DNA of 32,536 nucleotides. Source: a phage. Shown here piece after piece: positions 1 to 32,536 of this stretch (positions within the stretch are counted from its first letter, which is position 1; each line of letters begins with the position of its first letter). The stretch is from the NCBI GenBank assembly GCA_012925625.1, contig GCA_012925625.1_3625.1; one strand, written 5' to 3'. Below the pieces are notes generated by a model. The model did not search any database. It worked only from the letters and a program-made list of their open reading frames with translations, and was not told where the DNA came from. Position numbers and translations under genes: made by a program.

Positions 1-13
1 AGGAGAAAATATC

Positions 14-637
14 ATGACCACCGTTAACATTACTACAGGTTACAATTTATCTTTCGACGTGCTGACCGACGAACAAAAAGAAAAAGCTGTTGAAATGGTC
101 CGCGAAAGAGAAGAACACAGCGGGGATAACTTTTTTGCAGAAAGTGTAATTGAGTACTATAAAGAATATGTTTTTCCAGAGTATGGCCTTGAAGATACCG
201 AAATACATTGGTCCGGCTTTTGGTGTCAAGGCGACGGCGCGTCAATCAGTGCTGAAAACGTGGATTTAGAAAAATTCTTGCGTAAAGTAAAGGCCCTGAC
301 CAAGTTCCGATCAATTCGTCACTTGTTCGGCACAATGCACGATGGCGAGTTATCAGCCAGTGTTGAACGCGACAAGTACAGCCATTACAGCCATGAAAAC
401 ACTGTAAGCGGGTACATTGATACCACCTGGCTAGATCTGACCGCCAAACAAGAAAACAAAGTGGAAGACCTGGAAGAGCTGATCACCGAGACGGTACGGG
501 AGCTATCCCGCAAGGTTTACGTAGACTTGGAAGCGGCATATTTGGAGCAATTCACTACCGAAAACCTGATCGGCCTTATCGAGGCCAATGATTGGCGGTT
601 TGATGTGGATGAATATGGCGAGATGACTTTTTCATAA
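14..637 (+). CDS. hypothetical protein (207 aa), first gene of plus-strand early cluster
   Basis: Long ORF with RBS AGGAGA 8 nt upstream of ATG; no family recognised by eye. Confidence 0.6.
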   Translation: MTTVNITTGYNLSFDVLTDEQKEKAVEMVREREEHSGDNFFAESVIEYYKEYVFPEYGLEDTEIHWSGFWCQGDGASISAENVDLEKFLRKVKALTKFRSIRHLFGTMHDGELSASVERDKYSHYSHENTVSGYIDTTWLDLTAKQENKVEDLEELITETVRELSRKVYVDLEAAYLEQFTTENLIGLIEANDWRFDVDEYGEMTFS

Positions 638-645
638 ATAAAGTG

Positions 646-673
646 TTGCAATAAACTAAAAACCTGCTATATT
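646..673 (+). promoter_or_regulatory. sigma70-like promoter TTGCAA-N16-TATATT
   Basis: -35/-10 hexamers about 55 nt upstream of the 728 ATG. Confidence 0.4.
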
Positions 674-727
674 AAAACTCAAGGGGGCAAGACGTTTGCC
701 CCCACACAAAACAAAGAGGAAAACATC

Positions 728-1108
728 ATGAAAAACACTACTAAAGCTATTGACACCGTTATGTTTAACCTGGTTACCTTTCGCGAGGATATGAAAGATC
801 TTCCGCGTGAAACAGTGTGCGACCATATCGAAAACTATCGCAAACTAATCAAAGAGTTGCCTTTAAAACGTGATCAGTATGCGGCTAACGCCATGCTTAA
901 TGCCATGATCAAAAAGATGATCCAGTGTGATTTAACTCTAGCCTATGATTATGCGGGTGGTCGTTTTGCAGTATACAATCAGCCCGTGCCAGGTATGGGC
1001 ACCACCGAAGAATTGCACGCGTTAAATCTGAAACAAGATGTATGGGATAACATGCCCCGCGTGGTGGTGTGGGCAGAAAGCGGAAAGATTTACGGCGATA
1101 ATTTTTAA
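728..1108 (+). CDS. hypothetical protein (126 aa)
   Basis: ORF with RBS AAGAGGAAAA upstream of ATG. Confidence 0.6.
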   Translation: MKNTTKAIDTVMFNLVTFREDMKDLPRETVCDHIENYRKLIKELPLKRDQYAANAMLNAMIKKMIQCDLTLAYDYAGGRFAVYNQPVPGMGTTEELHALNLKQDVWDNMPRVVVWAESGKIYGDNF

Positions 1109-1117
1109 TCAGGTAAC

Positions 1118-1144
1118 AGGCGGCAAATATGCCGCCTTATTGTT
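1118..1144 (+). terminator. intrinsic terminator hairpin AGGCGGCA-aata-TGCCGCCT followed by TTATTGTT
   Basis: 8-bp GC-rich stem plus T-rich tail directly after the 1108 stop. Confidence 0.5.
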
Positions 1145-1172
1145 AAACAGAACTGCAAAAGAGGTACATAGA

Positions 1173-1544
1173 ATGGAATTTATTATTTTGGCCGTATTAG
1201 TTGCCTTGTTTAACGCCTGGATCGCTGGCAAGATGGGCAGATCCGCCTTTTTATGGTTTATTATATCTATTTTCCTGGGGGTGGTTGCAACTATTGTATT
1301 GGTTATCCTTGCAATTGTTGACAAGGGGAATAATAGAAAGGGTAAAGTATTTTCAGACCTGTACGACGCTCAAACGTTTGTCAACGCCTATTATAGTGAT
1401 CTTCCAGTCTCCCTACGTTGCAGCCTTGCACAACAGGTTTTCGATGAAGCTAAAACCAGAGATCACGCCCATGAGATTTGTTTAACTGAGGCGGATCGCC
1501 TATTTGAGAGGAATAGAAAATATGTGGGCCAGCCGTTTAAATAA
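1173..1544 (+). CDS. small membrane protein (123 aa, two predicted TM helices at N-terminus)
   Basis: Start moved to internal ATG at 1173 (RBS AAGAGGT 8 nt upstream); hydrophobic N-terminus MEFIILAVLVALFNAWIAG...FIISIFLGVVATIVLVILAIV. Confidence 0.55.
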   Translation: MEFIILAVLVALFNAWIAGKMGRSAFLWFIISIFLGVVATIVLVILAIVDKGNNRKGKVFSDLYDAQTFVNAYYSDLPVSLRCSLAQQVFDEAKTRDHAHEICLTEADRLFERNRKYVGQPFK

Positions 1545-1767
1545 TGCCACGTTAATTAACCCCTTCAGTGAAGATTTGAAGCCAGCCGCCTGGCGGGATG
1601 GATTCAATAAAGAAAGCTTTATTTTCAGGCCTGATCTTAAGGAATTTTATAACAATGGATCGAACAACGACAGAGATAATTTTTCTTATGATGTGTGTGG
1701 TGATAATACTCCTGGGGGCCATTGTAAACCACGTCACTACTACCAGGAGGAAAGGGGGAGACGATGA
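1522..1767 (+). CDS. hypothetical protein (81 aa)
   Basis: ORF in track; chosen start ATG 1522 with RBS GAGAGGAA; overlaps previous gene end. Confidence 0.45.
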   Translation: MWASRLNNATLINPFSEDLKPAAWRDGFNKESFIFRPDLKEFYNNGSNNDRDNFSYDVCGDNTPGGHCKPRHYYQEERGRR

Positions 1768-1883
1768 CACCCAAGGATAAGCCACGCACCGATAAGGCGC
1801 GCCGTGTTATGGTGTGGCTGGAGATCATCGCCCTTGAAATATTGTTAGGCGTAGGGATGTACTTTATCGCTGTAAGTAACTAA
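1764..1883 (+). CDS. small membrane peptide (39 aa), not in ORF track
   Basis: Strong RBS GGAGGAAAGGGGGAG; ATGA overlap with upstream stop; hydrophobic core VMVWLEIIALEILLGVGMYFIAV; stop immediately followed by terminator. Confidence 0.5.
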   Translation: MTPKDKPRTDKARRVMVWLEIIALEILLGVGMYFIAVSN

Positions 1884-1888
1884 GAACG

Positions 1889-1916
1889 GCCCCCGATCAT
1901 GGGGGCTTATCTTTTT
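1889..1916 (+). terminator. intrinsic terminator GCCCCC-gatcat-GGGGGC + TTATCTTTTT
   Basis: Perfect 6-bp GC stem and T-tract. Confidence 0.65.
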
Positions 1917-1939
1917 AAAAAAATTTTTCTCCCAGGGTG

Positions 1940-1967
1940 TTGCAATCCGGTCCGGAATGTGGATAAT
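1940..1967 (+). promoter_or_regulatory. sigma70-like promoter TTGCAA-N16-GATAAT (TGtGGATAAT)
   Basis: Hexamers upstream of the 2024 gene; same aatNtGGATAAT architecture as at 3102. Confidence 0.45.
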
Positions 1968-2023
1968 AACAATCAACGGGGAGCTAATCCCCACCAACAC
2001 AAAAACCAGAAAGGAGAAACAAA

Positions 2024-2224
2024 ATGAGCAACAATATCCGCGTTATTAACTTCAAAAAAGAAGAAAAAATTGCCGTGCTGATTGACGGTCAAGAAATCTT
2101 CAAGGGCGATTATGAAGATCATCAAACGGCGATTAGTATCACTCGCGTGATCGGTTACCATAATTTCTACCCCCAAGGCGCTGAGGCAGCAGTTAAACGA
2201 ATCAAAGAGATTGTAGGCCTGTAA
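2024..2224 (+). CDS. hypothetical protein (66 aa)
   Basis: ORF with RBS AAAGGAGAAA; flanked by promoter and hairpin. Confidence 0.6.
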   Translation: MSNNIRVINFKKEEKIAVLIDGQEIFKGDYEDHQTAISITRVIGYHNFYPQGAEAAVKRIKEIVGL

Positions 2225-2317
2225 AATTTATTTTTAGATGGCCTTGACTCCAGGGCCATCAATAAAGTAAATTTAAACCCTGTTAAAATACCACGCAGTT
2301 AACAAGGAGTGATAGAC

Positions 2318-2617
2318 ATGTTTATCCAGGCTAATAATCTTTATTTCTTTGATGGTCAGATCGTAGACGGTGTGGAAGTGGAGATCACCGGGTGCCCTGG
2401 CGGTCAGGCTATGACTTTTCGGAATAATGCCTTTGATGATTCTCATATCGTTATGAGAATGGAAGTTACGAAGCTGGACGACAAGAAAACACTTATTGAC
2501 TATTCTGTGAAAGATCATCCAGACTACCGCATGATCCATGGCGATTTGTGCATTGTTGACCGTGACAAGGTGGGCGGCATTGTGATCGCTATTGTGAACG
2601 ATGTTTTCTCAAACTAA
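2318..2617 (+). CDS. hypothetical protein (99 aa)
   Basis: ATG at 2318 preferred over the upstream GTG because RBS AAGGAG lies 9 nt upstream. Confidence 0.55.
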   Translation: MFIQANNLYFFDGQIVDGVEVEITGCPGGQAMTFRNNAFDDSHIVMRMEVTKLDDKKTLIDYSVKDHPDYRMIHGDLCIVDRDKVGGIVIAIVNDVFSN

Positions 2618-2634
2618 TTTCAGCAGGTGATTTT

Positions 2635-2985
2635 ATGAAAGTCAAACTATATTACCTTAATGAGCTTAACCCCCTTGCCCAGGTCCGCGCCCTGGCTAAT
2701 ACCTTGATTTGTGAGAAATCTGCATATTGTGTTGAGCTTAACGCCATGCGTGAACGTCTCAAAGGTGGTTACTTTGACATCCATGCTGCAATCAACGGCC
2801 TGAATATGGAATTTATACGCCTACGTAACAGCCGCCGGAATCTGGCAAGAATGGAACAAGATCCGGCCCACCTTCGTAAACTGGTTATTGAAAATCATCT
2901 GATGTTCAATGCCGAGGGTGATTATTACCATTTTAACCGCAAACGTTGGTACCGTGGCGGCAATACAGGCAAGAATGCAAAATAA
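2635..2985 (+). CDS. hypothetical protein (116 aa)
   Basis: ORF with RBS CAGGTGA; followed by two hairpins. Confidence 0.6.
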   Translation: MKVKLYYLNELNPLAQVRALANTLICEKSAYCVELNAMRERLKGGYFDIHAAINGLNMEFIRLRNSRRNLARMEQDPAHLRKLVIENHLMFNAEGDYYHFNRKRWYRGGNTGKNAK

Positions 2986-3020
2986 GGCCCTTAGCAGGGC
3001 CTGCAGCGATATAATCACAT

Positions 3021-3055
3021 AAAGGCTATGCGGTTGCATGGCCTTTATTATTTTA
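3021..3055 (+). terminator. intrinsic terminator (11-bp stem AAAGGCTATGC/GCATGGCCTTT, T-rich tail)
   Basis: Hairpin plus ATTATTTT; preceded by a second hairpin AGGCCC-ttagca-GGGCCT at 2985-3002. Confidence 0.6.
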
Positions 3056-3101
3056 GCGTTACAGCGGCCCCAAGGCGCTTAAAAATTTTTTAAAGAAGTA
3101 C

Positions 3102-3129
3102 TTGCATCAAGCCCTACAATATGGATAAT
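3102..3129 (+). promoter_or_regulatory. sigma70-like promoter TTGCAT-N16-GATAAT (TGGATAAT)
   Basis: Hexamers about 55 nt upstream of the 3185 ATG. Confidence 0.45.
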
Positions 3130-3184
3130 AGGACGTGTCAGGGGGAGGCCCCAATCATTAACCGGATAGATAGGAGTTAAAACC

Positions 3185-3469
3185 ATGGCTATTGTTACCG
3201 CTGGCGATGTAGTAGAAATGGAAGCAAAATACTTAAAAGCGGGTATGCATATCCTACGCAACGATCTTGAACTGGTCCTGACAATGGTTGACTATAACCC
3301 AGGGCAAGATTATCCAAGTGTTGACTACTTTTTTGAGTATGTTGATGAAGAGTTGAAAGAGGATGAGGCCTATTGCGGTGAGTTCTGCAACTTCTTTTGT
3401 CCTGATGAGGTTGTAAAGGTTATCTATCAACCTGGCGTAGCTTTCCCGCTGCACGCTATCAATAAATAA
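3185..3469 (+). CDS. hypothetical acidic protein (94 aa)
   Basis: ORF with RBS GATAGGAG. Confidence 0.6.
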   Translation: MAIVTAGDVVEMEAKYLKAGMHILRNDLELVLTMVDYNPGQDYPSVDYFFEYVDEELKEDEAYCGEFCNFFCPDEVVKVIYQPGVAFPLHAINK

Positions 3470-3531
3470 ACCTGGCGGGGCCGAAAAGGCCCCCGCCTGA
3501 AATTATGAAAAATAAAAAGAGGCAAACTATC

Positions 3532-3765
3532 ATGATGGAACAAATTAAACGCGCTGAGGCTATTAATGGCAATGTGATCTATTTTGTCAGCAAAAACGAA
3601 AAAGGCGTACCCTATGCGGCGGTAATAGTACAGCCTGACGGAGATTATTGGTGCACTGTGTACGGCGCTTATTCTTTTGGGCGTCCAGTGCATGATAAAA
3701 TTTTGAAAGTAGCGAACCCTACCGGGAAAAATATTACAGCAGAAAAATTTTTTGAAAATAGTTGA
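3532..3765 (+). CDS. hypothetical protein (77 aa)
   Basis: Start at ATGATG 3532 with RBS AAGAGG; the track ORF starts upstream without an RBS. Confidence 0.55.
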   Translation: MMEQIKRAEAINGNVIYFVSKNEKGVPYAAVIVQPDGDYWCTVYGAYSFGRPVHDKILKVANPTGKNITAEKFFENS

Positions 3766-3789
3766 CATGACCATATAAAACTGTAGTAT
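3762..3789 (+). promoter_or_regulatory. sigma70-like promoter TTGACA-N16-TAGTAT
   Basis: Consensus -35 and TAnnnT -10 upstream of the 3841 gene. Confidence 0.45.
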
Positions 3790-3840
3790 ATAAATAAAAG
3801 GGAGCAACAAGCCCCACCAACCACAAAGAGGATAAAAATC

Positions 3841-4020
3841 ATGGCTATTATTGCAAAGACCGAGATCGTAGGCTTAGATTCTATTCTCCTCGCATATGAG
3901 GAAGCTATAGAAATGTATGTGGTTTCCTATGGTGAGTATATCCGTGAATATGAATCTATTGATCTAGCTTTTGAATGTTATATTCGCCAGGTTAATAAAG
4001 CGTACGATGATTATCGTTAA
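3841..4020 (+). CDS. hypothetical protein (59 aa), not in ORF track
   Basis: RBS AAAGAGGATAAAAATC then ATG; uninterrupted 60 codons ending TAA at 4018-4020. Confidence 0.5.
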   Translation: MAIIAKTEIVGLDSILLAYEEAIEMYVVSYGEYIREYESIDLAFECYIRQVNKAYDDYR

Positions 4021-4111
4021 AATAGTTTGACAACAAACAACCATCTAACAAAGCATAATACATAAGGTGGTAGAATGATCCGCCACCCGGAACAAAGAAG
4101 AGGTAAACACC

Positions 4112-4357
4112 ATGAAAAGCAATAAAGGTTATAACGGTTACAAAAACAAAACTCATTGGAATGTAAGCCTTTGGATTAATAACGATGAGTCATTGTACCG
4201 GTTGGCCCAAGGCTTTATTAACTCTAATGCTAATCGTAATGATGCGGCGCGGGATATGATGCTTTTTCTGGAGCTAACCGGACAAGATAATACCCCGGAC
4301 GGCTTCAAGTACAGCACTACGGCGATCCGTGCCGCGATGGTTGGAATGAAACACTAA
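4112..4357 (+). CDS. hypothetical protein (81 aa)
   Basis: RBS AAGAAGAGGTAAACACC then ATG. Confidence 0.6.
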   Translation: MKSNKGYNGYKNKTHWNVSLWINNDESLYRLAQGFINSNANRNDAARDMMLFLELTGQDNTPDGFKYSTTAIRAAMVGMKH

Positions 4358-4434
4358 AAGCACATAGCTGCCTTACCCTGGGGCTGTGGTAGCGGCCCCA
4401 TGAATAAGGTTACTAACAGAAGAGAATAAACACC

Positions 4435-4539
4435 ATGAAACAGAAATTAATCGATGCAGTGATCTTGGTTATTGCCCTGGGTATTGGCCTGATTGCAACC
4501 ATGTCTAATATGATCTTGTCTTCCAACGGTATCGGGTGA
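4435..4539 (+). CDS. small membrane peptide (34 aa), not in ORF track
   Basis: RBS GAAGAG; hydrophobic core VILVIALGIGLIATM; sits between 4357 stop and 4549 start. Confidence 0.4.
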   Translation: MKQKLIDAVILVIALGIGLIATMSNMILSSNGIG

Positions 4540-4548
4540 GGTTGGCAA

Positions 4549-4764
4549 ATGATCACTAACAAAACAGGCAAAACAGAATTTTTACGCAACTTGCAGATCG
4601 GCAAGCCAGAGATCTGGCATTGCACTAAAACACCACGTGACGAAATGAAAGACTTCACCGCCACGCTGCAACGGGTAAAGATATCCATCACGCAGAAAAA
4701 GGCCTTGATAGTGGTAGAAGGTGAGATCCCTCAAACCGTTGTTATAGTTGAGCGTACAGCATAG
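4549..4764 (+). CDS. hypothetical protein (71 aa)
   Basis: RBS GGTGAGG then ATG. Confidence 0.55.
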   Translation: MITNKTGKTEFLRNLQIGKPEIWHCTKTPRDEMKDFTATLQRVKISITQKKALIVVEGEIPQTVVIVERTA

Positions 4765-4855
4765 TTTAATTTATAGCGATACCTGAAAATTAACCAATAA
4801 ATCATAAACAGGCGGTTACCGCCGCCTTAAACGTAGCAGAAAGAGGCTAGACACA

Positions 4856-5140
4856 ATGAAAAAGATGATCGCAGTAGTTGCCCTGGTTGTTGGACTTAAT
4901 GCGCCTGTAATGGCTAAAGAGCTGGCAAAAGAGGTTAATCTAACGGATATCCATGCCGTCAATCAAATCGGGGTTACTTATCGCTTATGCCTTGCCGCTA
5001 AAACTTTTAATGACGGCACAACGGAGTACTACGGATTCGAAGGTATCCGGTGCGGTGAGCTTGCTCGCGACCTTAAGGAAGATCCAGACCTGGAAGATCT
5101 GCCCATCACCGTAAACGGTAAAGCTTACGTAAACCGTTAA
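4856..5140 (+). CDS. small secreted/periplasmic protein (94 aa) with N-terminal signal peptide
   Basis: N-terminus MKKMIAVVALVVGLNAPVMA-KE has signal-peptide shape (basic n-region, hydrophobic core, AxA site); RBS AGAAAGAGG. Confidence 0.6.
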   Translation: MKKMIAVVALVVGLNAPVMAKELAKEVNLTDIHAVNQIGVTYRLCLAAKTFNDGTTEYYGFEGIRCGELARDLKEDPDLEDLPITVNGKAYVNR

Positions 5141-5142
5141 CC

Positions 5143-5277
5143 ATGAGAAAGATAATCATCACCTTGGGGATTGTGGCGGGATCGCTGGCGCTCTTTCCCC
5201 TTATGGTTAGGTATGTGCTGATCAGTATTGTCCTGGTAGTCAGTGATCTATTGGAAACGGTTGGCACCTTGTTTTAA
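5143..5277 (+). CDS. small membrane protein (44 aa), not in ORF track
   Basis: ATG 3 nt after upstream stop (coupled); two hydrophobic segments; weak RBS. Confidence 0.35.
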   Translation: MRKIIITLGIVAGSLALFPLMVRYVLISIVLVVSDLLETVGTLF

Positions 5278-5289
5278 AGAGCGGTAAAA

Positions 5290-5481
5290 ATGAATATCGA
5301 ACAAGTTAGAAAAGTATTAGCGGTACTGCGTTATCATAATCATAGAAAGGTCATAGACGATCCTGATTATGTTGATTCAAGCCTGGAAGGGGATACACTA
5401 CAAGCTATAAGTAACATGCAAGAATTGCTAAAGCGCATGACAGAGAAAAACCGACCGGACTACATAGGCGAAAAAATATAA
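5290..5481 (+). CDS. hypothetical protein (63 aa)
   Basis: RBS AAAGAGCGGTAAAA then ATG; followed by terminator. Confidence 0.55.
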   Translation: MNIEQVRKVLAVLRYHNHRKVIDDPDYVDSSLEGDTLQAISNMQELLKRMTEKNRPDYIGEKI

Positions 5482-5495
5482 TATTTATAAACTAC

Positions 5496-5527
5496 AAAAC
5501 AGGGCTTGCAATGGTCCTGTTTTTTGT
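5496..5527 (+). terminator. intrinsic terminator AAAACAGG...CCTGTTTT + TTTTTGTT
   Basis: Stem-loop with T-tract after the 5481 stop. Confidence 0.6.
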
Positions 5528-5609
5528 TATACTTGTTTCACGGCAGGCACCTGGCGACGGGTGGAGACAATCACCGGGCCTGCCTGTCATATAAGAACTA
5601 TAAAAACCG

Positions 5610-5638
5610 TTGACATCTGCCATGGGGGGAGGTAACAT
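5610..5638 (+). promoter_or_regulatory. sigma70-like promoter TTGACA-N17-TAACAT
   Basis: Consensus -35, weaker -10, upstream of the 5693 gene. Confidence 0.3.
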
Positions 5639-5692
5639 TTATCTTGAAGGGGCAAAGGTGCCCACACAACAACCAGGAGAGAGGAAAACACT

Positions 5693-5965
5693 ATGTCAAG
5701 CTGGATTAATCAAGAAGTCGAATCACGTTTTAATGCTATTTGGGATCTCATCGAAAAAGAGGACGGAACATCAAGCCCTTACCTCAATAATCTTGAATTC
5801 CATTTTGTGGAAGCGATGAACGCAGAACATGATCACGAAGGTGGTGCGGACGAGTTCGCTAAAGGGTATGGCTTCAACAATGCCAACGAAATGATCGAGG
5901 CAGTTGTACTCCAGGCTGAGGAAGATTATCAATTAAAAACGCTTGAATTCTGCCGCCGCAAGTAA
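5693..5965 (+). CDS. hypothetical acidic protein (90 aa)
   Basis: RBS AGGAGAGAGGAAAA; preferred over the overlapping 5610 ORF in another frame. Confidence 0.6.
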   Translation: MSSWINQEVESRFNAIWDLIEKEDGTSSPYLNNLEFHFVEAMNAEHDHEGGADEFAKGYGFNNANEMIEAVVLQAEEDYQLKTLEFCRRK

Positions 5966-6026
5966 TAAGATAATGACACGGGCCAAAAGGCCCCCTAAAC
6001 CAGAACCACATAAAAAGGTAAACATC

Positions 6027-6290
6027 ATGAAACGTCTTGATCAGCTCAAACTAGTTCAGTACATGGCCTACAAAGTTCTTGAAGTCCAAAAAGGTAGCAA
6101 AAAAGAGGTTTGCGAGAAAGCGTACAAGATCTTTACCCGTAAAAAAGATGATTGGATGTTACGCCAGACCAAAAAAGCCGATATCTTGGGGTACCTGGAA
6201 GAAGAGATCCGGCTTGAAGAACAAGAAGAGATCCGCCGTAGTGAAGCAGATTATCAGGCAGCTTGGGAAAACTGGATGAGTAACAAATAA
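6027..6290 (+). CDS. hypothetical Lys/Glu-rich protein (87 aa)
   Basis: Start at ATG 6027 with RBS AAAAGGT; the track ORF extends upstream without an RBS. Confidence 0.55.
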   Translation: MKRLDQLKLVQYMAYKVLEVQKGSKKEVCEKAYKIFTRKKDDWMLRQTKKADILGYLEEEIRLEEQEEIRRSEADYQAAWENWMSNK

Positions 6291-6357
6291 TACAACAAGT
6301 TACATGGTCAGGGGGCAATAAAGCCCCTTGATCGCATAAAAATTATGCCATCCTTGG

Positions 6358-6386
6358 TTGACAAGGATCGGCAGTTTTGCTATATT
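6358..6386 (+). promoter_or_regulatory. sigma70-like promoter TTGACA-N17-TATATT
   Basis: Near-consensus hexamers about 50 nt upstream of the 6435 ATG. Confidence 0.5.
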
Positions 6387-6434
6387 CTTTTTGAAGGGAA
6401 GTTGTAAGAAAATTAACTAAGAGGTAAAAACACC

Positions 6435-6854
6435 ATGAACATTAAATCTAATAATCCGGCATATAGCTTTGATAACGCTTTTTGTCACGGTCCGGCGGCG
6501 AAAGGATTCGAAATCGATGGTAAACTAATTATTGTCAATGTTGACGGGGAAGAGGTTGCAGTATATCCGGTGGCAGACGTTAAAAGCCGTTTGCAATGCC
6601 GCATGGATGTTACCGCCTACCAGCTTGATCCGGTCCGCATAGTTGCCCTGGTCCTGGAGGAAGAGATCAAAGCCATGCATCATAGCAACAAGTTTATCGG
6701 TGACGCGCAAGATAATATGAAGGTATGCCGCTATAAAGTTAATGAAGTGCTTAAAGAATATGGCTTCAAAGATCTGATGATCAAGCGTGATGAAAAATTC
6801 CGTTATCGTAACGACCTGGCAAATCGAATCTATGAAATATACGAATCATTATAA
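6435..6854 (+). CDS. hypothetical protein (139 aa)
   Basis: RBS AAGAGGTAAAAACACC then ATG; last plus-strand gene before the ORF-poor region. Confidence 0.65.
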   Translation: MNIKSNNPAYSFDNAFCHGPAAKGFEIDGKLIIVNVDGEEVAVYPVADVKSRLQCRMDVTAYQLDPVRIVALVLEEEIKAMHHSNKFIGDAQDNMKVCRYKVNEVLKEYGFKDLMIKRDEKFRYRNDLANRIYEIYESL

Positions 6855-6872
6855 TTTCTTAACTAAACTATC

Positions 6873-6900
6873 AGGGGCTTTAAAAGGCCCCTTTCTTTTT
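6873..6900 (+). terminator. intrinsic terminator GGGGCTTT-aa-AAGGCCCC + TTTCTTTTTG
   Basis: 8-bp stem with T-tract; ends the plus-strand transcription unit. Confidence 0.65.
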
Positions 6901-7517
6901 GTCTGTATTTCTCCTACCACAAACGGCCCTACCTGGCAAATGGAATAATTGACGAGCCATCAATCCCACACACTGTACAAATATACATGTAAAATAGCTA
7001 TTGCATAACCTTTCATTGTGTGGTAGCGGTGCTATTTTTTACCCGTTTTCCTTCCAAAGTTGCACGTAATGCAGTTATTGCACAAAATTTAACCTGATGC
7101 ACATCTTCAATACCTTGTCAACAACTAAAAATCTTTATAAGTCATACACTTACATAACCACAAAAGCGTGTTCTACGCGAAAAATCGAGTATAACTATAG
7201 CCGCCAGATCTCAGAATTCACGTACGCACGCCATTCTATAGCCTGCAAAGTATTTATTCCAACCACAGAATAACGGAATAGTCAATACCTGCATAAAATA
7301 ATTATTCGTGTAAACTGCATAACATAAATCAGCTCAGGTGTCAACATTTTTCGTAAACAGTCCGAAATTATCACGATGAGTTATCATAAACAGAGAAATC
7401 TTTAGTCGTCTAATGTTTACTGTACATTACTATACTGACTGGAATCATTAGATGACTAAGAGAAAGATAAGAAATAATTAATAATGTAATTATTTTACCT
7501 GTAACAATAAGGCAACT

Positions 7518-7750
7518 ATGCAAACGAATGGCATGGCGCGACGGAGTCGCGACATAATATAAAAGCAGTAACCATCACCCCCGTGATAGTTTGTCTGCAA
7601 ACTATTAATCAGATCATAGTTGCCTTGTATTTAGTTAATCATGACATAACAAGCAAGGCAACTATAGATCTTCTAATAGTTGCCCTGCTTTTATATTATG
7701 TCATATATTATTATCTTGTTAATTGTTTTCATGCAAACGAATGGCATGGC
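7518..7750. repeat. two copies of a 20-mer direct repeat ATGCAAACGAATGGCATGGC (7518-7537 and 7731-7750) bracketing an inverted-repeat cluster
   Basis: Exact 20/20 identity read directly from the sequence. Confidence 0.7.
7586..7684. repeat. cluster of ATAGTTGCC/GGCAACTAT inverted repeats, with further copies of the 9-mer at 7511-7519 and 7676-7684
   Basis: Palindrome ATAGTTTG-tctg-CAAACTAT (7586-7605); 12-bp inverted repeat ATAGTTGCCTTG (7616-7627) / CAAGGCAACTAT (7654-7665). Confidence 0.65.
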
Positions 7751-7851
7751 TTATCATATCTGCGTGAACAGTCTATGCATAAACAGTGAGATATGGAATA
7801 GTAACAATTGTTATTGTGTGCCAGATAAGTTTTGTCATGAAGTGCTTAAGG

Positions 7852-7879
7852 TGTCAAAAGTGACAATTTTGTCAGACAA
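7852..7879. promoter_or_regulatory. paired TGTCA/TGACA palindromes (TGTCA-aaag-TGACA and TTGTC-a-GACAA), operator-like
   Basis: Two perfect short palindromes 4 nt apart; further TTGTCA copies at 7833 and 7895. Confidence 0.35.
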
Positions 7880-8171
7880 GTTTTTCTCCTCTTTGTCAAG
7901 TGCTGCATGAAAAATTTACAATCTGGTATGGTAGCATTTTTGCGGCCCCGTTTACATTCAGTGATGTATGTATAAGCCTTGTTGTGTGGGCGTTTAGACG
8001 TCTAGACGGTTGGAAGTCCACAGGTCAATATCTAATCTATCGGCTGCTAACTATATCCCACACAAATAGTAAGAAATATAATTGTTATGCGTGTAAACAG
8101 TAACTCATGGTATCAATCCCTGTATGTATCGCCAGTGGTGCGCATAATAGGTATTATGTTAAATTGCCCGT

Positions 8172-8206
8172 AATGATAACTATTCTCACAATGATAGGTA
8201 TTCTCA
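8172..8206. repeat. iteron-like tandem repeat AATGATA(AC/GG)TATTCTCA x2, with related ATAGGTATT copies at 8148 and 8222
   Basis: Two 17-mers with 2 mismatches at an 18-bp period. Confidence 0.55.
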
Positions 8207-8401
8207 TTCACCCCCGCAAGATAGGTTGCAAATGTTGTGCCACTGTGTGAACGGCCTGGCCTATTAATTTGCCTCACTGCCTCGATATTTGAGAATTATT
8301 ATAAGAATGAGAAGTATTCCCATTTCGTCCGCCTGGCAGCACTCCAGTCGCTACCGCTCATGACAGGGCAGAACTGGGTCCATTCAGATATTTCTGGCTG
8401 A

Positions 8402-8634
8402 CTCTTCAGGCCTGTGTGGGAAAAGCCAACCTCTCCGGCGGCGGGGAGGGGTTTGTCAGGAAAATTGCAGGTCAATTAAAAAATTTACGGGGTATATGAA
8501 GCGCTCTTCAGATAAGGCATGTATTATGGGATGAAACCCTCTTCAGGCAATGATATTTGTGGGTGTGATATTTGCTGGAAAGCCAGATATGACGGGACTC
8601 CCGGCGGGGCAGGGGTAGTACAGACAGGGAAAAT
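8402..8634. repeat. duplicated G-rich element: copy A 8402-8464, copy B 8540-8634
   Basis: Both copies run CTTCAGG...GTGGG...AAAGCC...CTCC(C)GGCGG(C)GGGG(C)AGGGG...CAGG(G)AAAAT in the same order. Confidence 0.55.
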
Positions 8635-9312
8635 ATGGAGGATGTGGTTGGGTAAATTGATCAGGCAGGTAGAGTATGGAATATGTTACAGGTATGTTAA
8701 ATAGGGAGGCTGAATATCTGTAGGATTTGTGTGTAAAATCAAAGACTTAAGTGGTGTTGTGGTATTTTCTATAAATAATTCAAGTTTAATAGGTAATATT
8801 TGTCTCTATCCGCTTTGTGTGGTAAACAAATTCAGATGGTGTTGGTTTACAAGTGTATACATAATATACAAATTAAAGATACAAGAAACCCCCCCTCCCC
8901 CTTCGGCTACCATTCACCTTTTCCTCTGACTGGTACTTAAACACTTATTCAGACTCTTCAGGTTATCACCCATATATCATATGGCAGTGACTGGTGTCCT
9001 CCGGCCCCTCTTTCGTCACCCGTCCGCTTCGCCATGCTAATGCCATAGCCAATGGTTCGGTTGTTCACCCTGTTCACTCAGGTGTATCTCCATACCCCTT
9101 CAAACCGAAGAGAACAGAAAACCCGAATTACTCGGTAAAAGAAAAGAGAAGAACTTAATTTTATCAGGATAGGCAAGAATGTCAAGGCATGACTGCTCAC
9201 TAAACAAGCAAACAGTCATGTGTGGGAGGTAAGTGATTGTGGTGGTGGGAAATTTAGTTGAAAGATGTGTTATAGGTGCTTCCAGCACTTTAGCCGGGCA
9301 GCTAATTGTGTG

Positions 9313-9528
9313 TCAGTCCAGCGGTTCATCCTCTACTTCACTGAAATCAATGTTCATGGTCTCTTCCCAACCATCGATCTCAGCACAAGAGTGGAGTTCT
9401 TTAGGGTTTACTCCCAAAGCCTCAGCAACAGAGTCTATATTTAACACCTCTGGCAGGTATGTTTCATCGAATTCAAGGTAAATCAGGCCACGAGTGTTGT
9501 CAGCTCCACCAAATATTTCTATCTTCAT
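9313..9528 (-). CDS. hypothetical acidic protein (71 aa), last gene of the minus-strand unit
   Basis: ORF with RBS GAGGAG upstream of ATG at 9528. Confidence 0.55.
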   Translation of the reverse strand: MKIEIFGGADNTRGLIYLEFDETYLPEVLNIDSVAEALGVNPKELHSCAEIDGWEETMNIDFSEVEDEPLD

Positions 9529-9649
9529 GAAATCTCCTCTGGAAATGAGAGTGTGAACAGGGTTTTATACGTTCCAATGCACTGGAATTATACACGTTTG
9601 CCTCTTCAGGCCATGCTTTAGCATGAGGAACCTGTGTGGGCTCGGTGCT

Positions 9650-9862
9650 TCATAGTCTGCCACCTCTGAACTCTTCGTGCTCAGGCATAATGGAGAACCA
9701 GATGTCTACGATGTCTTCCCACGTTAGGTCATCAGCCTCAGGATCTACCTGGAGCGAAGATGGAGAATCTTCAGAATCGAAGTTTTCCTCTTTCACTGGC
9801 TCAGACAATGGACATATGGTCACTCCTTCGGATGTCTCTTCAGGTGCATGCGTGTTGATCAT
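9650..9862 (-). CDS. hypothetical acidic protein (70 aa)
   Basis: ORF in track; ATGA overlap with the upstream small ORF. Confidence 0.5.
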   Translation of the reverse strand: MINTHAPEETSEGVTICPLSEPVKEENFDSEDSPSSLQVDPEADDLTWEDIVDIWFSIMPEHEEFRGGRL

Positions 9863-9948
9863 GTTCCACCCGTGAGTATTCCGGCAACAGCCGCTATGGA
9901 CGTAATGATCATCAGGATCACTACTAAAACTTCGGACAATGTTCTCAT
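9859..9948 (-). CDS. small hydrophobic peptide (29 aa), not in ORF track
   Basis: MRTLSEVLVVILMIITSIAAVAGILTGGT; directly downstream of the 9981-10009 promoter; weak RBS. Confidence 0.3.
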   Translation of the reverse strand: MRTLSEVLVVILMIITSIAAVAGILTGGT

Positions 9949-9980
9949 TGTGTATTCCATATTCTACAAACTATGTGTGG

Positions 9981-10009
9981 ATACTATCACTGGAGCGGTA
10001 ATGTGTCAA
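9981..10009 (-). promoter_or_regulatory. sigma70-like promoter (minus strand) TTGACA-N17-TAGTAT
   Basis: Reverse complement of 10004-10009 is TTGACA and of 9981-9986 is TAGTAT. Confidence 0.45.
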
Positions 10010-10170
10010 TAGAAACGCCGCGAGGGTTTGGTTAAAATCCGAGCGTATGGTGATTTGGGTCAAAACGGACGTGCGTTCTCGCTACGCTCGAAATATGGAG
10101 TTGTTTGTAGGAAGCTCTTAAACTCTCTGTAACGAGATTATCTGTCCAAGGTATGCAATCGTGCACCAGA

Positions 10171-10197
10171 TAAAGAAAAGGACGCCACAGAGCGTCC
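10171..10197 (-). terminator. intrinsic terminator (minus strand) GGACGC-loop-GCGTCC + TTTTCTTTA
   Basis: Hairpin and T-tract on the minus strand immediately after the 10223 stop. Confidence 0.55.
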
Positions 10198-10222
10198 TAG
10201 GTGTCTTAAATTTGATATTTTG

Positions 10223-10534
10223 CTATACCCATGAGGGCTTATCAAGGTTGGAGTAGCTAAAAGGTGTCAAAAGGTGACTGTCAAAATCTCTCAAACTATC
10301 CAAATCTTTTTCCTCGTCCTGACACCATCTGTGCCTACATTTATTGTTGTAGTGCATAGAATGCATAGCGTTCTGCAACTTAACAGGCACAATTGATTCA
10401 GGAGTAGTTAGTATTGTTGGGTATGCCAGAACCACCTCAAACAGTGGAAACACATCGAAACTAAAATCTACCTCTGCAGAGGTTGATGGCATGTAGGAGT
10501 ATTTAGCCGTCTTTGTAGACATAATCCACCTCAC
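10223..10534 (-). CDS. hypothetical protein (103 aa)
   Basis: ORF; start overlaps upstream stop (ATGA-type coupling). Confidence 0.55.
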   Translation of the reverse strand: MRWIMSTKTAKYSYMPSTSAEVDFSFDVFPLFEVVLAYPTILTTPESIVPVKLQNAMHSMHYNNKCRHRWCQDEEKDLDSLRDFDSHLLTPFSYSNLDKPSWV

Positions 10535-10857
10535 ACAGGTTTGATAATACCTTCACCGAATAACTCTTCATATCTAATCTTATCCGGATCCCACTCCTGG
10601 ATAATTTCGAAGACAATATCCAACCCTGGGATAATCACTTCTCCAGTGTCAAGTTTGGCAAGAACAAAACCAGAAGGCTGAATGGTTTCCCAGTTGCGAC
10701 GATTGGAATAGAAGACCTCGAAAATATCACCGACCTTGATCTGTTGATCAAGATGTTCAAGGTTCTCTTTCATGTAGACGCAGCGTATTTTTCGTGCAGG
10801 CCATAGACCACCTGCATCGCGTTCATTCAATTCTTTTACAGTGATCGGTATACTCAT
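10531..10857 (-). CDS. hypothetical protein (108 aa)
   Basis: ORF in track with a plausible RBS. Confidence 0.6.
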   Translation of the reverse strand: MSIPITVKELNERDAGGLWPARKIRCVYMKENLEHLDQQIKVGDIFEVFYSNRRNWETIQPSGFVLAKLDTGEVIIPGLDIVFEIIQEWDPDKIRYEELFGEGIIKPV

Positions 10858-10877
10858 CTCAAATCTCCTTCATAGAT

Positions 10878-10903
10878 AGTAAAAAGAGGGGCCCAAGCCC
10901 CTC
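10878..10903 (-). terminator. intrinsic terminator (minus strand) GAGGGGC-ttgg-GCCCCTC + TTTTTAC
   Basis: 7-bp GC stem and T-tract after the 10913 stop. Confidence 0.55.
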
Positions 10904-10912
10904 TCTTTGTCA

Positions 10913-11218
10913 TTATTCTACAGAGCGTTTGAACAGAATGTCTGCCTCTGACATGTGCTCAACCTCTTCTTCGATTTTAGCTCGACGTTTTTCAGCCTCA
11001 TATCGAATATCGAACTCGGTAGCCACCAGAGATTTGATGAATTTAGGAGAATACAGATGATCCTGCTTCTCAACAAGAATGATATCCTTGATGGCATCTT
11101 TCAGATCTTTAATCTGAAGTTGGAGTTCCACCAGTTCTTCGATTGTTTTGCGAAGGCGATCACGCTCTGCAGTGTCAGAAGGAAGAGAGGTGAACAGTTC
11201 AACTTTAGATTTAGCCAT
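10913..11218 (-). CDS. hypothetical coiled-coil protein (101 aa)
   Basis: RBS AAGGAG upstream; charged heptad-like sequence. Confidence 0.6.
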   Translation of the reverse strand: MAKSKVELFTSLPSDTAERDRLRKTIEELVELQLQIKDLKDAIKDIILVEKQDHLYSPKFIKSLVATEFDIRYEAEKRRAKIEEEVEHMSEADILFKRSVE

Positions 11219-11246
11219 AGTAAGAGTCTCCTTATGTTGTTTTAAA

Positions 11247-11498
11247 TTAACGTTCTACAAAAATACCGTTCAGTTCAATAACCAGGAATTTCTGGTCTTC
11301 ACTATCGTCTCGTGCCAGCACCTCACAGACGTATCGGTCATCCCCATCATCATCGCAGTCAAATACAAGACTGAGGACTTTATCATGATAAACCTTCTCC
11401 ACTACCGCCTCGTAAGTATTGCCGATTGTGAATCCAAGATAATCTCCGATGCATTTGACAACAACATGGTCGCCAGCATTCAAGTCAATCTTCGTCAT
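11247..11498 (-). CDS. hypothetical protein (83 aa)
   Basis: Start moved to internal ATG (MTKIDLNAGD...) with RBS AAGGAG 8 nt upstream. Confidence 0.55.
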   Translation of the reverse strand: MTKIDLNAGDHVVVKCIGDYLGFTIGNTYEAVVEKVYHDKVLSLVFDCDDDGDDRYVCEVLARDDSEDQKFLVIELNGIFVER

Positions 11499-11625
11499 TA
11501 CTGCGCTCCTTGGGTAATAATACTGTATGTAAAACTTTAACCAGAGATGTGAATAACGCCCCAAAACACACCGATAGCGCTAAAACAGACAAGGCCATCA
11601 TTAAAGCTTCAGTAAAATCTGTCAT
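11485..11625 (-). CDS. small membrane protein (46 aa), not in ORF track
   Basis: Strong RBS AAGAGGTGAGGA; hydrophobic MMALSVLALSVCFGALF; overlaps the next gene start. Confidence 0.45.
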   Translation of the reverse strand: MTDFTEALMMALSVLALSVCFGALFTSLVKVLHTVLLPKERSNDED

Positions 11626-11653
11626 TCCTCACCTCTTGTTAGTCACTATACTA

Positions 11654-11917
11654 TCATTTATCCTTACCGTCAAGAACTTTTTTAAATCTTTCAGGGATAT
11701 CTCCCGTTCTTAGATAGTTCATGACCTCACAAGGTTCCCACTTGAATTTCTTACAAAGCAGGGCGGCTGATATTGTCTCATTGCGAAAAGAAAGGATATT
11801 AATATCCCATTCTGAGAACCCCAACTTCCGAAGGGTAGCTACAGAAATCCTCACCGCAACCCAGCAGCAAAAACATGCAACAAACGCCACTGCTATAACC
11901 CACATCAGGATGTTCAT
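11654..11917 (-). CDS. membrane-anchored hypothetical protein (87 aa)
   Basis: RBS GAGGTG; N-terminal TM helix ILMWVIAVAFVACFCCWVAV. Confidence 0.55.
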   Translation of the reverse strand: MNILMWVIAVAFVACFCCWVAVRISVATLRKLGFSEWDINILSFRNETISAALLCKKFKWEPCEVMNYLRTGDIPERFKKVLDGKDK

Positions 11918-11926
11918 ACAAGCACC

Positions 11927-12010
11927 TCACTGAAATACAAGACACAGTGTTAAGGTTACTGACCAGCAAATAATTAACAGTGCCGTTGCAACCTTGGCAA
12001 GATTTATCAT
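11927..12010 (-). CDS. small hydrophobic peptide (27 aa), not in ORF track
   Basis: MINLAKVATALLIICWSVTLTLCLVFQ; ATG immediately after upstream stop; RBS GAGG. Confidence 0.3.
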   Translation of the reverse strand: MINLAKVATALLIICWSVTLTLCLVFQ

Positions 12011-12294
12011 AGTGCCTCTAAGATTTCATATCCTTCGGGTCGGAATACAAGCCACTCCGTGGCTCCGTTTGGTCGATACGCTTTATACAGAACAACCTGA
12101 TCTCGGCACATGCACATAGCTACATAGTTTTCATCCACACCTGCAGCCTGCATTGCAGCTTCTTCTCCGGCAACTGCTTTGCTTACAACCTCCTTGGTAG
12201 GCAGGTGTGCGATCAGCTCGTCACCATCATTAATTCCAAAATGGCTGAGCTCTCCATTGGTATCTTTAATCTTAATCTTAACCAGATCTTTCAT
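12007..12294 (-). CDS. small acidic protein, member of the paralogous array (95 aa)
   Basis: ORF; tightly coupled to neighbours; ends in acidic EILEAL tail. Confidence 0.55.
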   Translation of the reverse strand: MKDLVKIKIKDTNGELSHFGINDGDELIAHLPTKEVVSKAVAGEEAAMQAAGVDENYVAMCMCRDQVVLYKAYRPNGATEWLVFRPEGYEILEAL

Positions 12295-12623
12295 TAGTCT
12301 TCCTCCAGGTTCAAAGGCCCTAAGATTTCATATGCCAGATTAGAAGTTACCAGAGGGTCTTCTGCATCTTTAGTATTATACCACCCGTGAATAACCAGAG
12401 TCCCACTCTGTTTCATATCCAACTGGAACTGTTCTGCAGTTTCCTCATCCATCTCTAAGATCTCCATGAGGTATTTGATGTTAGGAAGGTATGCAGCTGT
12501 TACAGTTCCCTCCACCAAACCTTCGGGCCAACCTACATCTGGATGACAAGTAGGAACCAGGTTGGTCAGCTTAATGGTGTACGCTTTTTCTGCACGAGCC
12601 TTCAGTAACGGGTCAATCTTCAT
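12294..12623 (-). CDS. small acidic protein (109 aa)
   Basis: ORF; overlapping stop/start with both neighbours. Confidence 0.55.
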   Translation of the reverse strand: MKIDPLLKARAEKAYTIKLTNLVPTCHPDVGWPEGLVEGTVTAAYLPNIKYLMEILEMDEETAEQFQLDMKQSGTLVIHGWYNTKDAEDPLVTSNLAYEILGPLNLEED

Positions 12624-12973
12624 TATTCGTCCTCCTCTTCGGTGCCTGCTTCCAGTAATAAGTTAAGAATATCTTCTGCACAAGGCTCATAGAACTCTTG
12701 GCCTTCATTATCGATGATTTTGTAGTCATCTCCACGAATAATCAGAGGATCACTCTCAAAATTATCGAGACCTTTAACAACGACAACACGATCGATTGCC
12801 ATCATTGTAAGAACTTTATCAACATCTTCCTCTGCTACACCATACTGCAGCAGAATGTCTTTGGTAGGAGGAACAGCATCCACCACAACACCGTTACCAA
12901 AACCTTCCGGCAATTTAGATAAAATATCTTCCGGAACCGCATTCACATCAAAACCGGTAATTTCTACTTTCAT
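12623..12973 (-). CDS. small acidic protein (116 aa)
   Basis: ORF; MKVEITGFD N-terminus and acidic C-terminus. Confidence 0.55.
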   Translation of the reverse strand: MKVEITGFDVNAVPEDILSKLPEGFGNGVVVDAVPPTKDILLQYGVAEEDVDKVLTMMAIDRVVVVKGLDNFESDPLIIRGDDYKIIDNEGQEFYEPCAEDILNLLLEAGTEEEDE

Positions 12974-13234
12974 TTACAGCACCTCTTCGTCGACTACTTC
13001 ATAAAAATGGCTTGGGATTGCAATAGCGTTCTCACCTTCACCTACAAACACAGTTCCGTCAAGAATCAACATCATAAGAATTTCTGGAATATCCTCTTCC
13101 GGAACGTTGCCAAAACCTTTAATCAGCGTGTAGGTTGGAAGATTTACCTCTAAGATGTCACCATCTTTAGAACGGAAATCTACACCGTCCTGAATCTCTG
13201 CCGTTTCAAGGTTTTTCAATTTAATCTTCATCAA
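12974..13234 (-). CDS. small acidic protein, MK(I/V)K paralogue family (86 aa)
   Basis: ORF; N-terminal MMKIKLKNL and C-terminal VVDEEVL shared with paralogues. Confidence 0.55.
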   Translation of the reverse strand: MMKIKLKNLETAEIQDGVDFRSKDGDILEVNLPTYTLIKGFGNVPEEDIPEILMMLILDGTVFVGEGENAIAIPSHFYEVVDEEVL

Positions 13235-13310
13235 TCGGTCTCCTGTCTTGTTAAGATGAAGGTATTATTTCACACAGGGTTGGCGTTGTCAACACCTGTG
13301 TGCAAGAAAA

Positions 13311-13706
13311 TTACTGAAACAGTGCGGATAAATTACCTTCTGGTGGAAACTTATCTGCCAAAAACGGTGTTAGCACAGTAGCCTTCTGAAGATCTGGGGT
13401 CCACTCGTTGTTCAGAACATCCCAGTAGTACGCAATGTTGCTGTGTGGGTGCCGCATTACGAACTTTTTCCCTTCGTAGTCATCTGAAACCTCTACAGAA
13501 GAAATAACAACAGAATCTTCAAGGGTTTCTTCATAGAAAGATCCACCTTCAAATTTCCAACGAGATGCAAGAGCCCCTGCCTTGAACGCTGCAGATAACG
13601 GACTGTCGGCAAGAACATACATTTCTTGCACTCTGTCGCTGCGATCTTTGCTTCTTACGTTGTATACAGTATCTGAGCTATACTCAACACGGTATAGTCT
13701 TACCAT
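13311..13706 (-). CDS. hypothetical protein, paralogue of 15522..15920 (131 aa)
   Basis: Shares FV(M/I)xHP(H/D)S...(Y/H)YW(D/N)...(E/T)WTP with 15522..15920. Confidence 0.6.
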   Translation of the reverse strand: MVRLYRVEYSSDTVYNVRSKDRSDRVQEMYVLADSPLSAAFKAGALASRWKFEGGSFYEETLEDSVVISSVEVSDDYEGKKFVMRHPHSNIAYYWDVLNNEWTPDLQKATVLTPFLADKFPPEGNLSALFQ

Positions 13707-14038
13707 TACCGCACCTCCTCAATAACTTCCACATCTGAACCTACCACAAATGCAAAAGGACAGGTTTCATGAAAGACATCCGGATCGCCGCCAAGCTTGC
13801 TAACAATTTCTCCACCACTAATAAACACAAGCTCACCGATATTCATCAGATTGCTGAAATAGTATCCATAATGATTAAAGAATGCAGCAGGGTCAGGTAA
13901 GCTAGTAGCCTCAAGTTCTACATCGTTTGAGATTACTTTCTTATCATAACCTCTCGCCTTCTGAGATGCAAGATCTGCAGAATCTTCAGGCGACCGGAGA
14001 TGCACAGGAATTGTTTCACCAATAAATCGTACTTTCAT
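13706..14038 (-). CDS. small acidic protein (110 aa)
   Basis: Start placed at internal ATG 14038 (RBS GGTGAG), directly after upstream stop at 14043. Confidence 0.5.
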   Translation of the reverse strand: MKVRFIGETIPVHLRSPEDSADLASQKARGYDKKVISNDVELEATSLPDPAAFFNHYGYYFSNLMNIGELVFISGGEIVSKLGGDPDVFHETCPFAFVVGSDVEVIEEVR

Positions 14039-14042
14039 ATTC

Positions 14043-14306
14043 TCACCCAACAACCATAGCTTCAAAAGGAGTCATGAACGAATAAACGGCATCATCATCT
14101 GCTTCAGGGAATGCTCCCAAAGACTTCATGTCTGAGCCCTTGACAAATACAAGGTTTTGATCAAAAGCTTCTTGGGGATCAATCCGATACATATCTCGTA
14201 GAATATCGCTTACCTCCTCATCAAGAGGTGAGTATGCTGTGCACGTTTTTCCGATCAAGCTTTGAGAATCAGGGTATCCACCTGAAGTTTTAAAATAAAC
14301 AATCAT
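14043..14306 (-). CDS. small acidic protein, paralogue family (87 aa)
   Basis: ORF; shares GK...VKG.D..S.GA pattern with 15933/16177/19794. Confidence 0.55.
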   Translation of the reverse strand: MIVYFKTSGGYPDSQSLIGKTCTAYSPLDEEVSDILRDMYRIDPQEAFDQNLVFVKGSDMKSLGAFPEADDDAVYSFMTPFEAMVVG

Positions 14307-14401
14307 ATAGTATCACCTCTGGCAAGAGATGGGGATTCCTTTCCCACAAATAATTACAAACTTTTCTTTTTATTGAGAGAAGTATGCTAATCCAAGCAGG
14401 A

Positions 14402-14671
14402 TTACTCTTCTACAATCTCATACACATCAGGAGTTACAATCAACTCTTCTCCGTTACCCGGTGCAACAAACACCACCAAGCCTTCAGGTGTGTGCTTTTT
14501 AGCCATCTCGATAACATCTTCTCGCAGAGCTGGCTCCATCAGATCAAAGCCTTCACCCAAGGCATCACGAACTACCTTCATGTAGTCCACTGGTTGTGCT
14601 TCAACGATCATGCCTTCAACCAGTCCACAGTTTTTGTCTGCCAGCTCAGTTTTGAATAATTTAATTTTCAT
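14402..14671 (-). CDS. small acidic protein, MKIK paralogue family (89 aa)
   Basis: ORF; N-terminal MKIKLFKTEL and C-terminal EIVEE. Confidence 0.55.
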   Translation of the reverse strand: MKIKLFKTELADKNCGLVEGMIVEAQPVDYMKVVRDALGEGFDLMEPALREDVIEMAKKHTPEGLVVFVAPGNGEELIVTPDVYEIVEE

Positions 14672-14697
14672 TTAGAGGTCTCCTCAATTATTTGATA

Positions 14698-14799
14698 TTA
14701 ATAGCCGTAACCTAACACATTAACTACAACTGCGATTGCAAACATAATTTCAAAGCATGCAATCTCTACATTTGGGACTAATTTCTTAATCACACCCAT
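14698..14799 (-). CDS. small hydrophobic peptide (33 aa), not in ORF track
   Basis: RBS GAGGTG 6 nt upstream; MGVIKKLVPNVEIACFEIMFAIAVVVNVLGYGY; start region overlaps the HPF gene 3' end. Confidence 0.3.
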   Translation of the reverse strand: MGVIKKLVPNVEIACFEIMFAIAVVVNVLGYGY

Positions 14800-14808
14800 T
14801 GTAGCACC

Positions 14809-15129
14809 TCATTCTCCAAAGTCAATCTTTACTTTGCCTTTCCCCTTACCTTTCTTTCCACCGCATTTAGCCAGCTGACGTGCTGCAACATCTACCATAC
14901 GGTCAGTTGCCTCGTAAGCATCACTGCCTTTAGCCTTGGCAATAACTTCTTTTCCAGAATTGTCAAAAATGAACGCCATAACTTCCTGGTGATCATTTTC
15001 AACTTTTACACTCACACGTGCATAGTTAACAGAGGGATGTAAACGCTCCAGCTTGGACATTTTGCGGGAAATAAAAGATACCATACCTTCTGTGATTTCT
15101 ACATTGTTGCCAGTGATTTCAATTTGCAT
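14809..15129 (-). CDS. hpf: ribosome hibernation promoting factor / RaiA (S30AE family) homologue with Lys/Gly-rich C-terminal tail
   Basis: N-terminus MQIEITGNNVEITEGM...KLERL...VSVKVE...DAYEATDRMVDVAARQLAK matches the recalled E. coli HPF pattern MQLNITGNNVEITEAL...KLEQYF...VVLKVE...DMYAAIDGLIDKLARQL; RBS AAGGAA. Confidence 0.8.
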   Translation of the reverse strand: MQIEITGNNVEITEGMVSFISRKMSKLERLHPSVNYARVSVKVENDHQEVMAFIFDNSGKEVIAKAKGSDAYEATDRMVDVAARQLAKCGGKKGKGKGKVKIDFGE

Positions 15130-15213
15130 AACGTGTTCCTTTTAAGGAAGAGGGAATAACTATCTCTCTTTGAAAACAATGATACTAAATCTGAAGCGTT
15201 GTGTCAACAGTTT

Positions 15214-15504
15214 TTACAGCTTGTTGTCGATAGTTTTTAAAATATCCACAGCAAGATCTGCCATTTTTCGAACATACTCTGCAAACTCAACAGGATCCTT
15301 GATCAAAGAATTCACAGGGTCGTACCCTAGAGCGTTTAAAATGGCTGCAGCATCTACAACCTTCTCATCATTTGCGAAGATCTCTCCGTCAAACTTGTAG
15401 GTCCATTTTGAGTCAACCTTAGCAGAGCAGGGTTTGTCCATGCTTGTTACACCATCGTCTTTAAACTCTCCTGCGTTATCAATATTTAGAATTAAATCCA
15501 TCAT
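15214..15504 (-). CDS. hypothetical protein (96 aa)
   Basis: ORF in track with a plausible RBS. Confidence 0.55.
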   Translation of the reverse strand: MMDLILNIDNAGEFKDDGVTSMDKPCSAKVDSKWTYKFDGEIFANDEKVVDAAAILNALGYDPVNSLIKDPVEFAEYVRKMADLAVDILKTIDNKL

Positions 15505-15521
15505 GGTGACACCTCACTGTT

Positions 15522-15920
15522 TCAGTTTAGCTTTTCTTCAACAACCCCATAACTTGGGGCAGAGTCAAGAGCTTTCTGGTTTAAAAGTGGCGTAGCAGAA
15601 TCTGCAAACGGTGTCCAAGTTTTTGTTCTGGCATTCCAGTAATGCTTCACTCTGGAATCTGGATGCACTATAACAAAAACTTTTTCACTTGTCAACACAT
15701 TAATTTCTTCTACACCCTTGCTGATAATTTCTCCGTCATAGCCCCCAGTCTGGTATCCTTCGTACCAGGTTCTTGCATAGGCATAGCCAGCCTGCCAGCA
15801 TGCAGCCTCCTCCGAGGTGGAGACTACGTAGAAGTCTTTCTCAAATTCTGGAATACGCCCTTGCTTTACGCTCCAAGCCCCGCGAATTTTCATTGTAACT
15901 TTAAACAGTTTATTTTTCAC
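15522..15920 (-). CDS. hypothetical protein, paralogue of 13311..13706 (132 aa)
   Basis: Shared motif block with 13311..13706. Confidence 0.6.
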   Translation of the reverse strand: MKNKLFKVTMKIRGAWSVKQGRIPEFEKDFYVVSTSEEAACWQAGYAYARTWYEGYQTGGYDGEIISKGVEEINVLTSEKVFVIVHPDSRVKHYWNARTKTWTPFADSATPLLNQKALDSAPSYGVVEEKLN

Positions 15921-15932
15921 AACGGTTACCCA

Positions 15933-16187
15933 TCACAGCTCTACAATATCTGCATCTGACCCTACCCCAAAGGCATAGTAGGACTCTTCCCCGAAATAAT
16001 ATTCAGGTGCACCAGCGGTGATCAGGTCTGATCCCAAGATAAACACCACGTTGTGGCCTACATAACTGTGATGTTGCCGCACAGGATCATCCCACGGCAA
16101 CCCTTCAAAGTATACCGCAGGAACGACCTTTCCATTCAGGAAGGATTGTCCCAAGTAGACGTTAGAATCAAGAATTTTAACCTTCAT
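15933..16187 (-). CDS. small acidic protein, MKVK paralogue family (84 aa)
   Basis: MKVKILDS...GKVV...GSDLITAGA closely resembles 16177 and 19794. Confidence 0.6.
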   Translation of the reverse strand: MKVKILDSNVYLGQSFLNGKVVPAVYFEGLPWDDPVRQHHSYVGHNVVFILGSDLITAGAPEYYFGEESYYAFGVGSDADIVEL

Positions 16188-16404
16188 GATCGTCCTCCAC
16201 TACCTCTACATCCTCACCTAGGGCAAAGTTATAGGTCCACTGACTGTCAAAGCATTCCTGAGATGCACCAGCGGCAATAAGATCTGCTCCTTTTATTTTT
16301 AAAAGGTCAGGGTAATCTTCGTTAGGGACAGCAGTAAACACTTTACCCACTAAAGGCTCCTGACCAATATAGAAGCTTGAATCTAAAACTTTAACTTTCA
16401 TCAA
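16177..16404 (-). CDS. small acidic protein, MKVK paralogue family (75 aa)
   Basis: MMKVKVLDSS...GKVF...GADLIAAGA...EDVEVVEDD. Confidence 0.6.
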   Translation of the reverse strand: MMKVKVLDSSFYIGQEPLVGKVFTAVPNEDYPDLLKIKGADLIAAGASQECFDSQWTYNFALGEDVEVVEDDHEG

Positions 16405-16682
16405 CGGTCTCCTTCAGGTGGTTGGGGGACGTAAACACTGTTACGAATCTCGTCAGCAGTGTAGTAGCAGGTTTTTCCAGCCCTGTCCCTAGCAGCAATA
16501 TATTCAGCTATACCTATAAGCGCCATAGCTTTGGTGGCATATCTCCCTAATTCATCTGCTCCCCAGTAGAATTTAGACCAATATGGGATAAGTCCAAACA
16601 AATATACCTTTTGTCTCACTTCCCAATAGGTCTCCTTACTACACACCTTGAACTCCACATCTGTATCGCAAATCTTTTTCAT
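16401..16682 (-). CDS. hypothetical protein (93 aa)
   Basis: Start moved to internal ATG (MKKICDTD...) immediately after upstream stop, avoiding an 85-nt overlap. Confidence 0.5.
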   Translation of the reverse strand: MKKICDTDVEFKVCSKETYWEVRQKVYLFGLIPYWSKFYWGADELGRYATKAMALIGIAEYIAARDRAGKTCYYTADEIRNSVYVPQPPEGDR

Positions 16683-16684
16683 TA

Positions 16685-16978
16685 CTAGTCCTCTTCTGTG
16701 GTTGGATTGGTAGTAAGATATTGTGCATTGGCCGGAGGTACACCAGACATCTTCCACACAATCATACATTTATACCCAGGAATTCTCCTAAAAGATGCTC
16801 CTGAGGTATCCGTGCAGGAATATTTCCGTTTACCGAACCCGTTCTCAAGCATGATCCAGTATCCCGTGTCTTTATCACCTGGAATTGGTAATCCCTCATC
16901 GTCCACCCACTGAATGGACCACGGCACGATGGCTACAGCTTTATATTTAAACTTTTTAAACCACTCAAAAAGTTTCAT
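16685..16978 (-). CDS. hypothetical protein (97 aa)
   Basis: ORF in track. Confidence 0.55.
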   Translation of the reverse strand: MKLFEWFKKFKYKAVAIVPWSIQWVDDEGLPIPGDKDTGYWIMLENGFGKRKYSCTDTSGASFRRIPGYKCMIVWKMSGVPPANAQYLTTNPTTEED

Positions 16979-16981
16979 AAT

Positions 16982-17071
16982 TCAGCCTCGCATAGACATA
17001 ATCACTATAAACAGGCAAACAATGAATCCGAATGCCACGCCACCCATAAACGTTAATATTGATGCAATCAT
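16982..17071 (-). CDS. small hydrophobic peptide (29 aa), not in ORF track
   Basis: MIASILTFMGGVAFGFIVCLFIVIMSMRG; RBS GAGG about 10 nt upstream; wedged between two genes. Confidence 0.35.
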   Translation of the reverse strand: MIASILTFMGGVAFGFIVCLFIVIMSMRG

Positions 17072-17073
17072 AG

Positions 17074-17259
17074 TCAATCAGCCTCGCTTGGCAACTCTTC
17101 CACCTTAACATGCCGAAAAGTGTTACCGTAATGGTTGATCCATGACATCAGCTCACTTTCTTGCTCTTCCTCTGGAATGAACTCTCGAATACTGACAAGT
17201 TTTAAGAAAACCCAATCACAATCTGCACCCATTCTGCCAGACAGACAATAGTGCTTCAT
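17074..17259 (-). CDS. hypothetical protein (61 aa)
   Basis: ORF in track. Confidence 0.5.
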   Translation of the reverse strand: MKHYCLSGRMGADCDWVFLKLVSIREFIPEEEQESELMSWINHYGNTFRHVKVEELPSEAD

Positions 17260-17278
17260 AAAAACCCTCCATCCTGGT

Positions 17279-17479
17279 TTAGAATACTGCCTCTTTTAAT
17301 GATCCAAGGAGCAGCAGGTGTGAAATCTGATCCACATTCATGGTAGATTCAATCTCCTCTCCTTTGAAAGGTTCTCGGCAAAACAGTACTACATTCGGGT
17401 TTTCGCTACGCACTATATAATACAGATCGTTCAAATCATTCTCATAGTAGGTATTAAATTTAAGAATTTTGTCACTCAT
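17279..17479 (-). CDS. hypothetical protein (66 aa)
   Basis: ORF in track; overlaps upstream stop. Confidence 0.5.
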   Translation of the reverse strand: MSDKILKFNTYYENDLNDLYYIVRSENPNVVLFCREPFKGEEIESTMNVDQISHLLLLGSLKEAVF

Positions 17480-17763
17480 TTTCTACTCCTCTTCTTAGAT
17501 TTTTGGGGAGAAACGCTTTCTGCAATACGAGACAAACGTTCTTCTGAAGCCTTGCCTATTCCAGGTTTTTTGAGTGGATTATCTTTATGACCACAATCCA
17601 ATTGGATATCGGATACCTCTCCAACCTTGTAAGTCAATTCTAGCAAAAGGTTGTCGTCCTTGTCAAATGTTTTTACGATAAATTTTTTATCGTCCTCCTG
17701 AACTTCATACCTAGTACCTGCGGTATACAGCATGGTGCCATCAGTGTAGGATATCCAAATCAT
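17476..17763 (-). CDS. hypothetical protein (95 aa), basic C-terminus
   Basis: ORF in track; coupled to neighbours. Confidence 0.55.
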   Translation of the reverse strand: MIWISYTDGTMLYTAGTRYEVQEDDKKFIVKTFDKDDNLLLELTYKVGEVSDIQLDCGHKDNPLKKPGIGKASEERLSRIAESVSPQKSKKRSRK

Positions 17764-18107
17764 TGCACCTCCTTCTGCTGCAACAGCATTAACTCTTTGT
17801 TGGAAATCTTTACTGCTGTCTTTATTGTTCCATCTTCACGGAACCACGACCAGAATTCCACAGTGTCACCACTATCAAGCAAGGCATGACCATGGTAAAA
17901 ATCCTTGTCCTTAGACAGTTTCTCATCTATATCTGCATCAACACATTCGTGATCCATAGCATTTTGCCTGAATGCATCGGTTATGCCAATGCATGCCTTG
18001 CTCTCAAGACTGGTATATCCGATATCTTTTAATTCAGTTTCCCAAGTCCAGTATCCTACAAAAGCTACAACAGCTGCCCACATTAATACCGACTTAATCT
18101 TTGGCAT
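17760..18107 (-). CDS. hypothetical protein with N-terminal signal/TM segment (115 aa)
   Basis: N-terminus MPKIKSVLMWAAVVAFVGYW is hydrophobic. Confidence 0.55.
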   Translation of the reverse strand: MPKIKSVLMWAAVVAFVGYWTWETELKDIGYTSLESKACIGITDAFRQNAMDHECVDADIDEKLSKDKDFYHGHALLDSGDTVEFWSWFREDGTIKTAVKISNKELMLLQQKEVQ

Positions 18108-18167
18108 TCTCTCTACCTCTTTCTTAGTTTATTTAATCATGGCACATCCTTTGTGCCTTGTTGCACA

Positions 18168-18629
18168 CTACTTGAACAACAGTTCAAGATAGTGCAAAAT
18201 TAACAGAAGTTGAATTACGCCTAGCACAACGGCGAGTATGTTAATCTTAGAATCAAAAAACTTCTTAACTTTTACCCTAAAAGGCTCTTTAATGTCCTTT
18301 ACGATCCTATTTATAGATGATTTCATATCCCTGATTACCATCCTAAACATTAGAGACGGATCCTCCTTCTCTGTAACAGAATCGAAAACATACTCTCTTC
18401 GGTCATAAGGCCCTCCAGATCTGCGTATTAACCTCTCCACAGAGACCTCGTACGACACACCTGTAACGTAATCATCTATGACAAGTAGTGACGGGTCTTT
18501 ATCATCCAAGGGTATCAAAGTTATCTTTCCAGATTTTGTTAAAATTTCTCCTTTTTCAAGCAAGGTGTACCAATGCTCTCTACCAAGGTTGTTGAGGCAC
18601 GTTTTTACATATTTAACAAACATCGTCAC
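18168..18629 (-). CDS. hypothetical protein with C-terminal TM anchor (153 aa)
   Basis: C-terminus ILAVVLGVIQLLLILHYLELLFK is hydrophobic. Confidence 0.55.
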   Translation of the reverse strand: MTMFVKYVKTCLNNLGREHWYTLLEKGEILTKSGKITLIPLDDKDPSLLVIDDYVTGVSYEVSVERLIRRSGGPYDRREYVFDSVTEKEDPSLMFRMVIRDMKSSINRIVKDIKEPFRVKVKKFFDSKINILAVVLGVIQLLLILHYLELLFK

Positions 18630-18811
18630 CCCTCATCACACGTCTGATATAACCATTCTATGAAATCTTGATACCACTCTCCCTCTGAGCGCTCCGTAGG
18701 CCAATAATCTTCCCCCTCTCTTGCATTAAAATCTGAGTATTCAACTTTCCACTCCTTTACCAGCTCGTGGAGAAGGTTTTCAGCCTGTTCTAAGGATTTA
18801 TTTTTTGTCAT
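18626..18811 (-). CDS. hypothetical protein (61 aa)
   Basis: Start at ATG 18811 (MTKNKS) with RBS AAAGGGGACAGTA; the track start is a TTG further upstream. Confidence 0.5.
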   Translation of the reverse strand: MTKNKSLEQAENLLHELVKEWKVEYSDFNAREGEDYWPTERSEGEWYQDFIEWLYQTCDEG

Positions 18812-18917
18812 TACTGTCCCCTTTTTCAAGATAATTATACATTAGTGCCGCACCACCCAAAATGGCTACCAGCAGTAATACTCCGGAGAGCATTTCAATA
18901 AACATGGCTTGAAACAT
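18798..18917 (-). CDS. small membrane peptide (39 aa), not in ORF track
   Basis: RBS GAGGTGA; TM segment MLSGVLLLVAILGGAALM; 3' end overlaps next gene start. Confidence 0.35.
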   Translation of the reverse strand: MFQAMFIEMLSGVLLLVAILGGAALMYNYLEKGDSNDKK

Positions 18918-19031
18918 TAGAAGGTCACCTCTAATTTCACGCACCATTTTAAATACACACTCTTTTCCCATGAAGATACTGAACTAAGGTCTGTATAGAA
19001 TGCAATCTCCCTAAGAACAGTATAAACAGTT

Positions 19032-19268
19032 TCAGTCACTGTTACCATTCTTATCTGCCTCCTTCATTTTTCTGACGGTTTTACAGTGATCTACCAAGCA
19101 CATAACAACAATGAAGAGAACGACAGGCCAAAAAGGTGCGGCAGTGATTATAGTTATAAAGTCGTCAAACTTAATTTTTCTACAAGATATGATGCAAAGA
19201 GTTGCTAAAACAACCATTGTCAGAAAGGTCAATGCGCAATACCAAACCAACACAGTATCTATGGCCAT
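19032..19268 (-). CDS. small membrane protein (78 aa, two TM helices)
   Basis: Hydrophobic segments LVWYCALTFLTMVVLATLCII and APFWPVVLFIVVMCLV. Confidence 0.55.
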   Translation of the reverse strand: MAIDTVLVWYCALTFLTMVVLATLCIISCRKIKFDDFITIITAAPFWPVVLFIVVMCLVDHCKTVRKMKEADKNGNSD

Positions 19269-19269
19269 A

Positions 19270-19797
19270 TTACATCTCCTGGTTCAAACTGTTAAGAAAG
19301 GATACTCTGTCTTCGCTATTTTTCTCTGTGATATACCCTCCAAACATGGAAAGAATCACATGCTTCAAGTAATCTTTTTCTGGGTCGCTTAGATGATTGC
19401 GTGGCTTTATTTCCACATCATGGTAGTCATACAATCCACAATCATGATACCCCCAGTATCGACACACCTCAATACTGATCGGGAGTTTTTTGTCACACGA
19501 AACTTTCCAACGGGTTACGTTGTTACCAGGGGATAAATCCTCGCCCACCTTCACGAATGACAAATCGTAATTCATAAACTTTTCGTACAGTTTAAGTACA
19601 AAACCCTCTACCTGTGGAGAAACACCAGCCACTAGCTGGGCGTATCTATATTTACTTTCAATAATTTTTCGGCGCTTTGCTGTAAGGTTTATTGCAGCAA
19701 TTTGACTCTCTGAGTATCTCCAAGGCTTATATATAAATGCTTTCGGGTCTTTATCGCCATAAAAATCTTTCCAATCAACCAGTAGCATACCTGTCAC
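19270..19797 (-). CDS. hypothetical protein (175 aa)
   Basis: ORF in track; overlaps upstream stop. Confidence 0.6.
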   Translation of the reverse strand: MTGMLLVDWKDFYGDKDPKAFIYKPWRYSESQIAAINLTAKRRKIIESKYRYAQLVAGVSPQVEGFVLKLYEKFMNYDLSFVKVGEDLSPGNNVTRWKVSCDKKLPISIEVCRYWGYHDCGLYDYHDVEIKPRNHLSDPEKDYLKHVILSMFGGYITEKNSEDRVSFLNSLNQEM

Positions 19798-20027
19798 TCC
19801 TCCACAACTTCAAGGCCTTTGCCGCCTCGTTCTGGTAGATTACTTAAAGACAGGTAATACGTATAGTCAGGAGAGATCCTGCCAGACTCTGCACCTGCAG
19901 ATAGTAAATCTTTTCCCTTAACCATGACAACATTATCGTTTGCAGATAGTCGTTTTGCTTCCACAATTTTACCAACGCAGTCAACCAAGGAAGGGTACCC
20001 TAAATCTGTAAGAAATTTAACTTTCAT
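19794..20027 (-). CDS. small acidic protein, MKVK paralogue family (77 aa)
   Basis: MKVKFLTDLGYP...GKIV...GKDLLSAGA...LEVVEE. Confidence 0.6.
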   Translation of the reverse strand: MKVKFLTDLGYPSLVDCVGKIVEAKRLSANDNVVMVKGKDLLSAGAESGRISPDYTYYLSLSNLPERGGKGLEVVEE

Positions 20028-20066
20028 GCTACCTCCTACTTCTACCGTCCCTGGTAAGATAAATTA

Positions 20067-20465
20067 TTACTGAACAGAGCGCGGAGCTGGGAAGGATAAC
20101 TCTTCTAAAGAGAAGATTTCATTCCCCACAATCCATGTTGCAGGATCATCTGGGTTGACTGGATAGATAATCATCACCTCGTCAGTGTTACATACCCGCT
20201 TTTTACCTGTGGAGTCATCAGCAACCAGCATGCGCGGTTCTTCAGAAATGCACAGGTAGCCTCCTCGGCCCACTGTTCCTTCCACAGGATCTTGTCCTTT
20301 GATCACGATGATTATCTTCTCTCCTGAGGTGATATTACCTTGCACACTCACCGTTTGACCAACTTTAGATGTGCCGAACTTGGTGGTTTCAAACATTAAA
20401 TCTCGAATTACTGTTGCATAGTCTCCAGACACTTTCTTACCTTCTTTAGTGATCTCAATCTTCAT
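20067..20465 (-). CDS. hypothetical protein (132 aa)
   Basis: ORF in track. Confidence 0.55.
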   Translation of the reverse strand: MKIEITKEGKKVSGDYATVIRDLMFETTKFGTSKVGQTVSVQGNITSGEKIIIVIKGQDPVEGTVGRGGYLCISEEPRMLVADDSTGKKRVCNTDEVMIIYPVNPDDPATWIVGNEIFSLEELSFPAPRSVQ

Positions 20466-20728
20466 ACACTGGGCTCCTTAAATGAATCTATGTAATCAAT
20501 TAAATCCCAAGCATCCCTATGACCTGTCAGAGGGTATACTTCTCCAAGAGGGATCATAGCAATAAGTCTATCAAAAACCCAAGCTGGACGCAACATTTTA
20601 TGGTGATACTCCCACTCACCCTCTACAGATTTTTTCTGAGTAATCAGGATCTCTGTGTAGTGTTTCGCCTGTCTTGAGTAAATTGAAAATGACTTGTACA
20701 TAAATGACCCCCTTGTTGATAACAACAA
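20462..20728 (-). CDS. hypothetical protein (88 aa)
   Basis: ORF in track. Confidence 0.5.
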   Translation of the reverse strand: MLLSTRGSFMYKSFSIYSRQAKHYTEILITQKKSVEGEWEYHHKMLRPAWVFDRLIAMIPLGEVYPLTGHRDAWDLIDYIDSFKEPSV

Positions 20729-20735
20729 TACACAA

Positions 20736-21020
20736 CTACCAGGTTACTGTCAAGTAGGCAACCGTGTTATTTTTCTCTGGAGAGATGCCAACAACATCTA
20801 CCTGCAGACCTCCTGCCCTCAAATCCCCAACAATATGCGGGAAGTAATCTGAGAGATGTGAGGGTAGATTTATCGAAAATCCGCATCCCAGAAAGCCTGC
20901 TAACGCTTTATTTTGTATCTCCCCTACAATCGCATCATAAATGGAGTTAAGCTCGTCAGGGAGCGTTACAGGACGTTTTAGCGCTAACTGGTGCAACTTG
21001 TCCTTAGCACTCATTTTCAT
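20736..21020 (-). CDS. hypothetical protein (94 aa)
   Basis: Start placed at internal ATG 21020, which forms an ATGA overlap with the methyltransferase stop. Confidence 0.5.
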   Translation of the reverse strand: MKMSAKDKLHQLALKRPVTLPDELNSIYDAIVGEIQNKALAGFLGCGFSINLPSHLSDYFPHIVGDLRAGGLQVDVVGISPEKNNTVAYLTVTW

Positions 21021-21550
21021 TTCAAATCTGCCTCTGGTGGTGCCAACCACATAAATGGCGGCAAGTCTAGACGGTTTTTCTTGTCCCATACAAAATATGC
21101 ATATGCCTGACCATCCGTTCTACCATTGGATTGGAATGACGGGCGCTTAGATATTGTGATCACAGTGGTAGGTGCATTATCAAGCCACCATTCAAATCTG
21201 GCCTTGCTTTCCAGAAAATTAAGACGCAAAAGCATAATAACTACGTCGGCATCTTTCAACGCCTTGTCCACAAACTCACGAGCCAGACTGTATGGTGGGT
21301 TGGTGATAATACAGTCAACATGGTTGTATTCTGTATTCAGATAGTCAACACCTTCTTGGATTTCTCCCCATGCAGATCCTAACGGCATACGGGAGTAGAA
21401 CACACCTGAGGCACTATTCCTGCAAGGCTCTAAGTAGGTCCAGTCTTCTGGGAACGGAATAAGGTCATACAGCCCTTCTGCACACCACTCCGGTGTTACA
21501 TACTCATCGTAGGCGTTACGTTGTTCATCAGGTTTTCTAGCACAAGTCAT
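21017..21550 (-). CDS. putative small DNA N6-adenine (or N4-cytosine) methyltransferase
   Basis: Catalytic motif IV CIITNPPY (D/N-P-P-Y) preceded by a possible SAM-binding stretch LEPCRNSASG; RBS GGAG. Confidence 0.55.
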   Translation of the reverse strand: MTCARKPDEQRNAYDEYVTPEWCAEGLYDLIPFPEDWTYLEPCRNSASGVFYSRMPLGSAWGEIQEGVDYLNTEYNHVDCIITNPPYSLAREFVDKALKDADVVIMLLRLNFLESKARFEWWLDNAPTTVITISKRPSFQSNGRTDGQAYAYFVWDKKNRLDLPPFMWLAPPEADLK

Positions 21551-21567
21551 GCAAATCTCCAGATCAT

Positions 21568-21596
21568 AAAAGCCCTCCGAAGAGGGCTTTAGAATT
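21568..21596 (-). terminator. UUCG-tetraloop hairpin AAAGCCCUC-UUCG-GAGGGCUUU (minus-strand RNA) after the ClpP-like gene
   Basis: 9-bp stem with UUCG loop read on the minus strand; only a short U-run follows. Confidence 0.4.
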
Positions 21597-21601
21597 AATG
21601 T

Positions 21602-22651
21602 TTAAGCTTCTTCGACAATTCCTGCACCCAGGATTTTTTCATTGAGCTCTTTTGCTGTTTTAATAATATTGTCCACCAGACGCTTGCGCGTCTTATCTTT
21701 CACCTTAACCTCTTCACCGCCGTTCAGAGTAGTCTTCAATTGAGACAGAATATCCTGAAGTTCAACGACAGAGAATCTCTGCAGATCTTCTGAAGTAATC
21801 TCACTCAGGGCAATTCTGACAGTCTCGCCACTTTCCATCTGCAGATTCAGGAACACAGTGTGAACATCACCTTTCGAACCACCCGCTTTTGCAGATTCAA
21901 CAGCATGAACTAACTCATCTAAAGATGTGCACTGGTGAATCTCCGGAAGACCTGCTTCACCTAACACGCCTTCTTCATCACCTTTTGCCAAAAGCTTTTT
22001 CGGTTTTTGTCCGTTCTGGATGCGTTGTATGTTGCCTTCATCCAGAATAATAGCTCCAGTGCGTGCTGCCAGCTCTTCTCCGTCCAACCACACTTCGCCA
22101 CCAGCTGTGATGGATGCGATCTCATCTTCTGTCAGCACCCCACCGTAGTATTTTTCGATCAGGCGTTCAAAACGTTTTTTCCAGTAGCTGACCTGAGTAT
22201 TCATGTTCACACCGTTACCATAAGTGCCACCTTGATAGTAGTGGAACATAAACTCTGTGTCCGGAGCCACAGTACGTTCTTTACAGCCAAGCCATAAGAT
22301 TGTTCCAGCAGAGCAGCACATCCCTTCAGCATGTGCAACAACGCTTGCCTGAGACTCGCGGAATGCCTGCAGATAAGCCATTGCAATGTGCACGCAACCC
22401 CCAGGACTATTGATGATCACCCGAATGCTTTCTTCCGGCTGAGCCATACGGATCGTCTGCAGACGAGACATATGATCTTGTAAGTCTTCCAAATCGTCGA
22501 TATAAAGAACGTGGTCAACAACAGGTGTTGGGTAGCTGTATGTTTCCATAATACCACCCGGCATACCAAACATTTTATTACTCATAGGTTCGAAACCGTT
22601 CTGTTTTTCTTTCATGCCGTGTACCATGGTGCTGCGAGGTGTTAAATTCAT
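21602..22651 (-). CDS. ClpP/S14-family serine peptidase-like protein with ~150-aa C-terminal extension
   Basis: VIINSPGGCV and GMCCSAGT resemble ClpP INSPGG and G-x-A-A-S-M-G (active Ser aligned); RBS AAGGA. Confidence 0.55.
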   Translation of the reverse strand: MNLTPRSTMVHGMKEKQNGFEPMSNKMFGMPGGIMETYSYPTPVVDHVLYIDDLEDLQDHMSRLQTIRMAQPEESIRVIINSPGGCVHIAMAYLQAFRESQASVVAHAEGMCCSAGTILWLGCKERTVAPDTEFMFHYYQGGTYGNGVNMNTQVSYWKKRFERLIEKYYGGVLTEDEIASITAGGEVWLDGEELAARTGAIILDEGNIQRIQNGQKPKKLLAKGDEEGVLGEAGLPEIHQCTSLDELVHAVESAKAGGSKGDVHTVFLNLQMESGETVRIALSEITSEDLQRFSVVELQDILSQLKTTLNGGEEVKVKDKTRKRLVDNIIKTAKELNEKILGAGIVEEA

Positions 22652-22711
22652 GAGAAATCCTTAATATTGGAAGTTGAAAGCTATTTATTTAAACCTGATT
22701 CACATTTACCT

Positions 22712-23023
22712 TTATTTAGCAATCACTAGGGAATACTTACGATTGTCAGAAGCATCACAGCTCAATGATTGCCAGTCTACCACATACCACGTATCATTGT
22801 CAACAATTACTTTATCGCCTGTTCTGTAGCAGGTGCTGCTTTCAATAATCCGAGACTCGATAAAGAATCTGTGTCGGCGCTCACGTAGCAACGCTAAGTT
22901 GATTATATTACCACCACTGTCCTTGATCCACACATTCTTGGATCCTTTATTTGCCAAAATTGTCTCGCCGTTATAGACAAACAGGCAGTATATTTTATTC
23001 AGTCTCTCTTGTATTGTAGCCAT
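22712..23023 (-). CDS. hypothetical protein (103 aa)
   Basis: ORF in track; RBS GAAGGAGATA; downstream of the 23054-23082 promoter. Confidence 0.55.
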   Translation of the reverse strand: MATIQERLNKIYCLFVYNGETILANKGSKNVWIKDSGGNIINLALLRERRHRFFIESRIIESSTCYRTGDKVIVDNDTWYVVDWQSLSCDASDNRKYSLVIAK

Positions 23024-23053
23024 ACTATCTCCTTCTACTTGTCTTGTCCGATA

Positions 23054-23082
23054 ATAATATCTAAATCTTACCTGTTTGTCAA
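23054..23082 (-). promoter_or_regulatory. sigma70-like promoter (minus strand) TTGACA-N17-TATTAT
   Basis: Reverse complement gives TTGACA then 17 nt then TATTAT; preceded by hairpin AGGGTGG-ttatt-CCACCCT at 23102-23120. Confidence 0.5.
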
Positions 23083-23126
23083 CAACTGTTTTAGATATTT
23101 AAGGGTGGAATAACCACCCTTCTGTA

Positions 23127-23915
23127 TTACTCGGAAACAGGGGTCCAAATATGATTTGCACGATCCTCGATAAGATTGAGTGCAATCTGACGACCCAACC
23201 CGGAACGAACGACATCATCTGGACTATCAAAGCTGATCATTCCAACCTCAGGATCTGGATGGCGAGTAAAGAAATCCGTCACCCATGCAAGGCCAGATTT
23301 ACCAGGGATGTCACGTTGGCTATTATCACCCATAATTACAAGGGTGGCTTGATCAGAGATCCTTGTGATAATTGACAACATTTCTTCAGGGTTAGTTTGC
23401 TGTGCCTCGTCAATCAGGACAAAGCATCGCTCATCGAAACTACGACCACGAATGCTTTCAACTTCACAAATCTCGATACGACTGTTCTGACCGTCTCCCA
23501 GCATTGCGGCAAAAGCACCTTTGCCAACACGGCGACAAATCGTGTCCATCATGCTTCGAAGATAGGGCCACAGTTTCTGCATTGCATTTCCAGGTTTAAA
23601 TCCTGAAGTCTTTCCTGTCTGAACGTAAGGGCGTGCAACAATGATCTTATCAATCTCGTTCTTACGCAGAAGATCACCTGCATATGCAGATGCCATGAAC
23701 GTCTTACCAGACCCAAACACACCGTTTACAATAATAATCTTACGTGACCCTAGATAATCAAGATACTTTTGCTGCTTCTTGTTCATTGGTCGGAGAGCTG
23801 GAGCGGTGTGCTCTCTTTCGTCAGCAAATTTCTCAGCAGCCTTACGCAGGCGATCAGATTTTCGAGCCTCTCTAGCTTCATCACGCATGCGTTTTGTTTC
23901 TTTAGCTCGACCCAT
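23127..23915 (-). CDS. phoH: PhoH-family ATPase
   Basis: Walker A GVFGSGKT, Walker B-like VLIDEAQ, and typical PhoH length. Confidence 0.85.
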   Translation of the reverse strand: MGRAKETKRMRDEAREARKSDRLRKAAEKFADEREHTAPALRPMNKKQQKYLDYLGSRKIIIVNGVFGSGKTFMASAYAGDLLRKNEIDKIIVARPYVQTGKTSGFKPGNAMQKLWPYLRSMMDTICRRVGKGAFAAMLGDGQNSRIEICEVESIRGRSFDERCFVLIDEAQQTNPEEMLSIITRISDQATLVIMGDNSQRDIPGKSGLAWVTDFFTRHPDPEVGMISFDSPDDVVRSGLGRQIALNLIEDRANHIWTPVSE

Positions 23916-23953
23916 GTTGGGACTCCTTTCAGATTGAGATGTGCCAAGTACTT

Positions 23954-24304
23954 TTACTGCAACAGTTTTTCAATAGCCGCTTCCATGCTGCTTGCAACAG
24001 CCTGAACTCGGATATTCATCTCTTCTTGGTGGATCAGCTCCTTAAGCTCTTTAATGGTAAATTCTTTAGAGAAACCTTCCACCATAATCTTGTGTAAGGC
24101 TTCTTGCGTGTCTACTTGCAAGAACTTTTCCAGTTTGTTGGCAGAGGCTTCTAAATCAGCCCGAATGCGAGGGTCATCTGTGCGATTCAGCATTAGGCGT
24201 AAGCCATCAAGATTAGTAGAAATAGCGTCTGCATGTTGAGTAACTAACCGTGGCAAAATGAGATCTACAAACTTATTAGCCAAATCGATACGTTCTTGTG
24301 TCAC
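23954..24304 (-). CDS. hypothetical protein (116 aa), GTG start
   Basis: ORF in track; GTG start overlapping the TGA of the upstream small ORF (GTGA). Confidence 0.5.
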   Translation of the reverse strand: MTQERIDLANKFVDLILPRLVTQHADAISTNLDGLRLMLNRTDDPRIRADLEASANKLEKFLQVDTQEALHKIMVEGFSKEFTIKELKELIHQEEMNIRVQAVASSMEAAIEKLLQ

Positions 24305-24414
24305 TGTTGCACCCCCTCTTCATCCTCATGATGTTTCTTTTCACGCTTGTGTTTTTTCTTGAGCTCAAGCGCAATTTCTTTTTTGTACGCCTTCTTCAAG
24401 GCTTTTTTAGCCAT
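24301..24414 (-). CDS. small Lys-rich protein (37 aa), not in ORF track
   Basis: Strong RBS GAGGAGG; MAKKALKKAYKKEIALELKKKHKREKKHHEDEEGVQQ; immediately downstream of a consensus promoter. Confidence 0.45.
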   Translation of the reverse strand: MAKKALKKAYKKEIALELKKKHKREKKHHEDEEGVQQ

Positions 24415-24445
24415 TTGGCACCTCCTCTGCTTTCATTTTACGATA

Positions 24446-24475
24446 ATTATACCTATCTGAACAAAGCTTTGTCAA
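24446..24475 (-). promoter_or_regulatory. consensus sigma70 promoter (minus strand) TTGACA-N18-TATAAT
   Basis: Reverse complement of 24470-24475 is TTGACA and of 24446-24451 is TATAAT. Confidence 0.55.
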
Positions 24476-24478
24476 CAG

Positions 24479-24952
24479 CTAGTCTACCTGGACCCAACCG
24501 CCTGATACTTTTTTAAACATTCTTTGGTTATCGCTGCCTCGGAACGGTTTCTTGGTTGGTAAATCTTTTACATACTTACCGTCAATGATGATATCAGCCA
24601 GTTTAAGAACATCACTAGAGATATGGTCAAATGTGAACCCAGTATATACAAGAATAGTTTTCTTGTCACCAAATTTTTCCTTAATTTTCTCCATCAGGCT
24701 AATAATATCTGGCTCATTATAGTATGCTAAGGGTTCTCCACCCAGCAGAGAGATACCGCACACAGACGGGTTATCTAAATCTGACAAGATTTTTTGCAAG
24801 TCTTCTTCAGTAAACTCTCTCCCCTTATCTTTTGACCAAAATGCCTGATTAAAGCAACCAGGGCAAGCGTGTGGGCACCCAGATACCCATAAGGCAGTTC
24901 TAATACCTGGCCCTTCGGTGTAAGATATTTCTGTGTATCCGGCAATATTCAT
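24479..24952 (-). CDS. nrdG: anaerobic ribonucleotide reductase activating protein (radical SAM)
   Basis: Cys cluster CPHACPGC near N-terminus, ~157 aa, immediately downstream of nrdD. Confidence 0.85.
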   Translation of the reverse strand: MNIAGYTEISYTEGPGIRTALWVSGCPHACPGCFNQAFWSKDKGREFTEEDLQKILSDLDNPSVCGISLLGGEPLAYYNEPDIISLMEKIKEKFGDKKTILVYTGFTFDHISSDVLKLADIIIDGKYVKDLPTKKPFRGSDNQRMFKKVSGGWVQVD

Positions 24953-25065
24953 AGATACTCCGCATCACATTTAGGGCAATGCCAAATAAAATCGTCCAGT
25001 GCCTTGCACCAACGAAGATTGCAACGACAACCACACTTGCAAATTTTATAAATACCTGTAGACAT
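24949..25065 (-). CDS. small Cys-rich protein (38 aa, zinc-ribbon-like), not in ORF track
   Basis: RBS AGGAGG; MSTGIYKICKCGCRCNLRWCKALDDFIWHCPKCDAEYL; TGA overlaps the nrdG ATG. Confidence 0.45.
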   Translation of the reverse strand: MSTGIYKICKCGCRCNLRWCKALDDFIWHCPKCDAEYL

Positions 25066-25128
25066 ACTGTACCTCCTAGCTCACTGTATGTCAATAATAT
25101 GCCACATCCTTGTGGCTTTTGTCAAGTA

Positions 25129-26400
25129 TCAGCAACCACAACTTCCGTAGTGCTTAACCCGTTCTATAACTTCCGCTTGCTTACCTTTATTGTAAGGACG
25201 GGAGTTTGGACTAGACAGGTACCCGGATACACGTCTGATCACACTGATCGTTCCCTCTTCATGGTTTCCACACTCTGGGCATACGAATCCCTTAGCTGTT
25301 GCACTGAACTCACCAGAGAAACCACACTTAAGACATTTATCCACAGGCTGGTTGATACCAAAATACATAATGTGTTTATATCCGAAATCAACAAGAGCTT
25401 CCAAAGCATCTAAGTTGTTTTTCAGATTTGGTGTCTCTACGTATCCGATGTTGCCACCAGAAGAGATCATAGCAAAACCTTCCTCATACTCCCACTTATC
25501 AAAAGGCGAGCTATTGATCCATACTGGCTGATGGAAACTGTTGGTGAGATATTCATGCTCGTGCTTCAACACTTCAGGATATTCACGATCCAGACAGGTT
25601 GCAGCTTTATAGCATAGACTCTCAGAAGGGGTGCCGTACAAGCTAAACGCTAGTCTACTTTCCTTCTTGTATCGCTCACAAGCATCTCTCATGTGCTGAA
25701 GTATTCCAAGAGCTAAAGCCTTGTCACCCTCCCTGCCCAAAATCTGACAGGTTTCATACACACCAATATACCCAATACTGATGGAAGCGTACCCGTCATA
25801 GAAGAGTTTATCAATACTCTCTTCAGGATCCAGGCGAGCAAGAGCGCCTTCACACCACATGATAGGGTTCTGCCCTGCCTTTGTTCCTTTTAGACGGTTA
25901 ACCCTTACAAGGTGAGCCTCGTATGCAAGATCCAGGTATTCGTCAAGAACTGCAAAGAAATCAACACCTTCCGTTTTAGCTTTTGCCGCAATCATTGGCA
26001 GGTTAAGGCTAACAACGCCTAAGTTAAATCTGCCAAGGTATTTCTCCTCTCCTGTTTCCAAGTCATTGTATTTGCTAAGAAAACTCCGGCAACCCATGCT
26101 CGTTACTTTACCATCTGTCGAGCCTGTCACTTTACGATTTAGTGGAACAGAAACAAAGTCAGGATAAATCCGCTCTGCAGAGCATTCCAGAGCTAATCGT
26201 TTCAAATCATAGTTAGGATCTCCAGGGTTCATGTTGACACCCTCTTCTAGGAAGAACAGCACTTTAGGGAACACAGGTGTGATACGTTCTTCACCAAGAC
26301 CCATTTTGTGGACTTTCAAGTAGTTTTTGGTAATCATTCTACCAAATACTGAGGTGTCCAGACCTAAACTTAATGTGATAAAAGGGGTTTGCGGTCCCCA
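25129..26400 (-). CDS. nrdD: anaerobic ribonucleoside-triphosphate reductase, exon 2 (C-terminal part)
   Basis: Glycyl-radical motif RVSGYL, zinc-site CLKCG...CPECG; reading frame stays open upstream of the track ATG to 26400 (WGPQTPFITLSLGLDTS...). Confidence 0.8.
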   Translation of the reverse strand, partial: WGPQTPFITLSLGLDTSVFGRMITKNYLKVHKMGLGEERITPVFPKVLFFLEEGVNMNPGDPNYDLKRLALECSAERIYPDFVSVPLNRKVTGSTDGKVTSMGCRSFLSKYNDLETGEEKYLGRFNLGVVSLNLPMIAAKAKTEGVDFFAVLDEYLDLAYEAHLVRVNRLKGTKAGQNPIMWCEGALARLDPEESIDKLFYDGYASISIGYIGVYETCQILGREGDKALALGILQHMRDACERYKKESRLAFSLYGTPSESLCYKAATCLDREYPEVLKHEHEYLTNSFHQPVWINSSPFDKWEYEEGFAMISSGGNIGYVETPNLKNNLDALEALVDFGYKHIMYFGINQPVDKCLKCGFSGEFSATAKGFVCPECGNHEEGTISVIRRVSGYLSSPNSRPYNKGKQAEVIERVKHYGSCGC

Positions 26401-26648
26401 CCCTTATGTTTCCACAAGGCCAGACTATCTCTTGCCTGAAATCACACCGTGTGATTCTTAATCAGACCTCTGCGTTTCGGAATCTTCCATAATCCCTACA
26501 CCAAAAGGTTAGTCGTTACAACCGCCTCACTCCTTGTGAAGCTAGTCACGGGATTGGCATAGCTTTCGCCTTAGCGTTCCCCGTTAGCCAGCGATCAGCT
26601 GACCCCTCATACTGAGGTTAGCAGAGTTTTAAAACGGCCAGTTTGTTA
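26401..26648 (-). ncRNA. group I self-splicing intron (ORF-less, ~248 nt) interrupting nrdD
   Basis: Minus-strand RNA shows P1 pairing AACGGU with GCCGUU ending in U.G, ACGGGGAAC...AAUCCCGUG (P4/P6), GACUA paired with AAGAGAUAGUCUGG (P7), GAAA-capped P9 hairpin and terminal G; boundaries +/- a few nt. Confidence 0.75.
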
Positions 26649-27509
26649 ACCGTTGACAGAAGTTAACGTATTGATTTGATAGAGCAAAGTCTGCATGCTG
26701 TCAAATACGTCTTTATCTGTCATTTGCATTGCAACAGTCTCAGCATCTGGCAACCAATGTTCCTGGCAAAATTTAAGGTTCTTCTCATAGGTCGCTTCAG
26801 CATACTGTGCCAGATAATGATCAATATGGCTCATAGTCTGACCCCCATATTGAGCACTAGCTACTGCACTAGAGATTTGGCTAAGGATTGTTGTTGCAAC
26901 CCCTATTGACTTCGGCTTACTGACATGGGCGTTACCAATGTTGAATCCGTTTTCCAACATGTCGGGATAATTTACCAAACAACAGTTTGTTAACGGACTG
27001 ATCAAGTAGTCAAGATCATGCACATGGATGAAGCCTTTATTGTGCTCTTCTGAGACACGGTCTGGCAGGATCTGTGTTGATGCAAGATGTTTGCTAAGGA
27101 TTCCTGCAAGCAGGTCACGATGAGTGTGTACATGATTAGTAGGCTTATTTGCGTTTTCTTTTGTAAATTCATCACAAGTTCGATCCAAGAAGCCACTAAT
27201 ATCTGCAAGCAGTTTTCCACCTGCCTCTCTGTTATTATCTCTTGTCTGCCTATATTGGATGTATTCTCTGGCTGCACATTTTAAACCCATATCCATAAGA
27301 GCGTCTTCAACAAGGATATGGATATTTTTTACAGAGATCGTGCACTGATCGGTTGGTAGATTGTTAGCAACAACTTCATTAACCGCACAGGCGATCCGGT
27401 AAGCTTCTTCTTCAGTATGTCCAGACTCAAGTAAGGCGGACTCTGCCGCCTTGATCACCTTAATTCCGTTATAGAACTCTTCTCTACCGTCCCGTTTTAC
27501 AACTTTCAC
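26649..27509 (-). CDS. nrdD: anaerobic ribonucleoside-triphosphate reductase, exon 1 (N-terminal part with ATP-cone)
   Basis: N-terminus MKVVKRDGREEFYNGIKVIKA is ATP-cone-like; frame closes in the intron 3 nt past the proposed 5' splice site. Confidence 0.8.
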
Positions 27510-27784
27510 TTTTTCTCTCCAAAACCATTCTTAACAAAAGAGATGAAATCGTCAGCACCGCCTATATGGACACTGTCAAGATCGCTCTCTAAGAAGATCT
27601 GCGGCAACGTTCTAGGGACGATTGGACTACACTTCTCAATAAGCTCTTCTTTTGTATAGCCCTCGCCAAGTGTCTTATATACAAAAGGCAGATCTTTGCT
27701 GACTGCAAATTCTTTTGCTCTTACACAATGTGGGCAGTTATCTTTACCGTAAATGATAAAGAAAAAAGATTTTTCACAGCTCAT
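27506..27784 (-). CDS. nrdC: glutaredoxin-like protein (phage NrdC/NrdH-type redoxin)
   Basis: Active-site CPHC, glutaredoxin motifs TLPQIF and GGADD; lies between nrdB and nrdD. Confidence 0.75.
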   Translation of the reverse strand: MSCEKSFFFIIYGKDNCPHCVRAKEFAVSKDLPFVYKTLGEGYTKEELIEKCSPIVPRTLPQIFLESDLDSVHIGGADDFISFVKNGFGEKK

Positions 27785-27787
27785 ATA

Positions 27788-28876
27788 TTAAAACTCCCAA
27801 ATTTCTTCTTCAGCGTCGTTAACAGTTGTGTTGACGCGGTAGTCGGTGTTCGACATTTCCTGGTTAGCCGTCTGTTGCAATGAAGGTTTCATCCACACCT
27901 GCATAAACGGTAGCGGGTCCTTTGTTGGCGGCACAAAGTCTTTGTCGATGCCGTAGTAATCATAAATCGGTGAGCAGTTATAGTCAACCCATTCTTTAAG
28001 CAACGGTGAGTTAAGACCTATAATCGCTCTTCCTTCGCTGAAAATATAGTCACTCCAACCGTACTCTTTGGTTCGTACTTCATCAAGAATCTCTTTTAAC
28101 TCCCCTTTTATCTCAAGGAAGCTTTTCTCCCATGCTGGATCATTAAGCAGGATATCAATGATGGCAAAATCACCTTTCGAGTGTAGCATTTCATCAAGCA
28201 TGATTTTTTGAACAAGCTGCGCCACCTGAACAAAAATACCCTGTTCAGCTACTGCGAAAGTGCATGCAAAACTTGCAATAAACTCAATACTTTCCAGGGC
28301 TAAAAGTGCAAAAAGCGCTCTAAGAATGCATTTCCGCACAATATCTTCTTCAACACTAGAAGGATCCAGTCGGTATTTTGCACCAATGACCTCAAGCTCT
28401 TGCATGTATTTGACAATAACGCCAGATCTGCTCAGAACGTTTTGGTTTTCCTGAATCTCTTCTATAATCTCACGGGCATTGGGGAGGCATTGTCTAACAA
28501 TCTCTGAGTAAGTTAGTGCGTGAAGAACTTCAATCTCTGACTGTTTCATCAATAGAGTGAAAAGCTCACTATTAGTGATGAATGGTGAAAAGAGGCAGAT
28601 GATCGATCTTGCCGCAACGCTATCAGCCTCCCATTGCCACATCAAGGTCTGCACCATCACATCATAAGTTGACTTGGAGCATGTTACAAAATCTGAAATA
28701 GATTGCGACAAATCCACTTCATCCTCTGCCCAGTCTTGTTCTTTTTGTTTTTTGTACAGTTCGAACAGTTGTGGATATTTTTTGTTGATAGAGTCGTACA
28801 TACCCATTTGCTGTCCCAGAAACAGCGGATAGTCACCAGTTTTATGAGCGGTGTTCTCAGCATTAAATACAGCCAT
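27788..28876 (-). CDS. nrdB: ribonucleotide reductase class Ia small subunit
   Basis: ~362 aa directly downstream of nrdA; start placed at MAVFNAENT with RBS GAGGT (track ORF extends 20 codons upstream without RBS). Confidence 0.8.
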   Translation of the reverse strand: MAVFNAENTAHKTGDYPLFLGQQMGMYDSINKKYPQLFELYKKQKEQDWAEDEVDLSQSISDFVTCSKSTYDVMVQTLMWQWEADSVAARSIICLFSPFITNSELFTLLMKQSEIEVLHALTYSEIVRQCLPNAREIIEEIQENQNVLSRSGVIVKYMQELEVIGAKYRLDPSSVEEDIVRKCILRALFALLALESIEFIASFACTFAVAEQGIFVQVAQLVQKIMLDEMLHSKGDFAIIDILLNDPAWEKSFLEIKGELKEILDEVRTKEYGWSDYIFSEGRAIIGLNSPLLKEWVDYNCSPIYDYYGIDKDFVPPTKDPLPFMQVWMKPSLQQTANQEMSNTDYRVNTTVNDAEEEIWEF

Positions 28877-28889
28877 TATTCTACCTCTA

Positions 28890-28910
28890 AAATGGGGCCG
28901 AAGCCCCTTT
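28890..28910 (-). terminator. UUCG-tetraloop hairpin GGGGC-UUCG-GCCCC (minus-strand RNA) between nrdA and nrdB
   Basis: Read on the minus strand; followed by AUUUUA and then the nrdB RBS; terminator or RNA-stability element. Confidence 0.45.
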
Positions 28911-28914
28911 AAAA

Positions 28915-31230
28915 TTATAGTGCACAGCTTTCGCAATACGGATCTTCAACTGAACTATCTGCAATCAAAGGATAGTTCTTTCTGGTTTCATCTTCAGCCT
29001 GTTTCTTGGCATGAAGTTCCTCTGCCAAGGAGTCACCAGCACCAACCCTAGAGTTTAAATAATACCATGTCTTCATCCCGAATTTAGTGGCACGGATAAG
29101 GTACCCTAGCTGCTCCTTCATTGAAATTTTACCATCTTTCAACTTGGTGTAGTCTATGTATAAATCCGCGCTGATTGCCTGACCTGTGAATTTTTGAATC
29201 ACAGCATACATATCGATCATGTCGTTAGTATCAACGTCCCAAGCCGAGGTGTAATACTCTTTCAACTCATCATAGTCAGGAACGATAAACAGCACCTGCC
29301 CTTGTGGCGATTTTTTAAAGATAATGTGCTCACGGACAGGATAAACCCCATTAGTGGTGTTTGTTGCCAGCGAAGAGCTTTCATTAGGCATATATGCTTC
29401 AAGAACGCTATTACGTAGCCCACCATTTTCAATGATTTCTTTACGTAACCCTTCCCAATCCTGTTTAAGAGAAGGATCTTTCACCACGCTATCGACCTCT
29501 TTGTTATAGGTGTCGATTGGTAACCAACCTTCTGGATATTTTGTCTTATGCATCCACTCGCAGACACCACGCTCTTTTGCCAACCGTAAACTTGCCTTAT
29601 GCAAGCTGTAGCTGTGAAGTTCTGCAAGATCGTGAACAAGCTGTTTACTTTCAGGAGATCCGTAAGTAACCTTGTGGCTGGCAATAAAATGTGCAACATT
29701 GGTAAGGCCAACCCCAATGGATCTGCGTTTTTTAACAGTACTCTCCATATTTTCATACGGATATGTCATGATTTCCATAACATTGTCAATCATAAGCACC
29801 GTGTAGTATGCAACATCCTCATACTCCTCTGGGGTAACCCTTCCAGCTACAAGGGATGACAGGAAGCACAATGCAACCTCACCATCATCAACATCGTACT
29901 TGAAGATATTACGCATATCTGAATAGCCTTTTGTCGGGAGGGCTATTTCTGCACACAGGTTACTTGAATAGATCACATCTTTAAAAGGTGTATGTCTATT
30001 CATCTCATCTGTCCAGTATACGTACAGTCTTCCCACCTCGGTACGCTGCGTGATCAGCTCAACAGCAAGATCTCTAGCTCGGATCCATGTTTTAGGAACA
30101 CTGTCATCTTTAGCGATACGATCAACCTCTGCATCAAACTCCTCCATAGACATGGTGAAGATACCTTCATGCAGTTGAGGCGCGTGCTTATAAGAAACAA
30201 GCATCCAATCTAAATTCTTAGCCACACGGTTGATAAACGACCTATTAATACCTATAGAGTAGTCCATGGTGTTGATTCTTTTTGAAGCAACAGTCATAGG
30301 ATTTCTCAAACGGATTAGCTCATCAATCTGCGGGTCTAGTGCAAGGAATGATACTGTTGCAGAACCGCCACGTGATTGTTGTCTGTTCTCCTTAACCCCA
30401 GCATCAATACCTCGATAATATGGGATCTTACCCATGTGTTTAATAGTGTTACCACGAACACCATCGCCTGCAGATCTTGATGATAAATAGTAGCCGATAC
30501 CTGCTTGGTTAACCGTCATTGTGTACGCAACTTCACGTGCCACACCAATAGATTTTGCTGTATCATCAGCTTTTATTACACAACAAGATGCATACCCTGT
30601 CTTACCTGTACGCAGCCCGTTTAAGTACGGTGTCGGGGCATTGATCTTTAAGTCGGACAGATAAGTGTATAATTTTACAACATCGTTGATACGACGTTCT
30701 TTCGGCATATTCTTCATGACAGCCATTGCTATCCCCATAAACATCATCTGGGGAGATTCAAACAGGGTGTCTTTAAGAGTATCCTTGATCCCGTATTTGT
30801 CGCGAAACTGTTTAAGGACTGCATAGCCGTAACCGAGATCTTTACTGTGGTCAATAACAGCGCCTAAAGTGTTTAGCTCGGTAAAGCTATAACCCATATC
30901 CTCCCAATACCCTTTCTCAACCATGGTATTGTAAAATGATGGTAAGGAAGGGATCTTTGTAAACCCTCCAAAAGCCTCTTTATAAATCTGACCAATAAGA
31001 ACACGACCAGCCATACGGGAATGTGCTTCGTCTTTACGGCTAACACAGGAGTCTATGATAGCTTGGTTAACTTCTTTGGTTGTACATCCATCATACAGTC
31101 GTTTGTATGCATCCAGTGCAATGTGTGACCAATTGCCGTTACCGTCGTCACCGAAAATAGCTGCCTTATTTAAACGTTCTGGATCGAATGCCACTTCACA
31201 TCCGTTGCTTTTAATTACCTTGGTGATCAA
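28915..31230 (-). CDS. nrdA: ribonucleotide reductase class Ia large subunit
   Basis: N-terminal ATP-cone VIKSNGCEVAFDPERLNKA, active-site NLCAEI, C-terminal Cys pair CESCAL, 771 aa. Confidence 0.9.
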   Translation of the reverse strand: MITKVIKSNGCEVAFDPERLNKAAIFGDDGNGNWSHIALDAYKRLYDGCTTKEVNQAIIDSCVSRKDEAHSRMAGRVLIGQIYKEAFGGFTKIPSLPSFYNTMVEKGYWEDMGYSFTELNTLGAVIDHSKDLGYGYAVLKQFRDKYGIKDTLKDTLFESPQMMFMGIAMAVMKNMPKERRINDVVKLYTYLSDLKINAPTPYLNGLRTGKTGYASCCVIKADDTAKSIGVAREVAYTMTVNQAGIGYYLSSRSAGDGVRGNTIKHMGKIPYYRGIDAGVKENRQQSRGGSATVSFLALDPQIDELIRLRNPMTVASKRINTMDYSIGINRSFINRVAKNLDWMLVSYKHAPQLHEGIFTMSMEEFDAEVDRIAKDDSVPKTWIRARDLAVELITQRTEVGRLYVYWTDEMNRHTPFKDVIYSSNLCAEIALPTKGYSDMRNIFKYDVDDGEVALCFLSSLVAGRVTPEEYEDVAYYTVLMIDNVMEIMTYPYENMESTVKKRRSIGVGLTNVAHFIASHKVTYGSPESKQLVHDLAELHSYSLHKASLRLAKERGVCEWMHKTKYPEGWLPIDTYNKEVDSVVKDPSLKQDWEGLRKEIIENGGLRNSVLEAYMPNESSSLATNTTNGVYPVREHIIFKKSPQGQVLFIVPDYDELKEYYTSAWDVDTNDMIDMYAVIQKFTGQAISADLYIDYTKLKDGKISMKEQLGYLIRATKFGMKTWYYLNSRVGAGDSLAEELHAKKQAEDETRKNYPLIADSSVEDPYCESCAL

Positions 31231-31457
31231 TTTGCTTCCTCCACTTCATTAACGTATTTATCAAGGCAGGTATCAGTATCTTGCTGGACAAAGGTATCCT
31301 CTTCTACAGAGATATTTATAATTTTACCTGTATACTCGTCATAATAAACATCATCATACATTTTAATATCGTTTGTCAGGCCGTTGAACCAAAGCCAGCC
31401 AACATATTCTGCCCGACTTGCAAAACCAAGATCCTTCCACTTGGAGTTATGACTCAT
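31227..31457 (-). CDS. hypothetical protein (76 aa)
   Basis: Start placed at internal ATG (MSHNSKW...) with RBS AAGGTGGTG; 3' end overlaps the nrdA start. Confidence 0.5.
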   Translation of the reverse strand: MSHNSKWKDLGFASRAEYVGWLWFNGLTNDIKMYDDVYYDEYTGKIINISVEEDTFVQQDTDTCLDKYVNEVEEAN

Positions 31458-31467
31458 CTTCACCACC

Positions 31468-31968
31468 TTAGCTTTCAATACCGAATAATTTTTCCAGGCG
31501 ATGCAGATCTTCAAAATTGAAAGGTTCATCAACAATATGAATATCTTCAGCCTTTTCAGATTGTTTTGTATACTTTCTTACATTAACACGATCCTCTACA
31601 GGAATATCATACGGAAGATCTTGAACAAGCATTGCCTCACCGGGTGCTTTATCTACATCTAAAATATCTACACCGTTATACATTTGCGGGTATCTAAAGT
31701 CTGCACGCATGACACCAGCAAATACATCTGCCTTTCGATAATGTGTTGGATTATTTTTGCATCGAACGTTTTTTCCACGAAGAACATCAATACTTTTTAA
31801 ATCAAACCCTACGGCAAAGAGTGCAGCTCGGAGACCGTTTCGTGTGCGAACGTTAAACCCTGGAACGGTAGATAGGAAATCTAAAGTAACTGAAATAAAT
31901 GTCTTTTTAGGAATCATAACATTACTCATATCTGTCTCCATTTCTGGCTCACCAACAAAGTGAGCCAT
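31468..31968 (-). CDS. hypothetical protein (166 aa)
   Basis: ORF in track; no family assignable by eye. Confidence 0.6.
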   Translation of the reverse strand: MAHFVGEPEMETDMSNVMIPKKTFISVTLDFLSTVPGFNVRTRNGLRAALFAVGFDLKSIDVLRGKNVRCKNNPTHYRKADVFAGVMRADFRYPQMYNGVDILDVDKAPGEAMLVQDLPYDIPVEDRVNVRKYTKQSEKAEDIHIVDEPFNFEDLHRLEKLFGIES

Positions 31969-32027
31969 TATTATAGATTATCTAATACTATTAGTCAACA
32001 CAAAAGTTACCTATCGCTGTGATAGGA

Positions 32028-32522
32028 TTAACCTTTCACGAAGTGGTTATTAAGCAGTTGTCTGTGCTGAACCCACCCACAAAAGTTGGCAGACCAGAAT
32101 TTACCATCACGGTCTTGATGGGTTACACCTTCCTGCCAAGTACTGACGTCTTGTGTGATTTCACATGAAGACAGGTAGTAGTTTAAACGTTCCATTGCGT
32201 TATCGTGATCCATAGGTGTTGCCTGGTGCTCGTAAGGGCTTGCATGAATACGATCCCCACCAATCAACTTTTTAGCCACACTGTCTGCCTTTTCAAACGT
32301 GCTGTCAATATTTCGATAAGATACTTGTGCACAGCAACTAGCACTAATAGACAGAGCTTCTTTAGTATCAAGAATGCAGAGCTTTCCTTCTGTGTCACGT
32401 ACAGCGTAGTTAAACTCTCCGTCCAAATAAACGTGCTCTACATATGGGGTGTGCCATTGACCTGGTTTAAGGATCTCAGGGGTGCTATTCACAAGAGCCT
32501 CCCACATGCAATTAGCCAACAT
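32028..32522 (-). CDS. hypothetical protein (164 aa)
   Basis: ORF in track near window edge; no family assignable by eye. Confidence 0.55.
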   Translation of the reverse strand: MLANCMWEALVNSTPEILKPGQWHTPYVEHVYLDGEFNYAVRDTEGKLCILDTKEALSISASCCAQVSYRNIDSTFEKADSVAKKLIGGDRIHASPYEHQATPMDHDNAMERLNYYLSSCEITQDVSTWQEGVTHQDRDGKFWSANFCGWVQHRQLLNNHFVKG

Positions 32523-32536
32523 CTGAATCGTAGGAT

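Follow-up and report, generated by a model that had tools for sequence, protein, structure and literature searches.

The gene, its annotation and its relatives

A stretch of phage DNA of 32,536 nucleotides (GenBank assembly GCA_012925625.1), which was analysed as a whole and is referred to here as the window, carries at 21602..22651 on the minus strand a gene for a ClpP-like serine peptidase of 349 aa plus a stop codon, as recognized from its open reading frame and its Pfam and PHROG matches. The question raised by this locus is what kind of protease it provides: a subunit of an ATP-dependent degradation machine, a head-maturation enzyme, a remnant without activity, or a peptidase of some other kind. 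The answer favoured here, with roughly even confidence, is that the product, named gp122 after its rV5 counterpart, is an active ClpP-fold serine peptidase that is neither of the ClpXP/ClpAP-type 'ATP-dependent' kind nor a prohead protease.

The gene is already known: it is rV5 gp122, annotated as ClpP in 2013 and assigned to PHROG 5410, and it carries a ClpP-type annotation in more than 100 Vequintavirus GenBank records, under labels such as 'ClpP-like protease' or 'ClpP (ATP-dependent) protease subunit'. The proteins of rV5 (gp122), MaxBurger (bas54_0171) and JES2013 ('ATP-dependent protease') all have 349 aa and are 97-100% identical to that of the window, and the neighbours, promoter and terminator are those of the rV5 gp122 family, with no difference of substance. 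The window is another Vequintavirus isolate, with JES2013 as its best overall match (97%). Its identification as phage MaxBurger was rejected, as the two agree in register, at no less than 99.8% identity, only across approximately 19.5-26.5 kb; MaxBurger feature coordinates were applied only near gp122, where the ORFs were checked directly. The gene itself is ordinary database content, and the value of the analysis lies in a corrected label.

The family is large: a single search matched no fewer than 1,435 phage records, and 1,814 representative clusters were matched at E <= 1e-10. Homologues (PHROG 1827/5410) from ICP1, CR3, EC152 and Barbavirus, and likewise from Pakpunavirus, T5-like phages and an N4-like Alteromonas phage, are encoded within early, replication or nucleotide-metabolism regions. 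A set of short 'Clp protease' members of PHROG 1827, which includes BF23 ORF45 (T5-like), the ICP1 'ClpP' and proteins of Pakpunavirus, Barbavirus and the N4-like Alteromonas phage, matches phrog_1827 at E 1e-44 to 1e-75 and phrog_5410 at 1e-17 to 1e-38. These proteins share with gp122 the invariant Ser and His and a non-structural genomic placement; unlike gp122, most of them comprise 180-230 aa without an extension and have Asp at the third triad position. On the function of family members, literature searches gave annotations only, plus the phrase 'function currently unknown' for the BF23 homologue.

Genomic context and transcription unit

gp122 is placed in a block of nucleotide-metabolism and replication genes. 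The minus strand encodes, in this order, phoH (23127..23915; a PhoH-like P-loop ATPase, PHROG 170, 3.8e-75, and a recurrent upstream neighbour), an ORF of 103 aa (22712..23023; rV5 gp121, PHROG 5456, with a strong AGGAG ribosome-binding site), gp122, and a DNA methyltransferase gene (21017..21550; PHROG 799, 5.1e-67, the conserved downstream neighbour). An earlier note, made from the sequence alone, had placed the gene between phoH and the methyltransferase gene; this was borne out, but one 103-aa ORF separates phoH from gp122. Its placement of the gene outside the capsid module was also correct, as no capsid gene is nearby and the neighbours are phoH, methyltransferase and RNR genes. An apparent gene-free gap of 2.5 kb proved to be an omission in the database record and not a feature.

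The gp122 ORF starts with ATG, 6 nt 3' of a Shine-Dalgarno sequence (AAGGA), and ends with TAA (21602-21604). A rho-independent terminator, GCCCTC-TTCG-GAGGGC followed by TTTTAT (21566..21587, minus strand), begins 15 nt past the stop codon as an exact match, with 0 expected by chance, and corresponds to rV5 t122, for which a deltaG of -14.9 kcal/mol is given (rV5 Table S4). Upstream of the 103-aa ORF lies a sigma-70-type promoter, TTGACA-17 nt-TATTAT (23054..23082, minus strand; 11/12 consensus positions), which corresponds to the P121 promoter listed in the same table. The 103-aa ORF and gp122 form one dedicated promoter-to-terminator unit. Judging the timing from the match to the promoter consensus, gp122 would be transcribed by the host RNA polymerase, early or in mid-infection.

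The recurrence of phoH bears on the idea that gp122 is coupled to the neighbouring PhoH-like ATPase, which would supply an energy or targeting function as ClpX/ClpA do for ClpP. Of 17 Vequintavirinae-like IMG/VR loci, 16 show phoH, in each case on the strand of the gene and no more than 2.6 kb upstream, as it is in L029/L030; the same arrangement is found in ICP1, CR3 and EC152, and phoH is directly adjacent in Barbavirus. However, there is no phoH nearby in T5-like, N4-like and Pakpunavirus members or in distant relatives of ~185 aa, and in the window it lies outside the gp122 promoter-terminator unit. As a universal neighbour phoH was rejected, since this holds in Vequintavirinae, ICP1, Barbavirus and one further lineage only. 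Moreover, phoH is a very common gene in nucleotide-metabolism blocks of virulent phages, so its co-location with gp122 may merely reflect shared module ancestry, and no protease is known to use a PhoH-type ATPase. Such a coupling is considered highly improbable.

Fold and domain architecture

The likeness of gp122 to ClpP is far above chance. Pfam CLP_protease (PF00574) was matched over residues 59-168 with 47.7 bits against a cut-off of 20.2 (E = 2.1e-12), and with this significant match above the gathering score the earlier reading as a peptidase stands. The best PHROG match was 5410 (2e-155, residues 24-345 against positions 4-322 of the 323 in the profile), and phrog_1827 was also matched (2.6e-40). 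All sequence matches in the PDB are ClpP, and so are the best 50 Foldseek PDB matches of the gp122 model (probability 1.00), a single-chain AF2 model with a pTM of 0.38; the target-normalised TM against ClpP structures was 0.42-0.49. On the other hand, the NCBIfam ClpP models gave 21-39 bits versus cut-offs of 228-361, among them TIGR00493 with 33.2 bits (cut-off 308.6) and PRK00277 with 38.2 bits (cut-off 249).

The fold and the Pfam family are common to gp122 and cellular ClpP (MEROPS S14; E. coli, PDB 1TYF), and the two share, at aligned positions, the serine nucleophile, the general-base histidine and the oxyanion NSPGG loop; the H-x-x-x-G-G strand and the handle helix are also kept. In contrast to the cellular enzyme, with which the identity is ~20%, gp122 has a helix A shorter by 5 residues than that of E. 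coli ClpP, a disordered N-tail of 44 aa and a C-terminal extension of ~150 aa.

Four regions can be distinguished along the protein, all encoded on the minus strand. The N-terminal tail (residues 1-44; 22520..22651) is predicted to be disordered from pLDDT and alignments, with pLDDT below 50 for residues 1-37 of the AF2 model, and carries a family motif, N-x-F-G-x-P-G-G ... Y-S-Y-P, where the alignments place the axial-loop motif of ClpP. The ClpP-fold core with a conserved post-core helix (residues 45-217; 22001..22519) is supported by Foldseek and by a pLDDT of 70-93 across residues 45-220. The core ends at about residue 200-217 by alignment and model, leaving ~130-150 residues beyond it, in agreement with the long C-terminal extension described earlier. 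This extension comprises a variable linker (residues 218-262; 21866..22000), largely disordered, with many indels among homologues and a pLDDT of 36-62 for residues 221-260 of the model, and a C-terminal module (residues 263-349; 21605..21865) composed of a beta-hairpin, a helix, a loop and a long helix.

Catalytic residues and selection

The two motifs from which the ClpP likeness had been claimed, INSPGG (gp122 residues 80-85) and G-x-x-x-S-x-G (here G110-M-C-C-S114-A-G116), are both present. Ser114 (codon 22310-22312, minus strand) aligns with Ser97 of E. coli ClpP, His137 (22241-22243, minus) with His122, and Glu186 (22094-22096, minus) with Asp171. Ser114 and His137 are kept in 100% of 190 sequences and of 151 family representatives, and G84-G85 and the surrounding motifs are invariant across these 151 divergent representatives. 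The canonical triad Asp (E. coli D171) is absent from gp122, which has Glu186 at that position, a conservative replacement; among the 151 representatives the position is occupied by D in 108 (72%), E in 31 (21%), Q in 8 and T in 3. Conservation of the triad, a check named in the earlier note, therefore stood for Ser and His, whereas the acid is Glu here and Asp in most relatives.

In close relatives and sister clades of gp122, Gln occupies position 186. Gln is unable to serve as the triad acid, so the chemistry may be that of a Ser-His dyad, or the activity may be low. Another peculiarity that had been pointed out, Cys-Cys in place of Ala-Ala, is real: Cys-Cys precedes the gp122 serine, and Ala-Ala is found in E. 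coli ClpP. C113, although invariant in the close family, is found in just 36 of the 151 wider representatives, Ala being commoner there, and is thus characteristic of a lineage and no hallmark of the family.

Selection was examined by comparing gp122 with L012, from which it differs by 85 synonymous and 12 non-synonymous changes. The pN/pS values are 0.03 in the core, 0.02 in the linker and 0.02 in the C-terminal module, and the whole gene, including its extension, is under strong purifying selection.

These observations bear directly on the proposal that gp122 is a catalytically dead pseudo-protease or a degenerate scaffold with a structural or binding role only. The replacement of the canonical Asp by Glu, and by Gln in sister clades, would fit such a protein, as would the unusual Cys-Cys ahead of the nucleophile and the long helical C-terminal module, which looks scaffold-like. 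Yet the invariance of Ser114, His137, G84-G85 and nearby motifs in 151 representatives is unexpected for a dead enzyme, and most family members have Asp at the acid position, for which Glu is a conservative substitute. The low pN/pS throughout the gene argues against the earlier suggestion of a degenerate scaffold, and in the closely related phage MaxBurger the head module contains a scaffold of its own and an XkdF-type prohead protease. A dead or degenerate protein is thus extremely improbable, and gp122 is a real and conserved protease that is probably active.

Apparent loss of docking to ClpX and ClpA

The label in common use, 'ATP-dependent Clp protease proteolytic subunit', would make gp122 a ClpP mimic that either captures the host AAA+ unfoldases ClpX or ClpA or enters mixed assemblies with host ClpP, and so redirects ATP-dependent degradation. 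The ClpP fold and catalytic residues, the retained handle-region helix and G-G substrate strand, and the presence of an annotation of this kind in most GenBank records are in favour of a mimic.

The docking features, however, point the other way. In E. coli ClpP the pocket residues are A52, L48, F49, F82, L23, Y60, Y62, I90, M92, F112, L114 and L189 (bioRxiv 10.1101/820209). The gp122 residues aligned to this pocket are M69, R77, I79, E99, H107, E109, T127 and A129, with the pairs Y60->R77, Y62->I79, F82->E99, I90->H107, M92->E109, F112->T127 and L114->A129 (E. coli ClpP to gp122); by this comparison, which is a sequence alignment at about 20% identity, 7 of the 8 alignable IGF/IGL-pocket positions are non-aromatic. 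Several of them are charged, and R77, E99, H107 and E109 are invariant in the close family of gp122. The pocket positions are also mostly polar in the 151 representatives, the F82 site being hydrophobic in 9% and the M92 site Glu in 65%. Moreover, no counterpart of the axial-loop motif (LVPMVIE / ALVPMVIE) was found in gp122 by alignment with E. coli ClpP, and the N-terminus is predicted to be disordered; R170 of the E. coli Asp/Arg pair corresponds to Gly185.

Thus, gp122 apparently lacks, on the evidence of these alignments, both the hydrophobic unfoldase-docking pocket and the N-terminal gating motif. Since the ClpX/ClpA-binding pocket and the N-terminal loops are replaced by polar or charged residues, the 'ATP-dependent' label is probably wrong. 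The low scores with the NCBIfam ClpP models also argue against a mimic, and the C-terminal extension would emerge beside the docking site. Overall, a ClpP mimic is judged to be quite unlikely.

Relationship to head-maturation proteases

The families closest to gp122 by HMM score, apart from its own, are the ClpP-related head-maturation proteases (NF045542; PHROGs 1684, 94, 2976 and 133). After its own PHROGs, the next best were the head-maturation proteases phrog_1684 (8.2e-22), phrog_94, phrog_2976 and phrog_133, and NCBIfam Clp_rel_HeadMat scored better (2.1e-16) than every cellular ClpP model. Head-maturation proteases of this type are phage proteins of the ClpP fold that are unfoldase-free and often bear C-terminal extensions (scaffold or capsid fusions); protease-scaffold fusions are found in other phages, such as lambda C/Nu3.

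It is therefore worth considering that gp122 is an accessory morphogenetic or virion-associated protease. It would then either be packaged or act alongside the prohead protease as another head-related enzyme, its C-terminal module directing it into the procapsid. Besides these HMM matches, the missing docking pocket would agree with ClpP-type head proteases, which act without unfoldases, and the BF23 homologue ORF45, one of the T5-like proteins in the same family, was detected in purified virions. Its abundance there was low, though, with 3 peptides and a signal ~25-fold weaker than that of the prohead protease, and the mass spectrometry table of the rV5 virion, with its 19 proteins, does not list gp122. 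The NF045542 match (60.3 bits) lies below the cut-off of 120.

The genomic evidence is also adverse. Unlike head-maturation proteases, gp122 had no portal or capsid gene next to it in any phage that was inspected; it was always found away from the head module, in the company of nucleotide-metabolism or early genes, and its promoter is of the sigma-70 type and not the late-promoter motif listed for rV5. In the closely related MaxBurger, the portal, a dedicated Peptidase_S78_2 (XkdF) prohead protease (65 bits, cut-off 24), the scaffold, the decoration protein and the major capsid protein stand together in a head module ~100 kb from the gp122 homologue. A morphogenetic role is thus regarded as rather unlikely. 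As the family keeps the ClpP catalytic machinery without the ClpX/ClpA-binding features and is not the head protease, neither 'ATP-dependent Clp protease subunit' nor 'prohead protease', the two labels normally given, is likely to be a sound guide to its function.

The C-terminal module and a possible role

The C-terminal module is lineage-specific. No relatives of it were detected outside its own family, and a BFVD search for it in other viral proteins returned one match only, apparently a family member. The rV5-type module is present in ~9 of the 151 representatives, with a partial motif in ~14 more. The ICP1 homologue has a tail of 130 aa that is not detectably similar to that of gp122, no homology being found between the ICP1 and rV5-type tails by BLASTP or with the module HMM. 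Of the helix-extended-helix domains considered for the module, neither HeH/SAP (Pfam HeH 0.077 and SAP 0.094, each seen in a single one of 14 members) nor Rho_N (hhalign against the E. coli Rho N-terminus, probability 1.1%) gave a sequence-profile match. A conserved internal start giving a nested scaffold-like product comparable to that of lambda C/Nu3 was rejected, as the sole Met of the module is not conserved in the alignment.

In the proposed mechanism, gp122 would form ClpP-like rings that enclose the Ser-His-Glu sites. Because the C-terminal strand of ClpP runs alongside the apical docking pocket, seven flexibly tethered gp122 modules would crown the entry pore. Taking over the task of an AAA+ unfoldase, these modules may select certain substrates for entry or bind a partner encoded by the phage, which could be the 103-aa protein. 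Instead of maturing capsids, gp122 might cleave a limited set of proteins or clear peptides while the host is being taken over. The regulatory protease role suggested in the earlier note is plausible.

A broader reading, speculative and very unlikely, would place gp122 in a widespread class of phage 'takeover' proteases. These would be unfoldase-free ClpP-fold rings that rely on the tethered C-terminal modules, the 103-aa protein and possibly the recurrently adjacent PhoH-like ATPase to choose which host or phage proteins are destroyed early in infection. Targets could include defence or nucleoid-associated proteins. If true, this reading would provide a new protease-partner architecture and a function for a gene that far more than a thousand sequenced virulent phages carry. 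If gp122 degrades host factors, proteolysis would join the known means by which phages take over their hosts. Phages of the rV5, T5, ICP1 and PAK_P1 types, several candidates for therapy among them, share a conserved and strongly selected non-structural protease.

With regard to the co-transcribed genes, PADLOC gave no match for gp122, and the 103-aa ORF had no Pfam, PDB or PADLOC match. Weakly similar ORFs of 102-104 aa are located upstream of the gp122 homologue in Seunavirus EC152 and Certrevirus CR3.

Identity and prior annotation of the ClpP-like gene

The ClpP-like peptidase gene occupies 21602..22651 on the minus strand. Its ORF is intact, begins with ATG, comprises 349 codons and is preceded by a ribosome-binding site (AAGGA) 6 nt 5' of the start. 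It lies in the genome of a Vequintavirus (rV5-like coliphage) that is 99.9% identical to phage MaxBurger near this gene. Its product is the equivalent of rV5 gp122, which was listed in 2013 as 'ClpP (ATP-dependent) protease subunit', 349 aa (PMC3606486 Table S3). More than 100 GenBank records contain proteins 97-100% identical to it, labelled 'ClpP-like protease', 'ATP-dependent protease subunit' and similar, and PHROG 5410 spans it end to end (E = 2e-155). Because of these records, the rV5 listing and the PHROG, the protein is already known as an entity, and the gene is a correctly read, previously annotated one. The surprise value for specialists is modest; the useful result is that a phage family of very wide distribution gains a corrected annotation.

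With regard to sequenced relatives, the window is a mosaic: MaxBurger keeps register with it, at an identity of 99.8% or more, only at ~19.5-26.5 kb, and JES2013 is the best match overall and for the first 25 kb (97%). Moreover, window segments 21000-23200 and 8625-11136 matched 18-25 unannotated 'Campylobacter phage' records (MG0656xx; host C. jejuni) that share 97-99% identity with rV5-like phages of E. coli; one of the records encodes a ClpP-like protein 100% identical to that of the window. The C. jejuni host labels of these records look doubtful.

Fold, catalytic residues and selection

The two ClpP-like motifs pointed out in the earlier note are present, with INSPGG at residues 80-85 and the serine within G110-M-C-C-S114-A-G116 (Ser114 codon, 22310-22312). 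The peptidase-family search that it proposed gave a significant match to Pfam CLP_protease (47.7 bits, gathering score 20.2), all 110 matches in a PDB sequence search were ClpP chains, and Foldseek with the AlphaFold2 model, which is confident across residues 45-220, returned ClpP structures only (probability 1.00). In statistical terms, the resemblance to ClpP is robust. The core extends to about residue 200-217; beyond it come a linker (~218-262), disordered and indel-variable among homologues according to the alignment and model, and a C-terminal module that is modelled with confidence (263-343), in agreement with the long extension described previously.

An exhaustive profile search of 1.84 billion cluster representatives yielded 7,822 relatives with E <= 0.001, of which 1,814 reached E <= 1e-10, and conservation was counted in the best 151 representatives, aligned to the family profile. 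Ser114, His137 and the G84-G85 pair are invariant among them. In a MAFFT alignment with E. coli ClpP (K-12 genome), S97, H122 and D171 correspond to S114, H137 and E186. The triad that the earlier note proposed to check is thus retained in its serine and histidine, but the Asp171 position holds Glu186 here and Gln in the Seunavirus and Certrevirus cousins; across the 151 representatives, this position counts 108 Asp, 31 Glu, 8 Gln and 3 Thr. The Cys-Cys pair noted next to the putative nucleophile was also found; C113 is invariant among the close family, yet occurs in only 36/151 of the wider representatives, where Ala is commoner, and on this alignment the pair ahead of the serine is a lineage trait.

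Comparison with the homologous IMG/VR locus L012 revealed 85 synonymous and 12 non-synonymous differences, with pN/pS of 0.03 in the core and 0.02 in both the linker and the C-terminal module (a crude count from a single pair, the direction of which is unambiguous). Given the invariant catalytic Ser/His, these ratios and the significant family match, the suggestion of a degenerate scaffold is unsupported, and a dead pseudo-enzyme is extremely improbable. The reading that we favour, at about even confidence, is that of an active ClpP-fold serine peptidase (Ser114, His137, Glu186) that would be independent of host Clp unfoldases, act outside capsid maturation, be expressed together with a small partner from a dedicated unit and carry an orphan C-terminal module.

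Unfoldase docking and the C-terminal extension

In the ClpAP cryo-EM structure, the IGL-loop pocket of E. coli ClpP comprises A52, L48, F49 and F82 of one protomer and L23, Y60, Y62, I90, M92, F112, L114 and L189 of the next, together with the C-terminal strand (bioRxiv 10.1101/820209). The pocket positions in the phage protein are M69, R77, I79, E99, H107, E109, T127, A129 and L203; the close family shows no variation at R77, E99, H107 and E109. Over the 151 representatives these positions are polar or acidic for the most part (F82 position, 9% hydrophobic; M92 position, Glu in 65%), in a comparison made at the sequence level and at ~20% identity to E. coli ClpP. Unlike canonical ClpP, the protein has no counterpart of the axial-loop motif ALVPMVIE of the mature enzyme, and Gly185 replaces Arg170; residues 1-37 are disordered in the model. 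Against the ClpP equivalog models of NCBIfam, the protein reaches 21-39 bits (cut-offs 228-361). The protein is therefore probably not a ClpXP/ClpAP-type subunit, and hijacking of ClpX or ClpA, for which the ClpP fold itself might speak, appears improbable.

Since the C-terminal strand of ClpP borders the apical docking pocket, the extension would protrude from the face normally used for unfoldase binding, and the module may therefore be conjectured to have an intrinsic role in recruiting or gating. Its HMM is complete in ~9 and partial in ~14 more of the 151 representatives, 35 of which have heterogeneous tails of at least 100 aa. The ClpP-like protein of Vibrio phage ICP1_2006_B (L003, 3932-4912; 326 aa) has its own ~130-aa C-terminal tail, the end of which, by eye, resembles the rV5-type module in its hairpin and helix-loop-helix pattern. 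No relatedness of the two was detectable by BLASTP or with the module HMM, and they may be convergent or very divergent appendages.

Genomic context and transcription unit

On the minus strand the order is phoH, a 103-aa ORF (22712..23023), the protease gene and a DNA methyltransferase gene, with ribonucleotide reductase (RNR) genes farther upstream; the reported phoH and methyltransferase flanks are thus correct, except that the small ORF intervenes on the phoH side. PHROG 1827/5410 members lie consistently in non-structural regions. The order phoH ... Clp ... methyltransferase occurs in all Vequintavirinae-like contigs; other arrangements are RNR, phoH, two ORFs and Clp (326 aa) in ICP1, phoH, Clp and Dam methylase in Barbavirus, RNR, one ORF and Clp in an N4-like Alteromonas phage, dNMP kinase, Clp and holin in T5-like phages, and Clp amid small early genes in Pakpunavirus. 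Adjacency to phoH is recurrent, not universal, and functional coupling to PhoH is highly improbable.

A sigma-70-type promoter (TTGACA-17 nt-TATTAT, 11/12 matches; 23082..23054, minus strand) precedes the 103-aa ORF, and a GC-rich hairpin (GCCCTC-TTCG-GAGGGC, then TTTTAT; 21572-21587, minus strand) lies 15 nt past the protease stop codon. Promoter P121 and terminator t122 of rV5 were predicted independently at the corresponding sites, and the putative late promoters of rV5, assigned to structural genes, have a separate motif (PMC3606486 Table S4). Owing to this promoter and terminator, the two genes look like a discrete unit, putatively read by host RNA polymerase, with a timing that we infer. 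The Clp genes of Seunavirus and Certrevirus are preceded by ORFs of 102-104 aa with weak similarity to the 103-aa ORF, the product of which gave no match in Pfam, PDB or PADLOC. In addition, a perfect 12/12 sigma-70 consensus promoter (TTGACA-18 nt-TATAAT; 24446-24475, minus strand), equivalent to rV5 P118, has nrdG on one side and, on the other, the small ORFs ahead of phoH.

Relation to head-maturation proteases

The main rival, which we consider unlikely, is an accessory capsid- or virion-associated protease. It draws on three lines of evidence: after the protein's own PHROGs, head-maturation proteases of the ClpP type score best (phrog_1684, 8.2e-22; NCBIfam NF045542, 60 bits, under its cut-off of 120), the family also includes T5-like proteins, and one of these, ORF45 of phage BF23, was seen in purified virions (3 peptides, ~4% of the prohead-protease signal; PMC10644984). 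However, the close relative MaxBurger has its own XkdF-type prohead protease (139 aa; Pfam Peptidase_S78_2, 65 bits, cut-off 24) within a head module ordered as portal, prohead protease, scaffold, decoration protein and lambda-E-type major capsid protein, and the predicted mass of gp122 matches none of the 19 proteins in the rV5 virion MS table, a weak negative from a shallow table. The protein is probably not the head protease.

Other features of the window

Five small minus-strand ORFs with strong PHROG matches (9316-9528, 9653-9862, 10226-10534, 10534-10857 and 10916-11218) lie close to the strand-switch region, the last matching phrog_639, a transcriptional regulator; no tRNA or Rfam match was found at ~9300-11220. 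Around that position, a 2.5-kb stretch of the MaxBurger record carries no annotated genes; these seem to have been left out of the annotation, although MaxBurger and the window are out of register here. A 106-aa homologue of ribosome hibernation/sigma-54 modulation factors (14812-15129, minus strand; Pfam Ribosomal_S30AE, 56.7 vs 23.7 bits) carries the same annotation in related records. Two minus-strand ORFs ~300 nt apart (26646..27509 and 25129..26337) make up a split nrdD, the gene for anaerobic ribonucleotide reductase, and an intron-like element (26402-26658, minus strand) gives a full-length match to the Rfam group I intron family RF00028 at 29.2 bits (E = 2.7e-5), which falls short of the gathering score of 50. 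This element is devoid of a homing-endonuclease ORF, whereas MaxBurger has one at the same site.

Follow-up and report, generated by a model that had tools for sequence, protein, structure and literature searches.

The nrdD gene of an E. coli phage is encoded in two pieces separated by roughly 250 nt in the 32,536-nt stretch of DNA that we analyzed (the window; contig GCA_012925625.1_3625.1), which raises the question of whether the spacer is an intron, a gap between two separately made polypeptides or the trace of a decayed element. The source phage is an rV5-like myovirus (Vequintavirus): about 120 phage records, almost all of them from E. coli vequintaviruses, match the 1.1-kb stretch around the interruption at 94-98% identity, and the minus strand carries, in order, nrdA (771 aa), nrdB (382 aa), a glutaredoxin gene (92 aa), nrdD and nrdG (157 aa). 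The first nrdD piece is a minus-strand open reading frame (27509..26646, 287 aa) comprising the ATP-cone and the N-terminal part of NrdD; a previous interpretation made without database searches, hereafter the sequence-only reading, had it end in ...TLTSVNG, and the DNA indeed reads GGT followed by TAA at this point. The same reading had attributed the interruption to an ORF-less group I intron, and our analysis upholds that proposal. Specifically, we put a probability of about 0.88 on the minus-strand segment 26648..26392 being a 257-nt ORF-less group I intron of the T4 td/sunY (IA2) type, because its core is homologous to those of td and sunY, its helices covary, it is present or absent at one exact site among related phages, and its excision recreates an uninterrupted NrdD. 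The features on which this sequence-based assignment draws are collected in Table 1.

Table 1 Coordinates of the nrdD exons, the putative intron and its proposed structural elements in the window, listed in transcript order.
Feature	Position	Strand	Remarks
nrdD exon 1	26649..27509	minus	287 codons; GTG start overlaps the glutaredoxin stop
Last base of exon 1, U	26649	minus	U.G wobble of the 5' splice site
Putative group I intron	26392..26648	minus	257 nt; opens with in-frame stop UAA; terminal G is 26392
Internal guide sequence GCCGUU (P1 3' strand)	26633..26638	minus	pairs with exon AACGGU (26649-26654)
P3 5' strand CUCUGC	26621..26626	minus	pairs with GCAGAG; recovered by MFE fold
Hairpin A, CCUCA-GUA-UGAGG	26605-26617	minus	extra, between P3 and P4
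Hairpin B, GUCAGC-UGAUC-GCUGGC	26587-26603	minus	extra, between P3 and P4
P4 (ACGGGG/UCCCGU) around P5 (GCUAAGGCGAAAGCUAUGC)	26548..26584	minus	Rfam alignment, MFE fold, identity to td
P6 hairpin GCUUCAC-AAGGA-GUGAGGC	26524..26542	minus	MFE fold; long form has GUUCUUAC/GUUGGAAC there
P7 5' strand GACUA	26510..26514	minus	pairs with UAGUC 26423-26427; motif also in T4 sunY and td
P7.1 (ACCUUUUGGU) and P7.2 (GUAGGGAUU...GAUUCCGAAAC)	26474..26509	minus	peripheral pair typical of T4/Twort-type (IA2)
P3 3' strand GCAGAG	26468..26473	minus	MFE fold, covariation
P8 long hairpin UCUGA...UCAGG, inner AAUCACA/UGUGAUU	26435..26466	minus	position of the HNH ORF in the sister intron
J8/7 and P7 3' strand, CAAGAGAUAGUC	26423..26434	minus	one base off AAGAUAUAGUC of T4 sunY and td
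P9 hairpin CCUUGUG-GAAA-CAUAAGG	26402..26419	minus	Rfam alignment, MFE fold
3' tail GUGGGGACCG	26392..26401	minus	10 nt between P9 and exon 2; ends in terminal G26392
nrdD exon 2	25129..26391	minus	420 codons and stop; begins CAA ACC CCU (QTP); includes the glycyl-radical domain

In many vequintaviruses nrdD is uninterrupted, and such alleles fix the ends of the insertion. Five intron-less vequintaviruses (rV5, pangalan, LL12, CarlMeissner and Pr121LW) cross the site as ...TCTGTCAACGGG|CAAAC..., reading AACGGG|CAAAC with no bases between, and because the bases flanking the insertion differ from those at the ends of the intron, the inserted DNA is unambiguously 26648..26392. The nrdD CDS of the rV5 RefSeq record, whose start has the same geometry as that of exon 1 in the window, measures 2124 nt, equal to the two window exons (861 + 1263 nt). 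About 90 phage records matched a 400-nt synthetic query without 26392-26648 over at least 80% of its length, and intron-less records such as rV5 and LL12 matched it in one piece at 97-98%. Precise excision at the terminal G26392 restores the host reading frame, as is expected of a group I intron, and an exact look-up found the resulting 707-aa NrdD to be letter-for-letter QHR73342.1, the uninterrupted NrdD of phage pangalan. The equivalent excision in phage AlexBoehm yields exactly its GenBank protein QXV75731.1, the CDS of which is annotated as a two-piece join. The splice junction first proposed, 26649/26400, was thus correct on its 5' side, while its 3' side had been set 9 bases early; the intron measures 257 nt by the five intron-less alleles instead of about 248 nt, and the product is 707 aa instead of about 710 aa. 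Alignment to homologues, which had been suggested as a check, confirmed the interruption and moved the junction to 26392.

The intron occurs in two forms. A query with its sequence matched 43 phage records, compared with the approximately 120 that match the surrounding nrdD: 14 matched the short form over its whole length at 98.6-98.9%, and the other 29 matched in part, those inspected being a 797/798-nt long form. Either form is present in roughly a third of vequintaviruses. Carriers of the long form, including FV3, FFH2, MaxBurger, isim and JEP1 among others, have it at a site identical to that of the window. In the long form, an ORF for an HNH_3 (Pfam), I-HmuI-like endonuclease (FV3 gp107; MaxBurger bas54_0179) lies in P8, with its AUG right behind the P8 5' strand and its stop abutting J8/7. 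The two forms have in common P1 with its guide sequence, P4-P5, P7, the P9 frame and two extra hairpins, with about 87% identity there. A simple deletion of the ORF from the long form was considered as the origin of the short form and rejected, given that P7.1, P7.2 and P8 cannot be aligned between the two.

The RNA itself was also examined for group I architecture. At the gathering threshold of 50 bits, Rfam gave no RF00028 match anywhere in the window; a permissive scan of 26300-26750 (451 nt) returned 29.2 bits (E 1.2e-5), with an alignment that spans the full model (1-253) over 26658..26402 on the minus strand. The Rfam test that accompanied the sequence-only reading therefore gave a full-length match, although one below the gathering threshold of 50. 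The score is low because the model forces P3, with mismatches, onto the 3' strand of a local hairpin, in addition to the insertions: P3 on CGCUG.GCU of hairpin B requires G.A and U.C mismatches, and we rejected it, while CUCUGC/GCAGAG pairs perfectly, covaries and fits the sunY layout. The 257-nt RNA folds at -89.2 kcal/mol (z = -3.98), an energy reached by none of 200 dinucleotide shuffles, and this minimum free energy (MFE) structure recovers P3, P4-P5, P6, P7.1, P7.2, P8 and P9. Together with the full-length RF00028 alignment, the fold shows the element to exceed what chance would produce.

The remaining elements fit the same assignment. As had been pointed out, exon AACGGU can pair with intron GCCGUU to form P1, and U26649 stands opposite G in the U.G wobble that marks the 5' splice site of group I introns. 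All intron-bearing alleles have GGT here, with the U at position -1 that the U.G pair requires, as opposed to the synonymous GGG in the five empty sites. The UG or CUG adjoining the guide sequence can form a P10 of 2-3 bp with the first bases of exon 2, CA(G); in the long form, P10 has 3 bp (CAG/CUG). The motifs ACGGGGAAC...CAAUCCCGUG and GACUA...AAGAGAUAGUC and the GAAA-capped hairpin were all found where the sequence-only reading had located them; the sequences ACGGGGAAC.../...AAUCCCGUG that it had called P4/P6-like are likewise present, but they need a different label, being the two P4 strands that enclose P5. The P4-P6 domain and the P3-P8/P7 pseudoknot follow one another in canonical order and with covariation, on strands extracted by hand. 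P7.1 and P7.2 lie between the P7 5' strand and the P3 3' strand, the arrangement of subgroup IA2. By analogy, P7 would be the guanosine-binding helix, and the CC preceding the terminal G could pair with the GG of J7/9 as P9.0. A small hairpin is also predicted between GGGG of the intron tail and CCCC of exon 2; the long form has GGAG/CUCC there, a single compensatory change.

Comparison of the two forms and of about ten distant phage introns supports the helices. Between the short and the long form, P3 changes from CUCUGC/GCAGAG to CUCUCC/GGAGAG (a compensatory G-C to C-G), hairpin B from GUCAGC/GCUGGC to GUCGG/CCGGC, and P9 by a compensatory U-A to C-G; P6 is mostly rewritten in the long form, with its pairing kept. 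When IMG/VR was scanned for the pattern of the P4-P5-P4' frame, 83 loci were retrieved, about half of which have the 5' layout of the window intron. Across the relatives, P3 occurs as eight distinct covarying sequence pairs; those from IMG/VR, at constant positions, are ACACCC/GGGUGU, AUAUCU/GGAUAU, AUACCU/GGGUAU, ACAUCU/GGAUGU, CACGGU/GCCGUG and CGAUGU/GCAUCG. In a formal pair count of five helices (P3, hairpins A and B, P8 and P9) in ten introns, with strands extracted by eye between fixed linkers, a procedure biased toward pairing, 99.6% of cells were paired compared with 64.5% in shuffles, and none of 500 shuffles reached as high. Both sides had changed in 22 of the 25 pairs, and the covariation score was 0.96 as against 0.25 for shuffles, figures to be read with the fact that most close relatives belong to just two lineages. 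Sliding the partners by 1-3 columns lowered pairing to 35-44%. P7 and P4 are invariant across the introns compared and are therefore uninformative on covariation. Aligning the two forms directly with MAFFT gave nothing usable for pair counting, as P7.1-P8 is non-homologous between them and the P3 3' strand was misaligned.

Group I introns in phage ribonucleotide reductase (RNR) genes, nrdD included, are classical (PMC2988022, PMC3653736), and such introns are commonplace in phage genes of nucleotide metabolism. We compared the window intron with the T4 nrdD (sunY) and td introns, taken from NC_000866. The sunY intron (subgroup IA2, encoding I-TevII) also interrupts nrdD, within the equivalent conserved stretch of NrdD. 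Both it and the window intron open with a UAA stop (UAAC... in sunY), lack P2 and pass from P1 directly to P3 through an A-rich linker. The P3 pairs are CUCUGC/GCAGAG in the window, UCUGCC/GGCAGA in sunY and UCUAUC/GAUAGA in td, and a GUAGGG...CGAAAC frame of P7.1/P7.2 is common to all three. P7 of sunY is formed by GACUA/AAGAUAUAGUC, where J8/7-P7 of the window intron reads AAGAGAUAGUC. Hairpins P5 and P6 exist in both the window intron and T4, and P9, GAAA-capped here, is a hairpin in T4. The td intron has P4 strands (ACGGGGAAC...CAAUCCCGUG) identical to those of the window intron and shares J8/7-P7 AGAUAUAGUC with it. On this sequence evidence, the intron is a T4-type (IA2-like) group I intron. 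There are also differences: sunY is 1033 nt long, contains a GIY-YIG ORF, proceeds from P3 through UAAA to P4 and scores 105 bits with RF00028 as opposed to 29 for the window intron; td lies in another gene and has P2, an I-TevI ORF in P6 and extra sequence after P9. The two nrdD introns do not share an insertion site: that of T4 (GAGU|AUGAA) splits a Tyr codon 32 nt upstream. A motif search of the T4 nrdB intron gave none of the anchor motifs used.

The one unusual feature of the intron, which many introns of uncultivated phages share, lies between P3 and P4. There the window intron has UAA, two hairpins (32 nt) and UA, whereas td and sunY have P3, UAA(A) and then P4, with neither hairpin A nor hairpin B; the short J3/4 of 3-4 nt that is typical of IA2 reference members, and that is no formal criterion, is absent here. 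Both hairpins appear in the MFE fold and both covary across relatives. Besides the long form, about half of the td-like IMG/VR introns and a Bacillus phage have this two-hairpin layout; several relatives have a GAAA loop on hairpin B, and one IMG/VR intron (L019) reads AAACUCUGCUAA and then directly ACGGGG, without the hairpins. The pair may mark off an architecturally distinct subclass of IA2-like phage introns that has so far gone undescribed, a suggestion that we regard as tentative and rather doubtful. Under that suggestion, a 'P3.1/P3.2' module would serve as peripheral stabilizer where P2 is lacking; members of the subclass would occur widely among uncultivated phages that infect Gram-negative as well as Gram-positive hosts, and RF00028 would miss some of them at the gathering score. 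The stronger notion that RF00028 systematically misses two-hairpin introns is weakened by one member (L026) that scores 53 bits, above the threshold. A review-type sentence in PMC3873408 names 'P3.1' among the optional group I pairings, so that we do not present the insertion as previously unknown. Our literature search, which included the 'P3.1/P3.2' naming, returned no description of a two-hairpin insertion for phage introns. The insertion may interest specialists in ribozyme structure. J3/4 contacts P6 in solved ribozymes, and the activity of an intron with a 32-nt insertion at this place therefore cannot be assumed.

By analogy with the T4 introns, we infer that the window intron splices, and does so autocatalytically. 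The nrdD pre-mRNA would be transcribed with the intron, and a ribosome translating exon 1 would halt at the UAA with which the intron opens. The RNA would fold into a P3-P9/P4-P6 core with P7.1/P7.2 and the two extra hairpins between P3 and P4; free guanosine bound by P7 would attack after U26649, at the U.G pair of P1, and the freed 3'-OH of exon 1 would then attack after the terminal G26392. Ligation as ...AAC GGU|CAA ACC... would produce the mRNA for the 707-aa NrdD. The ligated RNA or its cDNA is predicted to read ...GUCAACGGU|CAAACCCCU..., and the junction peptide of the spliced protein ...TLTSVNGQTPFITL... (LTSVNGQTPFITLSLGLDTSVFGR). A literature search yielded no experimental evidence of splicing for the window intron or its sister introns, and, nrdD being dispensable aerobically, an intron that had lost its activity could be retained for a while.

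Three other accounts of the locus have to be weighed against this one. The junction originally chosen would give a 248-nt intron (26648..26401) and a 710-aa NrdD with an extra Trp-Gly-Pro (WGP). G26401 does preserve the reading frame, and the RF00028 alignment stops at 26402, right behind P9; that the model ends after P9 is probably why the hairpin-adjoining G was selected. The 9 nt in question are, however, absent from the intron-less alleles, G26401 directly abuts the P9 stem, and NrdD homologues with solved structures lack WGP: in the alignment, T4 NrdD (1h78) and a bacterial NrdD (9d3x) each leave three residues unfilled at exactly this position (SSNG---QTPF and TSNG---QTPF). No exact match to the WGP-containing variant was found among 15 billion proteins, whereas the WGP-less version equals two GenBank proteins exactly. 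By these comparisons, the WGP that had been placed in exon 2 is intron sequence, and the 26401 junction is hardly credible. A gene that is truly split, its two NrdD polypeptides assembling with each other, or one inactivated by a decayed intron, is a more serious candidate, yet still a very unlikely one. A stop codon does close exon 1, nrdD is annotated as a pair of separate CDSs in many GenBank records, and the ORF listing offers a downstream ATG frame (26337..25129, 402 aa). Functional split RNR genes are moreover documented: in Aeromonas phage Aeh1, nrdA is in two pieces split by mobE (PMC3653736). There, the spacer is a free-standing endonuclease gene without a ribozyme, and the two polypeptides assemble; the nrdD spacer of the window, by contrast, is a ribozyme-like RNA without an ORF, and the second piece has no start of its own that would preserve conserved sequence. 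In the 402-aa frame, 18 conserved residues (QTPFITLSLGLDTSVFGR) alignable to T4 NrdD would be lost. Every helix of the group I core has been kept, with compensatory changes; the exon frames are intact, free of frameshifts and stops, in all carriers examined; and excision recreates a protein identical to that of an intron-less phage. The in-frame stop at the start of the intron is a feature of T4 sunY as well.

The last alternative accepts the intron and concerns how it would be removed: the short form might need a phage or host protein, or ongoing translation, because of the insertion between P3 and P4. The location of that insertion, where td and sunY have only UAA(A), and the low RF00028 score favor such a dependence, and there is a paper on the translation dependence of T4 intron splicing in vivo, as cited in PMC3653736. 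Conversely, the occurrence of the two-hairpin design in many unrelated phage contigs speaks for its being stable and functional, and one intron with this design passes the Rfam threshold. We consider non-autonomous splicing unlikely, though less so than a split gene, and we retain the group I intron that would splice autocatalytically at G26392 as the best explanation.

Among near-identical phages the intron is present or absent at one exact site, and its sequence varies less than the exon around it: among the window, AlexBoehm and navn, identity is 99.2-99.6% in the short intron, as opposed to 92-96% in the adjoining 150 nt of exon. AlexBoehm, for instance, shares 99.2% identity over the 257 nt and 92% over 150 nt of the exon-1 flank, and the exon-1 flank of the window is 100% identical to that of a carrier of the long form. 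Judged from these sequences, the locus is mosaic, as expected around a homing site, and the patchy distribution together with the mosaic flanks indicates that the site is a hot spot of homing or recombination. No minus-strand ORF of at least 40 aa exists within 26392-26648, in agreement with the earlier description of the intron as ORF-less and leaving it without an endonuclease of its own. The short form may be inherited vertically or spread by recombination in the flanks; it may also be mobilized in trans by the HNH enzyme of the long form. Group I ribozymes that lack an ORF and measure about 200-250 nt are well known, and the characterization of this one as near the minimum size was an overstatement.

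Nor is the intron new as an annotated feature. It is already recorded, as a joined CDS, in the BASEL-collection phages AlexBoehm (MZ501048), HeinrichReichert (MZ501073) and RudolfGeigy (MZ501102), the CDS of AlexBoehm having the boundaries established here (...SVNG|QTPF...); the authors of the collection set intron boundaries by comparative genomics (PMC8594841). In these records the CDS begins at an internal ATG (636 aa), and neither ribozyme class nor structure is given. The rV5 paper speaks of introns in no gene other than that for terminase, and a literature search for an nrdD intron of the rV5 type found no description. What we add is only the ribozyme class, the structure and the P3-P4 insertion, and the current view of phage group I introns is unchanged. 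For annotation, the exact boundaries 26648..26392 lead to the correct joined CDS of 707 aa, where many rV5-like GenBank records split nrdD into two or three "genes" or hypothetical proteins. A single site that is empty, occupied by an ORF-less intron or occupied by an HNH-bearing one also forms a natural series in which the persistence and spread of ORF-less introns can be studied. A second intron site is located about 300 nt downstream.

The nrdD gene of the window is a mosaic. Over the final 150 nt of exon 1 it matches MaxBurger, a carrier of the long-form intron, at 100% identity and the other short-form carriers at only 92%, and across the intron and the beginning of exon 2 the window and phage navn are 99.3-99.7% identical. 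The codon preceding the intron follows intron occupancy: this Gly codon is GGT in every intron-bearing allele examined, short or long form, whereas the intron-less alleles carry the synonymous GGG (5/5). This split is consistent with a requirement for U at position -1; it also possibly reflects differences in endonuclease target or immunity.

Two hairpins lie between P3 and P4 of the window intron, a position at which the T4 introns td and sunY contain nothing but UAA(A). Among 83 td-like IMG/VR introns, approximately half show this two-hairpin layout, as does Bacillus phage S4-2, and hairpin B of the pair is capped by GAAA in several relatives. At the 3′ end of the intron, GGGG of the tail is predicted to pair with CCCC of exon 2 in a small hairpin across the 3′ splice site, which may aid in presenting the terminal G. 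In the long-form intron, the corresponding stem is GGAG/CUCC, a compensatory change relative to the window.

Exon 2 has a second intron site. Phages navn and JEP1 carry an HNH-encoding intron there (35 bits against the Rfam group I model RF00028, gathering threshold 50), and an IMG/VR vequintavirus contig has an ORF-less group I intron at this site (70.5 bits).

Coordinates of features in and around nrdD; L-numbers are handles for compared loci
Feature	Window	Strand	Remarks and counterparts
P3 5′ strand to P4, two hairpins	26587-26617	minus	covarying; layout also in L012, L021, L026, L041, L054, L068, L085, L010
Pre-intron Gly codon	26649-26651		
3′ splice-site hairpin	26383-26398	minus	L002 ~3737-3757; L005 ~2300-2320
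Second intron site	~26056-26092		~300 nt downstream of first; empty in window; filled in L003 3509-4307, L064 2246-2485
Mosaic comparison	26392-27509		L001, L002, L003
nrdD start	27506-27509		L001 2092 vs 2305
Exons entered separately	26646-27509; 25129-26337		

Translation of nrdD most likely begins at a GTG overlapping the glutaredoxin stop codon (GTGA), yielding a 707-aa NrdD with the ATP-cone, like that of rV5 RefSeq; the BASEL records instead use an internal ATG (636 aa), and thereby lose the ATP-cone. In many GenBank relatives the two exons are entered as separate or hypothetical proteins, intron-derived ORFs are sometimes annotated as proteins too, and the 427-aa 'large subunit' CDS of FV3 starts within the intron. 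Furthermore, 18 unannotated 'Campylobacter phage' records of 135-143 kb (among them MG065644, MG065690, MG065646, MG065647, MG065654, MG065655 and MG065666) share 97-99% identity with E. coli vequintaviruses at the nrdD locus, and appear to be either mislabelled or the product of coliphage contamination.
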